From: Bacteroidota bacterium
GTDB lineage: Bacteria > Bacteroidota > Bacteroidia > Bacteroidales > Dysgonomonadaceae
Direction of reading: 5' to 3'
DNA: 60,810 nt
Assembly: GCA_023418255.1 (NCBI GenBank)
Contig: JAEZZZ010000032.1
Coordinates: 1-60,810 of the forward strand
Below, piece after piece: positions 1 to 60,810 of this stretch. Numbering within the stretch: position 1 is the first letter of the stretch; each line of letters opens with the position of its first letter. Both the position numbers and the translations under genes were made by a program. The notes under the pieces were generated by a model. The model saw only the letters and a list, made by a program, of their open reading frames with translations. It was not told where the DNA came from and did no database searches.

Positions 1-215
1 ATATTCCCTTGCCTTATTTTGTCTCGTTACTATTGAAGCTGATGAAAGGGAGAAATATAAACATTTATCCACTCGGGTCACAAATGAAATTGTGTGACTA
101 AGTGGGATTTAATAAGCAGACCCTAAATAAAAATAGATAATACACATTTAAACCGATGTTTCAAATGAGGCGCACATACACGTACCCTCTTTTGAGACAA
201 CAACAAATCCCTGTT

Positions 216-1145
216 ATGAAAACAATAAAAAAAGAAAAGCTTTTCTCCAAAGAATGGTTCATAGCCTATGGACTGATTGTTCTTGGCTCATTTTTATTTG
301 CTGCAGGCGACGTGATGATTGTGAATCCTTATCGTCTTGCTCCGGGTGGCACATATGGACTATCCAATGTTTTTAACACAGTGTGGCCATGGAAAATCAG
401 CTATTATGCTTTTTGCATGGATATCCCTTTATTAGTAATAGGTACGCTAATTTTAGGTCCGCGTTTTGGCGTAAAAACAATTGTTTCAACGTTTCTAATT
501 CTCGGTTTTGTTTGGCTTCTGGAATCCACATGGGGGTATACGCCCATTATTCACAATGGTTTATTGGAATCGCCGGATGCTAACGGATTAATGTTTGTTC
601 CCGACTATTTTCTGAACACTCTGGTTGGTGGATTGGTGTATGGCGTCGCCATTGGGATGATTTTTAAATCCGGTGCAACCTCAGGTGGAAGCGATATAAT
701 TGCCATGATTTTAAATAAATACACAAAAATATCGTTGGGAAAGTTGGTCATCATCGTCGATTCACTCATCACTCTTTCCACACTCGTTGCATTCGGACAA
801 TTGCGCTTACCATTCTATTCCATCCTGCTAATTTTTATCGAAGGAAAAGTAATTGATATCGTAATTGAAGGATTTCGACTGTACAAAACCGTTTTTATCA
901 TCACCACGCAATCAGATAAAATCCGCCACATCATTATTGATGAGTTGGGACGCGGCGGTACGGCTCTTAAAGGTATCGGCTTGTATAAAGGTGTTGAGCG
1001 CGACATTATCTATACAAGCGTTACGCTACGCGAATATATCAAACTAAAAGAAGGTATCTACAAAGCCGATCCCAACGCGTTTGTAAATGTGATGGAAAGC
1101 AGCGAAATCATGGGAAAAGGTTTCCGACGCCTGTCGGCTGATTGA
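216..1145 (+). CDS. YitT-family integral membrane protein (DUF2179-type C-terminal domain)
   Basis: ORF 156..1145. It has multiple hydrophobic helices followed by a soluble C-terminal domain, as in YitT/DUF2179 proteins. The start was moved to ATG 216 (MKTIKKEK) and remains uncertain. Confidence 0.75.
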   Translation: MKTIKKEKLFSKEWFIAYGLIVLGSFLFAAGDVMIVNPYRLAPGGTYGLSNVFNTVWPWKISYYAFCMDIPLLVIGTLILGPRFGVKTIVSTFLILGFVWLLESTWGYTPIIHNGLLESPDANGLMFVPDYFLNTLVGGLVYGVAIGMIFKSGATSGGSDIIAMILNKYTKISLGKLVIIVDSLITLSTLVAFGQLRLPFYSILLIFIEGKVIDIVIEGFRLYKTVFIITTQSDKIRHIIIDELGRGGTALKGIGLYKGVERDIIYTSVTLREYIKLKEGIYKADPNAFVNVMESSEIMGKGFRRLSAD

Positions 1146-1254
1146 GCGAGCCTAAAACAGAGAACAAAAAGGGTACTTAACTGTATCGTCACTACTAGCC
1201 GTTTATGAGCTTACAAAACAAACGTCAAGCACTCTTTTCTGTTCTCTTCCATAC

Positions 1255-2601
1255 TTAAAGTCCTAAAACAAACTTCGCGATGGAAAAATAGATAAGTACA
1301 CCGGAAATGTCGGCAATAGAGGTAATAAGCGGTGCGCTTGCCGCAGCCGGATCCAGTTTCAAACGAGTGAAGATAAATGGCAACAACATGCCTATGATAC
1401 TTCCGACCATCACCGTAAGAACCATCGTTAGGCAAACGACTAAAATGATTTGGGGCGCGCGTATACTTGCAACCAATCCTACACCGACAGCCATTGTTAT
1501 TCCCAAAAGCAACGAAACCACAAACTCTTTGCTCAACAATCGCATCCAATCTTTCCTCTTGACATCTCCCATTGCCATGGCTCGAATCATTAGTGTGGCA
1601 GATTGCGCTCCCGCGTTACCGCTGCTGTCAATCAATAAGGGCAGAAAAAAGACGAGCGCCACAGTGGATTCAATCACTTTTTCAAAGTTGGCGATAGCGG
1701 CTCCCGAGAACACATTCATAAAAACCAAAGCGGTCAGCCAAAAAATACGTTTTTTATATAAAAAGGATATGCTCGCGTTTACCGGATTCACTACGGCATC
1801 TTGCATCGCGCCAAAACGATGAAAGTCCTCCGTACTCTCTTCTTCCGCGATATCAAAAATATCGTCCACCGTAACAATACCTAAAAGCACACCGGCAGTG
1901 TCAATAACAGGCAACGCTACACAGTCGTAGTCTTTAAATACTTTCACGGCTTTCTCTTGGTCGTCGTAAGCACTGAGTGCCACGAACTTATGGTTTACAA
2001 GGTCGGCAATCTTATCCTCAGGATTGGCAAGTAAAATTTCGTGGATATCAATATCATCGAGAAGTTTCCAGTTTTCATCCACCACATACAACACGTTCAA
2101 CGTTTCTGAGTCTCTACCAAAGCGCCGAATATGTTCCAATGTTTCAGCCACCGTAAAATGCGACTTTACTGCCACATATTCGGGTGTCATCAAACGACCG
2201 ATACTTTCTTTTGGATATCCCAACAACTCGCGTGTTGTTTTCAGGTTCTCTTTACTTAGCAACTGCATCAATCGCTGTGCCACTTTGCCTGGCAGCTCTT
2301 CAAAAAATGCCGTTCGTGCATCAGGATCCATATCGTTCATCAAATCCGCTACCTTGCCGGCATTGTTGGCAAGACCTTCTATTATCTCTCCCTGCTTATC
2401 ATGCGATAGTTCCTGAAACACCTCTTTCGCCTGCTCACGCGTTAGAAAGCGAAACAGAATTGCCGATTCTAATTCGCTGTTGTATTCAATCGCGTCGGCA
2501 ATTTGCGGAATATCGAGATTGATGAGTTCTTCACGTAGTTTTTTCCATGCTTTATCCTTGATGAGCGCATGAAAATCAGTTTTAATTTCGCACATAATCA
2601 T
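1255..2601 (-). CDS. mgtE: magnesium transporter MgtE
   Basis: 448 aa with an N-terminal MgtE_N region, a CBS pair and a C-terminal TM domain carrying the IDSSGNAGAQS motif typical of MgtE. Confidence 0.93.
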   Translation of the reverse strand: MIMCEIKTDFHALIKDKAWKKLREELINLDIPQIADAIEYNSELESAILFRFLTREQAKEVFQELSHDKQGEIIEGLANNAGKVADLMNDMDPDARTAFFEELPGKVAQRLMQLLSKENLKTTRELLGYPKESIGRLMTPEYVAVKSHFTVAETLEHIRRFGRDSETLNVLYVVDENWKLLDDIDIHEILLANPEDKIADLVNHKFVALSAYDDQEKAVKVFKDYDCVALPVIDTAGVLLGIVTVDDIFDIAEEESTEDFHRFGAMQDAVVNPVNASISFLYKKRIFWLTALVFMNVFSGAAIANFEKVIESTVALVFFLPLLIDSSGNAGAQSATLMIRAMAMGDVKRKDWMRLLSKEFVVSLLLGITMAVGVGLVASIRAPQIILVVCLTMVLTVMVGSIIGMLLPFIFTRLKLDPAAASAPLITSIADISGVLIYFSIAKFVLGL

Positions 2602-2718
2602 CTCCTTTCCACTTCGATTGAAAAAGAGATGTTTTATCCCTTATCAATCCAAGGTTTTAAATTGTTTTACAATATTCGTAAGAGTCTTCGTCCATCGTTG
2701 AATCTTTTTTTCAATTTG

Positions 2719-2726
2719 CAAAGATA
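2719..2726 (-). promoter_or_regulatory. candidate -7 box for mgtE
   Basis: Plus-strand CAAAGATA is TATCTTTG on the minus strand, just after the rsmD stop and ~118 nt upstream of the mgtE ATG. Confidence 0.3.
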
Positions 2727-2728
2727 CA

Positions 2729-3262
2729 CTAAAAAGTGAAGATAGAAAAATGTACGCTTCCATATCTTCGTTCTTCTTGAAAGTGGGGAAGATACGAGAA
2801 GGAAAAATTTTTGGAATGTTCGAACACAAACAGGCCATTGTCTGCTACCCAGCCATTGTCGATAACAAGTTGTGGAAGCGTTTCTAACCGCGGCAGTGAA
2901 TATGGCGGATCGGCAAAAACGAAATTGAACGCTTCGTTTCTATTTTTCAAAAATTTAAAAACATCGCCTTTAATTGCCATCAATTCATCAGCGGCAAGAA
3001 TCTCTTTTGCTTTGCAGATGAAACGGTAATTTTTAACATTCATCTCAACACTCACAACACGAGGGCAACCACGCGAAACCAATTCGAGAGCGATACTCCC
3101 TGTGCCGGAAAAAAGGTCAAGTGCATGCGTTGTTTCCCATTCCACTTTGTTTTCAAGGATATTGAACAGGCTCTCTTTAGCAAAATCGGTTGTGGGGCGC
3201 AAATTAAGATTTGCAGGTGCTTTGATGCGCCTTGATTTATATTTTCCACCGATAATCCTCAT
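2729..3262 (-). CDS. rsmD: 16S rRNA (guanine966-N2)-methyltransferase RsmD
   Basis: 177 aa. MRIIGGKYKSRRI...RPTTD N-terminus, SAM motif DLFSGTGSIALE, and DPPY catalytic motif (FADPPY). Confidence 0.9.
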   Translation of the reverse strand: MRIIGGKYKSRRIKAPANLNLRPTTDFAKESLFNILENKVEWETTHALDLFSGTGSIALELVSRGCPRVVSVEMNVKNYRFICKAKEILAADELMAIKGDVFKFLKNRNEAFNFVFADPPYSLPRLETLPQLVIDNGWVADNGLFVFEHSKNFSFSYLPHFQEERRYGSVHFSIFTF

Positions 3263-4074
3263 AGTTGTGTGAGCAGATCTGTGGTGATTACTCCCTTTTC
3301 GTTCTCAGGAATCATTGTTTTTGGCGATAGGTTTATGGCGATTGTTTTGCGAATCAGTTTTTTTAGGGTTTTGAGCGTTTCCTCATATTGTGTGGAATCA
3401 CCTGAGAAAAACAGAAAGTCTGTTATTTGATTAAATGCTAATTTCTCCCATACTCCGGCAATAAAATAGGCAGCATCGTATCTGTTTTTGTTATCAAAAC
3501 ATATGGCTGTCATTAGCTTGTTTCCTTCAAAAGCGACAAGCGATACCATCTCATCATGAAAATCGACATAACACCTTTTTTCTTCAATTTCAGAATTATG
3601 TTTCAAAAAAGCAGGAATAAGACACTCTCCGGAGTGTGCAAACTGAGGATTCCAAAGATGTCGCGAAAGAAAAGAGTGCAGCTCCTCTTCAACGGGGTAG
3701 AACAAATAAATGGGCAAATGATTGATCGGTGAAAAAAGGATTTTTCGCCTTGTTTCATCTTGCAGAAAGTTAAAACGATACAATTTCTCCGCTTGATGTT
3801 TATCAAAATATTTTTCGGGCACAAGAGAATATTCAGGTGAAGCAATGATGACTCTCGTTTTTTGAAATGTATTACTGAAAAAACCGGCATCAAAGACCAA
3901 TTTCTTCACTTGATCTACGATTGGAATATTTTGTCCTAAAGGGGCACTCTTGTGATAATAAACAGAGCGATCGCCGGGTGAATGAATTGAAAAAGAAAAT
4001 CCATTCGGTGCGCACCGAATGGATAATATATATTTCTCTGGAAATGCTAAATCAATATTTTCCGGTAAAAACAT
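3259..4074 (-). CDS. DUF3822-like protein (function unknown)
   Basis: 271-aa ORF whose stop overlaps the rsmD start by 4 nt (ATGA). As I recall, this family sits next to rsmD in Bacteroidota. The family assignment is from memory only. Confidence 0.6.
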   Translation of the reverse strand: MFLPENIDLAFPEKYILSIRCAPNGFSFSIHSPGDRSVYYHKSAPLGQNIPIVDQVKKLVFDAGFFSNTFQKTRVIIASPEYSLVPEKYFDKHQAEKLYRFNFLQDETRRKILFSPINHLPIYLFYPVEEELHSFLSRHLWNPQFAHSGECLIPAFLKHNSEIEEKRCYVDFHDEMVSLVAFEGNKLMTAICFDNKNRYDAAYFIAGVWEKLAFNQITDFLFFSGDSTQYEETLKTLKKLIRKTIAINLSPKTMIPENEKGVITTDLLTQL

Positions 4075-4104
4075 GCGTCTTTCTCCATCAACAAAGATAT
4101 GTGA

Positions 4105-4809
4105 TTATTCCCAGTTACCGGCATTGTTGTTCACCGTTGTCAATGAGCCCACCATACGACCGGGATAATTATTCACCGGACGATCCTTCGCTTCTTGAAT
4201 CTTTTGTTCGAGCAATTTATGATTAAGATCTCCCAAATAGGTTTCAAAGGGCGTTTTAACCTCAAACACATGCACCTCATAACCCGATGTTGTTTGGATG
4301 TTTCCGATGCCCATTTCAAACCGGGCGCCACCGGAATGAGGAACATAACGCAATGAATCAAGTGAAATATTCTTACGATTGGGGTAAAGCACTTCCACAG
4401 CGGGGGAGAAAATAGAGTCTCTCATAAGCTGAGGAGCATTTTTGGCATCATCCCACAATCCGGCTTGGCGAATTTTACGTTCGTCACCGGTGCGGATAAT
4501 GTTCATCGCTTTCTCTTCGGTCATTCCATCTTCGAGCTGCTTTTCGGTTAAATCACCCGATTTTACGGGGATGGAAATTTTCCCTTCTCTTACAAAAGCG
4601 ATGAGGGTATCGAAACTGGCGGTGTATTTACCGTGCCTGGCACGATAGGCAATCTGAGCCGTTCGAATATCAACAAGGTGCTGAATAACGTCTTTGTCTC
4701 TTTTATCTACTTCTTTTCTAAAATCAATAGGTCCTTGGATACTTTTCCAGCAAAGGAAACCTAAAAGGACGATTGCAATGGCTAAAAGCACTCTAATTAC
4801 AACTTTCAT
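4105..4809 (-). CDS. hypothetical membrane-anchored protein
   Basis: 234-aa ORF with a single N-terminal hydrophobic helix (VIRVLLAIAIVLLGFLCW). It has clean coding appearance and no recognised motif. Confidence 0.6.
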   Translation of the reverse strand: MKVVIRVLLAIAIVLLGFLCWKSIQGPIDFRKEVDKRDKDVIQHLVDIRTAQIAYRARHGKYTASFDTLIAFVREGKISIPVKSGDLTEKQLEDGMTEEKAMNIIRTGDERKIRQAGLWDDAKNAPQLMRDSIFSPAVEVLYPNRKNISLDSLRYVPHSGGARFEMGIGNIQTTSGYEVHVFEVKTPFETYLGDLNHKLLEQKIQEAKDRPVNNYPGRMVGSLTTVNNNAGNWE

Positions 4810-4924
4810 GGACAGTTTTTTTTATTTTTATATTGTTTATTATTTTTGATTTTCGAATTTAGACTACAAATTTAGAAAAAGAATGATAAAAGTACTACTT
4901 TTACAGCAAAAAAAAGCCTAAAAA

Positions 4925-6349
4925 ATGATATTTCGCTTCTTTATTGATAAAATACAGGAAAATTTTGCATTTAATCTGACCGAAGACCAGCATCTGGCAT
5001 TGGGAAAAATTACTGATTTTCTTTTTTCGAAAGACAACGATCGCATTTTTCTTCTCAAAGGATATGCCGGAACAGGAAAATCGTCGCTAATTGGCAGTTT
5101 AGTCAAAACAATGAATCAAATGAATCAAAAAACAGTGTTATTGGCTCCCACCGGACGCGCGGCAAAAGTTTTTTCCGGCTATGCCAACCAAACAGCATTG
5201 ACCATTCATAAAAAAATATATCGCCAAAAACATTTTTCGGAAGAGGGTGCTGTTTTTTCGCTTTCCGACAATTTGCACAAACACACGCTTTTCATTGTGG
5301 ACGAGGCATCCATGATTAGCAACGACACTGATTATGTGGCAATATTCGGTTCGGGACGATTATTGAATGATTTGATTCGTTACGTATATTCCGGTGAAGG
5401 CTGTCGCCTATTGCTTATTGGTGATACTGCACAACTTCCACCGGTGAAGCAGGAATACAGCCCGGCACTGAATGTCGATATTTTAAACTCGTATAGTTTA
5501 AACACGACAGAATTTACATTAACCGAAATTGTACGTCAAGCAGAAGAGTCGGGAATTTTACACAACGCCACATTGTTACGAAACGCCCTGCGTGCAGGCG
5601 ACACCATACAATTGCCAAAATTGAAACTTTCGGGATTCAAAGACATTCTCAGCATCAGCGGAACAGACCTGATTGAGGCAATCGCGGATGCTTATCATAG
5701 AGACGGCATTGAAGAAACAATGGTGATTGCGCGTTCAAACAAACGTGTAAATGCCTACAACAACGGTATTCGCAATCGTGTGCTTTATCGCGACGAAGAG
5801 CTTTCCACCGGCGATTTGTTGATGATTACCAAAAACAATTATTTTTGGACAAATGATTACGACGATCTCGACTATCTTGCCAATGGCGAGTTGGTGGAAG
5901 TGCTTCGTATAAGAAAATACGAAGAGATGTACGGTTTTCGATTTTGTAGTGCATTGTTGAATCACAAAGAGTACGACATTGAATTTGAAGCCATGATTAA
6001 TTTAGATTGTCTGCATACGGAAGTTCCGGGACTGACACGCGAACAAAATGACGCTCTTTTTAATGCCGTGATGGAAGACTACGCCCATATAAGCCGAAAG
6101 CGTGAACGATATAAAAACATACGTAAAAATCCCTACTTTAATGCGCTGCAAGTGAAATATGGATATGCCGTCACGTGCCACAAAGCGCAAGGTGGCGAAT
6201 GGCAAAATGTGTTTTTAGATATCGGATATGTTCATTCCTCTTTTATGGGCGACAACTTTTATCGTTGGCTTTACACATCCATCACAAGAAGTTCAAAAAT
6301 GTTATTTCTTGTAAATTTGCCAAAAGATTTTATCGCTCTTTCCGATTAA
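4925..6349 (+). CDS. RecD-like / AAA-family SF1 DNA helicase
   Basis: Walker A GYAGTGKS, LAPTGRAAK, Walker B LFIVDEASM, and the C-terminal UvrD_C-like motif YAVTCHKAQGGEW. Confidence 0.8.
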   Translation: MIFRFFIDKIQENFAFNLTEDQHLALGKITDFLFSKDNDRIFLLKGYAGTGKSSLIGSLVKTMNQMNQKTVLLAPTGRAAKVFSGYANQTALTIHKKIYRQKHFSEEGAVFSLSDNLHKHTLFIVDEASMISNDTDYVAIFGSGRLLNDLIRYVYSGEGCRLLLIGDTAQLPPVKQEYSPALNVDILNSYSLNTTEFTLTEIVRQAEESGILHNATLLRNALRAGDTIQLPKLKLSGFKDILSISGTDLIEAIADAYHRDGIEETMVIARSNKRVNAYNNGIRNRVLYRDEELSTGDLLMITKNNYFWTNDYDDLDYLANGELVEVLRIRKYEEMYGFRFCSALLNHKEYDIEFEAMINLDCLHTEVPGLTREQNDALFNAVMEDYAHISRKRERYKNIRKNPYFNALQVKYGYAVTCHKAQGGEWQNVFLDIGYVHSSFMGDNFYRWLYTSITRSSKMLFLVNLPKDFIALSD

Positions 6350-6416
6350 TTACTATTTTTGTATGTTTCTTTGTTCTTTAATAGAATGGGTAAACATAAC
6401 TTAGGCAGAAATAAAA

Positions 6417-7160
6417 ATGATAAATTTGGAAAACAGAGAGCAGAAAATAGATCGACTCATTGAGGGATTGCAGTTCATACAACAATCACTGACATCCGCA
6501 AAAAACGACGATACACTTTCATTCTCATTTTTTAGAGAAACGTTTGAGCGAATGCAACATATCATGCATCAGCTGCACGACTTGGAAATATCGCAGGTTG
6601 AAGAAATGAAGCAACAAATGGAAAAGCTGCTGACATTCCTATCGGAACAAAACAAGCAGCAAACGCCACCACAAGGAATAAACCCGGAAGAAAAAAACGG
6701 CGAAGAACCAACGCCTGTTTTAGATAAAAACCAAGAAACAGTTCCTGACGAAATCTCTACACAAGAGGAGCCAAAAAGCGCTTTCGCCTATCCTAAACAT
6801 GTTATTTTGCCTGAGTTTAAAGATCCACGACAAACTCAAAAAGAAGATGAAACACAAAGCGATATCGCGTCATCCATTTCGAAAAAAGAGAAATCATCGG
6901 TTCAATCGTTCAACGATACCATGCAGGCACCGCCATCGCTGGCAGATAAAATGCACGGTTTGAGCCTGAACGATCGTTTTTTGTTCCAGCGCGAATTATT
7001 CAGCAACAATCGCGAAGCGATGAACAGCATGATGCTGCGCCTCGAAGCTTTTGACTCGTACGAAGGAGTGGAATCGTACATAAAAGAAAACACATCATGG
7101 AATATAAATGACGAAACAGTAAAACTTTTTTTGCAAGCATTAAAAAAACGATTCGAATAA
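6417..7160 (+). CDS. hypothetical protein (coiled-coil N-terminus, Q/E/P-rich linker)
   Basis: 247-aa ORF with no recognised catalytic motif. It is a long intact ORF lying between two same-strand genes. Confidence 0.55.
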   Translation: MINLENREQKIDRLIEGLQFIQQSLTSAKNDDTLSFSFFRETFERMQHIMHQLHDLEISQVEEMKQQMEKLLTFLSEQNKQQTPPQGINPEEKNGEEPTPVLDKNQETVPDEISTQEEPKSAFAYPKHVILPEFKDPRQTQKEDETQSDIASSISKKEKSSVQSFNDTMQAPPSLADKMHGLSLNDRFLFQRELFSNNREAMNSMMLRLEAFDSYEGVESYIKENTSWNINDETVKLFLQALKKRFE

Positions 7161-7179
7161 ACTTTTCACACGCTGCACG

Positions 7180-7860
7180 ATGGGAAAACTGTACTTGATT
7201 CCAACACCGATTGGGAATCTGGAAGATATGACGCTAAGGGCTATTCGCATCCTTAAAGAGTGCGATTTGATTCTTGCCGAAGATACGCGTACAAGCAGCA
7301 AACTGTTGAAGCATTTCGAAATTACCACGCACATGCAATCGCATCACGCGTTTAATGAGCATCAAACGGCTGAGCAAATTATCGAACGCCTTCGTGGCGG
7401 TGCCACGATTGCATTAATCACCGATGCCGGCACACCCGCCATTTCCGATCCAGGATTTTTAATTGTTCGCGCGTGCGTAGAAGCACAAATTGAAGTAGAA
7501 TGCCTTCCCGGCGCCACGGCGTTTGTGCCGGCATTGGTGATGTCGGGACTTCCCAACAATCGATTTTGTTTTGAAGGTTTTTTACCTCAAAAAAAAGGAC
7601 GTAAAACAAAACTGGAAGAGCTTGCAAACGAAACACGCACGATGATTTTTTACGAATCACCCTATCGTGTTCATAAAACATTGGTGCAAATGTCCAATTT
7701 TTTTGGAACGGAACGCCTCTGTTCCGTCTCACGCGAAATATCAAAAGTATATGCTGAAACCATTCGAGGGACATTGTCAGAAGTGGCTGCACATTTCGAA
7801 AAAACCGAACCCAAAGGCGAATTTGTGATTGTCGTGGAAGGAAATTCCGAAACAACATAA
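7180..7860 (+). CDS. rsmI: 16S rRNA (cytidine1402-2'-O)-methyltransferase RsmI
   Basis: GKLYLIPTPIGNLEDMTLRA N-terminus, EDTR motif and TDAGTPAISDPG, all typical of RsmI (tetrapyrrole methylase fold). Confidence 0.9.
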   Translation: MGKLYLIPTPIGNLEDMTLRAIRILKECDLILAEDTRTSSKLLKHFEITTHMQSHHAFNEHQTAEQIIERLRGGATIALITDAGTPAISDPGFLIVRACVEAQIEVECLPGATAFVPALVMSGLPNNRFCFEGFLPQKKGRKTKLEELANETRTMIFYESPYRVHKTLVQMSNFFGTERLCSVSREISKVYAETIRGTLSEVAAHFEKTEPKGEFVIVVEGNSETT

Positions 7861-8025
7861 TTCCTTATCAAAATCAAAATAAATTAATAAAAAAAGCGTT
7901 AGTTTAGACTTTGTATTATAGAAATTATCATAACCGATGTTTAATCAGCAATGAATGTTTAAATAAAAACAGAAAACTATTTGCCATTTCAAACGTTAAA
8001 TAATAAACAATAAAAATTGATTTTT

Positions 8026-8880
8026 ATGAAAAAAGTATGGATTTTGTTTCTTGCCATGGGGTTAATCGCTTCATGCAAAAACGTTAAAGAATCAAAGGAA
8101 TATAAAGAGCTGCAAGCTCAACGAGATTCCCTGTTGATGCAATCTTCGGCTGCCGATGCAGAAATTACGGAGATGATGAATGTAATCAATGAAGTGGAAA
8201 CAAATTTCGAGAAGATTCGTCAAGCAGAAAAGTACATTGCGACACAATCGGCACAAAAAAGCGAAATGAGCAAAGACACGAAAGCGCGCGTGAATGATAA
8301 CTTCAAGATGATTACGGAAATTCTTCAAAAAAACAAACAACAACTCGATGCGCTCAATCGCAAATACAAAGAAAGCAACACACAGGTTGCTGTTTTGAAA
8401 AAGACTATTGAACGCCTCAATAAGGAGATGCAGGAAAGTTCAGAACGAATGGTGCAGTTGCAAGAAAAATTGGCTCAAAAAGATGAAGAGATTCAAAGGC
8501 TGTCCGGTGATGTAAAAGCTCTTGTCGTAGAGACCCAAGCTCAATCGGCTACCATTCAGGCACAAGACAAATCGCTGCATACCGCCTATTTTGTGTTTGG
8601 CACCATGCACGAACTGAAACAACACAAAATTCTGTCCAGTGGCTTTCTGAAATCGACAAAAGTGATGACGGAAACATTCAACAAAAGTTATTTCACAAAA
8701 ATAGACATTCGTGAAACACAACAAATACCGTTGTACGACAAGAAAGCAAAAGTGTGGTCAACACATCCCGAAGGCACGTATGAATTTATAAAAGGTTCCG
8801 ATGGAAATCTTGTATTCAACATTACTGACACACAACGATTTTGGAGCCTTACAAAATACCTAATCATTGAAGTTTACTAA
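8026..8880 (+). CDS. hypothetical lipoprotein with long coiled-coil
   Basis: MKKVWILFLAMGLIASC signal peptide with lipobox Cys. The start was moved from TTG 8017 to ATG 8026. The central region is heptad-rich. Confidence 0.65.
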   Translation: MKKVWILFLAMGLIASCKNVKESKEYKELQAQRDSLLMQSSAADAEITEMMNVINEVETNFEKIRQAEKYIATQSAQKSEMSKDTKARVNDNFKMITEILQKNKQQLDALNRKYKESNTQVAVLKKTIERLNKEMQESSERMVQLQEKLAQKDEEIQRLSGDVKALVVETQAQSATIQAQDKSLHTAYFVFGTMHELKQHKILSSGFLKSTKVMTETFNKSYFTKIDIRETQQIPLYDKKAKVWSTHPEGTYEFIKGSDGNLVFNITDTQRFWSLTKYLIIEVY

Positions 8881-8966
8881 CAATCTTCTATAAACATGAC
8901 GTCAACAATCGTGGAGGATTTATTGTGTAATCCTCCACGACTGTTTTTTATTTATACCCACACAAC

Positions 8967-9662
8967 ATGGCATATAAAAACCTATTTATCGATTTAGACG
9001 ATACCCTTTGGAACATTCATCAAAACGGAAAAGAGTGCTTAGCCGAAATATTTATTGATTACGGCTATGATGCTTTTTATCCCACTTTTGAAGATTATTA
9101 CAATGTTTATATGCCCAATAACCAACGCCTTTGGACACAATATCATCAGGGAGAAATAAGAAAAGAGGAGTTGATTGTCGAGCGTTTTTTAATCCCTGTC
9201 CGTAAATTTGGAATTGATGATCCGGTTTACGCGAAAAAACTGAGCGATGACTTTTTAGAACGCACCACCCACAAAACTCGTCTGGAAGAGGGCGCGATAG
9301 AGCTATTGGAATATCTTAAACCCAAATATAAGATGCACATCCTTTCCAACGGATTTAGAGAAGTGCAATACAAAAAAATTGAAAACTCAGGATTGAAACC
9401 CTATTTTGATAAAATCATTCTTTCAGAAGATGCCGGCATCAACAAGCCAAACGCCGAAATATTTACCTACGCGTTGATCAACACCAATTCGCGACGTAAA
9501 GAGACACTGATGATTGGCGATAGCCTCGAAACCGACATCATGGGGGCGCACAATAGCAAATTAGCACAAATTTGGTACAATCCACACCAAAAGCCCTCTA
9601 CCGATGGATTCACGCCCACACATACAGTCAGTTCACTTCGAGATATAAAAGATATTCTGTGA
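8967..9662 (+). CDS. HAD-superfamily hydrolase, YjjG-like nucleotidase
   Basis: DxDxT motif in LFIDLDDTLW, SNG motif (ILSNGF), and the C-terminal GDS..TDI motif. Confidence 0.8.
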   Translation: MAYKNLFIDLDDTLWNIHQNGKECLAEIFIDYGYDAFYPTFEDYYNVYMPNNQRLWTQYHQGEIRKEELIVERFLIPVRKFGIDDPVYAKKLSDDFLERTTHKTRLEEGAIELLEYLKPKYKMHILSNGFREVQYKKIENSGLKPYFDKIILSEDAGINKPNAEIFTYALINTNSRRKETLMIGDSLETDIMGAHNSKLAQIWYNPHQKPSTDGFTPTHTVSSLRDIKDIL

Positions 9663-9695
9663 GCTGAGACGTAAAACCCTGTTTCAAGAATAGAA

Positions 9696-9730
9696 AAAGA
9701 GAATACACGATAACGAGTACTCTCTTTTTT
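9696..9730 (+). terminator. intrinsic terminator after the HAD gene (between convergent genes)
   Basis: AAAGAGAATAC / GTACTCTCTTT forms an 11-bp stem with one mismatch, followed by a T-run. Confidence 0.5.
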
Positions 9731-9766
9731 ATTTTTGAAATTATTGTTTCCTTATTCCATTGAAAA

Positions 9767-11107
9767 TTATTTCAACTTGTGCTCTTTAACAAAGTCGTCC
9801 AACACCTCTTGCAATGTGGGTGTACCTATTTCTTGCAAGTCGTAATGAACACGCACGGTCGGTTTCTTAATGTCAATCAGACGGTTCAGGTCAATTGGCG
9901 TACCAATAATTACCGTATCGCATTCCGTGTTGTTAATGGTTGTTTCCAAATCCTTCAACTGTTTGTCGCTATATCCCATTGCCGGTAAAATAGTGCCGAT
10001 AGATGGATATTGCTTAAACGTTTCTGCCAATTCGCCTACGATGTATGGACGAGGATCAATTTCTTCCGCGCAACCATATTTTCTGGCGGCAACAGTTCCC
10101 GCGCCAATTTTCATCTCACCGTGTGTCAATGTAGGACCGTCTTCAACAATTAAGCAGCGTTTGCCACGAATCATTTCAGGATTATCCACTTTAACAGGGC
10201 TTGCACCGTCAACAACGATAGCATTAGGATTGGCTTTCGCGATGTTTTCGCGCACAACCTGTATACCTTCGGGGGATGCCGTGTCAATCTTGTTGATGAC
10301 TACCACATCGGCAAGACGCAAGTTCACTTCACCCGGATAATAATTTACTTCTGCTCCGGGACGATGCGGGTCGGCAACAGTAATAGTCAAGTCGGGTTTG
10401 TAAAATGCAAAGTCGTTGTTTCCGCCATCCCAAAGGATAACATCGCATCCGGCCGGATCATTTTCCGCTTCACGCAATATCTTTTCATAATCCACTCCGG
10501 CATAAATCACATTGCCACGTACCACGTGTGGTTCGTACTCTTCCATCTCTTCGATGGTGCATTTGTGTTTTTTCAAGTCTTCTACTGTCGCAAAACGCTG
10601 TACAGCTTGCGCTTGCAAATCACCATACGGCATCGGGTGACGGATAGCGATCACTTTCAATCCACGTTTCATCAAATCTTCAATCACAGTGCGCGATGTT
10701 TGCGATTTTCCGCATCCGGTACGAGTAGCCACAACGGCAATCACCGGTTTTTTGCTCTTAATCATGGTTTCGCCAGGTCCCAACAAAATAAAGTTTGCGC
10801 CGGCTGCATTTACAATTGAACTGAGGTTCATCAAGTGCGGATAGGCAACGTCGCTATAAGAGAAGAAGCAATCTTGCACGTTTTTCTCTTTAATCAGTTG
10901 TGGCAATTCCGATTCCAATACAATGGGAATTCCTTCGGGATAAAGGTCTTCGCCGGCCAATGATGCCGGATATGCTCTTCCGTCAATGTAAGGGATTTGT
11001 GCTGCGGTAAATGCAACTACGTTGTAATGTGAATTTCCTCTGAAATAGGTATTGAAGTTGTGAAAGTCTCTTCCCGCAGCTCCAATAATGATAGCATTTC
11101 TTTTCAT
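9767..11107 (-). CDS. cyclic 2,3-diphosphoglycerate synthetase-like P-loop protein (tentative)
   Basis: 446 aa from ATG 11107; the ORF track starts at TTG 11161. MKRNAIIIGAAGRDFHNFN N-terminus and P-loop-like TRTGCGKS. The family is assigned from memory of similarly annotated Bacteroidota proteins. Confidence 0.55.
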   Translation of the reverse strand: MKRNAIIIGAAGRDFHNFNTYFRGNSHYNVVAFTAAQIPYIDGRAYPASLAGEDLYPEGIPIVLESELPQLIKEKNVQDCFFSYSDVAYPHLMNLSSIVNAAGANFILLGPGETMIKSKKPVIAVVATRTGCGKSQTSRTVIEDLMKRGLKVIAIRHPMPYGDLQAQAVQRFATVEDLKKHKCTIEEMEEYEPHVVRGNVIYAGVDYEKILREAENDPAGCDVILWDGGNNDFAFYKPDLTITVADPHRPGAEVNYYPGEVNLRLADVVVINKIDTASPEGIQVVRENIAKANPNAIVVDGASPVKVDNPEMIRGKRCLIVEDGPTLTHGEMKIGAGTVAARKYGCAEEIDPRPYIVGELAETFKQYPSIGTILPAMGYSDKQLKDLETTINNTECDTVIIGTPIDLNRLIDIKKPTVRVHYDLQEIGTPTLQEVLDDFVKEHKLK

Positions 11108-11332
11108 AATAATTAGTTGTAAAAGTATGATTAGGGTTATTAAATTTAATAATCTCAACAAAGATAATTATTTTTTTGTATAGATAAGCATATTATGGAT
11201 TTTTTTTGGAAGATTCATTTTTATTGTTTCAGCTTGCTGTTTAAAATTATACACTCTCGATCTGATGATTATAAATGAAGAGGGGTGCTTATAACAAATA
11301 CACTGTTGCCCGACAAGCGTATATAAACAGCT

Positions 11333-11372
11333 AAAAAAACAAACACTCTTCGCTGCATCCAAGAGTGTTTGT
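11333..11372 (-). terminator. intrinsic terminator of the flavodoxin/DUF2023 unit
   Basis: Perfect 12-bp stem ACAAACACTCTT / AAGAGTGTTTGT with a 10-nt loop. The A-run at 11333-11339 is a T-run on the minus strand. Confidence 0.75.
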
Positions 11373-11422
11373 TAAGCTAGTTCTGTTAAATATTGTATAT
11401 AAAATAGAGTTTTCCCGTATAT

Positions 11423-11797
11423 TCAATAAGCATCCGTTAATACAGTAGAGTAAACGCGGCTTCTTTTCTTCACCTGCAAATAGCGTTTGCATTGTTCTGT
11501 ACGATTGTATCCCAACATAATGCCTAGCATAAAATCTTCCTCAGCGGTATAATTATTCAATTTTTTATTTCCAAATGAAGATAAAACTTGAATGCATGCT
11601 TCATCGCCAAAAAAAACATTGCTGCGTTCATTGTCTAGGGATTGCATTATATAAGAAATATGCGACTTGCTTAGTTTCAACTCAATAAAACCTTTTATCG
11701 AATTAGAAAAGGTGTAAAGAGCCAAATCACGCAATCCCTTTTTATACTCATACAGCAAATGTAAAAAAACCTGTATCGATTCCTCTCTTTTGCTCAT
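11423..11797 (-). CDS. DUF2023-like small protein (function unknown)
   Basis: 124-aa ORF 15 nt downstream of the flavodoxin gene on the same strand. The family name is from memory. Confidence 0.55.
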   Translation of the reverse strand: MSKREESIQVFLHLLYEYKKGLRDLALYTFSNSIKGFIELKLSKSHISYIMQSLDNERSNVFFGDEACIQVLSSFGNKKLNNYTAEEDFMLGIMLGYNRTEQCKRYLQVKKRSRVYSTVLTDAY

Positions 11798-11812
11798 TGC
11801 TTATTTTTCTAT

Positions 11813-12319
11813 TTATCCTAATTCAGCTTTTAACGCTTCTGTCCATTTGGCAATGCGTTCGTCAGACATATCCGATTCGTTGTCTTCATCCAAAGGCAGC
11901 CCAACGAAAGAGCCATCAACAAATGCTTTGGAATCATCAAATGTGTAACCATCTGAACTCACTTTGCCAATAAAGCGACAGCCCGTGTTAGCAAGAGATT
12001 CGTAAAGAATTCCCATTCCGTCAGTAAATGTGTCGGGATAACCTGATGAGTCTCCCAAACCAAATAGAGCTACTGTTTTTCCGGAAAGATTCAAGCCACC
12101 CAAATTGGCTTCGTAAGTTGCCCAATCGTCTTGCAACTCACCAATACCCCAAGTAGATGTTCCTAAAATGAGTAGGTCGTAGTTTTGAAAATCATCGTCT
12201 GTTACATTGCAGACATCTTTTACATCTACATTGTAGCCTGAGAATGCGGCTGCTATTTTCGAAGCGGCATCTTTTGTGTTATCTGTACTTGATCCGTAAA
12301 TAATTGCAATTGATTTCAT
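11813..12319 (-). CDS. fldA: long-chain flavodoxin
   Basis: 168 aa. IIYGSSTDNT FMN-phosphate loop, WG..ELQDDW, and GLGDS..YPD motifs. Confidence 0.9.
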   Translation of the reverse strand: MKSIAIIYGSSTDNTKDAASKIAAAFSGYNVDVKDVCNVTDDDFQNYDLLILGTSTWGIGELQDDWATYEANLGGLNLSGKTVALFGLGDSSGYPDTFTDGMGILYESLANTGCRFIGKVSSDGYTFDDSKAFVDGSFVGLPLDEDNESDMSDERIAKWTEALKAELG

Positions 12320-12393
12320 ACGTTTAGTTTTTTGTTTTTGTTTAAAGTGTTATGATTACATAAAAGTAATTATTTCTTATATGTTTCGCCTTG

Positions 12394-12401
12394 CAAAATT
12401 A
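12394..12401 (-). promoter_or_regulatory. candidate -7 box for the flavodoxin gene
   Basis: Plus-strand CAAAATTA is TAATTTTG on the minus strand, ~75 nt upstream of ATG 12319. Confidence 0.3.
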
Positions 12402-12538
12402 GCGGATTTTTCTTCTACACACAATCACTAAAAATAGTGAGTTTTCATCCTAAAAATCACCATAAATAGGGATGCCAGCCTCTCCATTTTTTGATGAAAA
12501 ACAACAAAGTAAAACACAACTCACCAGCAACAAAAACA

Positions 12539-12841
12539 TTATAAAACACTTACATTCAAACAATAAAATCGCTCTTTTTTTGAGCAAAAGCGGATAAAAT
12601 AAATGAGATAGAATATCTTATCTCGCCCTGCAAAGTAAGCATTCCAAATCACAAAACCGCCACGCTCCCAATGAACCAACTTCATCGGATTGCGATTTTT
12701 ATTCACAAACACGTAAACCTCGCCGCTCGTAGGGAGTAAAGACAGTTGCCGGATACATCCGCACAAACCGTCTATGCCCTTACGCAAATCAACGCCTTGC
12801 ATACACAACACAAACCGATTGCTTTCATTTAAACTAAACAT
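12539..12841 (-). pseudogene. IS66-family TnpB (Orf2) remnant, 3'-truncated
   Basis: The first ~66 aa (MFSLNESNRF...DLRKGIDGLCG...GEVYVFVNKNRNPMKLVHWERGGFVIW) match the IS66 accessory protein TnpB pattern. The rest diverges into junk. No tnpA or tnpC ORF lies nearby. Confidence 0.65.
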
Positions 12842-13414
12842 TTCGTTTTTTTCGGCAAAGATCGAAAAAACAAGGGAGAACTAAAAGACGGCAAATTTGG
12901 GATGCTTACGATTTTGCAAATAACCATTTTTCATTGTTCACAACATATACTGTTTTAATCCACAAAACTAGTGTACGATTACACGATGTTTTGTAGTGAA
13001 TAGACTTCAATTATACATCAATAAGAAATACAATACACACACTTCCAGCGAAATGTAAAGATAATTGATTTACTTAACTTCGGTCTCTATTTGCGTCAAA
13101 AATAATCGATTTTTGTTTTAGTACAAATCATCCCGATATACACATACCTGGTATTCAAGGGAGATTGATTCACTGCGTTCACAATTACACGACACGGCAA
13201 AAAGTTTTAGCGGACACCAATAAAATATTACACACTTTTTGGGGATACTACGAAGAATATATTCGGGGGGTGATGGTTGACAGGGAGCAACATAAAAATG
13301 AAGTGTGTCATTAATAGCGAACTGCTACATTGTTTTCAAGATTCTGACTTGATCATGGGCCCATTTTAGCCTCATTTCCAGAACCTTTCACTCAACATCA
13401 TTTAATGAAGTACC

Positions 13415-13456
13415 AAAGGAACTGTGTCGAAATACAAATTTCGACACAGTTCCTTT
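13415..13456. terminator. strong hairpin downstream of the V-ATPase K gene
   Basis: Perfect 19-bp stem AAAGGAACTGTGTCGAAAT / ATTTCGACACAGTTCCTTT with a 4-nt loop, 28 nt beyond the atpK stop. The U-tract is weak. Confidence 0.6.
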
Positions 13457-13483
13457 ACTGATTTTATATTGTTTGATGGCTGC

Positions 13484-13954
<471 letters not shown>

Positions 13955-13981
13955 TTAATTTGATTTGTTATATTATTTATT

Positions 13982-15808
13982 TTAATTTTTAAAGGGTTGA
14001 TATCGTTGACCTCCGCCTGTAAACTCGGAATTCTTAAAGAATTCTACAAACGTAAGACGCATTGGGTGCACAATGGCTCCCAACGTATTCATAAAGATAT
14101 TGATGGCGTGTCCAAAAATAAAAATTATGATGGTGACAATGGGACCGACCACCGCGATATCCGGACTCATTCCCGTGGCAAGGCTTGTAAAAACGCTCGC
14201 CAAAATTCCTCCGGAAAGTCCCAGCGCGAACAAACGAACATACGACAAAATATCGCCCAGCAGTCCGGTTGCCATATTATAGGTATCCCATACCCCCAAA
14301 CCGATGTTCAAGAATATATTTTTTCCGGGTGAGTTTACAAAGAATATCAAAGCGGCGCTTATTGCCACAATAATAAGATGTGACGTGCTAAACATCGGCA
14401 TTACGTTGCCAAATAGTTGAGTAAATATGAAACTGAGTAAAAGTAGAATCCAACCGATGGTTGAAAGAGCATAGGCAAAACCAAATTGAATAGCTCGATT
14501 GACCGCTTTAAGGCACATGCCAAAAACTATCTGGATAACTCCCAAAATAAGTGCCAAGTTAAACATTTTGTTGTTATCGAAAAAAATCTTATCCCTCAAA
14601 GTTTGAGCGATAGGATTATCCAATTTGTATAAATCGACACCGAAAAATCCTCCCGTAAGCAATCCGGTGAAAAAGGTGGAAGCGCCGAGGAACTGCACCA
14701 ACGTCATGAGTGATTTCATCGAGGGCGATATTTTCTTTCTGGCAATAATCTTATACGCCGTTGCCACCACAAAAAGGAACAACCCATATCCGATGTCTCC
14801 CAAACTAAGTCCGAAGAAAATCATGAAAAAGGGTGCGAAAAAGGGCGTCAAGTCCAATTCGTTATATTTTGGCAGCATATAAAGGTTGGTAATTGGTTCA
14901 AACAGTTTGAAAAACTTATTGTTCGACAATTGAATAGGCACGTCGTCTTCCGGTTGAGGATCCGAAACTTCAAAATAGGCGTTTTTTGACTGCAAATATC
15001 GCGTAATCTCTTCAATATTTTTGGCGGGCACCCACCCTTGCATAACCATCACCTTTTCGTCGGCTACTTTTTCGGCGCTTGCTTTCACGCGCGTAAACGT
15101 CATTTTAGACTCCACTTCGTGGATTGCAGCTTCCAATGATGGCAATTCGTTGGCAAGAGTCGCCAGTTTTTCGTCTTGTAGACGATATTTTTCTTCTAAG
15201 TCGTCAATCAAGCTGTCCAATCGCGACAATTCGGCATCGGGCAATTGAATCGTTTCAAGGTGCAGCGCGGCCGCCACATCTTCTTTGCTTTGGCGTGTGA
15301 TGGTGATGAAATGAGTCCGTCCGGCAACTGTTGAAACAACAATCGCGTTATACTCATCTTCCCACTCTTCGCGAAAAGCATTTTCTTGCACAACAAAGAA
15401 GTGGACGTTATACCCTGCTTGTTCAATTTTTTTGATGTTGTCAGGATTAAAATTTCCCCAAGGCGACAAGGCGTCACGTTCTTTCTTGCTGACCTGTATT
15501 TGTTGAGTGAGTTTGTTTTTTTCTTCCTCTATATCTTCAATGAGCGAAGGAATTTGATAGCCTCGGGCTATATCGGTTTTATTTCGCGGTTCCGCGGCTT
15601 GCTTTTTGTCTTTACGCGGCGACAACGTACGCTGCGCGTCGTTCAACTTTTTCAACACAAGGCGATAGTCTTCCAATTGCTTGTTGTTGTCAATGGCGTC
15701 TTTTCTTTCCGCGATGTGTATCATGCCAAGCTCACCCAACTCGTTGAGAAACTCATTGTACTCTTTATGATAGACAAGAAAAGCTATTTTTTTCATTTTT
15801 GTAATCAT
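13982..15808 (-). CDS. atpI: V-type ATPase subunit I
   Basis: 608 aa with a soluble coiled N-terminal half and a polytopic C-terminal half ending ...HPMRLTFVEFF. The start overlaps the subunit D stop (ATGA). Confidence 0.9.
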   Translation of the reverse strand: MITKMKKIAFLVYHKEYNEFLNELGELGMIHIAERKDAIDNNKQLEDYRLVLKKLNDAQRTLSPRKDKKQAAEPRNKTDIARGYQIPSLIEDIEEEKNKLTQQIQVSKKERDALSPWGNFNPDNIKKIEQAGYNVHFFVVQENAFREEWEDEYNAIVVSTVAGRTHFITITRQSKEDVAAALHLETIQLPDAELSRLDSLIDDLEEKYRLQDEKLATLANELPSLEAAIHEVESKMTFTRVKASAEKVADEKVMVMQGWVPAKNIEEITRYLQSKNAYFEVSDPQPEDDVPIQLSNNKFFKLFEPITNLYMLPKYNELDLTPFFAPFFMIFFGLSLGDIGYGLFLFVVATAYKIIARKKISPSMKSLMTLVQFLGASTFFTGLLTGGFFGVDLYKLDNPIAQTLRDKIFFDNNKMFNLALILGVIQIVFGMCLKAVNRAIQFGFAYALSTIGWILLLLSFIFTQLFGNVMPMFSTSHLIIVAISAALIFFVNSPGKNIFLNIGLGVWDTYNMATGLLGDILSYVRLFALGLSGGILASVFTSLATGMSPDIAVVGPIVTIIIFIFGHAINIFMNTLGAIVHPMRLTFVEFFKNSEFTGGGQRYQPFKN

Positions 15809-16410
15809 AGCTCTCTCTCCTTTCTTTGCTCTAAGTGTTCGCGCATAATTTTTTGAGATGATTTTGACAAGTTTTCTTCATCTTCCAAGTAGCGTTTAAT
15901 TTTCAATATCGCATCTTGATAACCGGGGATTTGCACTTTCTCAAATAGATTTACTTTTTGCGTTGTCTTCTTTCGAGCATATTCGAGTCGAGAAAGTTTT
16001 ATTGCCACAAAATCGCGTTTCATTCCCAATTCGGCCAAAGTTTCGAGCGTATGCACGCCATCAAGGAACCATTTGGGTGAATTAAAAACACTAAATGGCT
16101 TGGTCTGAAATTCGACATCTTCAAAGACGGGTATGGATACGCCGGCAATCTTACGCTTCGAAAAATGGATATCTTTCACGCTCACAAGCGACGCGTCAAA
16201 TTCGTTCCACAAGGCAAGCATCTTTTCGTATGAGCGAATTTGATTTTCCAACGCTTCGTCCAACGTGTCCATCTCCTTTTTGGCTCGCTTTACCTCCATC
16301 CGCAGCGCGCTCTCTTTATTCTGCAATGTGGGAAGTGCTCTTTCCCGCATTTTCAGGTTCTTTTCGAGTGCCTGTTTTGAAGTTTTATTGTATTGAAATT
16401 TTATCGCCAT
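15805..16410 (-). CDS. atpD: V-type ATPase subunit D
   Basis: 201-aa helical protein with RALPTLQNKESALRMEV, typical of V/A-type subunit D. Confidence 0.88.
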   Translation of the reverse strand: MAIKFQYNKTSKQALEKNLKMRERALPTLQNKESALRMEVKRAKKEMDTLDEALENQIRSYEKMLALWNEFDASLVSVKDIHFSKRKIAGVSIPVFEDVEFQTKPFSVFNSPKWFLDGVHTLETLAELGMKRDFVAIKLSRLEYARKKTTQKVNLFEKVQIPGYQDAILKIKRYLEDEENLSKSSQKIMREHLEQRKEREL

Positions 16411-16530
16411 ATTTATCTTTTCCTCAACACATGTTATTGTTGCTTATCTTTCTGTTGCTCTTTGTCTTTTTCTTTATCTCTATCTTTCCGTTTTACGGTG
16501 TGTTTTAATTTCAACACCGCGAAGTTGAGT

Positions 16531-17022
16531 TCAATACTCGTTTCCGTATCGGATACACGCAATTCTTCTCCCAATATTTCCGACATTATATCGCCACCTT
16601 TCCGCATCAGCGATTTTTGTTGTACCTCGTTTTGTCTGCGACAATTCGGAAACGCTACGCGACAATTCTCGTATTTTTGTATAGGTTTCCACAATCGCGA
16701 GGGTGGTTTGTGTTGCTTTTGCACTTTTCAAAATTGTAGCAAGCATATAAAGTCCTTTTTCGGTGAAGGCTTTTGGGGAAACAGGTGGATATTTCAATTT
16801 TTCAAGGTGGTGGAAATTTTCCACAACCTCTTTCTTCTCATCTTTATTTAGTTCGAAAATATATCCTTTTGGAAACTTATCAGAATTATTTTTTACGGCT
16901 TTATTAACATCACGTGTTTCCACACCGTACAACTCTGCCACATCGCTATCGAGAATCACATATTGATTCCGAACCGATATGATTTTGTCTTCTACGTTAT
17001 GAAACTGAATGCTGTGCGACAT
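16531..17022 (-). CDS. ORF6N (KilA-N-related) domain protein, possibly frameshifted at its 3' end
   Basis: IISVRNQYVILDSDVAELYGVETRDVNKAVKNNSDKFPKGYIFEL matches the ORF6N domain pattern. The start was set at ATG 17022 (MSHSIQF), 19 nt after the subunit B stop. A second frame, 16434..~16640, carries a more protein-like C-terminus. Confidence 0.75.
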   Translation of the reverse strand: MSHSIQFHNVEDKIISVRNQYVILDSDVAELYGVETRDVNKAVKNNSDKFPKGYIFELNKDEKKEVVENFHHLEKLKYPPVSPKAFTEKGLYMLATILKSAKATQTTLAIVETYTKIRELSRSVSELSQTKRGTTKIADAERWRYNVGNIGRRIACIRYGNEY

Positions 17023-17041
17023 TGTAAAGAAAGAAATAAAT

Positions 17042-18358
17042 TTATTTGTCCCAATACTTATCAACAAGCTCTTTCTTCATATTCACCTCTTCGGGTTTGA
17101 AGTGTTTGGCAAAGAGCTGCCACGTGGTGTTGAGCATCTCTTCGGAGTCCACATTCACATCAATTGCCAAAATATATTCCGAATAGTCTTTGGCAAATGC
17201 CAAAGTACGATGGTCGTAGTCGGTCAGGTCGAAACCGTTTTCCAATTTCGTTTTCGCATTGGCGGCATCGGCATACATACGTACGGCGGCGTTCATCACT
17301 TGTGGATGGTCTTCGCGCGTTTTCTTTCCTTGTACAAGCTGTTTCAAGCGCGACAATGAACGGAAAGGATCGACAATCACTTTTCCGATATCACTATCCC
17401 TTCTCAAGAACAACTGTCCTTCGGTGATGTATCCGGTATTGTCCGGCACAGCGTGTGTAATATCGCCTCCGGACAAGGTGGTAACAGCAATAATGGTAAT
17501 GGAACCACCCGATGGAAATTGTGCCGCTTTCTCATATATTTTTGCCAAATCAGAATAGAGCGAACCCGGCATCGAGTCTTTCGATGGAATCTGATCCATA
17601 CGGTTGGACACGATTGCTAAAGCGTCGGCATAGGAAGTCATATCGGTAAGCAGTACCAGTACTTTTTCGTTTTTATCTACCGCGAAATATTCCGCCGCCG
17701 TAAGGGCCATATCCGGGACAAGCAAACGCTCAACCGGCGCATCTTCGGTCGTATTTACAAAGCTAATGATGCGATCAAGCGCTCCGGCATTGCTAAATAC
17801 ATTTTTGAAATAGAGGTAGTCGTCGTTGGTCATTCCCATGGCACCAAGAATAATTTTATCGGCTTGTGCGCGCAATGCAACGGTTGCCATCACTTGATTA
17901 AACGGCTGGTCAGGATCGGCAAAGAATGGTATCTTTTGTCCCGAAACCAACGTGTTGTTCAAGTCAATTCCGGCAATACCGGTAGCAATCAACTCCGATG
18001 GCTGTTTACGGCGAACAGGATTTACGGAAGGACCGCCGATCTCACGCTCTTCACCTTCGGGAACAGGACCACCGTCGATGGGGTTTCCAATGGCGTCGAA
18101 AAAGCGTCCGGTTAATTGGTCGCCTACTTTTAGCGAGGGGGCTTTACCTAAAAATATTACTTCGGCATTGGTGGGAATTCCTTCGGTTCCTCCAAATACC
18201 TGCAACGTAACCTCGTCGCCCATAATTTTTACTACTTGCGCCAATTTTCCCTCTACGGTTGCCAACTCATCGTAACCCACGCCTGTAGCTTTCAGCGAGC
18301 AAGTCGCTTTGGTTATTTGAGAGATTTTCGTGTATATCTTCTGAAATGCTTTTGCCAT
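17042..18358 (-). CDS. atpB: V-type ATPase subunit B
   Basis: 438 aa with clear V/A-ATPase B-subunit similarity (GQKIPFF, PSKDSMPGSLYSDLA, ITEGQLFL). Confidence 0.95.
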   Translation of the reverse strand: MAKAFQKIYTKISQITKATCSLKATGVGYDELATVEGKLAQVVKIMGDEVTLQVFGGTEGIPTNAEVIFLGKAPSLKVGDQLTGRFFDAIGNPIDGGPVPEGEEREIGGPSVNPVRRKQPSELIATGIAGIDLNNTLVSGQKIPFFADPDQPFNQVMATVALRAQADKIILGAMGMTNDDYLYFKNVFSNAGALDRIISFVNTTEDAPVERLLVPDMALTAAEYFAVDKNEKVLVLLTDMTSYADALAIVSNRMDQIPSKDSMPGSLYSDLAKIYEKAAQFPSGGSITIIAVTTLSGGDITHAVPDNTGYITEGQLFLRRDSDIGKVIVDPFRSLSRLKQLVQGKKTREDHPQVMNAAVRMYADAANAKTKLENGFDLTDYDHRTLAFAKDYSEYILAIDVNVDSEEMLNTTWQLFAKHFKPEEVNMKKELVDKYWDK

Positions 18359-18394
18359 AATTATTTTAAAATGCTTTTGATTTTTGCCAATGAA

Positions 18395-20179
18395 TCAAGA
18401 CACTGTTTGTGCTTCTTCAACTTTGTTTGTTTTGGTAGCCAGCAATTCGTCCAATTGCTGGCGATATTTATTAAACTCATCGGAATGGAATTCAGAATAG
18501 TTCATCTGTTTGCAAATGTTGATGAGTTGCTTAAAGTAATCTGCCACTTCGATGAACGACTCAAATTCAAATTCGGCATGGCAAATATCCACCACCAAAT
18601 CAAGAATATATCGTTGTCGTTCCAATGGGGTTACCGAGTCAATTGCGTCGAAGGCATCTTGCTGCAACACCACAAAATCAATGAGTTCTGATTTCCATAG
18701 AGTGATGTGATACTCTACAGGAACGCCATCATCACCCAAAATATTGATTTGCTCCGAAATCTCTTTACCTCTCAAAAGGCGCGTTTTTATCTCATTCACC
18801 TTTTCTATCCATTCATCAGAGATATGTTCTTTGATGTACTCTTCAAACTCCGGATACTCAATGTATTTTGAATAGGAGTCGATGGGATTCACGGCCGGGT
18901 AGCGTTTTTTATCGGCTCTGTCTTGCTCCAAGGCATAGAAACAGCGTGCTACTTTTTTCGTATTTTCTGTTACGGGTTCTTTCAAGTTACCTCCGGCGGG
19001 TGAAACCGTTCCGATAAAAGTAATGGAACCGGTTTGTCCATTGTTGAGGATAACGTGTCCGGCACGTCCATAAAAGTTCGAGATAATGGACGACAAGTCC
19101 ATCGGGAAAGCATCCGGACCGGGGAGTTCTTCCAAACGGTTACTCATCTCACGCAGTGCTTGCGCCCAACGAGACGTAGAGTCAGCCATCAGCAAGATTT
19201 TTAATCCCATAGCACGGTAATACTCGCCAATACTCATTGCCGTATATACTGACGCTTCACGTGCTGCCACAGGCATGTTGGATGTGTTGGCAATGATGAT
19301 GGTTCGCTCCATCAACTTTCGTCCGGTATGCGGGTCGTCCAATTCCGGGAACTCCGTAAATATCTCTACCACCTCGTTGGCACGTTCACCGCAAGCGGCA
19401 ATAATTACGATGTCGGCTTCGGCTTGTTTTGAGATGGCATGTTGCAACACCGTTTTTCCCGTCCCAAATGGTCCGGGAATAAATCCGGTACCGCCTTCAA
19501 CAATCGGATTTAGCGTGTCGATGGTACGCACGCCTGTTTCTAGAAGTTTATATGGACGCGGTTTTTCTTTATAAAGCGTGAGTGCCTTTTTCACGGGCCA
19601 ACGCTGTATCATGTTTAGCTTTATTTCGTTGCCTTCTTCATCTTCTACTACGGCAACGGTGTGATATATATTAAATTGTCCCGGTTCGGAAACACTTTTA
19701 ACCGTATAGGTCCCTTCCATTTTGAATGGCACCATTATTTTGTGAGATTTAAAATTCTCGTCCACTTCACCCAACCAGTCGCCGGCAGAGACTTTGTCGC
19801 CGGGTTTGGCAAGAGGTTTAAATTCCCACAGTTTTTCTTCGTCTAAGGGGAATGTGTATTCACCACGTTTGAGGAATACGCCTTCCATCTTATCCAAATC
19901 GTTCTGCAATCCATCTAAGTTTCGTTCAAGCAAACCCGGACCCAGCACCACTTCAAGCATGTGTCCGACAAACTCTACCGGTGCTCCCACGCTAAGTCCT
20001 CGTGTGCTCTCAAACACTTGCACATAGGCATTCTTTCCTACCACTTTTATAACTTCTGCCATCAGTTTTGTGTCTTGCAAAACGATGTATGCAATTTCGT
20101 TTTGAGCAACGGCTCCTTGCGTTACCTCTACAATAACGAGGTTGGAAATGATTCCTTTTACTGTTCCTTTTGTTAGCAT
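18395..20179 (-). CDS. atpA: V-type ATPase catalytic subunit A
   Basis: 594 aa with Walker A GPFGTGKT, LMADSTSRWAEAL-like LMADSTSRWAQAL, and GSITFIGTVSPAGG. Confidence 0.96.
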   Translation of the reverse strand: MLTKGTVKGIISNLVIVEVTQGAVAQNEIAYIVLQDTKLMAEVIKVVGKNAYVQVFESTRGLSVGAPVEFVGHMLEVVLGPGLLERNLDGLQNDLDKMEGVFLKRGEYTFPLDEEKLWEFKPLAKPGDKVSAGDWLGEVDENFKSHKIMVPFKMEGTYTVKSVSEPGQFNIYHTVAVVEDEEGNEIKLNMIQRWPVKKALTLYKEKPRPYKLLETGVRTIDTLNPIVEGGTGFIPGPFGTGKTVLQHAISKQAEADIVIIAACGERANEVVEIFTEFPELDDPHTGRKLMERTIIIANTSNMPVAAREASVYTAMSIGEYYRAMGLKILLMADSTSRWAQALREMSNRLEELPGPDAFPMDLSSIISNFYGRAGHVILNNGQTGSITFIGTVSPAGGNLKEPVTENTKKVARCFYALEQDRADKKRYPAVNPIDSYSKYIEYPEFEEYIKEHISDEWIEKVNEIKTRLLRGKEISEQINILGDDGVPVEYHITLWKSELIDFVVLQQDAFDAIDSVTPLERQRYILDLVVDICHAEFEFESFIEVADYFKQLINICKQMNYSEFHSDEFNKYRQQLDELLATKTNKVEEAQTVS

Positions 20180-20214
20180 ATATTGTTGTTATATTGTTTC
20201 TGTTTTTTATATGA

Positions 20215-21084
20215 TTATCCGCGTCGGTCGCTGGCATCATCTTTGGGAATATCAATCTCTTTTTTGAGTTGATGAATCAGCTCACGAAAAACGCGTTCTC
20301 CCTCTTCGGCATTGAGAGCCACCCATCTTTCAAGAATTTGCAATTTGCACAAATAGGCAAAAATATATTCAATATCAAAATAATGGAATGTGGTTTTTTC
20401 GTCTAACCATTCCCAACGAAATTTATCAATCTTTCGCTCTCTTTCGTATATATCTTTTTCTTCGGAAATGCGTTGCAGCGTTTCAAAATAATCGACTTCG
20501 CTGCTTAATCCAAAGTCGCGCAAATTGGCATTGTCTCGAATGCGCTTGGCAATGGCATTGTTACCAACAATCAACGAGGGAACATCCATCTTATATTTCT
20601 TCGCATAAATTGCAGTTAAAATATTTCCGAGATTGAGATTGAGCTCAAACCATTGCGAGATAAGGCTGTTTTTGACCTCCAAGCCATACTCCATATAAAG
20701 GTCTGCGAGCAAGTCTTCCCAACGCTTTCCTTGTTTTTGAGCATCTTCATCGAGCCATTTTTTTATAAATGTTTCGTACAATGGGGGAATCCGTTTTTTA
20801 TCAACAGGAAGTTCATTCTTTATGGCATCGATGGTCTCTAAAATTTCTTCCGATTCGAAGCGTCCGAGAGAATTAAGAGCGCTTTCTTTGTTTTTTAGTA
20901 ATGCAAGAAGGTTATCGTTATCATATTTTAGAAAATAGGTGTCAATCAACCTCTTATCACTCGGTTTCAGTTCATCATAAAGCATTTCCTTAAACTCTTC
21001 CACGGTAAAGGGAAGCTTTGTGCTTTCAAAATTAAAATCCGGTAGTCCGGCAATGAAATAATGATATTGATTTTTAAATAACAT
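20215..21084 (-). CDS. DUF2764-like protein (subunit C-like component of Bacteroidota V-ATPase operons)
   Basis: 289-aa ORF in the slot between E and A that this family occupies in Bacteroidota V-ATPase operons. The family is recalled from memory. Confidence 0.7.
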   Translation of the reverse strand: MLFKNQYHYFIAGLPDFNFESTKLPFTVEEFKEMLYDELKPSDKRLIDTYFLKYDNDNLLALLKNKESALNSLGRFESEEILETIDAIKNELPVDKKRIPPLYETFIKKWLDEDAQKQGKRWEDLLADLYMEYGLEVKNSLISQWFELNLNLGNILTAIYAKKYKMDVPSLIVGNNAIAKRIRDNANLRDFGLSSEVDYFETLQRISEEKDIYERERKIDKFRWEWLDEKTTFHYFDIEYIFAYLCKLQILERWVALNAEEGERVFRELIHQLKKEIDIPKDDASDRRG

Positions 21085-21156
21085 CTGTTTTTTGTTTGAA
21101 TGCTGCCTTTTTCCGTTGTTGAAAAATGAAATAAAACAGGCAATTTCCTTTTCTGT

Positions 21157-21744
21157 TTAAAACAAGAGTTTTTGTATTTGTGGACGAAGGAACTCTTTGA
21201 AATATGCAATAAATTCTTCTTCGCCAAAATTTACTTTGTATGATTCATCTCCCGGCGAAACGCTAAAAGCAGTTTTAATACCGTTTACCGATTTAATTTC
21301 GAGCTTGTCGTTAAGAAGTTGTTTTGCATTGGCTTCGAAATAGTCACGCACCTTGTCCGCATCTTCCGCGCGAATGGTGAGTGTTTCGTTTTTTGCCCAA
21401 TTCTCAACCAGACTCACGATGATTTTTTGCATAAAAGCGGGGTCTTGCGTTGCAGCTTTCACGTTGGACGTTGCCAACTTGTCTGTCAGCAGATCGGTAA
21501 CCTCGCTTTTGAGTGCCTCCACAGCTTTGGAAGCGTAGAGTCTGAGTTCCGACTCGGTGTTTGTTCTTAAATCTTCTGCCTTTTTTTTCGCATTGGCAAT
21601 GATGCTGTCCGCTTGGTTTTGTGCTTCACTGATTATTTTTTTTTCTTGTGCTTTGGCTTGCGAAAGGATTTTGTCTGCCTCTTCTTTTCCTTTCTCTACG
21701 CCTTCGGCGTAAATTTTAGCGGTAAGTTCCTGTATTTTATCCAT
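21157..21744 (-). CDS. atpE: V-type ATPase subunit E
   Basis: 195 aa. Long charged N-terminal helix (KIYAEGVEKGKEEADKILSQAKAQEKK) and a globular C-terminus. It is the first gene of the operon. Confidence 0.8.
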   Translation of the reverse strand: MDKIQELTAKIYAEGVEKGKEEADKILSQAKAQEKKIISEAQNQADSIIANAKKKAEDLRTNTESELRLYASKAVEALKSEVTDLLTDKLATSNVKAATQDPAFMQKIIVSLVENWAKNETLTIRAEDADKVRDYFEANAKQLLNDKLEIKSVNGIKTAFSVSPGDESYKVNFGEEEFIAYFKEFLRPQIQKLLF

Positions 21745-21831
21745 ATATATCGATATTATTGAGTTCTGTTCCTATGTCAAACGATATAAAGTATGTGTAT
21801 AAAAACACACATGTATATACCATAATGCGGA

Positions 21832-21839
21832 CAAAGATA
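21832..21839 (-). promoter_or_regulatory. candidate -7 box of the V-ATPase operon
   Basis: Plus-strand CAAAGATA is TATCTTTG on the minus strand, ~88 nt upstream of the subunit E ATG (21744). Confidence 0.35.
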
Positions 21840-21925
21840 CAAAAAAGTATAAACAAAAAGTTCTTAATAGCTATTTTTCATCAAATTATTTGCATAATGA
21901 ATTGTTCTTGTCGTATTTTTGTGAT

Positions 21926-23224
21926 ATGGATAGGAAAATCTTTCGGCTTGCTGTTCCCAATATCATTTCAAATATTACGGTTCCATTGCTGGGAATGATT
22001 GATTTGGCAATTGCCGGACACTTGGATTCAACGCTTTACATTGGTGCCATCTCATTAGGTGTCACCATATTTAATATGGTGTATTGGAATTTTGGTTTCA
22101 TTCGTATGAGCACCAGCGGATTCACTTCGCAAGCGTTGGGTGCGCGCAACCTCCCCGAGACGATGCACATTTTACTCCGCTCAGTTGGCGTGGGTGTGGC
22201 ACTGAGTCTGATTATTTTGTTGCTGCAATATCCGATAGGAATATTCGCGCAAAGCCTTATAAAATCGGCCGTTGAAACAAAACAATATGTAATGCTCTAT
22301 TTTCGCATTTGTGTGTGGGGGGCTCCGGCGGTTTTGGTGATGTACGCTTTCAACGGTTGGTTTATTGGCATGCAAAATGCAAAAACGCCGATGTATATCG
22401 CTATATTTAATAATGTGTTGAATATCATTCTCAGTTTTACGTTTGTGTATCTGTTTCACATGAAAATCGAAGGGATTGCCCTTGGCACGGTGCTTTCGCA
22501 GATTATTACGCTGATGGTTACCATCGTCGTTTGGAGAAAACATTACGGAAAACTGAAAAAATATATTTCTCGCAGCATCATTTTTGACAAAAATGCTATT
22601 CGCAACTTTTTCAAAGTGAATGTGGATGTCTTTATTCGCACCTTTCTATTGACTTTAGTCACCACATTTTTCACATTTGCATCTACGGCGATGGGCGACC
22701 TGATTCTTGCCGTAAATTCGTTGCTGATGCAATTTTTCATGCTTTTCTCCTATTTCATGGATGGATTTGCCTATGCCGGTGAAGCACTCACCGGAAAATA
22801 TATCGGAGCAAGAGATGGTGTGAGTCTTAAGCGAATGTTGCGCCGGTTGTTTTTTTGGGGGTTGATGGTCAGTCTTATTTCCGCGGTGATCTATCTCTTT
22901 TTTCCTGAACAACTCCTTTATATTTTAACAGATAAACCCAATGTGATTGCGAAAGCAAAAGAGTACCTTTTCTGGACAATTTTGATTCCTATTACCGGAT
23001 TCGCCGCCTTTTTGTGGGATGGCATCTTCATCGGTGCCACCGCGTCAAAGCAGATGCGCAACGCCATGATTTTGTCGGCTATCGCGTTTTTTACGTGCTA
23101 CTATCTATCCGTCTCATCAATGGGTAACAACGGATTGTGGCTCTCCTTCATCCTCTATCTTTTGGTGCGTGGCGTAGCGCAAGGATTGTGGGCTAAGAGG
23201 GCGTTGAGAATGCATGTGGGCTAA
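21926..23224 (+). CDS. MATE-family efflux transporter (DinF-like)
   Basis: 12-TM profile. N-terminus FRLAVPNIISNITVPLLGMIDLAIAGHL is typical of MATE. The start was set at ATG 21926; the ORF track starts at 21890. Confidence 0.85.
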   Translation: MDRKIFRLAVPNIISNITVPLLGMIDLAIAGHLDSTLYIGAISLGVTIFNMVYWNFGFIRMSTSGFTSQALGARNLPETMHILLRSVGVGVALSLIILLLQYPIGIFAQSLIKSAVETKQYVMLYFRICVWGAPAVLVMYAFNGWFIGMQNAKTPMYIAIFNNVLNIILSFTFVYLFHMKIEGIALGTVLSQIITLMVTIVVWRKHYGKLKKYISRSIIFDKNAIRNFFKVNVDVFIRTFLLTLVTTFFTFASTAMGDLILAVNSLLMQFFMLFSYFMDGFAYAGEALTGKYIGARDGVSLKRMLRRLFFWGLMVSLISAVIYLFFPEQLLYILTDKPNVIAKAKEYLFWTILIPITGFAAFLWDGIFIGATASKQMRNAMILSAIAFFTCYYLSVSSMGNNGLWLSFILYLLVRGVAQGLWAKRALRMHVG

Positions 23225-23415
23225 AAAAACAATTGAATGTTAAACCGTTTTTTATCGTGGTGTCAGGTTCAATAAACAGCCTTTACCCAACATCGTCTAA
23301 TGCTTCATCCTTCATTGTCGTTAGCCTTAATCGAACACAGGTAATCTACTTTGCCTTCCATCGCCATTCGTTTTTCTTGTTTCACCAATATTTATCATGA
23401 TTTTCAAAAAGCATC

Positions 23416-23448
23416 TTTGGTAAATCCAAAAATCTTTTATTACTTTTG
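23416..23448 (+). promoter_or_regulatory. candidate promoter of the yeiH-like gene
   Basis: TTTG (23416-23419), 21 bp spacer, then TACTTTTG (23441-23448). The ATG is at 23470. Confidence 0.45.
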
Positions 23449-23469
23449 TTGCAAAAAAAAAGAAACTGT

Positions 23470-24507
23470 ATGAATAAATCCAGAGCAAATAAGATAAACG
23501 GCATTATGCTGATGGTGCTTTTTTCGTTTTCCGCGTTTTATATCGCCCAGTTTCCAATCATTAAAAGCCTTTCGCTAAGCCCGCTTATTGTGGGAATTAT
23601 CTTAGGAATGATTTATGCCAATACCTTGCGAATGCATCTTCCCGAAACGTGGGTTCCGGGGATCCTTTTTTGTAGCAAAACGCTGTTGCGGACAGCGATA
23701 GTCTTCTACGGATTTCGACTTACATTCCAAAATGTGATTGCCGTAGGCACCACCGCCATCGTGGTAGATGTGATTATTGTAACATCTGTAATATTGCTTG
23801 GGCTCTTTATCGGGAAACTATTGAAGATGGATTCAAACTTAACCATTCTAACTTCTTCAGGAAGTGCCATTTGTGGTGCAGCAGCGGTGTTGGGTACCGA
23901 GTCAGTATTGAAAGACTCTAAACCTCACCAAACGGCTGTTGCCGTGACTACGGTTGTTATTTTTGGTACCATTTCGATGTTTTTATATCCTATGCTTCAA
24001 CGCTCCGGGATATTTGGTTTAGAACCGCAATCAATGGGAATTTATACGGGGGCGACACTTCATGAAGTGGCGCACGTGGTGGGTGCCGGCAACGCGATGA
24101 ACGACACCGTAATCGCGAACACCTCTATCATCGTAAAGATGACACGCGTTATTTTACTGGTTCCTTTTTTATTGATACTCAGTTTTTTCATCAACAAAGG
24201 AAGCAAGAAACAACAGAACGCCCCACGCGAAAAGTCAAAAATAACCGTTCCTTGGTTCGCGTTTGGTTTTCTTGCCGTAATCGGCTTCAACTCGTTTGAT
24301 TTGCTGCCCGGCGTGGTTACAACCAACGTAAATACATTGACCGACTTTGCCCTCACCATGGCAATGACCGCCTTAGGCGCCGAATCGAGCTTTGAAAAGT
24401 TTAAAAAAGCGGGTGCAAAACCATTCCTATTGGCTTTCAGCCTCTTTATATGGCTCTTTTTTGGTGGATATTTCCTTACCAAATACCTACATCCGATTTT
24501 TGGATAA
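23470..24507 (+). CDS. yeiH: YeiH/UPF0324-family putative sulfate exporter
   Basis: Polytopic membrane protein with SPLIVGIILGM and GSAICGAAA motifs. The start was moved to ATG 23470 because TTG 23446 lies inside a TACTTTTG promoter box. Confidence 0.8.
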   Translation: MNKSRANKINGIMLMVLFSFSAFYIAQFPIIKSLSLSPLIVGIILGMIYANTLRMHLPETWVPGILFCSKTLLRTAIVFYGFRLTFQNVIAVGTTAIVVDVIIVTSVILLGLFIGKLLKMDSNLTILTSSGSAICGAAAVLGTESVLKDSKPHQTAVAVTTVVIFGTISMFLYPMLQRSGIFGLEPQSMGIYTGATLHEVAHVVGAGNAMNDTVIANTSIIVKMTRVILLVPFLLILSFFINKGSKKQQNAPREKSKITVPWFAFGFLAVIGFNSFDLLPGVVTTNVNTLTDFALTMAMTALGAESSFEKFKKAGAKPFLLAFSLFIWLFFGGYFLTKYLHPIFG

Positions 24508-24555
24508 TCATGCATTAATCATAACATAACGTATCACATACAAAATTTCGTACTC

Positions 24556-25761
24556 ATGGCACGCTGTACACTCCACTATATCATTATTCTCGCATTGATT
24601 GTTTCAGCATCAACACACGCGCAAAACATTCAAAATGTAGCCCCCGAAAAAGTGGGCTTAGACGCGCGACACATTCAATATGCCGACAGGGCGATAGAAA
24701 AAGCCATTGCCGACAAAGAAATTCCGGGTGCCGTGCTTGCCGTTGTCAGGAAGGGAAAAATAGGGTATCTGAAAGCGTATGGAAATCAACAAGTCTATCC
24801 AACACAAAAGAAGATGGATATTCGTGCCGTATTTGATTTGGCATCGGTAACAAAGCCTGTCGCTACCGCCATTTCCGCGATGATACTTATTGAACGTGGT
24901 AAGCTGCGATTGCAAGACAGAGTCTCGCTTTTTATTCCCGATTTCGCGCCATGGTGTGATTCCACCGGCTTAAAGAAAGAAATAACCGTTGGCGATTTAA
25001 TGACGCATACTTCGGGATTACCTCCCTATGCATCTGTAAAAGAGCTGGAAGCCGAATACGGAGCACCCAATCCCAGTGGTCTCATAGAATATATTTCCAC
25101 ATGCCATCGCGATTTTATGCCGAAAACAGCATTTCAATACAGCTGCCTAAACTACATCACGTTGCAGCGAATTATCGAAACCATCAGCAAAGAGAGCTTA
25201 CGTGATTTCGCGAAACAAAACATCTACGATGTATTGGGAATGCGCCACACCGATTTTGTGCCTGCCGGTGAAACATTCCGATTGGCGGTTCCAACACAAC
25301 GACAACCGGATGGCTCAGTTCTCAAAGGTGTGGTTCACGATCCATTGGCACGCGTCATGAACGGTGGTATATCGGGAAATGCAGGATTGTTCTCCGATGC
25401 TCATGATTTATGTATATTGGTGGCAGCTCTCCTAAACGATGGCGAATTCAACGGAAAACGGATATTGAGTTCATTGGGCGTGAAAGCGATCCGCACAGTT
25501 CCAAGAGAAGTTGCCGATATCGGCAGAACACCCGGTTGGGATATTTTTACACCATACGCATCCAACGTCGGCAATCTACTGAGCCCCAACACCTATGGAC
25601 ACACCGGATACACAGGAACTTCCATCGTTATCGACCCGGATAATGATTTGGGAATCATCCTGCTGACCAATCGAGCTCATCCCGATGACGAAGGCGATAC
25701 CATTCGTTTGCGCTCTATGGTAGCAAACGCTGTGGCGGCATCCCTCATAGAATCGGAATAA
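24556..25761 (+). CDS. serine hydrolase (class C beta-lactamase / AmpH-like family)
   Basis: Signal peptide, SxxK nucleophile motif SVTKPV, YSxxN-like YSCLNY, and HTGYTGTS near the C-terminus. Confidence 0.85.
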   Translation: MARCTLHYIIILALIVSASTHAQNIQNVAPEKVGLDARHIQYADRAIEKAIADKEIPGAVLAVVRKGKIGYLKAYGNQQVYPTQKKMDIRAVFDLASVTKPVATAISAMILIERGKLRLQDRVSLFIPDFAPWCDSTGLKKEITVGDLMTHTSGLPPYASVKELEAEYGAPNPSGLIEYISTCHRDFMPKTAFQYSCLNYITLQRIIETISKESLRDFAKQNIYDVLGMRHTDFVPAGETFRLAVPTQRQPDGSVLKGVVHDPLARVMNGGISGNAGLFSDAHDLCILVAALLNDGEFNGKRILSSLGVKAIRTVPREVADIGRTPGWDIFTPYASNVGNLLSPNTYGHTGYTGTSIVIDPDNDLGIILLTNRAHPDDEGDTIRLRSMVANAVAASLIESE

Positions 25762-26335
25762 AAATAGAAGTGGAGCCAATTCTTGAATTGGCTTGGAAGA
25801 TAATGGTTCCTTCGGAACCTGATAAGCCCTCTACAAGAAACGCTTTGTCAAGAGCTATAACGGTATCGTCAGAGGTTAGGGGAAATTATTAGCTAACTGC
25901 TAACAACTTACAGCAGTTATAAATACTTATTAGTCAGATGCCCCTTACAACGACGGAGTGACTATTTAATCGTGCCATAATCAACAATTCGTCAGGTCTC
26001 CAATTAATATACTGATTATCAAAAAAAAGTATCAGGATATTTGTATACCCACTGAAAAAAAGTATTTTTATAGGTAATTTCAAAACTACAACTTGAACAA
26101 TTTTCAGTATCGTTCAACTTTACGAACAAAGATTTTTATCATTCATTAATAAAAATAAAGACGCTTAATAAGTGGCGTAAAGATTTTGAAATCGAAGTTC
26201 TTTGGCTTACTGCAAGTATTCAGAGAAAAATAAATTTAATGCTTATCCTAATTTGCACCTAAATTCATTTTTGTAACTTACACATGCCACAATCTATTTC
26301 CCGAATAACCCTTCCCCAGAGTATCTGCGATTAAA

Positions 26336-26585
26336 TTAATAGCAAAATTCATCCAAATAGTTTTGCAATAGCTCAAGTTTTATCTCGCGAAATGTATTGA
26401 TCAATTGCCGCTTGGTATTGCTGATAGCAATATAAACCCAAGAAAGAATTCCCCCTACTTTTTCTTTGGAGATAACGCCAAACTTGGTCTCGATACGCTT
26501 TAAACTTTTGTTTGCAACTTTCCTCATCGGGAAATTCTGAGATAAAATCAATCAGGTGCATGGAAGTATTTTTTTTTGCAAACAA
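26336..26585 (-). pseudogene. IS1595-family transposase remnant (internally deleted, frameshifted)
   Basis: Two overlapping short ORFs. One begins like an IS1595 transposase N-terminus (LIDFISEFPDEESC). The other ends with the family's C-terminal ISNTKRQL...LQNYLDEFCY. Together they make up less than a quarter of a full gene. Confidence 0.6.
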
Positions 26586-26685
26586 ATCATTTTATGCAGA
26601 CATACGGGTATTATTTTTATGTTATAATAACAGCCAGCGGCCTTGATTTTTATCGCTCGACGTATAAAATTCAAACTTTTTTTCG

Positions 26686-26693
26686 TAAGTTTG
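26686..26693 (+). promoter_or_regulatory. candidate -7 box for the DPP III gene
   Basis: TAAGTTTG lies 30 nt upstream of ATG 26723. No clear -33 element was found. Confidence 0.35.
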
Positions 26694-26722
26694 CAATCAA
26701 ACAACAGTAAAATTTTTAAACA

Positions 26723-28789
26723 ATGAAAAAATTAATTTTTATGCTATCCACTATTTTTCTGCTCTCTTCCATCACTTCGTGTGGAAACAAATCAGAAAAT
26801 CAATCGGTTCCAAAGGACGAAGTGCCTGAATCGTTTGTTTACTCAGTAGATAAGTTTGCCGATATCGAAATTCTGCGCTACTATGTGCCCGGTTTTAAAA
26901 ATCTGACTCTAAAACAAAAAGAGCTTATTTACTACCTTAATCAGGCGGCACTCGAAGGACGCGATATTTTGTATGATCAGAACAATAAATACAACCTCAC
27001 CATCCGTCGCCTTTGCGAAGGAATTTATCAACATTACGATGGCGATAAATCAAACGACGATTGGAAACACTTCGAGACCTATCTGAAACAGATATGGATG
27101 GCAAACGGCATTCATCATCACTATTCGGAGGATAAAATTCTTCCTCAATTTTCAAGTGAATATTTCCGTTCGATTGCACAGGCAGCCTATCCCAAGATGT
27201 CCGATTTTTATAATGGAAAAGAAGCAAGAAATCTACTCGACGAAATCGTTCCCATTGTATTTGACCCCGCCATCATGCCCAAACGCATGAACCAGGAGGC
27301 ACATGCCGATTTGGTAAAAACATCAGCCGTCAATTTCTACGAAAACGTTACGCAAGAAGAGGTGGAAAGTTTCTATAATCAAATGAAAGATCCCAACGAC
27401 GACACCCCCATATCATACGGACTGAACAGCAAAGTGGTGAAACGTGACGGAAAAATCACCGAAGTGGTTTACAAACAAGGCGGATTATACGACAAAGCCA
27501 TAACACGCATCATCGGTTGGTTAGAAAAAGCAGCCCATGTTGCCGAAAACGACGCGCAAAAAGAGGTTATCCGCAAATTGATTGAATTTTATCAAACGGG
27601 AGATTTAAAAACCTTTGACGACTATTCGGTTAAATGGGCGGAAGAACTCGCATCACGTGTTGATTTCGTGAACGGATTCATTGAAACATATTCAGACCCG
27701 CTAGGTATGAAAGCAACATGGGAATCCATCGTAAACTTCAAAAACGAGGCGGCGACCGAACGCACCAAAACCATTAGCGCCAATGCGCAATGGTTTGAAA
27801 ACAATTCGCCTACGGACAAACGCTTTAAAAAAGAAAAAGTGAAAGGCGTGTCGGCAAAAGTTATCACCGTATCGATTTTGGGCGGCGACTGCTATCCCTC
27901 GACACCCATCGGCATCAACCTGCCAAATGCCAACTGGATTCGTCGCGACCATGGTTCCAAATCTGTAACCATCGAAAACATTACCGATGCCTACGACAAA
28001 GCATCCGAAGGAAACGGTTTTGCAGAAGAGTTTATGTGGTCTGAAAAAGAGATTGAACTTTCGCGCAAATATGGCTCCCTGACCGACAACCTACACACTG
28101 ACTTGCACGAATGCCTGGGTCACGGCTCAGGAAAATTGTTGCCGGGCGTGGATGGCGACGCGTTGCGTGCCTATGGCTCACCCATTGAGGAGGCACGTGC
28201 CGACCTTTTCGGACTCTACTTTTTGGGCGACGAAAAACTGATCGAACTCGGACTTCTTCCCGACGCCGAAGCATACAAAGCACAATATTACAAATATGTA
28301 ATGAACGGAGCCATGACACAGCTCACGCGCATACAACCGGGAAAAGACATAGAACAGGCACACATGCGTAACCGCGCAATGGTTTCAAACTGGGTGCTGG
28401 AAAAAGGAAAAGCGGAAAACGTGCTGGAATGGAAAAAACGCGATGGCAAAACCTATATCGTTATCAACGATTACGCCAAACTGCGCAATCTTTTTGGACA
28501 ACTGCTTGCCGAAATACAGCGAATAAAGTCAACCGGCGATTTTGAAGCAGCAAAACAGTTGATAGAAACATACGCCGTAAAAGTGAATCAACCCCTCCAC
28601 CGCGAAGTGCTTGAACGATACGAAGCACTTCACCTGGCACCGTACAGGGGATTTGTAAATCCGGTTTATACACTTGTCACAAATGACAAAGGCGAGGTAA
28701 CCGATGTCACGGTTTCATACGACGAAGGATACGTAGAACAACATCTGCGATATTCAAAAGAGTACTCGGCACTTCCCAACAACAATTAA
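26723..28789 (+). CDS. dipeptidyl-peptidase III (M49 metallopeptidase), lipoprotein
   Basis: Zinc motifs HECLGH and EEARAD, which are the bacterial DPP III signature. N-terminal lipobox LSSITSC. Confidence 0.9.
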   Translation: MKKLIFMLSTIFLLSSITSCGNKSENQSVPKDEVPESFVYSVDKFADIEILRYYVPGFKNLTLKQKELIYYLNQAALEGRDILYDQNNKYNLTIRRLCEGIYQHYDGDKSNDDWKHFETYLKQIWMANGIHHHYSEDKILPQFSSEYFRSIAQAAYPKMSDFYNGKEARNLLDEIVPIVFDPAIMPKRMNQEAHADLVKTSAVNFYENVTQEEVESFYNQMKDPNDDTPISYGLNSKVVKRDGKITEVVYKQGGLYDKAITRIIGWLEKAAHVAENDAQKEVIRKLIEFYQTGDLKTFDDYSVKWAEELASRVDFVNGFIETYSDPLGMKATWESIVNFKNEAATERTKTISANAQWFENNSPTDKRFKKEKVKGVSAKVITVSILGGDCYPSTPIGINLPNANWIRRDHGSKSVTIENITDAYDKASEGNGFAEEFMWSEKEIELSRKYGSLTDNLHTDLHECLGHGSGKLLPGVDGDALRAYGSPIEEARADLFGLYFLGDEKLIELGLLPDAEAYKAQYYKYVMNGAMTQLTRIQPGKDIEQAHMRNRAMVSNWVLEKGKAENVLEWKKRDGKTYIVINDYAKLRNLFGQLLAEIQRIKSTGDFEAAKQLIETYAVKVNQPLHREVLERYEALHLAPYRGFVNPVYTLVTNDKGEVTDVTVSYDEGYVEQHLRYSKEYSALPNNN

Positions 28790-28830
28790 AAAAGTGACAC
28801 CTTGAATTAAAGACGAGCTCTTTTTTGACA

Positions 28831-28875
28831 AATACCCTCAAAATGCTAAATACCGAGCTTTTGAGGGTATTTTTT
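28831..28875 (+). terminator. intrinsic terminator after the DPP III gene
   Basis: 13-bp stem AATACCCTCAAAA / TTTTGAGGGTATT followed by TTTT. Confidence 0.8.
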
Positions 28876-29107
28876 AAGTAATGAACAAGCATTTTGTTTA
28901 ATCACACATCACCTTTGAAACCATAATAAAAAAAGAAAAATGCCTTTTCCTCTTGCCGGCCTTCACCGATTTCAACAAAACTCTAATACTGCTTTGCAAT
29001 AAAATATAACATTCATTTTTGTAAAGTTTGTTAAAACCTAGAAAACTAATTTTGTTTTCCGAGTTTCCTTTTGTTACTTTGCAACGTTTTTATTGAAAAA
29101 ATAAAAT

Positions 29108-29716
29108 ATGTGTACAAAAAAACGAATAGCCTCGTTAGCAGGCGAACTTTTTATGAAGCATGGTGTAAAAATGGTTCCGATGGACGAAATCGCATCGCGA
29201 TTGGGAATGTCGAAACGTACCATTTATCAGCATTTTACCGACAAAGAGGAATTGCTGGTATATTTTCTTAAAAATTTGGAACAAGAACAGCTTTCCCTGC
29301 TTGACGAACTATCGAAAACAGAACCTACGATTATCGATGTTTTTTGGAAGATTGTAATAATGCACAAAGAAATTGATAAGAATTATAATATTCGTTTTCA
29401 TGAAGATATCGAAAAGTATTATCCACGTGCAAACGCTGTTATGCAAGAACAACAAAAACGTGGAACAAAACATCTGAAAGATATGTTGAAATACGGCATG
29501 CGGCAAGGCGTGGTACGCAAAAATTTAAACCTGCAAGCGACGGCGTTTCTTCTTCAAGAAACTAACAGCATCTACTCGAAGGCATTTTCAATGATTTCCC
29601 GTCCTTTTACCATTTGGGAACTCTTTTTTACGATGATGGTCAATTTCATCCGTGGCATTTCAACAACCAGAGGCATCGAAATTATCGACAATTATCTTCA
29701 GCAAGAAAATGTGTAA
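29108..29716 (+). CDS. TetR/AcrR-family transcriptional regulator
   Basis: N-terminal HTH IASLAGELFMKHGVKMVPMDEIASRLGMSKRTIYQHF. It lies directly upstream of the efflux operon. Confidence 0.85.
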   Translation: MCTKKRIASLAGELFMKHGVKMVPMDEIASRLGMSKRTIYQHFTDKEELLVYFLKNLEQEQLSLLDELSKTEPTIIDVFWKIVIMHKEIDKNYNIRFHEDIEKYYPRANAVMQEQQKRGTKHLKDMLKYGMRQGVVRKNLNLQATAFLLQETNSIYSKAFSMISRPFTIWELFFTMMVNFIRGISTTRGIEIIDNYLQQENV

Positions 29717-29749
29717 TCTAACGTATCATTCAATTAATAAAACATCAAG

Positions 29750-31186
29750 ATGAAAAAACCTATATACCTCTTACTCACAATATGTATGGCAATGTTATCG
29801 GGTTCTCTTTGGGCACAGCAAAACGATAGCCTTGTGCTGGATGTGGAAACAGCCATCAACATTGCACTAAACGAAAACCCAACGGTGAAAGTTGCCGAAA
29901 TGGAGGTGACAAAAAAACAATATGCAAAAAAATCTACCATGTCGATGTTGCTACCGCAAATAGACTTAATTGGTCAATATCAACGAGCCATTAAACGTCA
30001 AACCGTCTATTTTGACGAAGGATTTGGATTGAGTCACGACGACATCGATTTTTCGCAATACACACCCGAAGAACTCGAAGTGTTGAAGGTGATAGGAAAA
30101 GTGATGGCACCCAACCCCGAAAAATCCAAAGAAGGCATTCAAATGGGACGTTTCAACTCCTACACTGCCGGCATCAATGTGAGTTTACCATTGGTCGTTC
30201 CATCCTTATGGAAAAACATACAGATGAGCGAAGTGGATATTCAACTGGCCATGGAACAGGCACGTGCATCCAAACTCAGCCTTGTCAATCAAGTAAAAAA
30301 AGCATTTTACAGCCTGCTGCTGGCAAATGACAGCTACAACGTGTTTCAAGAAACCTACAAAAACGATTCACTCCAATTGGTAAATATTCGCAATCGATTC
30401 AAACAAGGGATGGTAGCAGAATATGATCTCATCACAGCAGACGTACGGTTGAAAAGCCTAATTCCCAATATTCTACAAGCCGAAAACATGCGTAAAATCA
30501 CAGAATTGCAACTTAAAATGTTGTTGGGATTGGACACCGAAATGCCCATTAAGGCACAAGGATCGCTGTCAGATTATAAAGAGACGATGTTTGAACAGCT
30601 GCTACCGGCAGACACGTCACTGATACACAACAGCGAAATGAAACAATTTCAGATGCAAATGCAGCAAGCACAAAATGCGCATCAACTACAAAAGCTGCAA
30701 TTTCTGCCAACGATCACCTCTACATTCAACTACTCATATATGAGTCAGAGCAACGATTTTAAATTTAACGACTATCGCTGGGACCCCTTCTCTATGCTTG
30801 GCGTAACACTTTCCATTCCTTTATTCCATGGTGGAAAACGCTATTTTGACACCAAACAATCGGAAATACAACTCTATCAAATGGAGGAACAACGTAAAAG
30901 TGTGGAACGCCAATTAAAACTGTCGATAAAAAACAACTTTCATATGATGAATAAAAACATCGAACAAGTCGTGGCAACCCAAACAGCTGTAGAACAAGCC
31001 AAAAGAGGATACAACATCACACAAAAACGATACGAAACCGGTATGGGCACCATTGTAGATCTAAATGCCGCCGCATTGGCCGTAACAAACGCGGAACTGC
31101 AATACCGCAATGCGGTATACGATTATTTGGCGGCAAAAGCCGATTTGGAACAAACATTGGGTTACGATATAAATGAACAACCATAA
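29750..31186 (+). CDS. TolC-family outer-membrane efflux protein
   Basis: 478 aa with a signal peptide and two repeated coiled/beta halves. The C-terminal LNAAALAVTNAELQYRNAVYDYLAAKADLE is typical of OEP/TolC. Confidence 0.9.
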   Translation: MKKPIYLLLTICMAMLSGSLWAQQNDSLVLDVETAINIALNENPTVKVAEMEVTKKQYAKKSTMSMLLPQIDLIGQYQRAIKRQTVYFDEGFGLSHDDIDFSQYTPEELEVLKVIGKVMAPNPEKSKEGIQMGRFNSYTAGINVSLPLVVPSLWKNIQMSEVDIQLAMEQARASKLSLVNQVKKAFYSLLLANDSYNVFQETYKNDSLQLVNIRNRFKQGMVAEYDLITADVRLKSLIPNILQAENMRKITELQLKMLLGLDTEMPIKAQGSLSDYKETMFEQLLPADTSLIHNSEMKQFQMQMQQAQNAHQLQKLQFLPTITSTFNYSYMSQSNDFKFNDYRWDPFSMLGVTLSIPLFHGGKRYFDTKQSEIQLYQMEEQRKSVERQLKLSIKNNFHMMNKNIEQVVATQTAVEQAKRGYNITQKRYETGMGTIVDLNAAALAVTNAELQYRNAVYDYLAAKADLEQTLGYDINEQP

Positions 31187-31229
31187 AAAGATAGAAGAGA
31201 AGATGCATTTTACAAAAAAACATAAACAA

Positions 31230-32249
31230 ATGAAACGATATCATTATATTCAAGCAGCAACTTATCTGTTGGCCGCAATAGCGTTTGTTTCTTGTGGCAA
31301 GAAAAGCGAAAAACAATCCGAAACAACGACAAAAAAAAATAATGTTCGCGTCCTGAAAGTACAAACACAAGATGTACAGCAACTCGAATCCTTCACCGCG
31401 ACGGTAGAGGCAGAAAATGTAAACAATATTGCACCGGGAGTTCCGGCACGTATCCGTCGCATCTATGTAGATGTAGGATCCACAGTCCGAAAAGGTCAAA
31501 TATTGGTCCAAATGGATGGCACAAACATGGCGCAACAAAAGACACAACTGGAAAGCTTGAAGCGCGACTATCAACGCTACAAAGAACTGTACGAAGTGGG
31601 TGGAATATCGCAACAACAATTGGAGCAAATGAAAACTCAATTGGATGTAGCCACATCAAGCTATGCCAATCTTTCCGAAAACACCGTTCTCACCAGCCCC
31701 ATCAACGGAGTGATTACGGCACGAAACTACGATGCCGGCGATATGCCCTCGGGCTTACCGATATTGACCGTCCAAAGCATTCAAACCTTAAAGGTTTTGA
31801 TAAAAGTTTCTGAATCGTTTTATCCAAAAGTTACAAAAGGAATGCCGGTGGATGTGCGTGTTGATGTCTTTGGCGACGAACTGTTTCAGGGAAAAGTATC
31901 GCTCATTTACCCTACACTAGACGCTACTTCCCATACGTTTCCGGTAGAAATAGAATTGCAAAACAAAGAATGGCGCATACGCCCCGGAATGTTTGCCCGC
32001 GTAACCATGAATTTCGGGAGCAATCACCGCCCGCTTATTCCGGATATGGCCGTGCTGAAACAAGCCGGAACCGACGACAGATATGTGTTTGTTGCCAAAG
32101 AAGGAAAAGCCGTTTTCACGCCGGTAAAAACAGGACGCAGAATCAACGACACATATGAAATCATCTCCGGACTCACCGGTGGAGAACTGATTGTGGTCCA
32201 AGGCAATTCAAATTTAAACGATGGCGATGAAATTGAAATTATCCCATAA
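31230..32249 (+). CDS. RND efflux periplasmic adaptor (membrane-fusion protein)
   Basis: Lipobox AFVSCG and a biotinyl-lipoyl-like hairpin (RIRRIYVDVGSTVRKGQILVQMD). Alternative starts are 31173 and 31203; 31230 was chosen because it does not overlap the TolC gene. Confidence 0.85.
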   Translation: MKRYHYIQAATYLLAAIAFVSCGKKSEKQSETTTKKNNVRVLKVQTQDVQQLESFTATVEAENVNNIAPGVPARIRRIYVDVGSTVRKGQILVQMDGTNMAQQKTQLESLKRDYQRYKELYEVGGISQQQLEQMKTQLDVATSSYANLSENTVLTSPINGVITARNYDAGDMPSGLPILTVQSIQTLKVLIKVSESFYPKVTKGMPVDVRVDVFGDELFQGKVSLIYPTLDATSHTFPVEIELQNKEWRIRPGMFARVTMNFGSNHRPLIPDMAVLKQAGTDDRYVFVAKEGKAVFTPVKTGRRINDTYEIISGLTGGELIVVQGNSNLNDGDEIEIIP

Positions 32250-32315
32250 CCCCATTTATACCCCAAAACGATATAGATAGCTATAAAAATATAACGTTAA
32301 AAAGACAATAAATAT

Positions 32316-35300
32316 ATGAAACTATATCAATCTGCCGTAAAAAAACCGATTACAACCGCACTGATATTCATCGGGATTATGATAATCGGGATGCTTTTTT
32401 ACACGCAACTTCCCGTAGATATATTTCCCAAGATTCAGACCAACAGCCTTACCATTCTGACACCTTATCAAGGTGCCGGTGCAGAAGATATTGAAACCAA
32501 CGTAACACGTCCGTTGGAGGATATGCTCAATTCAACGGAAAATTTAAAGAAGATACAATCGGTCTCAAAAGACAATATATCTCTCATCACGTTAGAGTTT
32601 AATTACGGAACCAACATCGATAATTCGATGAACGACGTACGCGATAAACTGGGAATGGCAAAAAGTCTGTTGCCCAAAGGAGCGGATGACCCGCTTATTT
32701 TCAAGTTTAGCGCAGACATGATTCCCGTAGTGATCGTGTCAGTAATCGCGGATGAAAGTCAAAACGCGCTTTATAAAATTTTGGACGAAAAAGTAGTCAA
32801 TCCACTCAATCGCATTCCCGGCGTGGGTACAGTGTCTGTGTCAGGTGCACCAAGACGCGAGATTCAAGTAAACGTTGTTCCAGAAAAAATTGACACCTAT
32901 GGCATTACGGTTGAACAAATTGCAGCCAAAATTGCCGAAGAAAACTTAAATATTCCAGGCGGAAATTTTGATGTCGGCTCACAAACCTATATGCTTCGGC
33001 TAGAAGGACAGTTCAAGGAAAGTGCCGAAATAAACAACATCATTGTTTCCAATTTCAACGGAACTCCTGTTTATCTACGCGACGTTGCCCAGGTATCCGA
33101 TACCATCCGCTCACGAGTGCAAGAAGTATACACTGATGGAAAACGCAGTGCGATGATAATTGTCCAAAAACAATCGGGAGCCAACACGGTGGATATTGCT
33201 CAAAAAATTGACAAAGCTCTTCCCGATTTGCAGAAGACGCTGCCACCGGATGTTAAGATTCAAAAAGTAATGGACACGGCAGAATTTATTGTCGCCTCGG
33301 TAAACAGTCTGAAAGAAACCATTTTGATGGCACTGATCATTGTGGCGTTGGTGGTGCTCTTTTTCTTGGGACGCTGGCGTGCCACATTTATCATTTTGCT
33401 GACCATCCCCATTTCACTCATCAGCTCGTTCATCTATCTTTTCCTAACCGGAAATACCATCAACATAATTTCGTTGTCGGCTCTTTCCATTACAATTGGA
33501 TTGGTGGTGGACGATGCCATTGTAGTACTGGAAAACATCACCACACATATTGAGCGCGGAAGTCGTCCTGACCAAGGCGCTGTGTATGCCACCGAAGAGG
33601 TCTCGCTCTCGGTAATTGCGTCTACCCTCACCATTATTGCCGTTTTCCTTCCTATGACAATGATTGGAGGATTTGCAGGAATGATTTTCAGCCAATTGGG
33701 ATGGATGGTTACTATTATCATCACACTCTCGACCATTGCGGCACTATCGCTCACCCCCATGCTGAGTTCGAAGTGGTTACGCGCTCAGCGCGATGTTGGA
33801 CGCACAAGCCGTTTCGATAAATGGTACGACAAACACATTCGTCCTTTATTGGATAAATTAGACCACCACTACTCGCGTTTGGTAAATCATTCTGCACGAC
33901 ACCGCTGGCGTACGGTTGCGATTGTGAGCGTAGTGATGATTGTCTCTTTGGTAGCGGTTGTTTTAGGGCTGAAAACGGAATTTATGCCCGCATCAGACAA
34001 CGACTATATTGAGATGCGCATTCATCTGCCAACCGGAACACGTATGGAGCGTTCACGTGATTTGGGAGAACGCATTCGCAACATGTTAGAAGAGAAATAC
34101 AACGAAATTGATGTTATCAGCCTTGCCGTAGGACAAGCTGACGAAGACAACACATTTGCCTCTCTTTCAGACAACGGAAGCCACATCATCTCATTTAATA
34201 TTGGATTGGTTCCTGCCAAAGATCGCCATAAATCAATCTATGAAATAGGGGATGAAATTCGTAGCCTATTTGCGACAATGCCCGAAATCCATCGCTACGA
34301 AGTAATGCCCGGTGGCGACAATAGCGGCGGAGCCAGCACGTCGGGAAGCAGCTTAAGTGTTGATATTTTTGGATACGACTTTGCAACAACCGACCGAATT
34401 TCGCACGAGCTACAAGAGAAACTCTCCAACATCAAAGGGCTCAAAGATGTTAAAATATCGAGACAAGACTATCGACAAGAGTATCAAATTGTATTCGATA
34501 GAGAAAAACTCGCGCTGCAAGGGCTGACCATGAACAGTGCGGCATCTGCGGTGAGAAATCGAATGAATGGCATGCGCATTTCGCAATTCAGGGAGCAGGG
34601 AGACGAGTATGACATCACCGTTCGATTTGGCGAAGAATATAGAAACTCTATCGCAAACATAGAAAATATCACCCTTTTCACACCCACCGGAAAAACGATA
34701 AAAATTCGCGACGTGGGACAAGTGGTCGAGAAAACATCGCTACCGCAAATCGACAGACAAAATCGTGAACGCGTGGTACGTGTGCAGGCTACATTGTATG
34801 GACGCGCTCTGAGTGAAGTGGTGAAAGATATCAACAAAGCCATCTCTTCAACGGAAATTCCTTCCGAAATCGGAGTAAAAATCAGCGGTTCATACGAAGA
34901 TCAACAGGAGTCGTTCCGCGACATGACGCTATTGCTTTTATTGGTAACACTATTGGTTTATATCGTTATTGCTTCGCAATTTGAGTCGCTCACCTATCCG
35001 TTTATCATTATCCTGACGGTTCCCATTGCCTTTATTGGCGGTTTACTCTTCCTTGTGATCACAGGTTATCCCATGGGAATTATGGGATTTGTTGGAGTGA
35101 TTATGTTGGTGGGAATCATCGTAAAAAACGGTATTGTCCTCATTGATTATATCAATCTGAATAGAGAACGCGGCATGTCCATCATCACAGCGGTTGTTGA
35201 CGGCGGAAAGTCTCGCTTGCGCCCGGTTTTGATGACGACACTCACAACCATTCTGGGAATGATTCCCATGGCAATAGGGAGAGGACAAGGCTCGGAACTT

Positions 35301-35498
35301 TGGAGAACTTTGGGAATAACTGTTATCGGAGGTATGACATTTGCGACCATTATTACGTTGATTCTTGTTCCGGCACTTTATTCCATTTTTGGTGGCTTCG
35401 GCGTACGACGAAAACGAAAGAAACATCGCCAAAGAATCTACACAATCAATGGAAATGGATTGGAAAATGAAACGAACATCATCATCTCAAAAAAATAA
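32316..35498 (+). CDS. RND efflux permease (AcrB/HAE1 family)
   Basis: 1060 aa with 12-TM/two-large-loop architecture. Motifs GLVVDDAIVVLENI and VGIIVKNGIVLIDY. Confidence 0.95.
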   Translation: MKLYQSAVKKPITTALIFIGIMIIGMLFYTQLPVDIFPKIQTNSLTILTPYQGAGAEDIETNVTRPLEDMLNSTENLKKIQSVSKDNISLITLEFNYGTNIDNSMNDVRDKLGMAKSLLPKGADDPLIFKFSADMIPVVIVSVIADESQNALYKILDEKVVNPLNRIPGVGTVSVSGAPRREIQVNVVPEKIDTYGITVEQIAAKIAEENLNIPGGNFDVGSQTYMLRLEGQFKESAEINNIIVSNFNGTPVYLRDVAQVSDTIRSRVQEVYTDGKRSAMIIVQKQSGANTVDIAQKIDKALPDLQKTLPPDVKIQKVMDTAEFIVASVNSLKETILMALIIVALVVLFFLGRWRATFIILLTIPISLISSFIYLFLTGNTINIISLSALSITIGLVVDDAIVVLENITTHIERGSRPDQGAVYATEEVSLSVIASTLTIIAVFLPMTMIGGFAGMIFSQLGWMVTIIITLSTIAALSLTPMLSSKWLRAQRDVGRTSRFDKWYDKHIRPLLDKLDHHYSRLVNHSARHRWRTVAIVSVVMIVSLVAVVLGLKTEFMPASDNDYIEMRIHLPTGTRMERSRDLGERIRNMLEEKYNEIDVISLAVGQADEDNTFASLSDNGSHIISFNIGLVPAKDRHKSIYEIGDEIRSLFATMPEIHRYEVMPGGDNSGGASTSGSSLSVDIFGYDFATTDRISHELQEKLSNIKGLKDVKISRQDYRQEYQIVFDREKLALQGLTMNSAASAVRNRMNGMRISQFREQGDEYDITVRFGEEYRNSIANIENITLFTPTGKTIKIRDVGQVVEKTSLPQIDRQNRERVVRVQATLYGRALSEVVKDINKAISSTEIPSEIGVKISGSYEDQQESFRDMTLLLLLVTLLVYIVIASQFESLTYPFIIILTVPIAFIGGLLFLVITGYPMGIMGFVGVIMLVGIIVKNGIVLIDYINLNRERGMSIITAVVDGGKSRLRPVLMTTLTTILGMIPMAIGRGQGSELWRTLGITVIGGMTFATIITLILVPALYSIFGGFGVRRKRKKHRQRIYTINGNGLENETNIIISKK

Positions 35499-35505
35499 CG
35501 AACGT

Positions 35506-35799
35506 ATGAAGGCTGTAATGATAACGCTTGACCAAGCGCACTATAACAAGATTGTAACCGATTTGTCAAAAATGAATATTCGTGGTTTTACTTCATGGAA
35601 AAAGGTATACGGACGCGGCAGTCACAAAGGAATTCCGCACTACGGAACACACGCGTGGCCATCAATGAACTGCGCCATTTTGACAGTCGTGGAAGATGAA
35701 AAAGTGAAAACGCTATTGGATTACCTTCGGGGTGTGGATGAAGATTATTCCAACTTGGGACTTCGCGCTTTTGTGTGGCATATTGAGGAGATGATTTAA
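35506..35799 (+). CDS. small transporter-associated protein (P-II-fold-like, PG0541/DUF3240-like; tentative)
   Basis: 97 aa from ATG 35506, 8 nt after the RND stop. MKAVMITLDQAHYNKIV... resembles small proteins that trail RND genes in Bacteroidota. The family is recalled from memory. Confidence 0.55.
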   Translation: MKAVMITLDQAHYNKIVTDLSKMNIRGFTSWKKVYGRGSHKGIPHYGTHAWPSMNCAILTVVEDEKVKTLLDYLRGVDEDYSNLGLRAFVWHIEEMI

Positions 35800-35911
35800 T
35801 AAAAAAAGAGATGAAGCATCGCTTTTGATTAACAAATATTTTTTTGGTGAACCGATTGCAGTTTCAAACGTTCTAATTGCAAACATGAATCACTAATTAA
35901 ATGCATAAAAT

Positions 35912-37084
35912 ATGGCAATTATCCGAAGTATCTTAGATACTGACCTATACAAATTCACAACCGGATATGCTTATTCCAAGCTATTCCCACGCGCATGTGG
36001 CGAGTTCGAGTTTGTCGATCGGAGCAATGGAGACTATCCCGAAGGATTTGACAAAATGCTGAAAGCGGAACTTCAAGAGATGTCAAAACTTTATCTCACA
36101 GACGAAGAAGAGGCTTTCATACGTAAAGAGATGCCCTATCTACCTCCGATTTATATCGACTTTTTGAAGGGTTTTCGTTTCAATCCCAACGAAGTGGATG
36201 TGCACATGGAAGGACGCAAACTGCACATCCGAGCTTCCGGATTGCTCTACCGCATTACGTTGTGGGAGACTCCTATTCTTGCTACAGTTTCGGAACTCTA
36301 TTTTAGAATGACCAACCAAAAGCCCGACCTCAAATATATGGAAGAGGCCGCTATTGAAAAAGGACAAAAACTGAAAGAGCACGACATTGTGTTTTCACTT
36401 TTCGGCATGCGCCGTCGATACAGTTTTGATGTGGAAGACCGTGTTACGGAATTGCTCAAGCAGAATGCAGGGAACAGTTTCTTTGGCACCAGCAATGTCT
36501 ATATGGCTTTTCGTCACAATCTACGCGTTTCGGGAACCCATCCGCACGAGTGGGTTCAATTTCACGGCTCTATCTACGGCTACAAAATGGCAAATTATAT
36601 GTCGATGGAAGACTGGATTAATGTTTACGACGGCGATTTAGGAACAGTGCTCACCGACACCTACACCACCGATGTTTTCTTGCGAAATTTTAGCAAAAAA
36701 CATGCCGCGCTTTTCACCAGTTTGCGCCACGACAGCGGCGATCCATATACGTTTGTAGATAAAGTTATCAAGCGATACGAAGAACTTCGCATCAATCCAA
36801 AACTGAAATATATTGTTTTTTCCGACAGTCTGAATGTGGACAAAGCCATCGAAATAAAAGCGTATTGCGCCGACAGAATCGGTGCCACTTTCGGCATTGG
36901 CACTAATCTCACCAACGATGTGGGAAACAACATCAAGGGAATGAATATTGTGATGAAGCTTTTCCGATGCAAGATGACAGCAAAAGAGAAGTGGCAAGAG
37001 TGTGTGAAACTTTCGGACATTGAAGGCAAACATACCGGCAGCAAAAGAGAAATAGACTTGGCACAAGAAACATTGCAGTTGTGA
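35912..37084 (+). CDS. pncB: nicotinate phosphoribosyltransferase
   Basis: 390 aa. N-terminus SILDTDLYKFT, and later GTHPHEW and RHDSGDP motifs. Confidence 0.9.
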   Translation: MAIIRSILDTDLYKFTTGYAYSKLFPRACGEFEFVDRSNGDYPEGFDKMLKAELQEMSKLYLTDEEEAFIRKEMPYLPPIYIDFLKGFRFNPNEVDVHMEGRKLHIRASGLLYRITLWETPILATVSELYFRMTNQKPDLKYMEEAAIEKGQKLKEHDIVFSLFGMRRRYSFDVEDRVTELLKQNAGNSFFGTSNVYMAFRHNLRVSGTHPHEWVQFHGSIYGYKMANYMSMEDWINVYDGDLGTVLTDTYTTDVFLRNFSKKHAALFTSLRHDSGDPYTFVDKVIKRYEELRINPKLKYIVFSDSLNVDKAIEIKAYCADRIGATFGIGTNLTNDVGNNIKGMNIVMKLFRCKMTAKEKWQECVKLSDIEGKHTGSKREIDLAQETLQL

Positions 37085-37357
37085 TATAAAACTGTCCAAA
37101 TATAAATTTTCTGTTTGTTAGAGTCAAGAAAAGCGTTTTGCAACCTATTGCTTAGTTCGTAATTATCTGTACAAACTTTACAATACTTCTTTATATCGTT
37201 TACTAAAAGTATTTCTTTTACATAACGATGCCATTGTGCTGCGTCTATTCCATTATGAGTCACATATAAAATTTCAATGCAGCAGCCACCACAAAGGATG
37301 ATTTACAAAATAGTGATTGTTTTTTAATGTATAATTGAAAATATTACTCTGTAACGG

Positions 37358-38719
37358 ATGTCTTCTTTTTTTTCATCGGAACAACAAATTAGAGACCTTA
37401 CACAAGGCAGTATCTCAAAAAAACTTTTCTCGCTTACACTCCCTCTAATGGCTGTAAGCTTTATACAGATGACGTACAACTTCATCGATATAGCATGGGT
37501 GGGACGTTTGGGGAGTCGCTCGTCGGCAGCCGTCGGTACCATGGGGCTTTTCATGTGGCTGATGAGTTCCATCGCGCTTATTTCAAAAATCGGCGCAGAG
37601 ATTACCATTGGACAATCCATCGGTGCGCGAAGGCAAGATAAAGCATCGATGTATGCCTCTCACACGACGATGATTGCCATTTTGTTGGGTCTGTTTTTCT
37701 TTCTAGTGTTCGTTTCGCAAACGCGCTTGATTGTTTCATTTTTTGGATTGGAAGAAGATATTACATACGAGGCGGTCAATTATTTGCGAATTGTAGCTTT
37801 CGGATTTCCCGCCATGTTTTTGATACTCAATTTCTCCGGCATTTATGTTGGAACCGGACGAAGCGATATTCCTTTCTATTTCATGGCCTTCGGACTTGTC
37901 CTGAATATCGTCTTAGACCCAGTACTTATTTTTGGTCTTTGGATTTTCCCAAAAATGGGCTTACAAGGTGCCGCGCTAGCAACAGTAATTTCACAAATTA
38001 GCGTGATTATATTTTATATATGGCATTTGAAGAAATTTCGCTTACTGGGGCGATTTTCATTCTTCATTCGATTGCGTCGTCACTACACATTGCACATCCT
38101 GAAATTAGGTGTTCCTTTTGCGTCTATGCATGTGCTGTTCTCGTTTATAAGCATGAATCTTGTGCGCATAGCGTTTACCTATGGAGGACATTTGGGCGTA
38201 ACCAGTCAAACAATCGGCGGACAAATCGAGGGAATTACATACAATACCTCATCGGCGTTTTCCACCTCGCTGGGCAGTTTTGTGGCACAAAACTATGCCG
38301 CCGAACGAATTGACAGAGCCAAGCGTGCTTTTCGTTATACGTGGAAAATTATGGCTGTTTTAGGCACACTCGTAACACTGGCATTTTTCTTTTTTGGTGA
38401 CAAAATTTTCTCGGTATTTATTCCCGAAGAAGCGGCATATCGTGCCGGAGGCGAATACCTTGCCATTCTAGGAGTTTCGCAGCTGTTTATGATGCTCGAA
38501 ATCATTACCGGCGGCATGTTCAACGGTTTTGGGCGCACTACCCCACCCGCCATTATCAGCATCGTATTTAATGTATTGCGGATTCCCGCTGCCATTTTCT
38601 TGGCCTCGCGTATGGGCGTTATCGGAGTTTGGTGGGCTGTCAGCATTTCCTCAATTTTCAAAGGCATTCTACTGTTTATTTGGTACATCCTGTTTTCGAA
38701 GAAAGTGGAGAAAAAATAA
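37358..38719 (+). CDS. MATE-family efflux transporter
   Basis: 453 aa with a 12-TM profile and N-terminal ISKKLFSLTLPLMAVSFIQMTYNFIDIAWVGRLG. Confidence 0.85.
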   Translation: MSSFFSSEQQIRDLTQGSISKKLFSLTLPLMAVSFIQMTYNFIDIAWVGRLGSRSSAAVGTMGLFMWLMSSIALISKIGAEITIGQSIGARRQDKASMYASHTTMIAILLGLFFFLVFVSQTRLIVSFFGLEEDITYEAVNYLRIVAFGFPAMFLILNFSGIYVGTGRSDIPFYFMAFGLVLNIVLDPVLIFGLWIFPKMGLQGAALATVISQISVIIFYIWHLKKFRLLGRFSFFIRLRRHYTLHILKLGVPFASMHVLFSFISMNLVRIAFTYGGHLGVTSQTIGGQIEGITYNTSSAFSTSLGSFVAQNYAAERIDRAKRAFRYTWKIMAVLGTLVTLAFFFFGDKIFSVFIPEEAAYRAGGEYLAILGVSQLFMMLEIITGGMFNGFGRTTPPAIISIVFNVLRIPAAIFLASRMGVIGVWWAVSISSIFKGILLFIWYILFSKKVEKK

Positions 38720-38957
38720 TTATTTTTTGGTGTACGTTATTGCATTTTTTCATATATTTGTCTAATAATCAATATATAGAAAATGCATACCGTACAGAAA
38801 CCAATACAACGCAGTGTCCTTAGTCGACAATTGGGAAAAGAGAACTACATTTTGAAAAGAAAATGGAGTTAGTATTTTGCAAGATTTGTTGTTAAGTTCA
38901 TAAAAATTGAAAAAATGAGCAGTCTAACATGGAAAAGCCGACATTTGTGGCATAATG

Positions 38958-38992
38958 AAAAAAGAGCCGTCTCGTTATGAGACAACTCTTTT
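38958..38992 (-). terminator. possible terminator hairpin downstream of gap
   Basis: Imperfect stem AAAGAGccGTCTC / GAGACaaCTCTTT, flanked by A and T runs. Confidence 0.4.
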
Positions 38993-39018
38993 AATGCTTT
39001 ATTTATCGAACGATAGTT

Positions 39019-40044
<1,026 letters not shown>

Positions 40045-40212
40045 TTAATAAGAGTTTTAATTTCATTTTTGAGACTACAAAAATACACTTTTTTTCTTGC
40101 AAATAAAATTATTCTCATTAAAAACTACTCAGCGTTCTCTTTTTATTAGTTCAATTCTATGTAAGTTTAAAGAAAATCACGTACATTTGTTCTTCATTAT
40201 TCATCTATTTGT

Positions 40213-40220
40213 TAAATTTG
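40213..40220 (+). promoter_or_regulatory. candidate -7 box for the PDZ-protein gene
   Basis: TAAATTTG lies 15 nt upstream of ATG 40235, which implies a very short leader. Confidence 0.3.
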
Positions 40221-40234
40221 ACATTTATCAATCA

Positions 40235-41671
40235 ATGAAAAGATATATTCTTGCTTTCGCTATATTGTTTTTTATTAGTAGCTCTCACACACAGTCACAA
40301 ACAGCTAACGAATCATGCAATTTAGGTTTTGCCTTTGAAATAAGCAACGACCCCAACTGGGGATATAATGAACCGGTTATTGTAGACATAACACCCGGTT
40401 CACCTGCCGAAAAAGCCGGCTTGCAAATAAACGATATTATTCTCGAAGTAAATGGCTCCGGAACTTTTTTAAAACCTTATCAAACCATCATGTCATGGTT
40501 CAACCGCAGTGATCGAAATATGTCGATTTCGATTCGTAACTTCAAAACGTCATTCAAAACATTACAGATCGATAAAAACTGTCGAAACAGAAATGCTATT
40601 TCAGAAGTTCAATTGGCCCCTGTCTTTTCGTTTTATAGTCTTGAGGATGTGCAGGATCGCCGTTTTATCATACCCGTTAAAACAACAACAAGCACAGATG
40701 CCAGTTATGCACAATATCGAACTTTTGATTTTGTCTCTTCTGATGAAAGCTCACGTGAACTGGATAAACGTATAAATGCCATCTTCATACGTGCATTAGG
40801 CGAAAGAGGCCTGGTGCGTGACACAGATGATCCCGATTTTATTATTCAGACATATTATAGCTATCAAAGCAATCCAATGTTTAAACCCGACTCGCCCACA
40901 TATGGTTCATATCAATCAGTATGGCGTTTCGATACAAGAAATAAACGAATGGTTAAACTGCCTGTTTACAATCCGTCCGAAGGCGTAAGGGTGGATGACA
41001 TCGTGTATAATATTGAATTTGGATATCGCTTTTATGATAGAAAATGGAAACAACCCGGTGAAATGACATTGATTTGGGAAGGTGAAGTGACAGAACGTTT
41101 GAGTGAAAATTATCCTCTTTTGGACTATTTAGAAATGAATCTCCCACTGCTTTTATTGAAATTCCCTTATCCAGGGAACCTCTCTTTTGCAACCTATCAA
41201 GTGAAAAACATCAAATATAACTTTACAGGCATTGAGTATGATATAAATGATCTTAAAACAGTTATGAGTGTTGCACCTAATTCGCCGGCGGAAAATGCGG
41301 GAATTCGTCCGGGCGACATAATTCTCAGCATTCAAAAACAGTCTTTTAAACACACATCAAAATCATTGACACAAAGCTATCGTCAATTTATTTCAGAAAC
41401 AATGAAGTATAGAGACAGATCGACCCAATACACCGACTCTAACGGCTTTAAAAAGTGCATGTTTTGGGATATTGACTACTATTACAACATTTCAGAAACA
41501 ATCAAAAAGAAAAGATATAAATCAGCATTTTCATATCTTTTTAATTTTAACCAATACATTGATTGGCAAACACCTGAAACGCTGAATATAGAAGTTGACA
41601 GAGAAGGTGAAAAGCTGGAATTCGATGTTAAACCCATTGTTAAACACAGTTCACATATTCTGGTTTATTAG
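40235..41671 (+). CDS. secreted protein with two PDZ domains
   Basis: Signal peptide MKRYILAFAILFFISS. PDZ carboxylate-loop regions ITPGSPAEKAGLQINDIILEVNG and VAPNSPAENAGIRPGDIILSI. The start was moved from TTG 40097 to ATG 40235. Confidence 0.75.
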   Translation: MKRYILAFAILFFISSSHTQSQTANESCNLGFAFEISNDPNWGYNEPVIVDITPGSPAEKAGLQINDIILEVNGSGTFLKPYQTIMSWFNRSDRNMSISIRNFKTSFKTLQIDKNCRNRNAISEVQLAPVFSFYSLEDVQDRRFIIPVKTTTSTDASYAQYRTFDFVSSDESSRELDKRINAIFIRALGERGLVRDTDDPDFIIQTYYSYQSNPMFKPDSPTYGSYQSVWRFDTRNKRMVKLPVYNPSEGVRVDDIVYNIEFGYRFYDRKWKQPGEMTLIWEGEVTERLSENYPLLDYLEMNLPLLLLKFPYPGNLSFATYQVKNIKYNFTGIEYDINDLKTVMSVAPNSPAENAGIRPGDIILSIQKQSFKHTSKSLTQSYRQFISETMKYRDRSTQYTDSNGFKKCMFWDIDYYYNISETIKKKRYKSAFSYLFNFNQYIDWQTPETLNIEVDREGEKLEFDVKPIVKHSSHILVY

Positions 41672-42166
41672 CAATATCATTTTTTAGATACTACGCCTGA
41701 TATAAATTTTTCTTTTGCACGCATATTAATGGAATACGTAAACTAGGTTTAGGTAACAAATTCTATTATTAATGAGCTGTTAACTAACTACATAAGCATT
41801 TTATGATAAATGCTTCCAGCATCACGGTTATCTATTTTGAGTAGAATTTACCTTCCTTTTAAATAATAAAATAAACCTTATTATATTTTAATGAAAATAG
41901 AATTATTATGTATATATTTGTGGGGGATTAAGAAAGGAGATATATCGGATGAGTACCGAAAGTATGACTAATCAATTAAAGATACTGATTTCAAAAAATA
42001 GTCTGGGGAAATGTAATAAAAAAGCCAAACATTCACAACTCTTTGTTACGTTCTTTCAAGTCCATGTGGTGCGATTATGAGTTTGAATGTTTGGTGCTAC
42101 AAAAGTAATAAAAATAAACCAAATAAAAAAATACGTGTAGTTTAACACAAAAATCTTTCTTAAATA

Positions 42167-42197
42167 TTTGTTACATTAGGTTTTTTATCTATCTTTG
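42167..42197 (+). promoter_or_regulatory. candidate Bacteroidota sigma-A promoter of the cas operon
   Basis: TTTG (42167-42170), 19 bp spacer, then TATCTTTG (42190-42197). This matches the -33 TTTG / -7 TAnnTTTG consensus. The ATG at 42218 follows 20 nt later. Confidence 0.5.
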
Positions 42198-42217
42198 CAA
42201 AAAAATAAGAAAAACCT

Positions 42218-42409
42218 ATGAAGATGTTTAATTTCGACGACGGGCATTATCCAATGGATGAAATAGAGCAACAAAACAATTGGCAAATACGAATTCTTAT
42301 GATGCATAATGAAGGCATGAGTAAACAGGAAATTATAGATAATTGTGTTATAGAAGATATAGATAGTTGGAAAGAACAAGTGGAAATATTTTACAATACA
42401 AAAAGATGA
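42218..42409 (+). CDS. 63-aa hypothetical protein, first ORF of the cas operon (possible small HTH protein)
   Basis: The ATG lies 20 nt downstream of a TATCTTTG -7 box. Its stop overlaps the ATG of the next gene (ATGA at 42406-42409). NEGMSKQEIIDNCVI resembles an HTH recognition segment. Coding status is unproven. Confidence 0.5.
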   Translation: MKMFNFDDGHYPMDEIEQQNNWQIRILMMHNEGMSKQEIIDNCVIEDIDSWKEQVEIFYNTKR

Positions 42410-44352
42410 GCATATTTAAATCATATACCGGAAATGCAATGCTGAACAATGCGTTGATGACCATTGAAGTGTTAGCAGACCTAAATGATGTAACTGAGAT
42501 AAGCATTGATGTAATCAAACGTCTGTTCGTTGATTTAGAGTTGACGAAGATGAACAAACGTTTTAAGAGTTATACCATGCTTTTTACAAGAAATGGACCG
42601 CTACACAACGATAAAAAATTAGGAGAGAAAATATATTCTACTTTAATTGAAAATATTTTGTCTGTAGACAACAACACTGGCGATAAAGTGTGTGAACTCT
42701 CCGGTTTAAAATTCAGCAAATCGTTTGAGGAAATATATTACGATACGCTAAAAGAATTGAAAATTGAAGAAAAAGAAATTAAGAAAAAGGATTTGACTAT
42801 CGGAAGAACTTGGTTTCCATTAATTGGTGGTCTAGGTTCGGACGCGCAGGCACTTCCTCTTGCCAAATATGCAATCCAAATTCACCCGATTTGTATTGTT
42901 GTTATGCAGTTTTTGCCTTTTTCCGGCGTTTTATACAAAGGAGGCATTATGCTGGCAGATTCTTCAAACTTTAAGTTTGCAAAATATTTAGTACAAAAAA
43001 ATGTCTCGGAAGTGAGAAGTAAAATTGAGAGAACAAGTAAATCCGAGCAAATTGAAAATATCAAGGAGAATAACAAAGGAGATTTTATTCGAAAAGCTAT
43101 AGAGTATTTTACAGAAAAAATAGACTTCTATGAAGATACGTTTACCGATTTAAATTTATGGAGTTTCTCAAATTCCGGCACAGGTGCAAGTTGTTTTATA
43201 GACCGAGTACCAAATCAGCTTTTGCTTAAATTGATTGAGATTCAAAAGGAACCTTTACTGGTATCTGAACTGACGTCAATCCTTAGGAATCCCAAAATTG
43301 CAGAAAGTTTTTTGGAATCGCTTGAAGGCAATCAAATGTGGTATGGTTTGTTCCCGTATAAATTTGGAACAGGAGCTAAAGCCGTTGAGTTTGATGGCGT
43401 AAGTATCCATTTTATGGAAAAATATATTGAACAAACAAAACAAAAGGTCAATCTGCCTCTTATTAAACACATTGCAACCCTTATAGATAAATATAAAGAC
43501 AAAAACCTAACTAAAATAGTCGAAAAAAAAGATGGCTATAACGATGATAATTTCACATTTGATATATACAAAGTGTTGGTTATGGCTACCGGAGAGGGAG
43601 ATTTTAATCCTTTGCATTTTATAGAATTGTTACCCAATGAGCTTCCGGTAAGTCCTTATTTCAATAAATATAACAAATTGATACATTTCTATTGTTACAA
43701 AAATGAAAAGCTTGATTACAATCTTGAGTTACCAAAAAATCTTGAGAAAAATAAGGTGTACCAAGCCTTACTCTGGATAAATTCTATTATTCATAGTGAT
43801 GACAGGGTGGAACGGATAAAAAAAGACCTTATCGACCCTCAACAGTTTGGCTATGTAAACTATATCGATTTGCTTTTACGATATTCTAAAAAGCATAAGA
43901 ATATTTTAGAGCAGATAATGGCGGTTTTTTATAACGAAAGTCCCTATTTTGCTCGAAAAGGTTTAAATCAATTGTTACGACTTTACTATTCTTGGGACTT
44001 GCATAGCAAAGATGCCACTCCTCAGCCGATAGAGACAACATTTAGACTACCTGGTTTTATTAAAAATATTGAGCAATTCGCTCAGGATTATCATGCATAT
44101 TATATGGATAAATATGAAGATAAAGAAACCAAGGAACTTCCTATTGCTAAATACGAAAAACAAATTGATGCGATTCAGTTATATCCTACAGATAACCTTT
44201 TGATATGGATTAACGATGTTTTAGGCAAAATGGAGAAATCAGAAGTTGTCAAAAAGAAATGGTCCGAAGATGAGTTTTTATATGATGACGATGGCAATTT
44301 TGCAACACAATGGGTTAAATTTATACTTAAATATCAATTACAAAATCAATAA
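42406..44352 (+). CDS. candidate Cascade large subunit (Cas8b-like by position only)
   Basis: 648 aa, or 661 aa from the alternative ATG 42367. It occupies the slot immediately upstream of cas7-cas5-cas3. I recognise no motif, so the call is purely positional. Confidence 0.55.
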   Translation: MSIFKSYTGNAMLNNALMTIEVLADLNDVTEISIDVIKRLFVDLELTKMNKRFKSYTMLFTRNGPLHNDKKLGEKIYSTLIENILSVDNNTGDKVCELSGLKFSKSFEEIYYDTLKELKIEEKEIKKKDLTIGRTWFPLIGGLGSDAQALPLAKYAIQIHPICIVVMQFLPFSGVLYKGGIMLADSSNFKFAKYLVQKNVSEVRSKIERTSKSEQIENIKENNKGDFIRKAIEYFTEKIDFYEDTFTDLNLWSFSNSGTGASCFIDRVPNQLLLKLIEIQKEPLLVSELTSILRNPKIAESFLESLEGNQMWYGLFPYKFGTGAKAVEFDGVSIHFMEKYIEQTKQKVNLPLIKHIATLIDKYKDKNLTKIVEKKDGYNDDNFTFDIYKVLVMATGEGDFNPLHFIELLPNELPVSPYFNKYNKLIHFYCYKNEKLDYNLELPKNLEKNKVYQALLWINSIIHSDDRVERIKKDLIDPQQFGYVNYIDLLLRYSKKHKNILEQIMAVFYNESPYFARKGLNQLLRLYYSWDLHSKDATPQPIETTFRLPGFIKNIEQFAQDYHAYYMDKYEDKETKELPIAKYEKQIDAIQLYPTDNLLIWINDVLGKMEKSEVVKKKWSEDEFLYDDDGNFATQWVKFILKYQLQNQ

Positions 44353-44355
44353 ATT

Positions 44356-45372
44356 ATGGCAGAATTAAAAAACATTACAGGTGCATTGTTAATTGATGCA
44401 ACAGCGGCATTTTTAAATGGCGCTGGGTTAGGAGCCGGAGAGAACAAAAACAAAGTATTGCCTAAAACTTTTTGGCAAAAAGTAGATAACAAAAGAGTGC
44501 AAGTGCCATACGTTTCGGCACAATCTTGGAGACGTTGGTTGCGAGACACGACAAACGAAGAAAACAAATGGCAACCAAGTGAACTAAAAGCGATAGATAC
44601 GTCCACAAAAGGCTCAACCAACAAAGTGGCTACAGAACTTAATCCTATCATGTATCCCGAAGATGACTTGTTTGGATATATGAAAAGTGGTGGAAGCGGC
44701 GAAGAAAGTGTGCAACGAACGTCCCCCTTTAAAACGTCCATTCTTAAAGGAGTGAAAAATTCTTACGTGCTCTCTACTGACGAAGCTTTTGTGTTCCCTA
44801 AAAATGGCACTCCACTGCCATATACAACCGAGTTTTATTCTACATTTTTGGAAGGTTTCTTCAATTTAGAATATTATCGTTTGGGAGTTTATGAAAACTA
44901 CAGCAGCAAAGTTGAATTGTCTCAACAAATCATAGAAAAACATGCTGATAAACTCACTCAAAGCGATTTGCCGGAAAAAGCAAAGCGTTATGAATTAAAA
45001 AATGCAGAAGAAAATCGCAAAAACAACGCCAAAGGTCTTTTGAAAGGATTGGCATTTCTAAGAGGAGGCGCTAAGCAAGCGGCTTTTGGTGCAGATGTAT
45101 CGCCTAAAATATTAATTCTTGCCGGGATGGAATCTGCGAATCCCGTGTTCAACAATATTTTTGAGTGTGAAAATGGAATGGCTAAAATCAAAATTGATGT
45201 TCTCAAACAAATCGAAGCTGATTACAAAAAAAGATTAGCAACACCCATATATATTGGTATTCGAAAAGGCTTTGTAGTCAATGAAGAAGATTTAAAAGAA
45301 TTAGGTGACGGCTTCGTAGTAGATTCACCTGTTAAAATTGTGGAATCTTTTACTGAAAAGTACCTGAAATAA
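44356..45372 (+). CDS. cas7: Cas7 (Cst2/DevR-like Cascade backbone subunit)
   Basis: 338 aa. The N-terminus ITGALLIDATAAFLNGAG and YVSAQSWRRWLRD resemble Cst2/DevR-type Cas7. It starts 3 nt after the preceding stop. Confidence 0.7.
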   Translation: MAELKNITGALLIDATAAFLNGAGLGAGENKNKVLPKTFWQKVDNKRVQVPYVSAQSWRRWLRDTTNEENKWQPSELKAIDTSTKGSTNKVATELNPIMYPEDDLFGYMKSGGSGEESVQRTSPFKTSILKGVKNSYVLSTDEAFVFPKNGTPLPYTTEFYSTFLEGFFNLEYYRLGVYENYSSKVELSQQIIEKHADKLTQSDLPEKAKRYELKNAEENRKNNAKGLLKGLAFLRGGAKQAAFGADVSPKILILAGMESANPVFNNIFECENGMAKIKIDVLKQIEADYKKRLATPIYIGIRKGFVVNEEDLKELGDGFVVDSPVKIVESFTEKYLK

Positions 45373-45373
45373 G

Positions 45374-46048
45374 ATGAAAAGAGTACTTCAAATAAAATGC
45401 AATGGATGGACCTCCTCTCCTAAAATGCCTTTTATATTATCGGGAAATTCCGTTTGCATGCATACGCCTTCATATTCCTTGATTTTAGGAATTTTAGGCT
45501 GCTGCATGGGACGATATGTAAAAGCAGACGAAGTGGAAATTGGCTTTCACTATCAATATGACGCGGTTTCTAAAGATACTGAGACGCGTCACCGATTACA
45601 AAACAAGCAAAACCAAATAAAGCCTCATGCAAAAGGCACTGATGCCTATGTGAGAGAGTTCCATTCATTGCCTAAACTTACCATTTGGCTCAATCGATTA
45701 GATTGGAAAGAACAGCTGCAAAATCCGATTGGAACCCCTTCGCTTGGCGCTTCACAAGATTTATTAAATATTCAGGAAGTAAAAGAAGTTGAGGTAATTG
45801 AATTAGAAAAAGCAAAAGTTTCCGGAACAATGATTCCTTTTGAAATTGGAGAAAAGGCGGGAGGACAACTTGTCCAGCTGGCAGAGTCCTTTGAGGAAAT
45901 CGGAGATATTGGAGAAGGAAGAAAAGCCGTAAACTCTAAAATATTTATATCCATACCACATGATGGATTTGCTGAGTTACGGACTAAAAATCTTTTTGAG
46001 GTGGTTGACACACAACAGCAATTTTATTTGCACAAATTTGGTCAATAA
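45374..46048 (+). CDS. cas5: Cas5
   Basis: 224 aa. PSYSLILGILGCCMG near the N-terminus and PSLGASQDLL are typical Cas5 signatures. It starts 1 nt after the cas7 stop. Confidence 0.7.
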   Translation: MKRVLQIKCNGWTSSPKMPFILSGNSVCMHTPSYSLILGILGCCMGRYVKADEVEIGFHYQYDAVSKDTETRHRLQNKQNQIKPHAKGTDAYVREFHSLPKLTIWLNRLDWKEQLQNPIGTPSLGASQDLLNIQEVKEVEVIELEKAKVSGTMIPFEIGEKAGGQLVQLAESFEEIGDIGEGRKAVNSKIFISIPHDGFAELRTKNLFEVVDTQQQFYLHKFGQ

Positions 46049-48313
46049 ATGTTCGATTTCTCTTCGATATATGCCAAAAGTGACAATTACACAACCTTGG
46101 AAATGCATACCAACGATGTGTTGATTGCTGCTGAAAACCTAATCGAAAGCTTGCCACTGACAGACAAGGAAAAAGAGTATTATCTACCCAAATTAAAACG
46201 CATGGCGGTGTTACATGATTTGGGTAAAATTCATGCTTTTTTTCAGCAAAACTTGCTGGATAGCAAAAAACTGACAATACGCCATGAGTTAGTTTCTTTT
46301 TGGTTTTGCGAGAATTATCTAAATATGTCAGTCGATGAAATATTTGCTATTGCCACTCACCATAAAGGAATTATTAAAAACGACGATAAAGGCAGACTCG
46401 ACTCTGGAAAACACTTTTCTCCATTTGAAAAACTTTGCAAGATGGAAGAACAGAAGCTACAATCTTCTACACTAAAAGATTGGTTAACAAAGTTTGAAAT
46501 CAAGATTCCATTCAAGGAAAAGCAGAATAATAACTTTAAAATCTCTATAAAATGGAAGAAAATTTTCCACTTTTATAAGCAATCTGAAGAGATAAAAGAT
46601 AAAAACCTTCGGACAGAACTCTCAATGTGCCGTGCTTTATTGATGGCTGCCGACCACATTGGCTCAGCTAAAATGGAAGATAAAATTCCAAAGCCAAAAC
46701 CAATTGCCGTACAGGATTTTCAGCCGACCGACGGGAAACAACATTTCGAATTGAGAGATTTCCAGAAAAAGATGCTCAACGTGATATACAGCTGTATTTT
46801 GCATAGTCCGACAGATTCCGGAAAAACGGAAGCGGCTTTGGCTTGGGTGTACGCAAATCAATCTTCGAATTCGCGTTTATTCTATCTTTTGCCGTACACT
46901 GCAAGCAGCAACGCCATGGTAAATAGACTGAAAACTGTTTTTGGAGATAACAAAGTTACACCTTTGCACTCTAAAACGCTCGACTATTTTTATGATGAAC
47001 TGGATGATGAGGATGAAATTTATAAAAAGCATAGAATAGCAAAATCGAAAAGTAGCTTATCGCGAGAAATCTTCTTCCCGGTTAAAGTGGCAACCATGCA
47101 CCAACTACTAAAAAACACGTTAAAGGGAAAAGGATGGGAATTTGCGTTATTAGAATATAAAAACGCGTTATTCATAATTGATGAATTCCACACATACAAC
47201 GCATTTTATACCGGACTCTTACTTGCTTCCGTAAAACTTCTGATTCGATATTTCAATGCAAAAGTGATGTTTATGTCTGCCACGATTCCGGCTTTTATGC
47301 AAGATTTGATATTGAAACATGTATTTGATAACAGCGAATCCGTTACTTTCAAACCGGATAAAAACAGCATATCCGACAAGCAAATATTAGAAAGAAAAAG
47401 ACACCAACCTATCTGTATCGATTCTAGTTTGAATGATAAGTTTGAGTTAATCGAACATTATTTACCTAACCATAGTGTTCTTATCATTGTCAATAATGTC
47501 AAAACGGCACAAGATATATTTGAGTCAGAATTATTGAATGGGATTGATAATAAATGCTTATTGCACGGCGGATTGCATGCCAAGGACAGAAAGATAATTG
47601 AAGAAAAAATCACTTCCAAAGATAAAACAACGCGTCCACGAGTCCTTGTCGCGACACAAGCGGTAGAGGTAAGTTTGGATATCGATTATGATGTGGCTTT
47701 CATTGAGAATGCGCCAATCGACGCACTTATTCAACGATTCGGAAGGGTAAACAGAGCCGGACAAAAATATATAAAAGCAAAAAAACACTCTTCTGATTCT
47801 CGGTACAATACCGTTCCTGTCTATTTATTTAAAAATATCATAGGAAAGACGCCTTTTTATGACAAGGAAGTGTTGGAATCAACTTGGAATGAGTTTGAAA
47901 AACTAAATGGCAAACAAGTTTCCGAAGATGATTTGATAGAAGTCTGTAATCAAGTGTATAAAAACGGATATTCCAAAGAGCAACAAGAGGATTTCGAACA
48001 TGGATTTCATAACGCGACAATCAATAACTTTGAAACAGATTGGGTGGCAGGAGATTGGAATCGTTGGACCGATGAAATGTTCGATAAAAATCAGAAAGTG
48101 GATATGCTATGTAGTAATTTGATGGATGAATATGACCAGCTTATAGAACAAAAAAATTATATTGAAGCCAATCGATTAATTGTGCAAGTTTATCCACATT
48201 ATTTAGTGAATAATGCGCCTTTTGATAAAGTTCGAAATCTCTGGCTTGGATATGAATATGACTATATTCCAATGATAGGATATAAAAAAAAAGAAGATGA
48301 TTTATTTTTGTAA
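46049..48313 (+). CDS. cas3: Cas3 (fused HD nuclease + SF2 helicase)
   Basis: HD-domain residues (EMHTND, VLHDLGK, RHELVS, ATHHKG) in the first ~110 aa. Helicase motifs follow: I SPTDSGKT, II IIDEFH, III MSATIP, V VATQAVEVSLDID, VI QRFGRVNRAG. Confidence 0.9.
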   Translation: MFDFSSIYAKSDNYTTLEMHTNDVLIAAENLIESLPLTDKEKEYYLPKLKRMAVLHDLGKIHAFFQQNLLDSKKLTIRHELVSFWFCENYLNMSVDEIFAIATHHKGIIKNDDKGRLDSGKHFSPFEKLCKMEEQKLQSSTLKDWLTKFEIKIPFKEKQNNNFKISIKWKKIFHFYKQSEEIKDKNLRTELSMCRALLMAADHIGSAKMEDKIPKPKPIAVQDFQPTDGKQHFELRDFQKKMLNVIYSCILHSPTDSGKTEAALAWVYANQSSNSRLFYLLPYTASSNAMVNRLKTVFGDNKVTPLHSKTLDYFYDELDDEDEIYKKHRIAKSKSSLSREIFFPVKVATMHQLLKNTLKGKGWEFALLEYKNALFIIDEFHTYNAFYTGLLLASVKLLIRYFNAKVMFMSATIPAFMQDLILKHVFDNSESVTFKPDKNSISDKQILERKRHQPICIDSSLNDKFELIEHYLPNHSVLIIVNNVKTAQDIFESELLNGIDNKCLLHGGLHAKDRKIIEEKITSKDKTTRPRVLVATQAVEVSLDIDYDVAFIENAPIDALIQRFGRVNRAGQKYIKAKKHSSDSRYNTVPVYLFKNIIGKTPFYDKEVLESTWNEFEKLNGKQVSEDDLIEVCNQVYKNGYSKEQQEDFEHGFHNATINNFETDWVAGDWNRWTDEMFDKNQKVDMLCSNLMDEYDQLIEQKNYIEANRLIVQVYPHYLVNNAPFDKVRNLWLGYEYDYIPMIGYKKKEDDLFL

Positions 48314-48329
48314 TTAAATTTGAATAACT

Positions 48330-48851
48330 ATGTCTAAAACAGCACTTAAAAAGCATTTACAAGCACTTCCAAAAGAACGAATTATTGAAACACTGTTGGA
48401 TGCATACACGAACAGTCCTCCTGTGAAAGAATATTTTGACTTCTATCTAATTCCTAATGAGACAGAAAAAGCAGAAAAATACAAAACAATTATAAAAAAA
48501 GAATTTGATTTGTATAATCCGGAAAAAGCCGGATTAAAATATTCTGTGGCTAAAAAAGCTATTTCTGAATTTGCGACATTTAAACCTTCTCCGGAAGTAC
48601 TGGCTGATGTCATGCTTACCCTTCCAGAAGCAGCGTGCGAATTCACTTACACCTATGGCGATATGGAAGAATCTTTTTATGATGCAGCCGTCAATAACTT
48701 TCGAAGAGTATTGATTTATATGGAAAAAAACGGTATTTTACAAAAATTTAAACAGCGCTGTGCTAATTGTGTAAAACATGCTTCGCCATGCGGTTATGGT
48801 TTTGCCGATGAAATAGAACAGCTTTTTTATGAATATTATGAATCAAAATAA
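48330..48851 (+). CDS. 173-aa hypothetical protein embedded between cas3 and cas4
   Basis: Intact ORF starting 16 nt after cas3 and ending 22 nt before cas4. It appears helical, acidic and aromatic-rich, with a C-terminal Cys cluster (CANCVKHASPC). It matches no Cas family I recognise. Confidence 0.65.
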   Translation: MSKTALKKHLQALPKERIIETLLDAYTNSPPVKEYFDFYLIPNETEKAEKYKTIIKKEFDLYNPEKAGLKYSVAKKAISEFATFKPSPEVLADVMLTLPEAACEFTYTYGDMEESFYDAAVNNFRRVLIYMEKNGILQKFKQRCANCVKHASPCGYGFADEIEQLFYEYYESK

Positions 48852-48873
48852 TTATTTATAGCGAGATAACCCT

Positions 48874-49407
48874 ATGCAAATCACCGGAACGCATTTCAAC
48901 TATTTTCAAGTGTGTAAACGAAAGTTATGGCTTTTCTCACACGGCATTAACATGGAACACACGTCCGATTTGGTGTATGACGGCAAGTTAATACACGAAA
49001 GCACTTATCCGCAGCGAGCCGAACGCTATGAAGAGGTGCTTGTTTCGGCAGATTATAATGGTATGCGGCTCAACGGAAAGATTGATTTTTTTGACAGCCT
49101 CAAGCAATGTGTGCACGAAATCAAGCGAAGCGACAAAGTGGACGAAGCACACACGCGCCAATTGAAATTTTATTTGTGGCTTTTGGAATTAAACGGTATC
49201 AAAAACACATACGGCATATTGGAATATCCCAAACTTCGGAAAACCGAAGAAATATTTCTATCCGATGCCGATAGAGCCTCGCTGGCGCGAATAGTTGCTG
49301 AAATCAAAGAACTTGTAACTCGAAAAACCTGTCCGCCGACAATTAATGCGCGACTTTGCAAAAGTTGCAGTTATTACGAATTTTGTTATGTGGAGGAAGT
49401 GCAATGA
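48874..49407 (+). CDS. cas4: Cas4 (RecB-like exonuclease with Fe-S cysteines)
   Basis: One N-terminal Cys (YFQVCKRKLW) plus C-terminal CKSCSYYEFC. Nuclease motifs IDFFD...EIKRS and QLKFYLWLL. Confidence 0.9.
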   Translation: MQITGTHFNYFQVCKRKLWLFSHGINMEHTSDLVYDGKLIHESTYPQRAERYEEVLVSADYNGMRLNGKIDFFDSLKQCVHEIKRSDKVDEAHTRQLKFYLWLLELNGIKNTYGILEYPKLRKTEEIFLSDADRASLARIVAEIKELVTRKTCPPTINARLCKSCSYYEFCYVEEVQ

Positions 49408-50423
49408 AGAAAACCTACTATCTTTTCAATCCCGGTACGTTGCAACGACGGGACAATACACTCAAATTTGTGCCTGTCGAAGAGGACGAAGACGGTCAAA
49501 TACAGCACATGGGAAAACCGCGATATCTGCCCGTTGAGGACATAGCCGAACTCTATGCTTTCGGTTCACTTACGGCAAACAGCGCATTGTATAATTTTTT
49601 GGGACAAAAAGGGATTGCCGTGCATTTTTTCGATTATTACGAAAACTATACCGGTTCGTTTATGCCACGCGATGGATTGCTCTCCGGGAAAATGATATTG
49701 GCACAAACGGCACATTTTCAGGACAAGAAAAAACGACTTTTTATCGCACGCCAATTTATTGAAGGAGCCGCCTTTAATATGTTGAAAAATCTGCGCTATT
49801 ACAACACACGCGGTAAAGATTTGGATGGCGTAATCGAAGCTATCGAAGGCTATGCAGCGCAAATCGCTACGGCAACACAAACCGATATGCTAATGGGAAT
49901 TGAGGGCAACATTCGACAAACATATTACGAAGGATTCAACCTGATTATTCACGATTTTGATATGAACGGACGCACCAAACAACCGCCACAAAACGAGGTG
50001 AACGCGCTTATTTCGTTTGGCAATATGATGTGTTACAGCCAATGTTTGCGTGCTATTCACCAAACGCAGCTCAATCCCACAATCAGTTATCTGCACACAC
50101 CCGGCGAACGCCGTTATTCACTTTCGCTGGACGTTTCCGAAATTTTCAAACCGCTTCTTGTGGACAGAATGATTTTTAAATTGTTGAACAAACGTGAAAT
50201 ACAGTCGAAGCATTTTGAAAAAAGGCTCAACAGTTGCCTTTTGAATCCCACCGGGAAAAAGATTTTTGTAAAAGCTTTCGAAGAACGCTTATCGGAAACA
50301 TTCAAACACCGCGCGTTGAAACGAAATGTCAGCTACCGACATCTTATCAAATTGGAATGCTATAAATTAACAAAGCACTTGCTTGATATCGAAGAATATA
50401 AACCGTTCAAAATGTATTGGTGA
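49404..50423 (+). CDS. cas1: Cas1 integrase
   Basis: 339 aa from ATG 49404, which overlaps the cas4 stop (ATGA). YLFNPGTLQRRDNTLKF N-terminus, and catalytic-core segments GIEGNIRQ and YLHTPGERRYSLSLDVSEIFKP. Confidence 0.9.
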   Translation: MKKTYYLFNPGTLQRRDNTLKFVPVEEDEDGQIQHMGKPRYLPVEDIAELYAFGSLTANSALYNFLGQKGIAVHFFDYYENYTGSFMPRDGLLSGKMILAQTAHFQDKKKRLFIARQFIEGAAFNMLKNLRYYNTRGKDLDGVIEAIEGYAAQIATATQTDMLMGIEGNIRQTYYEGFNLIIHDFDMNGRTKQPPQNEVNALISFGNMMCYSQCLRAIHQTQLNPTISYLHTPGERRYSLSLDVSEIFKPLLVDRMIFKLLNKREIQSKHFEKRLNSCLLNPTGKKIFVKAFEERLSETFKHRALKRNVSYRHLIKLECYKLTKHLLDIEEYKPFKMYW

Positions 50424-50689
50424 TGTATGTAATTTTAGTGTACGATATAGGCGAAAAGCGGGTAGGCAAAATGATTAAACTTTGCAGACAATATTTAAAT
50501 TGGATTCAAAATTCAGTTTTTGAAGGAGAAATTTCCGAAGTTAAATTAAAAGAATTAACTTTGAAAGCAAAGAAAATAATGAAAGAAGAGGAAGACGACA
50601 GTCTGATAATTTTTTCAAGTCGCACAGCTTCATTTTTAGATAAACAAATTATTGGAAAAGAGCGAGCTAGTACAGATATTTTTTTATGA
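50423..50689 (+). CDS. cas2: Cas2
   Basis: 88 aa from ATG 50423, overlapping the cas1 TGA by 1 nt. MYVILVYDIGEKRV beta-1 strand with the conserved Asp, and NSVFEGE. Confidence 0.85.
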   Translation: MYVILVYDIGEKRVGKMIKLCRQYLNWIQNSVFEGEISEVKLKELTLKAKKIMKEEEDDSLIIFSSRTASFLDKQIIGKERASTDIFL

Positions 50690-50780
50690 TAAGTTGTCGA
50701 TGAAGGTTATTTTATGAAGCAACGCTAGACGCAAACTTCTCAACGATCTTTGACATATTGAAAATCAACATATAACATAG

Positions 50781-50824
50781 GTTGTCGATCTGCGGGGATT
50801 TTCTTATCTTTGCATATCGACAAC
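50781..50824 (+). promoter_or_regulatory. candidate pre-crRNA promoter enclosed by a 9-bp inverted repeat
   Basis: TATCTTTG -7 box at 50805-50812. It is flanked by GTTGTCGAT (50781-50789, whose TTG sits at the -33 position) and its reverse complement ATCGACAAC (50816-50824). Confidence 0.4.
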
Positions 50825-50863
50825 TTTTGTCCCTATTTTTGGTGAATTCATAAATTACTATTG

Positions 50864-50886
50864 GCTGATAATCAGCCATTTTTTCG
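50864..50886 (+). other. terminator-like hairpin plus T-run 15 nt upstream of the first repeat
   Basis: The palindrome TGGCTGATAATCAGCCA (50864-50880) is followed by TTTTTT (50881-50886). Confidence 0.4.
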
Positions 50887-50900
50887 CCGTAATCTAACGG

Positions 50901-51133
50901 CTTTTAATTGAACCATAAGGAATTGAAATTTCGCTTTTCGGTGCGGTCGGTTCCGGAATACTTCTGTCTTTTAATTGAACCATAAGGAATTGAAATCGAA
51001 AAAATGCCCCAAAAACTCCCCCAATTTCACCCCAAACTTTTAATTGAACCATAAGGAATTGAAACGCGGCAAAGAAATAAGATAGTTGAAGTAACTACAG
51101 ATGACTTTTAATTGCACTATTTGTAGAATTTTT
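50901..51133 (+). CRISPR. CRISPR array: 3 intact 29-nt repeats, 1 degenerate terminal repeat, 3 spacers
   Basis: The repeat CTTTTAATTGAACCATAAGGAATTGAAAT occurs at 50901-50929 and 50968-50996. A third copy at 51037-51065 has C as its last base. The degenerate copy at 51105-51133 matches in its first 10 nt and at 17/29 overall. Spacers are 38, 40 and 39 nt (50930-50967, 50997-51036, 51066-51104). Confidence 0.92.
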
Positions 51134-51363
51134 TCCTTAAAAACCTTCAAAAAACAATACGGTAGAAGAACTCACATAAAACCAATGAAATTCTATTTTA
51201 TCAACCAAACATTCTTTCATAAACAAAGCCTATCTGAATTTCTTAATTTTATATAATTATCCCGTTTATAACATTAAAAAACAAGACCATTACTAAAATT
51301 ATATCTATATTAGCAGTAAATTTATTTTATATTTTACATTTATCAATCTAACAATAGTAGACA

Positions 51364-52806
51364 ATGACATCACGTAGAAATTTTCTAAAAAAGAGTGGAT
51401 TAGGACTCGCCGCGCTTGCCGTTAACCCAACTCTGGTAAGCAGCAAACAGGCTATGCCCAACAAAAAAAAATATGTTTGCGAGCGACCGCCAATTCATAA
51501 GAGAAACTTCACATCCCAATCGATTGAACAAACCATCGTACGCCTAAAATCAAAAATAAAAGATCCGAAACTGGCATGGATGTTCGAAAACTGTTTTCCA
51601 AACACTCTGGACACAACCGTACAGTTTAAGATGAACAACGGTAAACCCGATACATTCGTTATCACAGGCGATATTAATGCCATGTGGCTACGCGACTCAT
51701 CGGCACAAGTATGGCCCTATCTTCCGTTGGCAAAAAAAGATGCACAGCTAAAAGCCATGCTTGCCGGAGTTATCAATCGCCAAACGCAATGTATTTTGAT
51801 TGATCCCTACGCGAACGCGTTTAATCCACACCCGATTGAAAACAGCGAATGGATGAGTGACAACACCGATATGAAGCCCATGTTGCACGAACGCAAATGG
51901 GAAATCGATTCACTCTGTTATCCCATCCGTTTGGCATATAACTACTGGAAAACTACGCGCGACACCTCTGTGTTTGATACCGATTGGAAAAAGGCAATGA
52001 AGCTCGTGGTAAAAACATTTAAAGAACAGCAACGCAAAGATGGATTAGGTCCGTACAAATTTTTACGCAAAACAGACCGAGCGCTAGATACCCTACCCAA
52101 CGCCGGGTACGGACACCCTGTTAATCCGGTGGGACTGATTGTATCGTCGTTTCGTCCTTCAGACGATGCGACTACTTTCGGCTTCCTGATTCCATCAAAT
52201 ATGTTTGCTGTCACATCCTTGCGTCAGCTGGCAGAAATTGCTCGAACCGTAACTGGCGAAGCAGCATTTGATCAGGAATGCATTGCCCTAGCGGATGAGG
52301 TGGAAAAAGCCATTCAACAATATGCCATCGTATCGCATCCGGTATTTGGCAAAGTGTATGCATTTGAAGTAGATGGGTTTGGAAACAGCTATTTTATGGA
52401 TGATGCCAATGTTCCCAGCTTATTGGCAATGCCCTATTTGGGTTTAATAAATCAAAACGACACCATCTATCAAAATACACGCAAATTGGTATTGAGCAAA
52501 TACAATCCTTATTTCTTCAAAGGCTCTGCAGCAGAGGGAATTGGCGGCCCTCATATCGGTTACGACATGATTTGGCCGATGAGCATCATCATGCGCGCAC
52601 AAACAAGCTGCGACGATGAAGAAATTCGCTATTGCATTCGAACACTGCGCGATACGGATGGAGATACCGGTTTTATGCACGAGTCGTTTCATAAGGACGA
52701 TCCGACCAAATTTTCGAGAAAATGGTTTGCATGGGCAAACACATTGTTTGGCGAGCTAATTGTGAAGCTGGAACAAGAAAACAAAATGCACCTGATAAAT
52801 CAATAA
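51364..52806 (+). CDS. GH125-family exo-alpha-1,6-mannosidase
   Basis: Tat-like signal SRRNFLKKSGLGLAALA. WLRDSSAQVWPYL, SFRPSDDA and ANTLFGELI segments typical of GH125 (formerly DUF1237). Confidence 0.82.
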   Translation: MTSRRNFLKKSGLGLAALAVNPTLVSSKQAMPNKKKYVCERPPIHKRNFTSQSIEQTIVRLKSKIKDPKLAWMFENCFPNTLDTTVQFKMNNGKPDTFVITGDINAMWLRDSSAQVWPYLPLAKKDAQLKAMLAGVINRQTQCILIDPYANAFNPHPIENSEWMSDNTDMKPMLHERKWEIDSLCYPIRLAYNYWKTTRDTSVFDTDWKKAMKLVVKTFKEQQRKDGLGPYKFLRKTDRALDTLPNAGYGHPVNPVGLIVSSFRPSDDATTFGFLIPSNMFAVTSLRQLAEIARTVTGEAAFDQECIALADEVEKAIQQYAIVSHPVFGKVYAFEVDGFGNSYFMDDANVPSLLAMPYLGLINQNDTIYQNTRKLVLSKYNPYFFKGSAAEGIGGPHIGYDMIWPMSIIMRAQTSCDDEEIRYCIRTLRDTDGDTGFMHESFHKDDPTKFSRKWFAWANTLFGELIVKLEQENKMHLINQ

Positions 52807-52813
52807 TAGAGAA

Positions 52814-55123
52814 ATGATAAAGAAATCTATATCAAGTATCCTGCTTTTGATGCTTCTTTTCGTCAATTCGTCTCTGTGGGCAAAAGAGAACGAGCACCAT
52901 GCAGATGATCCGATTGACTATGTAAACATTTTGATGGGAACGCAATCGAAATTTGAACTTTCTAACGGAAACACCTACCCCGCCATCGCGATGCCCTGGG
53001 GCATGAACTTTTGGACACCACAAACCGGAAAGATGGGCGACGGCTGGCAATATCGTTACGATTCCGATAAGATTGTAGGCTTCAAGCAGACGCATCAACC
53101 CAGTCCATGGATAAACGACTACGGACAATTTTCGATAATGCCAACAACGGGAAAAGCTGTTTTTGACGAGAAAAGTCGCGCCAGTTGGTTTTCGCATAAA
53201 GCAGAAACTGCAAAGCCTCACTATTATAGTGTTTATCTGGCAGATTATGATATTACAACAGAAATTACCCCTACGGAACGGGCAGCCATCTTCCGTTTCA
53301 CTTTTCCTCAAAGCGACTCAGCGGCCATTGTAATTGATGCCTTTGACAAAGGTTCTTCCGTGCAGGTCGTGCCTGAAAAGAATGCCATTATTGGTTATAC
53401 AACTCGCAACAGCGGCGGCGTGCCGGAAAACTTCAAAAACTATTTTGTGATTGTTTTCGACAAACCGTTTGTGGAATATCTAAACGTGCGAGATGGTCAA
53501 ATTTCAGCAACTCGAACAGACAAAAACGTGAGCAATCATTCGGGAGCCGTTGTATGTTTCAAAACAAGGCGACACGAAAAAATTTTGGCACGCGTAGCAT
53601 CCTCTTTCATCTGTTACGAACAAGCGTGGCAAAATCTAAAAGAGGTGGAAAACAAAGACTTTGAGACCATTAAAGCTGACGGGCGCAAAGCATGGAATAA
53701 TGTGTTGGGCAGAATCAAAGTAGAGGGAGGCAATCTTGACCAAAAACGCACCTTTTATTCCACATTGTATCGCGCCACGCTTTTCCCCCGAAAGTTTTAC
53801 GAGATTGATGCTACCGGAAAAGTGCGACATTACAGTCCCTACAACGGAGAAATATTGCCGGGATATATGTACACCGACACCGGATTTTGGGACACGTTTC
53901 GGGCACTTTTTCCGCTGTTGAATTTGGTATATCCATCTATCAACAAAGAAATTCAAGAAGGATTGGTAAATACCTACAAAGAGAGCGGTTTTTTGCCCGA
54001 GTGGGCAAGTCCGGGACACCGCGATTGCATGGTGGGAAACAATTCTGCATCCGTAGTTGCCGATGCTTATCTGAAAGGACTGCGCGGATACGATATCCAA
54101 ACGCTTTACGAAGCCATGGTGCATGGAGCCCATCATGTCCATCCAAACGTATCGTCCACAGGGCGTCGTGGACATGAGTATTATAATTCGCTCGGATATG
54201 TTCCGTATGATGTGGGAATCAATGAAAATGCGGCACGCACATTGGAATACGCATTCAACGATTGGAGTATCTACAAATTGGCAAAAGCTTTAAATCGCCC
54301 CCAAACAGAGATTGATTTATATGCCAGACGTTGCCAAAACTATCGCAACTTATATTCTCGGGAATATAAATTGATGCGTGGACGCAACAAAGATGGTTCA
54401 TTTCAATCCCCATTCAGTCCGACGAAATGGGGCGATGCCTTTACTGAAGGAAACAGTTGGCACTATACGTGGTCGGTATTTCACGATGTGCAGGGATTGA
54501 TTGATTTGATGGGTGGAAAATCCGAATTTGTACAGATGTTAGACTCAGTGTTTAATATGCCACCACTATTCGACGACAGTTACTATGGATTTGTGATTCA
54601 TGAAATTCGAGAAATGCAGGTTATGAACATGGGACAATACGCGCATGGTAATCAACCCATTCAACACATGATTTATTTGTATAATTATGCGGCAGAGCCT
54701 TGGAAGGCGCAATATTGGACGCGCGAAGTAATGGATAAACTTTATTCGTATCATCCGGATGGATATTGTGGCGATGAGGATAATGGACAAACTTCGGCTT
54801 GGTATGTTTTTTCAGCCATGGGATTTTATCCTGTATGTCCCGGTAGCGACGAATATGTCATCGGTTCGCCTCTGTTCCGTAAAATAACGCTTAGACTTGA
54901 AAACGGGAAGACAGTAGTAATCAATGCAAGCAACAACGATGCAGCTAAACGCTATATCAATGACATGCGCCTCGATGGCAAGGTTTATACTAAGAATTTC
55001 TTGCGCTACAGTGATCTGATAAATGGTGCACGCATCGATATTACGATGTCGGAAACACCTAATAGATTACGTGGAATCCATAAATCCGACTTTCCCTATT
55101 CGTTTTCTAACGAAAAAAGATAA
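52814..55123 (+). CDS. GH92-family alpha-mannosidase
   Basis: 769 aa with a signal peptide. Motifs TGKMGDGWQY, FLPEWASPGHRDCMVGN, TLEYAFNDWSI and GDEDNGQTSAWYVFSAMGFYP. Confidence 0.9.
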   Translation: MIKKSISSILLLMLLFVNSSLWAKENEHHADDPIDYVNILMGTQSKFELSNGNTYPAIAMPWGMNFWTPQTGKMGDGWQYRYDSDKIVGFKQTHQPSPWINDYGQFSIMPTTGKAVFDEKSRASWFSHKAETAKPHYYSVYLADYDITTEITPTERAAIFRFTFPQSDSAAIVIDAFDKGSSVQVVPEKNAIIGYTTRNSGGVPENFKNYFVIVFDKPFVEYLNVRDGQISATRTDKNVSNHSGAVVCFKTRRHEKILARVASSFICYEQAWQNLKEVENKDFETIKADGRKAWNNVLGRIKVEGGNLDQKRTFYSTLYRATLFPRKFYEIDATGKVRHYSPYNGEILPGYMYTDTGFWDTFRALFPLLNLVYPSINKEIQEGLVNTYKESGFLPEWASPGHRDCMVGNNSASVVADAYLKGLRGYDIQTLYEAMVHGAHHVHPNVSSTGRRGHEYYNSLGYVPYDVGINENAARTLEYAFNDWSIYKLAKALNRPQTEIDLYARRCQNYRNLYSREYKLMRGRNKDGSFQSPFSPTKWGDAFTEGNSWHYTWSVFHDVQGLIDLMGGKSEFVQMLDSVFNMPPLFDDSYYGFVIHEIREMQVMNMGQYAHGNQPIQHMIYLYNYAAEPWKAQYWTREVMDKLYSYHPDGYCGDEDNGQTSAWYVFSAMGFYPVCPGSDEYVIGSPLFRKITLRLENGKTVVINASNNDAAKRYINDMRLDGKVYTKNFLRYSDLINGARIDITMSETPNRLRGIHKSDFPYSFSNEKR

Positions 55124-55150
55124 GTAAATACAACATTAGGATTTTACATA

Positions 55151-55188
55151 ACAAAACCCCGAAAATTGACTTTTCGGGGTTCGTTTTT
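55151..55188. terminator. bidirectional intrinsic terminator between GH92 and the encapsulin operon
   Basis: 11-bp stem AACCCCGAAAA / TTTTCGGGGTT with a 5-nt loop, with A/T runs on both sides. Confidence 0.75.
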
Positions 55189-55208
55189 ATCGTTAAAACG
55201 ATACGAAG

Positions 55209-56012
55209 CTATTTTGTATTCATTTTCAGACTCGCGATAATATCCGGATCGAGCACTCTAAAATAGAGCGACTCTGTAACATACATGTTCACCGTATTTT
55301 GATCTTCGGATTGATAACCGATAGCAAAATCTTGTCCAATGGTTAATTCGAGGTCTTCATGTTTTTGAGGAAACATCAAACCATCTTTTACCATGCTTGT
55401 GTAAAACACTTTTCCCTCAATCAACTTTTGCACCATATCCAACAGACGCACACCGTTTTCAACCACAAGCAATTGTTCATATAGCTTTTGCGAAACAATC
55501 AGATTGAACGGTGCTTTAACATACGAATGTGTCAATTTATATTTGGCTTCGCCTATCGCTTTCAGGATTTCTCCGGCACTATTGCCGCTTAATTTCACAG
55601 TATGCCCGGCAACCGATGAAAGACCTTTTATTTCGTCTTTATATCCGTTGTAAATAATATCTTCTTCCAAAAGGGCGATTTCTTCTACCGCTTTTTCTAA
55701 ATTCGATAAGTCGATATCTTTGCAGCCGCGTTCGATATTATCCAACTCCCATTTTTGCAGCGAGAAGTCGTTGCGCAATTCCAACAACGGAAACACGTTG
55801 TATTTGGCAACTCCCACGCCTGACTTATTTTTTGTCAACACTTTTACACGTCCTTCGGGAACGGCGTTATAATTCATCCCTTTTGGTCCCTCCATGTGTA
55901 CCGAACGGCGAGCCGTAAGCAGGCTAAGCAATACGTCGCGCGCGGTATCGTCTATTTCGTTCCACGCCTTTTGAGTGATGGGCGCGGCATCTCTTTTTAA
56001 AATATCCATCAT
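55209..56012 (-). CDS. family 1 encapsulin shell protein (HK97 fold, linocin M18-like)
   Basis: 267 aa, collinear with my recollection of the Thermotoga maritima encapsulin. Shared features are ILKRDAAPITQKAWNEID, WELDNIERG, and LTIGQDFAIGYQSED...YVTESLYFRVLDP. Confidence 0.9.
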   Translation of the reverse strand: MMDILKRDAAPITQKAWNEIDDTARDVLLSLLTARRSVHMEGPKGMNYNAVPEGRVKVLTKNKSGVGVAKYNVFPLLELRNDFSLQKWELDNIERGCKDIDLSNLEKAVEEIALLEEDIIYNGYKDEIKGLSSVAGHTVKLSGNSAGEILKAIGEAKYKLTHSYVKAPFNLIVSQKLYEQLLVVENGVRLLDMVQKLIEGKVFYTSMVKDGLMFPQKHEDLELTIGQDFAIGYQSEDQNTVNMYVTESLYFRVLDPDIIASLKMNTK

Positions 56013-56024
56013 TGTGTCGTTTTA

Positions 56025-56378
56025 TTATTTTAAATTCCCAATTCCTAAATCACTGCTACTACTTGACTTTTCGGATTCTCCACCCTCCTCTTCATGATGA
56101 GCGATGTTGTCAGAAGTGAACAAAAATTCGCGTAAATATTGGTCCCATCCATGCATATTACGACGCAGCCATTCGAGCGTCATGGCGGCGTGCTCCATCT
56201 CTTCTTCCATGTTGTGTGTCATAATAGCTTTCAGCTCGTCGTCCTCTTCTACTCCCACGCGTTGGATATACCAATCGACAGCTTCAATTTCCTCTTTCAA
56301 GCTGTTCAGTGCGCGTACGTAACTTCTTGTTTTTTGGCTTAACGCGTTCGCCGGTTCATGATAATTGTTTCCGTCCAT
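56025..56378 (-). CDS. encapsulated ferritin (EncFtn) cargo with C-terminal targeting peptide
   Basis: EEIEAVDWYIQRV and EEEMEHAAMTLEWLRR ferritin-like di-iron motifs. A flexible Ser-rich linker precedes the terminal DLGIGNLK, which matches the LGIGSLK-type encapsulin loading peptide. It lies 12 nt upstream of the shell gene. Confidence 0.9.
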   Translation of the reverse strand: MDGNNYHEPANALSQKTRSYVRALNSLKEEIEAVDWYIQRVGVEEDDELKAIMTHNMEEEMEHAAMTLEWLRRNMHGWDQYLREFLFTSDNIAHHEEEGGESEKSSSSSDLGIGNLK

Positions 56379-56625
56379 AATCGTTTGTTTTTTTGTGTTT
56401 AAAAATTATAGTGTATATCTTTTCTCCCCAAATAAATTAAACGAAATTATGGCTCTCGCTTAACATCATTATAGTCAGAAAATATACAACTCATTGACTA
56501 TATATTTAACAATCAGAGGTGGGAAAAGTTTTATAAATTAACAAATCAAAACAGTTTTAAAAAAGGATAACATAATGCCTCCCATATACCATAAAATACT
56601 CTAAACAATACCATTATCATGGACA

Positions 56626-56661
56626 AATAAAAAAACGGATAGAACACAATGCCTATCCGTT
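56626..56661 (-). terminator. intrinsic terminator after the MFS gene
   Basis: 9-bp stem AACGGATAG / CTATCCGTT. The A-run at 56626-56633 is a T-run on the minus strand. Confidence 0.65.
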
Positions 56662-56745
56662 TTCCCCACTTGCATTGAATGTGCAAAGTGGTTATACGAT
56701 GTTCGATATTTAATGATATCTCATTTCTGACTCAATCACCTGTTG

Positions 56746-58125
56746 TTATGCCACAATGTTGGGTTTTTCCAAACCGTATCCTTTACGTTTGTCCTCTGCT
56801 TTCAACAAGAACGCGAATACAAGTGCCAACAGTGTGCAAGCCACAAATATGAGCCACGTTGTCGAGTAATTGTAGTTGATATTTTCTCCAAGCGCTTTGG
56901 CTTCCGCCACGCCGGGATTGGTTTTATCCAACACTTTGCCAAGCAACCAAGGCACGCCCATCAATCCCCAATTTTGTACCCAAAAAATGAGGGCGTAGGC
57001 GGTTCCAAGTTGTTTTTCGGGAATAATTTTTGGTACAGAAGGCCACATTGCCGATGGCACAAGTGAAAAGGCGATACCCAAAATAATTACCATCACAATG
57101 GCAATCCAAACGCTTGTGATACTCGGTACCCACAGCACTGCGTGCACCAAAATGAGCATGATAGCTCCTAAAAACATGATGGATGCTCCTTTTCCTTTTC
57201 GGTCGTATAAGTTTCCGAAAAGAGGTGTTAAGAAGAGCGTTCCAAAAGGTAAAAGACTTGGAATATCTCCGGCACTTTTGGGATCGATACCAAATTTGTT
57301 TACCATCAAGTCAGGGCCAAATTTGTAAAATGGGAATACCGCCGAATAGAACAAAACACAAAGCATGGCGATGTACCAAAAGCCTCGATTCTTGACGATA
57401 AATAGGATATCGCTGAATTTAAATTTATCTTCATCCGAAATAAGGTTTTCGCTATGAATTTCTTTGTCTAACTTGACATCCAACATATAATATACAACGA
57501 ACGACAAGAGCCCTACCAAAAGAAGCAATACGCCCATCGCGATAGGTGTGGTGATGTTGGTAGCCTGAGCAACTTTTGGTGCGAAAAATAAAGCGGCAAA
57601 CGAACCCAGACGCGCGCACGCCATTTCAAGTCCCATCGCCAGTGCCAACTCCTTGCCTTTAAACCACTTGACAATAATCTTTGAAACGGTAATTCCGGCA
57701 TACTCCACTCCTACTCCAAAAATAGCAAAACCTAATCCGGCAAGCATCACTTGGCTTTTCATATCCCAAAAAAGAACATGCACCATAGCATGCGGTTCAA
57801 CATATTTAATGGCGTAATATTTTAGAGCAGCTCCTCCCACCATAATCAACGCGGAAGCAATTGCCGAAAAACGTATCCCCAATTTATCAAGCATAATACC
57901 TACAACAATAAGCATCAGAAGGAATACGTTTAACCAGCCGTAGCCGCTGACAACGGTGCCAAAATTCTCGCTCGACCATCCATATTGCGCTTCCAACATG
58001 GGTTTTAGCGGTGAAATAATCTCTTGAAACAGATATCCGCACAACATGGTAAAAGATACGATTGCCAACGCGGCCCATCGTGCCGTTTTTGAATCTCTCA
58101 ACGTTTTTTTGATTTGTTCTGTCAT
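56746..58125 (-). CDS. MFS transporter
   Basis: 459 aa with a 12-TM profile. Substrate is unknown. Confidence 0.8.
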   Translation of the reverse strand: MTEQIKKTLRDSKTARWAALAIVSFTMLCGYLFQEIISPLKPMLEAQYGWSSENFGTVVSGYGWLNVFLLMLIVVGIMLDKLGIRFSAIASALIMVGGAALKYYAIKYVEPHAMVHVLFWDMKSQVMLAGLGFAIFGVGVEYAGITVSKIIVKWFKGKELALAMGLEMACARLGSFAALFFAPKVAQATNITTPIAMGVLLLLVGLLSFVVYYMLDVKLDKEIHSENLISDEDKFKFSDILFIVKNRGFWYIAMLCVLFYSAVFPFYKFGPDLMVNKFGIDPKSAGDIPSLLPFGTLFLTPLFGNLYDRKGKGASIMFLGAIMLILVHAVLWVPSITSVWIAIVMVIILGIAFSLVPSAMWPSVPKIIPEKQLGTAYALIFWVQNWGLMGVPWLLGKVLDKTNPGVAEAKALGENINYNYSTTWLIFVACTLLALVFAFLLKAEDKRKGYGLEKPNIVA

Positions 58126-58203
58126 CTTGCGTGTTGTTTAATTTATTTTTAATAATCCACATGCAAATATACAACAATTTGTAAAAAATTGCACTTTGTC
58201 TCT

Positions 58204-59703
58204 TTATAATTCATTTATTGATGTTGATGCTAAAAATGTTTTCGTTTTTTGTATCTCTTCATACATGATTTTGTCTTCTTCTACAAAAGCTACATTTTGA
58301 CGATATCGTTCAATAAAATTCTCAATGGTTGGCGAAGATTTCAGCGGACGTCGAAATTCCAATGCTTGTGCAGCATTCATCAGTTCTATGGCAAGTATAA
58401 GATGTAAGTTTTCAATAATTTTTTTCAGTTTAATGGCTGCCGTAGCCCCCATGCTCACATGGTCTTCTTGTCCGTTGGACGAAACAATGGAATCGCTGCT
58501 GGCAGCATGACAATACATTTTATTTTGACTTACAAGCGAGGCCGCCACGTATTGCGGTATCATGAAGCCGGAATTGAGTCCGGGATTGGCAACAAGAAAC
58601 TCGGGCAAGCCTCGTTTGCCCAATATCAATTGTGCTGTCCTTCGTTCCGATATATTTCCCAACTCGGCAAGAGCAATGGCAAGAAAATCAAACACCAATG
58701 CCAAGGGTTGTCCATGAAAATTACCACCGGAAATCACAGCGTCGTCATCAGGGAACACCATCGGATTGTCTGTTACAGAATTTATTTCGGTCAAGAGAAC
58801 CGATTTCACATAGGCGATGGTGTCTTTTGTCGCGCCGTGCACTTGCGGGACGCAACGAAACGAATAAGGGTCTTGCACATGTTTTTTCGAGCGTGTAATC
58901 AAGCTGCTCCCTTCAAGGAATTTACGGATATTTTGTGCCGTCTCCAATTGCCCAATGTGCGGTCGAATAAGATGCAGTTTCTCATCAAAGGGTGAAAGCA
59001 GTCCATCGTAAGCATCCAATGATATGGCGGCAACAAAATCGGCTCGGTACGAAATCTTTTCTGCTTCCAGAATTGCCCACACGCCATGTGCCGACATAAA
59101 TTGTGTGCCGTTAAGCAACGCTAATCCCTCTTTACTCATCAAACGAATAGGTTCCCATCCGCACTGTTTGAAAAGGTCGGCCGCTTGCCGTTTTTCGCCT
59201 TTGTAGCGCACTTCGCCTTTCCCGATTAGAGGCAGAAAAAGGTTTGCCAACGGTGCTAAATCACCCGACGCGCCTAGCGAACCTTTGTCGTACACAATTG
59301 GCAAAATATCGTTGTTAAACATGTCAATCATTCGTTGAACGGTTTCGACCTGCACCCCACTGTATCCAAGTGACAGCGCATGTGCTTTGAGCAGGAGCAT
59401 CAGTCGAACGATTGTTGGCTCCACCTCGTCGCCCACACTGCATGCATGCGACATTACCAAGTTTTCTTGCAATGTGCTCAAATCCTCTTTACCGATGGTG
59501 CGGTCGCACAACGAACCAAAACCGGTGCTGACACCATATATCGGTGCCGATTGTGTCTCCATTTTTTTATCCAGATAGTGGCGGCATTTGCGAATACGCT
59601 CTTTCGCCTCCGGCGACAATTCTACTTTGACGTTGTTATCGATAACGCGTTCCAAGTCCTCAAATGTTAGCTCTTCGGAACCGATATAATAGATATTCTT
59701 CAT
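58204..59703 (-). CDS. hutH: histidine ammonia-lyase
   Basis: MIO-forming GSLGASGDLAPLA motif, and full-length collinearity with HutH. Confidence 0.95.
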   Translation of the reverse strand: MKNIYYIGSEELTFEDLERVIDNNVKVELSPEAKERIRKCRHYLDKKMETQSAPIYGVSTGFGSLCDRTIGKEDLSTLQENLVMSHACSVGDEVEPTIVRLMLLLKAHALSLGYSGVQVETVQRMIDMFNNDILPIVYDKGSLGASGDLAPLANLFLPLIGKGEVRYKGEKRQAADLFKQCGWEPIRLMSKEGLALLNGTQFMSAHGVWAILEAEKISYRADFVAAISLDAYDGLLSPFDEKLHLIRPHIGQLETAQNIRKFLEGSSLITRSKKHVQDPYSFRCVPQVHGATKDTIAYVKSVLLTEINSVTDNPMVFPDDDAVISGGNFHGQPLALVFDFLAIALAELGNISERRTAQLILGKRGLPEFLVANPGLNSGFMIPQYVAASLVSQNKMYCHAASSDSIVSSNGQEDHVSMGATAAIKLKKIIENLHLILAIELMNAAQALEFRRPLKSSPTIENFIERYRQNVAFVEEDKIMYEEIQKTKTFLASTSINEL

Positions 59704-59734
59704 AGTTGTAATAGAAGCAATTCGTTTTGTTTTT

Positions 59735-60361
59735 TTAGAGTTGTTGTTTTACCCAATTCACTAATTCTTGTTCTTTAGCAAGCGTTTCTTTCTCTATGAG
59801 GTCGCACTTATCGGCAAGTTTTTCTACAAATGCCTCATCTTTTAAGGCCCCCAAATTGATGCGCACATTGAGCAATGCGCCCAAAACGGCAGTGCGGCAC
59901 GTCATCATGGCAACACAACCATCGGTTATCGCATTTTGATTACCCTTGCGTGTGGTTTCGGCTATCTTTTCCAGCGTCTGAAATGCGCGCTCGGCGACTT
60001 CCATCGGCACAATTGCCGCCATTTTTGTTGCCTCTTGAATTTTCTCGCTACGATGTGCTTTTTGTTCGTCTGTCTCTTTTGGCAATTTAAACGCGTCAAA
60101 GACCAAATTGTAGGCATCCGAGTCGCGGTCGATGTCATTGATAAAGTGCCGGCGCGTGCAATCCATATCGGCTGCTGCTTTTTTCATTTCTTCTTCTACA
60201 TCCGCGTATTTCTTTTTACCGATGGTTAGGTTTGCCAACATTTCCGCCAAAGCCGTGGCCAACGCGCCATGCAATGCCGATACACTACCACCTCCGGGAA
60301 CGGGTTCGTTGCCTGCGGTTTTTTCTAAGAATTGTTTTAGAGTTAAGTCTTGTAGTTTCAT
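59735..60361 (-). CDS. cyclodeaminase/cyclohydrolase-family protein (formimidoyl-THF cyclodeaminase-like)
   Basis: FLEKTAGNEPVPGGGSVSALHGALATALAEM is the FTCD C-terminal-domain signature. It is adjacent to hutH. Confidence 0.85.
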   Translation of the reverse strand: MKLQDLTLKQFLEKTAGNEPVPGGGSVSALHGALATALAEMLANLTIGKKKYADVEEEMKKAAADMDCTRRHFINDIDRDSDAYNLVFDAFKLPKETDEQKAHRSEKIQEATKMAAIVPMEVAERAFQTLEKIAETTRKGNQNAITDGCVAMMTCRTAVLGALLNVRINLGALKDEAFVEKLADKCDLIEKETLAKEQELVNWVKQQL

Positions 60362-60717
60362 AATAGAATATAATTTTTAAGATATTTAGAAACAAAGTAG
60401 CTGAGATTTAATTCTAATGCTCACTTTAAGTCCAAGCAAAAAACAGTTGAATTACGTTTTTTGTAATGAAATGAACTTCTTTTATCCTGCATAGAATCCC
60501 AAATCACTCTAAGTGCAAAAATACAAAATAAATGATTAAATGGAAGTAGAAAACATAATATTTTTAGATTTTCAATTTTAGCGAACAAAAAACAGAACAT
60601 TCTATTGAATATCAGAACAATACACAAAAAAAACAAAGAAATTTCATCATCTGTCGAAGGGGATAATAATTTATGGATATTAGAAAACAATAGTCCGTTA
60701 AAAATTTACTATATGAG

Positions 60718-60810
60718 TCATGCAGCAATGGCTGCAAACTCCACGAGTTCTTTAACAAGTTTATCATTTAATCTTCTGTTCGGTTTTATGCCAGACACGC
60801 AAATAAATCG
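60718..60810 (-). CDS. 3' end (30 codons) of an unidentified gene running off the window
   Basis: My own minus-strand translation gives ...RFICVSGIKPNRRLNDKLVKELVEFAAIAA followed by TGA (plus-strand tca 60718-60720). The frame is open to the window edge. It is too short to identify. Confidence 0.35.
   Translation of the reverse strand, partial: RFICVSGIKPNRRLNDKLVKELVEFAAIAA

Follow-up and report, generated by a model that had tools for sequence, protein, structure and literature searches.

A Bacteroidota type I-B CRISPR-Cas locus with a probable recent loss of cas6 and two accessory genes

[quoted passage not shown] It lies in a 60,810-nt stretch of a Bacteroidota metagenome assembly (contig JAEZZZ010000032.1, referred to as the window). 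The most probable answer is that this is an ordinary I-B locus which recently lost cas6 by deletion and whose two accessory genes are no substitute for Cas6. Nine same-strand ORFs, separated by 0-22 nt or joined by overlapping start and stop codons, run into a CRISPR array. Both the ORF coordinates and the array of the initial annotation were confirmed, as was the tight integration of the two extra ORFs (63 and 173 aa) that it had pointed out. The features are as follows (window coordinates):

41672..42217, + strand, intergenic region at the site of cas6 in relatives; hairpin and promoter motif
42218..42409, + strand, orf63; small acidic protein (pI 4.5, charge about -7)
42406..44352, + strand, cas8b; PADLOC PDLC01109, E = 6.5e-173; at least 384 Bacteroidota homologs
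44356..45372, + strand, cas7 (Cst2/DevR type, I-B); TIGR02585 1.6e-44, 152 bits against a cut-off of 72.75; PF01905
45374..46048, + strand, cas5 (Cas5b); PADLOC PDLC01197, 7e-77, full length
46049..48313, + strand, cas3 (HD nuclease-helicase fusion); TIGR01587 8.5e-65; TIGR01596 (HD) 1.7e-18; PADLOC Cas3b PDLC01761 3e-200
48330..48851, + strand, DUF6155 accessory gene; PF19652, 82.5 bits against a gathering threshold of 27, profile positions 1-151 of 170
48874..49407, + strand, cas4; TIGR00372 2.5e-26; PF01930 1.9e-50
49404..50423, + strand, cas1 (I-B type, Cas1b); TIGR03641 cas1_HMARI, 462 bits against a cut-off of 304.1
50423..50689, + strand, cas2; TIGR01573 6e-12; PF09827 4.1e-22
50690..50900, + strand, CRISPR leader; promoter motif TATCTTTG at 50805-50812, terminator-like hairpin at 50862-50878
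50901..51133, + strand, CRISPR array; three 29-nt repeats, spacers of 38-40 nt, degenerate terminal repeat

Subtype and gene content

The genes already recognised from the sequence (cas7, cas5, the HD-helicase cas3, cas4, cas1 and cas2) were all matched by profile searches, and the I-B order that had been read from them, cas8b-cas7-cas5-cas3-cas4-cas1-cas2, is also the order in relatives. The 648-aa protein in the Cas8 position had been tied to no Cas8 family, but the curated Cas8b profile PDLC01109 matches it end to end. In the 661-aa reading frame, residues 14-659 align with profile positions 1-617 of 626; the 648-aa protein that starts at the ATG at 42406 is covered in full. Pfam and NCBIfam held no match for this protein, and a profile of its family found no sequence match among solved Cas8 structures; the assignment relies on a curated profile of the protein's own family. 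In related loci this gene always lies between cas6 and cas7. By its sequence the protein is identified as the Cas8b of a family widespread in Bacteroidota, and such a confident Cas8b match is one half of what the initial annotation had asked of an ordinary I-B system, the other half being a cas6 with the same repeat type elsewhere in the genome.

In the Makarova classification the signature gene of subtype I-B is cas8b, not cas6, which is a usual component. The window locus has Cas8b, I-B-type Cas7 and Cas5 and a fused HD-helicase Cas3 in the order cas8b-cas7-cas5-cas3, an adaptation module cas4-cas1-cas2 with an I-B-type Cas1, and a repeat with the 8-nt 3' end ATTGAAA(T/C); cas6 is missing from within the locus. 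Subtype I-C (Cas8c, catalytic Cas5d, order cas3-cas5-cas8c-cas7) was rejected because the large subunit has matches to Cas8b alone, Cas5 is best matched by Cas5b models and the genes stand in the I-B order. The GC content of the island (0.32-0.38) is lower than that of its flanks (0.40-0.45), which indicates that the island was acquired horizontally.

The stop codon of orf63 overlaps the cas8b start (ATGA). A homolog with 55% identity occupies the equivalent position in L045, the closest diverged relative (Cas8b 60% identical), and pN is 0.25 against a pS of 0.80. In locus L133 a third homolog, with 35% identity, is the first gene of a different I-B effector operon, and an exhaustive search returned only one further match, which was partial and lay within a 2561-aa protein. 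From these comparisons orf63 is a real, conserved gene. Its AF2 model consists of three helices (pLDDT 79) and found no match in the PDB.

The DUF6155 gene is inserted between the effector and adaptation modules. Homologs are numerous (252 family members at 55-69% identity), and three Cys are invariant. The AF2 model is all-alpha, with nine helices and no strands (pLDDT 91.8), and gave no match against PDB and BFVD. No mention of DUF6155 was found in the searchable literature. Among 31 metagenome loci with both flanks, 21 were CRISPR loci; further members belong to Cas9 loci or lie away from any CRISPR locus, and the family stands together with cas6 in six loci (L017, L047, L066, L076, L113 and L118). 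A position between effector and adaptation genes was also seen in I-B, I-C-like and II-C loci.

Both extra proteins were considered as Cas6 candidates, the initial annotation having suggested that one of them might have a Cas6 fold. Neither was retained: the two models are purely helical, without the beta-alpha-beta arrangement of the RRM/ferredoxin-like fold that, together with a C-terminal glycine-rich loop, characterises Cas6, and neither protein matched a Cas6 profile.

The missing cas6 and its former site

No Cas6-like ORF had been seen in the operon or in the 546-bp gap upstream, and three methods now agree on this for the whole window. A tblastn search with a relative's Cas6 found no cas6 in the operon, the gap or the 60.8 kb; a 43-sequence Cas6 HMM run against all six frames gave a best E of 0.006, far from the locus; and PADLOC found no cas6 among the 39 non-cas ORFs of the window. 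Related genome loci were found with the Cas8b alignment and counted only where upstream DNA was present. In 39 of 39 such loci cas6 lies upstream of cas8b on the same strand, giving the canonical order cas6-cas8b-cas7-cas5-cas3-cas4-cas1-cas2, which argues against the undescribed I-B derivative once offered as an option. In one example, L003, the cas6 product contains the Pfam domains Cas6_I-A and Cas_Cas6_C. The contig of L045 begins within the 3' end of cas6 ('..NSALGMGMCLVK') and L133 begins with '..LGMGYCEVK', each followed by a stop. Both correspond to the C-terminal motif seen in the Cas6 of relatives, and both are located about 200 bp upstream of the orf63 homologs. A partial Cas6 was also found upstream in L046 (51% identical).

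At the equivalent site of the window (41672..42217) no cas6 remnant was found: the Cas6 C-terminal motif is absent from the three-frame translation and the Cas6 HMM had no match. The region contains a long hairpin at 42024-42095 (-23 kcal/mol, z = -3.0), and in L045 and L133 inverted repeats of other sequence stand at the equivalent position. A Bacteroidota-type motif precedes the operon (TTTG at 42167-42170, TATCTTTG at 42190-42197), where a consensus promoter had been placed at 42190; we take it to be a promoter from the Bacteroides consensus.

The cas6-less junction (PDZ gene, 546 bp, orf63) was found in contigs assigned to no fewer than five metagenome samples (ERZ24910768, ERZ27268777, SRR13400973, ERZ28597505 and ERZ28598286). 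Gene layout was read for each of these contigs, and the flanks are continuous where contigs are long enough. This recurrence makes it next to inconceivable that cas6 is missing through a chimera or a collapse of the contig at the island's left edge, despite the metagenomic source and the fact that the contigs of L045 and L133 break exactly where cas6 has its 3' end. Across the junction, L001 and L002 match the window with 99.93% DNA identity, and the cas6-less state was seen only in one near-clonal population (99.9% identity). Taken together, the sequence comparisons point to local loss of cas6 by deletion at the 5' edge of the island in one population, not to a new design. Such a deletion would have left the internal promoter, orf63, cas8b-cas7-cas5-cas3, the DUF6155 gene, cas4-cas1-cas2 and a short array.

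Array history and crRNA maturation

The repeat CTTTTAATTGAACCATAAGGAATTGAAA(T/C) starts at 50901, 50968 and 51037, with a degenerate fourth copy at about 51105-51133. A by-eye alignment with 30 related I-B loci places it in the repeat family of the cas6-bearing relatives. The leader is identical in the sister strain L001. The two strains are 99.93% identical over 15.9 kb, yet only the trailer spacer is common to both, L001 having four different leader-side spacers in front of it. Since the leader-side repeats of the two strains also differ in their last base, these spacers were acquired after the strains split. Leader-polarised spacer turnover thus continued in the cas6-less population. Acquisition needs only Cas1-Cas2-Cas4, however, so spacer turnover is no proof of crRNA production. 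The arrays hold three spacers in the window and five in L001, against 20-60 repeats in most relatives, which fits a weakened or dying system equally well as a young one. No protospacers for the three window spacers were found in IMG/VR.

If the system is active, pre-crRNA would be transcribed from the leader promoter and would need cleavage 8 nt ahead of each spacer, leaving the AUUGAAA(U/C) handle. As the locus itself encodes no Cas6, this cut would most likely be made in trans. The chances that the enzyme is the Cas6 of another CRISPR-Cas locus in the same genome, using this repeat family, are put at about even. Assembly of Cas8b-Cas7-Cas5 on the crRNA would follow, and this complex would bring in Cas3. 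Cas6 sharing between co-resident systems has been documented (PMC11127173), and co-resident I-B and type III loci, which are possible Cas6 lenders, are common (PMC7145637, PMC11127173).

It is less probable, though a serious contender, that the locus is a recently disabled remnant in which crRNA maturation is lacking and interference is dead while spacer acquisition goes on. The cas genes would be intact only because the deletion is young, and Cas1-Cas2-Cas4 would keep inserting and losing spacers. The restriction of the cas6-less state to one near-clonal population, the retention of cas6 in the closest diverged relative, the short arrays and the lack of protospacer matches would all agree with this. 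However, every copy read has all nine ORFs undamaged, both strains have gained new spacers since their split, and the co-resident loci able to lend a Cas6 are common.

In type I-C systems Cas5d cuts pre-crRNA, and in the III-Bv system of Synechocystis crRNA is processed by the host RNase E. Comparable Cas6-independent processing by Cas5 or a host RNase is improbable for the window locus. In its favour, a cas6-less Bacteroidota Cas5p-Csp2 system (L052) uses the same-family repeat CTAATAATTGCACCACACTGGAATTGAAAT, and at positions that are otherwise conserved, Cas5 of the window and Cas5 of L045 have clade-specific substitutions in common (e.g., R126A and D78K). As L045 bears cas6, these substitutions are unlinked to its loss; moreover, they are read as removing a conserved Arg and gaining no His, Tyr or Lys. 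The window Cas5 is otherwise an ordinary Cas5b, 47-59% identical and equal in length to the Cas5 of cas6-bearing relatives, and comparison with these gave no sign of gained catalytic residues.

Replacement of Cas6 by orf63 or DUF6155 in an undescribed I-B derivative is largely refuted and has very little probability left: orf63 sits directly upstream of cas8b, both genes are tightly integrated in the operon and neither has a known function, but in L045 and L133 a cas6 3' end precedes the orf63 homologs, DUF6155 coexists with cas6 in some of the cases listed above and is found with Cas9 or away from CRISPR in others, and the helical models do not resemble Cas6. The preferred reading, a recent cas6 deletion with two accessory genes that take no part in replacing Cas6, makes the locus a member of a known Bacteroidota I-B family with a population-specific loss, its main use being that of a natural test case. 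Should the organism lack any other cas6, the locus would show for how long an I-B locus still competent in adaptation persists when crRNA is not processed; if another cas6 is present, it would be a further case of Cas6 sharing, in a type I system.

DUF6155 offers the more general lead, as a well-conserved family with a confidently predicted, unmatched fold that occupies the effector/adaptation slot in three CRISPR types. Two functional proposals were considered, namely that DUF6155 is a CRISPR-associated accessory factor, hitherto unrecognised, serving the adaptation module of Bacteroidota systems, and that the I-B effector is functional without any Cas6; it is doubtful that even one of them holds. 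Under the first, I-B, I-C-like and II-C systems would each have recruited DUF6155 on their own, always immediately upstream of cas4 or cas1, and the protein would have a fold without known relative and a conserved three-Cys site. The second would imply a Cas6-independent maturation route for I-B crRNAs.

Comparison with known systems

Type I-C (Dvulg) and the Porphyromonas-type Cas5p/Csp2 systems, in which Cas5 cuts pre-crRNA, resemble the window locus in lacking cas6 and in the repeat end ATTGAAA(T/C). The L052 Cas5p/Csp2 locus additionally shares the repeat family and DUF6155. They differ in gene order and in their proteins, the window having Cas8b, a Cst2/DevR-type Cas7 and Cas5b instead of Cas8c/Csp2 and Cas5d/Cas5p. 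DUF6155 itself can be compared with the accessory or hitchhiker genes of Bacteroidota defence operons (23S_rRNA_IVP, RhuM, Fic, PDDEXK_3, AbiE and WYL regulators). It occupies the same slots, on the same strand and with the same tight packing, and it sometimes adjoins Fic, RhuM or IVP genes. Unlike them, it has no described function or fold and is found much more consistently in CRISPR loci.

Known Cas6 borrowers include the III-B system of Sulfolobus islandicus and the III-B and I-G systems of Pyrococcus furiosus, which both use the I-A Cas6 (PMC11127173). They too combine an effector and array without their own cas6 with a repeat type that is normally processed by a Cas6. Sharing was demonstrated experimentally in those systems, whereas the donor locus is proposed for the window.

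The closest comparison is with the Bacteroidota I-B loci of the same Cas8b family, from Pseudobacter ginsenosidimutans (CP042431, L003) and from Sphingobacterium, Spirosoma, Bacteroides and Phocaeicola (L005-L044). They share the order cas8b-cas7-cas5-cas3-cas4-cas1-cas2-array, Cas proteins 35-77% identical to those of the window, and the repeat family (CTTTTAATCG(C/T)ACC..GGAATTGAAA(T/C) against CTTTTAATTGAACCATAAGGAATTGAAAT in the window). The relatives differ in having cas6 wherever upstream DNA is present and arrays of tens of spacers, against 3-5 in the window population. Accessory genes are often inserted among their cas genes as well. Apart from the window, orf63 directly upstream of cas8b is found only in L045 and L133, and the window shares DUF6155 between cas3 and cas4 with L017 and some metagenome loci.

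Composition and subtype of the locus

The CRISPR-Cas genes form a run of nine tightly packed ORFs on the + strand, as described in the initial annotation, in which neighbours are either 0-22 nt apart or overlap at their start and stop codons.

Features of the CRISPR-Cas locus in the window
42218-42409, +, orf63 (63 aa)
42406-44352, +, cas8b (648 aa counted from the ATG; PADLOC PDLC01109)
44356-45372, +, cas7 (Cas7b; TIGR02585)
45374-46048, +, cas5 (Cas5b; PADLOC PDLC01197)
46049-48313, +, cas3 (HD and helicase; profile searches)
48330-48851, +, DUF6155 gene (173 aa; PF19652)
48874-49407, +, cas4 (profile searches)
49404-50423, +, cas1 (I-B type; TIGR03641)
50423-50689, +, cas2 (profile searches)
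Between cas2 and the array, leader (211 bp)
Repeats at 50901, 50968 and 51037, CRISPR array (degenerate terminal repeat ending at about 51133)

The 648-aa protein was at first considered unplaceable, and searches of Pfam and NCBIfam returned no matches for it. In PADLOC it has a match along its whole length to the Cas8b model PDLC01109 (E = 6.5e-173), which places it in a curated Cas8b family. This family has at least 384 homologs, every one annotated as 'hypothetical', from Chitinophagales, Sphingobacteriales, Cytophagales, and Bacteroidales. Since a profile built from the family found no sequence match among solved structures, it is the curated profile, together with genomic position, that supports the Cas8b label. 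Cas7b (TIGR02585, 152 bits against a cut-off of 72.75) and an I-B-type Cas1 (TIGR03641, 462 bits against 304.1) were identified, and the HD-helicase Cas3, Cas4, and Cas2 were all confirmed by profile searches. Cas5 scored under the NCBIfam cut-off, yet it aligns in full to the PADLOC Cas5b model PDLC01197 (7e-77). The locus is a member of subtype I-B: this is where its cas8b signature, its Cas1, Cas7, Cas5, and Cas3 of I-B type, its gene order, and its repeat family place it. On these features an I-C classification was rejected, and the earlier idea of an undescribed I-B derivative gives way to an I-B locus that is incomplete because cas6 is missing.

The GC content of the island is 0.32-0.38, compared with 0.40-0.45 in the flanks, which carry housekeeping genes on the left (a PDZ/DUF4136 protein and GAPDH) and on the right (GH125 and GH92). 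Upstream of orf63, TTTG can be read at 42167-42170 and TATCTTTG at 42190-42197, a pair which we take to be a Bacteroidota-type promoter motif; the leader holds a second copy of TATCTTTG at 50805-50812. A sigma-70 promoter scan, whose model is unsuited to Bacteroidota, did not exceed shuffled sequence in the number of sites, and across the whole window no Rfam family reached its gathering score. Outside 42-51 kb, single non-cas ORFs match the PADLOC candidate-defence models PDC-M16A (1.6e-117), PDC-S05 (3e-65), and PDC-S68, and a RecD-like helicase model likewise matches a single ORF there (PADLOC).

Absence of cas6 and the orf63 region

The lack of cas6 noted initially was upheld across the 60.8 kb by tblastn, a Cas6 HMM, and PADLOC. 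The Cas6 of Pseudobacter ginsenosidimutans, which carries Pfam Cas6_I-A and Cas_Cas6_C, found no match in the whole window by tblastn. An HMM of 43 Cas6 sequences found none in the six frames, its best score (E = 0.006) falling at 9470-9751 on the - strand, far from the CRISPR locus, and none of the 39 non-cas ORFs matched a Cas family in PADLOC. From a Cas8b alignment, 40 loci were then drawn from species-representative genomes, and the window Cas proteins, together with the P. ginsenosidimutans Cas6, were mapped onto them by tblastn. Where upstream DNA was present, cas6 was found upstream of cas8b on the same strand (39/39 loci), mostly adjacent to it but in some 1-4 kb away with other genes between. 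The canonical order in related loci is cas6-cas8b-cas7-cas5-cas3-cas4-cas1-cas2, and a relative with a 51% identical Cas8b has a partial Cas6 upstream. Thus cas6 is missing from the window, and its absence is atypical among relatives. An assembly artefact is ruled out because contigs attributed to five or more samples share the junction of PDZ gene, 546 bp, and orf63.

A cas6 relic within 41672-42217 was also rejected, as neither three-frame translation nor the Cas6 HMM revealed one there. Against the DNA downstream of cas6 in L045, a locus with a 60% identical Cas8b, this segment aligns convincingly only from a hairpin onwards. The window retains orf63 and its upstream region, and cas6 is wholly lost.

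orf63 is a real gene, yet no stand-in for cas6. Its pN is 0.25 and its pS 0.80, and L045 encodes a 64-aa homolog (55% identical) in the same position. When 1.8 billion representatives were searched exhaustively with phmmer, only two further matches came up: a 72-aa protein in L133, encoded immediately before a cas8b-cas7-cas5-cas3 operon that belongs to another, Hmari-like I-B family, and a partial match inside a 2561-aa protein. In favour of orf63 as a replacement for cas6 stood the fact that all three homologs head a cas8b operon next to which cas6 had not been called. This reading was rejected, since the first 30-45 nt of the L045 and L133 contigs hold partial reading frames ending in '..NSALGMGMCLVK' and '..LGMGYCEVK', respectively, which is the glycine-rich Cas6 C-terminus of relatives (compare '..NSQGMGCVEV..'). 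The order in both is therefore cas6, about 200 bp, orf63, cas8b. The orf63 family is a rare one of small acidic three-helix proteins (63-72 aa). In the three contexts read (window 42218-42409, L045 248-442, L133 210-428) it occupies the position between cas6 and cas8b, and two I-B effector families are represented. The orf63 protein is acidic (pI 4.5, charge about -7) with a predicted fold of three helices (pLDDT 79), and the overlap of its stop with the cas8b start (ATGA) suggests co-translation of the two. Foldseek against PDB gave nothing significant for it, and PHROGs, NCBIfam, PADLOC, and Pfam gave nothing.

Long inverted repeats are found about 100-190 nt upstream of orf63 in 3/3 loci (window 42024-42095, L045 about 79-157, L133 about 37-109), enclosing 35-45 nt. 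Their stem sequences differ, and each repeat is then followed by (C/T)TACAAA. Their folding z-scores range from -2.4 to -3.5. A consensus RNA fold of the 3-sequence MAFFT alignment contained no pairs; taken singly, each sequence forms a comparable hairpin. This hairpin may have a relation to CRISPRCas_133, a published palindromic candidate RNA that in I-B loci of Bacteroidetes overlaps the stop of cas6 (PMC9067536). Such a palindrome could explain why both the L045 and L133 contigs break at the cas6 3' end.

DUF6155 and other inserted genes

Neither the 173-aa nor the 63-aa ORF has a Cas6 fold: both models are all-helical and without a significant Foldseek match, and neither protein is retained as a Cas6 candidate. 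The 173-aa ORF belongs to PF19652 (DUF6155; 82.5 bits), with 252 homologs at 55-69% identity. Cys103, Cys147, Cys154, and a CGYGF motif inside a well-conserved ASPCGYGFAD stretch are invariant. The AlphaFold model (pLDDT 91.8) is purely helical with nine helices; Foldseek against PDB and BFVD gave nothing significant, and PHROGs, NCBIfam, and PADLOC gave nothing.

DUF6155 genes in other CRISPR loci
L047 (Bacteroides heparinolyticus), 6001-6555: cas6-cas5-cas3-cas8b-cas7-DUF6155-Fic-RhuM-cas4-IVP-cas1-cas2
L050 (Paludibacter), 6001-6519: cas9-DUF6155-cas1-cas2
L052 (Proteiniphilum), 6001-6555: Cas5p-Csp2-Cas7-Cas3-DUF6155-cas4-cas1-cas2
L017 (same Cas8b family, cas6 present), 16051-16569: slot between cas3 and cas4, as in the window

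These loci are of the I-B, I-C-like (Cas5p/Csp2), and II-C types, and in them DUF6155 has the effector genes (cas3 or cas9) on one side and cas4/cas1 on the other. Its occurrence is independent of the presence of cas6. Of 80 metagenome loci surveyed, 43 extend at least 2.5 kb downstream, and 27 of these have cas4, cas1, or cas2 within 5 kb. Both flanks are available for 31 loci, and in 21 of them DUF6155 is inside a cas locus (9 with cas9, 9 of type I, and 3 in which adaptation genes alone were detected). Other copies adjoin unannotated genes, a UPF0158 protein, or a ParA-like ATPase. From these counts, DUF6155 is strongly, though not exclusively, tied to CRISPR. No mention of DUF6155 was found in the literature searched, and its association with CRISPR is the most reusable lead from this locus.

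In related I-B loci these intergenic slots are frequently taken by other genes. Many same-strand insertions occur in the 40 genome loci between cas6 and cas8b, cas3 and cas4, cas4 and cas1, and cas1 and cas2, including 23S_rRNA_IVP (6), PDDEXK_3 (3), PRiA4_ORF3 (3), AbiEii (3), AAA_14/DUF4143 (3), and WYL (2). RhuM, Fic, and DUF433/UPF0175 are further examples in related I-B operons, and several inserted ORFs of 300-330 aa (e.g. L005 9040-9993) have no Pfam match.

Array turnover and crRNA maturation

The window repeat, CTTTTAATTGAACCATAAGGAATTGAAA(T/C), is 29 nt long and present in three copies with spacers of 38-40 nt. It belongs to the repeat family of the relatives, in which it is nothing unusual. 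The array is much shorter than those of relatives, most of which have 20-60 repeats, and the same is true of L001, a near-identical sister-strain contig from another sample (99.93% identity across 15.9 kb, Cas proteins identical). The repeat and the three window spacers had no exact match in IMG/VR. L001 has five spacers, of which only the trailer spacer (GCGGCAAAGAAATAAG...) is common to the window; the two leader-side window spacers both differ from those of L001. The last base of the repeat (50929, 50996, 51065) is T in the two leader-side window repeats and C in the third, while all L001 repeats end in C, as would fit the copying of an already mutated first repeat when new spacers were added. 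Most simply, each lineage gained spacers in a polarised manner once the two had split, and hence after the cas6 deletion that they share; adaptation is active. As Cas1-Cas2-Cas4 suffice for naive acquisition, spacer turnover is no proof of crRNA maturation.

Downstream of the leader promoter motif (50805-50812) and ahead of the first repeat (50901), a terminator-like hairpin, TGGCTGATAATCAGCCA and then a T run, lies at 50862-50878 and is identical in the sister strain. In L001, cas3 and DUF6155 are further separated by a segment of about 250 bp that the window lacks (15912-16161; window 48316/48317), flanked by a TAATTA direct repeat. This may be an inserted element, or else a precise excision in the window; a transposase relic is an impression only, with no Pfam match.

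The most likely route to mature crRNA, to which we give an even chance, is that a Cas6 encoded at a different locus in this genome would cut the window repeats in trans. Cas6 sharing between systems is documented elsewhere (PMC11127173), and I-B and type III loci often co-occur (PMC7145637). Second comes the possible but less favoured explanation that crRNA is not processed and the effector is dead, the deletion being too recent for visible decay. Processing by Cas5 or a host RNase is improbable: the window has a Cas5b of the ordinary kind, whose clade-specific substitutions also occur in L045, which has cas6, so that Cas5 was rejected as a catalytic substitute. Replacement of Cas6 by orf63 or DUF6155 is essentially excluded. 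Among known systems, the Proteiniphilum locus L052 (484-8730, array at 8943) is a cas6-less Cas5p-Csp2-Cas7-Cas3 locus, and its repeat, CTAATAATTGCACCACACTGGAATTGAAAT, is of the same family as the repeats of Cas6-dependent I-B loci.

What the first reader, a model, noticed from the sequence alone, without database searches (positions are those of the whole stretch)
48330..48851. Uncharacterised 173-aa Cys-cluster protein inserted between cas3 and cas4
An intact ORF sits at the junction between the interference module (cas8-like to cas3) and the adaptation module (cas4-cas1-cas2). It lies 16 nt after cas3 and 22 nt before cas4, so it should be co-transcribed with both. I know of no canonical type I locus with a gene in this position.

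The protein looks helical. It is rich in Glu, Tyr and Phe and ends with a CxxC...C cluster (CANCVKHASPCGYGF). Candidate roles include a separately encoded small subunit (Cas11-like), an adaptation accessory factor, a regulator, or a domesticated anti-CRISPR-type protein. Its AT-rich composition matches the effector genes, not cas4-cas1.
Basis: partly seen in the sequence, partly recalled or inferred. Interest (0 to 1): 0.6.

Follow-up and report, generated by a model that had tools for sequence, protein, structure and literature searches.

The report
CRISPR-linked DUF6155 gene heading adaptation module
The small gene between cas3 and cas4 belongs to a branch of the uncharacterised DUF6155 family that sits in front of the spacer-acquisition genes in dozens of Bacteroidota CRISPR loci of two different types, so it is a probable but unproven new CRISPR accessory gene.

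Summary
It encodes a 173-aa, all-helical protein of Pfam family DUF6155 (E 4e-23), which has no known function and no literature.

One branch of this family is strongly tied to CRISPR. Of 71 species-level loci with close relatives, 56 lie in cas loci: 28 type II-C, 26 type I-B variants and 2 with adaptation genes only. The gene is on the cas strand, usually after the last effector gene and ahead of cas4/cas1/cas2.

In the window, DNA similarity to Tannerella loci starts at the cas3 stop. It then runs unbroken through DUF6155, cas4, cas1, cas2, the leader and the first repeat. In type I loci its divergence tracks Cas1 (rho 0.75) and not Cas3 (-0.05). It therefore belongs to the adaptation block.

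It is not Cas11-like, Cas6-like or phage-derived. It is also optional: seven sampled genomes with similar Cas1 lack it, and the same slot holds other mobile genes elsewhere. More distant relatives are not CRISPR-linked.

My best reading (0.45) is a non-enzymatic accessory factor of spacer acquisition. The main rival (0.33) is a hitchhiking mobile gene.

Earlier notes from this scan had flagged other genes in this slot on other DNA, but not this family.

The parts
48330..48851 (+). DUF6155-family gene (173 aa, P0001). All-alpha solenoid. Cys103/144/147/154 cluster. GDM-E-x-FY and CGYGF-x-D motifs.
   Evidence: ORF and translation. Pfam PF19652 E 4e-23. AF2 model pLDDT 92.5. Conservation.
48303..48322 (+). 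Two matches to the Bacteroidota -7 promoter motif TAnnTTTG (TATTTTTG 48303-48310, TAAATTTG 48315-48322). They overlap the cas3 stop. This is a possible internal promoter for the adaptation operon and is inference only.
   Evidence: Sequence and motif scan. The motif is conserved about 26 nt upstream of the helicase-clade DUF6155 genes, but not generally in the CRISPR clade.
48311..50928 (+). Conserved evolutionary block: DUF6155, cas4, cas1, cas2, leader and first CRISPR repeat.
   Evidence: blastn gives 69-70% identity to Tannerella loci L040 (48311-50928, one continuous segment) and L039 (48314-50711). There is no similarity upstream apart from short cas3 motif patches.
46049..48313 (+). cas3 (HD plus helicase), the last gene of the effector module. 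It is the upstream neighbour but belongs to a different evolutionary block.
   Evidence: Pfam, NCBIfam and PADLOC. It is 26-34% identical to the Cas3 of loci whose DUF6155 is 52-70% and Cas1 69-79% identical.
42367..46048 (+). cas8b, cas7b and cas5b (type I-B effector genes).
   Evidence: PADLOC Cas8b E 6.5e-173, Cas7b and Cas5b.
48874..49407 (+). cas4.
   Evidence: Pfam Cas_Cas4 E 1.9e-50.
49404..50423 (+). cas1 (type I-B). The likely true start is the ATG at 49404, which overlaps the cas4 stop. The longest ORF starts at 49356.
   Evidence: NCBIfam cas1_HMARI E 1.1e-138. Alignment A2 has a near-invariant Met at residue 17. Sequence.
50417..50689 (+). cas2.
   Evidence: Pfam CRISPR_Cas2 E 4.1e-22.
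50901..51065 (+). CRISPR array: three 29-nt repeats and two spacers.
   Evidence: the repeat finder family D1.

Best explanation
The gene encodes a member of a CRISPR-linked clade of the DUF6155 family. It is the first gene of the adaptation block (DUF6155-cas4-cas1-cas2-leader-array) and not part of the interference module.

Shown: the protein is a 20-kDa all-helical solenoid with no recognisable catalytic motif. It has a mildly basic N-terminal half and an acidic C-terminal half. The clade has acquired a Cys cluster (C103, C147 and C154, plus C144 in the type I-linked forms).

Inferred: it acts as a non-enzymatic accessory or adaptor of spacer acquisition. It would be co-expressed with Cas4-Cas1-Cas2, or with Cas1-Cas2 in type II-C. 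It would modulate prespacer supply or integration, possibly by tying the integrase to a conserved host DNA-metabolism factor. The Cys cluster is probably a structural metal site.

The evolutionary linkage to the adaptation module is well supported (about 0.85). The functional step, that it acts in adaptation, is inference. The confidence below is for the whole statement.
For: 1. Association. 56 of 71 loci with close relatives (>=48% identity) carry cas genes in the fetched flank. Of the 34 with at least 5 kb on both sides, 29 have both modules, with DUF6155 between them or, in a few, elsewhere in the locus (L054, L076). In contrast, 0 of 9 Prevotella-clade loci and 0 of 16 helicase-clade loci do. 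About half of sampled Bacteroidota genomes have cas1 at all (208 of 401), and a cas locus is under 1% of a genome.

2. The CRISPR-linked sequences form one clade (65 rows, SH-aLRT 93). Inside it the type II-C-linked genes form one subclade of 30 (27 II-C plus 3 without a cas context). Four different I-B effector variants are intermixed.

3. Module boundary. The window aligns with Tannerella loci at 69-70% DNA identity continuously from 48311-48314 to the first CRISPR repeat. Nothing aligns upstream.

4. Co-variation. In type I loci pairwise identity of DUF6155 correlates with Cas1 (Spearman 0.75) and not with Cas3 (-0.05). Window versus L051: Cas3 26%, DUF6155 70%, Cas4 66%, Cas1 76%, Cas2 80%.

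5. Selection. In type II-C loci median identity is DUF6155 74%, Cas1 61% and Cas9 34%. Four-fold synonymous sites are near saturation (34% against 27% expected), which means long-term purifying selection.

6. The gene is co-oriented with its downstream neighbour in nearly all cas loci. The gap to that neighbour is often short: 22 nt here, and under 50 nt in about half of the loci. No terminator-like site lies between cas3, DUF6155 and cas4.

7. The Cys cluster is specific to the close clade. The helicase clade has Q, I and Q at these positions.
Against: 1. The gene is optional. Seven sampled genomes whose Cas1 is 60-76% identical to the window's have no DUF6155 at all. Their junction is empty or holds other genes.

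2. The same slot holds clearly CRISPR-independent mobile or defence-type genes: Fic, RhuM, an AAA ATPase, a RAYT-like gene, four-helix-bundle IVP and PDDEXK_3. A hitchhiker would give much the same map.

3. About a fifth of the close clade lies outside cas loci. These copies sit in small islands of unknown genes or next to GmrSD.

4. In type II-C loci the correlation with Cas1 is weak (0.25). Some pairs have much less synonymous divergence in DUF6155 than in cas1, so the gene sometimes moves on its own.

5. There is no homology or fold match to any known adaptation factor, and no domain fusion.
Confidence: 0.45

Rival explanations
1. Hitchhiking cargo. DUF6155 is one of a guild of small, horizontally mobile genes that colonise permissive slots, here the junction between the effector and adaptation modules of Bacteroidota cas operons. 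Its own function would be unrelated to CRISPR, for example a defence, counter-defence or toxin-antitoxin-type component, possibly paired with UPF0158 or Fic/RhuM. It would be inherited with the adjacent adaptation block only by linkage.
For: The slot is shared with Fic-HTH, RhuM, ATPase_2, a RAYT-like gene, PRiA4_ORF3, UPF0158, IVP, PDDEXK_3, HU-HIG and a DUF6036 nucleotidyltransferase. Related loci without DUF6155 carry other guild members or nothing. DUF6155-UPF0158 recurs as a pair both inside and outside cas loci. DUF6155 lies next to Fic in three separate clades (L041/L051, L102/L104, L112/L114). Close-clade copies sit beside GmrSD or in small islands with DUF3024/SWIM or DUF488/DUF6266. 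Distant relatives are on Bacteroides and cyanobacterial plasmids next to type I RM and GIY-YIG genes. Some pairs show independent recent exchange.
Against: A pure hitchhiker would not be expected to form a CRISPR-specific clade with a type II-C-specific subclade across several orders. It would not be expected to keep the cas strand and a position ahead of cas4/cas1 in nearly all of the 56 loci. It would not be expected to stay more conserved than Cas1 at saturated synonymous divergence. It has no PADLOC or PHROG match and no toxin-like or nuclease-like motif.
Confidence: 0.33
2. Regulator. The protein controls expression of the adaptation genes or of the whole locus. It could do this by binding DNA or RNA through its basic N-terminal half, or by sequestering a transcription factor. 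The Cys cluster might act as a redox or metal sensor.
For: It is the first gene of the adaptation block. The N-terminal half is basic (net +4, pI 9.2) and the C-terminal half is acidic (net -6) across the family. The Cys cluster is clade-specific. A thioredoxin gene directly precedes a distant homologue on a Bacteroides plasmid.
Against: No HTH, wHTH, RHH or other DNA-binding domain is detected. The fold is a generic alpha-solenoid. No conserved operator-like repeat or promoter motif lies upstream in the CRISPR clade.
Confidence: 0.1
3. [quoted passage not shown]
For: It is small and helical, and it is encoded next to effector genes in this window.
Against: 28 of the 56 CRISPR-linked relatives are in type II-C loci, which have no Cascade. 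The gene does not co-vary with the effector genes, and it is shared by four different I-B effector variants. The DNA homology block starts after cas3. No Cas11, Cse2, Csm2 or Cmr5 model matches it.
Confidence: 0.02
4. Domesticated anti-CRISPR or Aca-type protein of phage origin.
For: It is a small acidic protein inside a cas locus. That is its only support.
Against: There is no PHROG family. One of 50,697 phage records and one IMG/VR contig match, both with 36-40% relatives of the Bacteroides-plasmid type. There is no BFVD fold match. It lacks the HTH typical of Aca proteins.
Confidence: 0.02

Closest known systems
Pfam PF19652 (DUF6155), core members of the 'helicase clade'
   Same: It shares homology over residues 1-151 (82.5 bits), the same length of about 170-185 aa, and the same motifs (LKK..L..L.KE.LI, KYK..I..EF, GD[IM]xExFY, G[WY]GFxD).
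   Different: The core members are 28-37% identical to it. They lack the Cys cluster (Q/I/Q). They have their own TAnnTTTG promoter box. They sit upstream of a RadD-like SF2 helicase and a DEAD-box helicase and are never near cas genes. They were found in 13 of 15 genomes of one genus.
Csn2 (type II-A) and Cas4 (types I, II-B, V): the 'fourth gene' adaptation cofactors
   Same: Like them, it is encoded in the adaptation operon next to cas1-cas2, is subtype-restricted and is dispensable for interference by position. Like Cas4, the type I-linked forms carry four conserved cysteines.
   Different: It has no sequence or fold similarity to either. It occurs together with Cas4 in type I-B. It is optional even among close Cas1 relatives. 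No nuclease or DNA-ring features are present.
CRISPR-linked ancillary genes predicted by neighbourhood analysis (Shmakov et al. 2018, bioRxiv 10.1101/270033)
   Same: It rests on the same kind of evidence: high 'CRISPRicity' of a protein cluster and co-evolution with a core cas gene.
   Different: That study reports that the great majority of its candidates lie in type III loci. Its text mentions no Bacteroidetes, I-B or II-C family of this kind. DUF6155 spans class 1 and class 2 loci.
Genes embedded in cas operons as selfish or addiction modules (e.g. CreTA in Haloarcula type I-B, cited from my own knowledge); RAYT, MenT-like and RhuM inserts noted earlier in this scan
   Same: It sits inside the cas operon at a module junction, is optional, and sometimes moves independently of the cas genes.
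   Different: There is no toxin or antitoxin signature. It is far more conserved than typical toxin-antitoxin components, and it forms a CRISPR-type-specific clade.

Membership tests
DUF6155 (Pfam PF19652) | Whole-protein score above the Pfam gathering cut-off (27 bits). | tested here: met
   82.5 bits, E 4e-23, residues 1-151 on profile positions 1-151 of 170. All 76 diverse relatives in alignment A5 also match.
CRISPR-associated (cas or ancillary) gene, by the operational neighbourhood criterion | The majority of family or clade members are encoded within cas loci, far above the genomic background. | tested here: met
   56 of 71 close-clade loci, and 29 of the 34 with at least 5 kb on both sides. 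The whole Pfam family does not meet this: only 2 of 31 positive genomes in the phylum sample.
CRISPR-associated (cas or ancillary) gene, by the operational neighbourhood criterion | Co-evolution with a core cas gene. | tested here: met
   In type I loci rho is 0.75 with Cas1 and -0.05 with Cas3. There is a type II-C-specific subclade. In type II-C loci rho with Cas1 is only 0.25. Pairs are not independent.
CRISPR-associated (cas or ancillary) gene, by the operational neighbourhood criterion | A demonstrated role in adaptation, expression or interference. | not testable with these tools
   This needs genetics or biochemistry.
Cas11 small subunit | Restricted to multi-subunit (class 1) effector modules and co-inherited with Cas8, Cas7 and Cas5. 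| tested here: not met
   28 loci are type II-C. The gene is intermixed among four I-B effector variants. There is no correlation with Cas3, and the DNA block starts after cas3.
Cas11 small subunit | Sequence or fold match to Cse2, Csa5, Csm2 or Cmr5-type helical bundles. | tested here: inconclusive
   No cas model in NCBIfam or PADLOC matches it. The best fold matches are generic solenoids and repeats (Z<=10.2) and no Cas11 is listed, which does not exclude it.
Cas6 / RAMP | Ferredoxin-like beta-alpha RAMP fold. | tested here: not met
   The model has nine helices and no strands, with pLDDT 92.5. There is no Cas6 HMM hit.
Anti-CRISPR / Aca | Encoded on phages or mobile elements that face the CRISPR system. 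Aca proteins carry an HTH. | tested here: not met
   One phage record and one IMG/VR contig match, both with distant relatives. There is no PHROG hit, no BFVD fold match and no HTH.
Cas4 / Csn2 / other named adaptation cofactors | A match to the family HMMs. | tested here: not met
   No NCBIfam or PADLOC family matches at E<=0.01.
Metal-binding (Zn or Fe-S) Cys-cluster protein | Three or four conserved cysteines brought together in the fold, and bound metal. | tested here: inconclusive
   C103, C147 and C154 are near-invariant in the close clade. C144 is conserved in 23 of 26 type I-linked forms.

The most novel reading that the evidence does not exclude
The CRISPR-linked DUF6155 clade is a bona fide new Cas protein. 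It would be a metal-cluster-bearing adaptor that serves Cas1-Cas2 integrases of both class 1 (I-B) and class 2 (II-C) systems in Bacteroidota. That would give type II-C its missing 'fourth gene'. It would couple spacer capture to a conserved host DNA-repair or helicase factor, which would explain why it is more conserved than Cas1 itself.
Probability: 0.2. Interest if true: 0.8.

Novelty: new member of a known kind. Interest (0 to 1): 0.55.

Why it matters
Few accessory factors of spacer acquisition are known (my own knowledge), and type II-C systems are thought to have none beyond Cas9, Cas1 and Cas2. Here a protein family sits at the head of the adaptation operon in both type I-B and type II-C loci, stays more conserved than Cas1, and has no known fold relative or literature. 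That makes it a concrete, cheap-to-test candidate for a new adaptation cofactor or regulator.

If it proves to be a hitchhiker, it still helps. Together with the RAYT-like, UPF0158, PRiA4, Fic and RhuM genes, it maps the effector/adaptation junction of Bacteroidota cas operons as a hot spot for mobile genes. That matters for annotating these loci and for understanding how cas modules recombine.

Tried and rejected
- **Complex prediction.** Cas1 + Cas2 + Cas4 + DUF6155, each with its own alignment: no verdict (score 0.02). This is not evidence either way.
- **Fold searches.** Foldseek against PDB gave no match at E<=0.001. VIA-align against 48,161 chains gave a best Z of 10.2 (Get4), followed by designed helical repeats, PPR, TPR and HEAT-like proteins. 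That is the generic level for helical proteins. BFVD gave nothing.
- **PDB sequence profile search.** Nothing below E 0.19.
- **NCBIfam, PADLOC and PHROGs.** No hit for P0001.
- **Fused forms of 304-2000 aa.** None found, which is weak evidence.
- **Weak secondary Pfam matches across 76 relatives.** Only Cut8 in 8 of 76, best E 0.0015. Not interpretable.
- **Literature.** 'DUF6155' and 'PF19652' gave 0 papers. 'PRiA4_ORF3 + CRISPR' gave 0. 'UPF0158 + CRISPR' gave one irrelevant paper. The Shmakov 2018 preprint does not mention such a family.
- **Internal sigma-70 promoter or terminator scan.** No more sites than in shuffles.
- **Bacteroidota -7 box upstream of DUF6155.** Present in the window but not conserved across the CRISPR clade.
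- **N-terminal SAP/HeH-like DNA-binding motif.** Considered, but no model supports it.
- **Class I Fic antitoxin.** I saw no [ST]xxxE[GN] motif when reading the window's sequence by eye, so the idea was dropped.

Full report
**Observation.** The ORF at 48330-48851 (+) is present exactly as described. It runs ATG to TAA and encodes 173 aa. It starts 16 nt after the cas3 stop and ends 22 nt before the cas4 start. The surrounding genes are a type I-B set: cas8b 42367-44352, cas7b, cas5b, cas3 46049-48313, then the ORF, then cas4, cas1, cas2 and a three-repeat array at 50901-51065. The protein has four cysteines (103, 144, 147, 154), which include the CANCVKHASPCGYGF stretch. It is rich in Lys, Glu, Tyr and Phe. 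It is a real gene. It matches Pfam DUF6155 at 82.5 bits against a cut-off of 27. It has 252 relatives at E<=0.001 among 90% clusters and 866 representatives among 50% clusters. NCBIfam, PADLOC and PHROGs have no model for it. No paper in the searchable library mentions DUF6155 or PF19652.

**Structure.** An AlphaFold2 model built on 36 relatives is confident (mean pLDDT 92.5, pTM 0.81) and consists of nine helices. Foldseek finds nothing in the PDB at E<=0.001. An exhaustive VIA-align search gives a best Z of 10.2 (Get4), followed by designed helical repeats and PPR, TPR or HEAT-like proteins. That is the background level for helical proteins. BFVD viral structures and a PDB sequence profile search give nothing. 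The fold is therefore a generic alpha-solenoid. It is not a RAMP (Cas6) fold, and nothing points to Cas11. The N-terminal half is mildly basic (net +4) and the C-terminal half is acidic (net -6) across relatives. No catalytic-looking motif is conserved family-wide. The family hallmarks are GD[IM]xExFY and G[WY]GFxD.

**Genomic association.** I fetched 80 species-level genome loci encoding relatives, with up to 10 kb of flank on each side. Of 71 loci with relatives at least 48% identical, 56 contain cas genes. These are 28 type II-C, 26 type I and 2 with adaptation genes only. Of the 34 loci with at least 5 kb on both sides, 29 contain both an effector and an adaptation module. In nearly all of them DUF6155 is on the cas strand. 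It lies after the last effector gene (cas9, cas3, or cas7 in one I-B gene order) and before cas4/cas1/cas2. It is either directly adjacent or separated by other small genes. Exceptions exist, for example L054 and L076. PADLOC shows that the type I loci are four different I-B effector variants: TNEAP-like, PGING/Csp, HMARI-like, and a cas5-cas3-cas8b-cas7 order. Independent metagenome and NCBI contigs show the same picture. For scale, 208 of 401 sampled Bacteroidota genomes have cas1, and a cas locus occupies well under 1% of a genome.

**The association belongs to one clade, not the whole family.** In a phylum sample, 31 of 401 genomes have a DUF6155 gene, but only two have it in a cas locus: the window's genome and a Pedobacter-like one. 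The Pfam core, found in 13 of 15 genomes of one genus and 28-37% identical to the window's protein, has its own TAnnTTTG promoter box. It lies upstream of a RadD-like SF2 helicase and a DEAD-box helicase. A Prevotella clade (36-40% identical) lies after dnaK or near Fic genes. Still more distant relatives sit on Bacteroides and cyanobacterial plasmids, next to thioredoxin, a GIY-YIG nuclease or type I restriction genes. A maximum-likelihood tree rooted on the helicase clade places all CRISPR-linked sequences in one clade of 65 rows (SH-aLRT 93). Within it the type II-C-linked genes form one subclade of 30 (27 II-C plus 3 without a cas context; 4 label changes against 23.6 in shuffles). The four I-B effector variants are completely intermixed.

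**Which module the gene belongs to.** Four results place it with the adaptation module.

- blastn of window 42000-51500 against the loci gives a single continuous 69% alignment to Tannerella locus L040 from 48311 to 50928. The alignment to L039 runs from 48314 to 50711. These run from the cas3 stop codon through DUF6155, cas4, cas1, cas2 and the leader; the L040 alignment reaches the first repeat. Nothing aligns upstream except short cas3 motif patches.
- Against L051 (Tannerella forsythia ATCC 43037) the protein identities are Cas3 26%, DUF6155 70%, Cas4 66%, Cas1 76% and Cas2 80%.
- Over 91 pairs of type I loci, DUF6155 identity correlates with Cas1 identity (Spearman 0.75) and not with Cas3 (-0.05). 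The pairs are not independent, but the contrast is large.
- The gap to the next gene downstream is often short: 22 nt here, and under 50 nt in about half of the loci. Upstream gaps vary from overlap to about 400 nt and sometimes contain a perfect palindrome.

DUF6155 is AT-rich (33.7%), but so is cas2 (29.7%).

**Selection and mobility.** In type II-C loci the median pairwise identity is 74% for DUF6155, 61% for Cas1 and 34% for Cas9. Identity at four-fold degenerate sites is 34% for DUF6155 and 31% for Cas1, against 25-27% expected from composition. Synonymous sites are therefore near saturation, and the protein is under strong long-term purifying selection. A few pairs show much higher synonymous identity in DUF6155 than in cas1, for example 63% against 31% for L053/L067. 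The correlation with Cas1 in type II-C loci is only 0.25. The gene or a short segment holding it is therefore sometimes exchanged between loci, yet it ends up in the same slot.

**The cysteines.** C103, C147 and C154 are near-invariant in the close clade, in both its cas-linked and cas-free members. They are replaced by Q, I and Q in the helicase clade. C144 is conserved in 23 of 26 type I-linked forms but is Ala in 21 of 27 type II-C-linked forms. The cluster is thus a derived feature of the close clade. A structural Zn or Fe-S site is a reasonable inference. I could not measure distances in the model, and metal binding is untested.

**Evidence that tempers a functional reading.** Seven sampled genomes whose Cas1 is 60-76% identical to the window's have no DUF6155 anywhere. 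This is the same identity range as the loci that carry DUF6155. In those genomes the junction is empty, or it holds a RAYT-like gene, PRiA4_ORF3, PDDEXK_3 or another unknown gene. Across the 80 loci the slot also holds the following:

- UPF0158, directly after DUF6155 in about a dozen loci and also outside cas loci
- RhuM
- Fic-HTH
- an AAA ATPase
- four-helix-bundle IVP proteins
- HU-HIG
- DUF3024 plus SWIM
- a DUF6036 nucleotidyltransferase

Five of the 34 well-flanked close-clade loci have no cas genes. Two that I examined (L048, L090) lie in small islands of unknown genes, and a further close relative sits next to GmrSD. Earlier AI notes of this scan, on other genomes, had flagged RAYT-like, MenT-like toxin-antitoxin and RhuM inserts between cas9 and cas1. 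My data partly confirm the RAYT-like and RhuM observations. A complex prediction of Cas1 + Cas2 + Cas4 + DUF6155 returned no verdict. No fused forms were found.

**Interpretation.** Three points are well supported (about 0.85). The gene belongs to a CRISPR-linked clade of DUF6155. It is part of the adaptation block and not the Cascade/Cas3 block. It is under strong purifying selection. The functional step is inference. I favour a non-enzymatic accessory or adaptor of spacer acquisition or its control (0.45). Its being more conserved than Cas1 suggests that its main partner is a conserved host component or nucleic acid and not the fast-evolving Cas proteins. The pairing of the ancestral clade with a RadD-like helicase is a weak hint towards DNA metabolism. 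The chief rival is a mobile cargo gene that exploits a permissive operon junction (0.33). A regulator is possible (0.10). Cas11-like and anti-CRISPR-derived readings are contradicted or unsupported (0.02 each).

**Novelty.** The family is in Pfam as a DUF. I found no description of its CRISPR linkage, no cas-type HMM for it in NCBIfam or PADLOC, and no mention in the CRISPR-linked gene survey I could read. Subscription literature was not searchable. I class it as a new member of a known kind, namely CRISPR-linked ancillary genes.

Noticed in passing
L053:10582-11196, L060, L061, L067, L073, L082, L086, L107 (type II-C); L068, L094, L103, L171:264-878, L175, L148 (type I-B): A gene of about 200-230 aa related to REP-associated tyrosine transposases (RAYT) recurs in these cas loci, with 23 copies. 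NCBIfam REP_Tyr_transpos scores 56.7 bits, below the cut-off of 80, and Pfam Y1_Tnp gives E 3.5e-4. It usually lies directly upstream of cas1 or next to cas4, with or without DUF6155.
   Followed up: partly
L045, L054, L062, L068, L076, L088, L092, L103; L005:8541-9104: UPF0158 (PF03682) directly follows DUF6155 in about a dozen loci, inside and outside cas loci. This is a possible two-gene cassette of unknown function.
   Followed up: partly
L041/L051, L102/L104, L112/L114: DUF6155 lies next to a Fic gene in three separate clades of the family, two of them outside CRISPR loci. RhuM is adjacent in L046, L091 and L096.
   Followed up: no
L050, L056, L067, L070, L087, L094, L041 (17-58 nt upstream of the DUF6155 ATG): Perfect palindromes with 9-17 bp stems lie between the effector module and DUF6155 in 7 of 52 CRISPR-clade loci. 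More have imperfect stems. They could be terminators or REP-like elements linked to the RAYT-like gene.
   Followed up: partly
window 41672-42366; G000 contig C52:8882-9256: The window's type I-B locus has no cas6 next to cas8b. The only Cas6_C match in the genome is on another contig, in a 265-aa open frame.
   Followed up: partly
L118-L133 (e.g. L123:8098-9633): In the non-CRISPR core clade, DUF6155 is followed 77-111 nt downstream by a RadD-like SF2 helicase and then a DEAD-box helicase. In three genomes a 2-hydroxyacid dehydrogenase gene intervenes. A TAnnTTTG box lies about 26 nt upstream of the start.
   Followed up: partly
L051:12378-18790 (Tannerella forsythia ATCC 43037): About 6.4 kb of other genes separates cas4 from cas1-cas2 in this locus. 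A RhuM fragment of only about 80 aa follows Fic.
   Followed up: no
L100:10001-11040 (Dysgonomonas MAG): Two DUF6155 genes lie in tandem with no cas genes within 10 kb.
   Followed up: no
L105 (contig DZBD01000094.1, labelled Sulfuricurvum sp.): A Bacteroidota-like locus with cas9, DUF6155, ATPase_2 and cas1-cas2 sits on a 9.8-kb contig binned to a Campylobacterota MAG. This is probably mis-binning, or otherwise horizontal transfer.
   Followed up: no
L138:4959-5844 (Bacteroides finegoldii plasmid NZ_OY725908.1): On this plasmid a thioredoxin gene directly precedes a distant DUF6155 homologue, with a 10-nt gap. The region is full of small unknown ORFs and lies near parA/parG and ssb.
   Followed up: no
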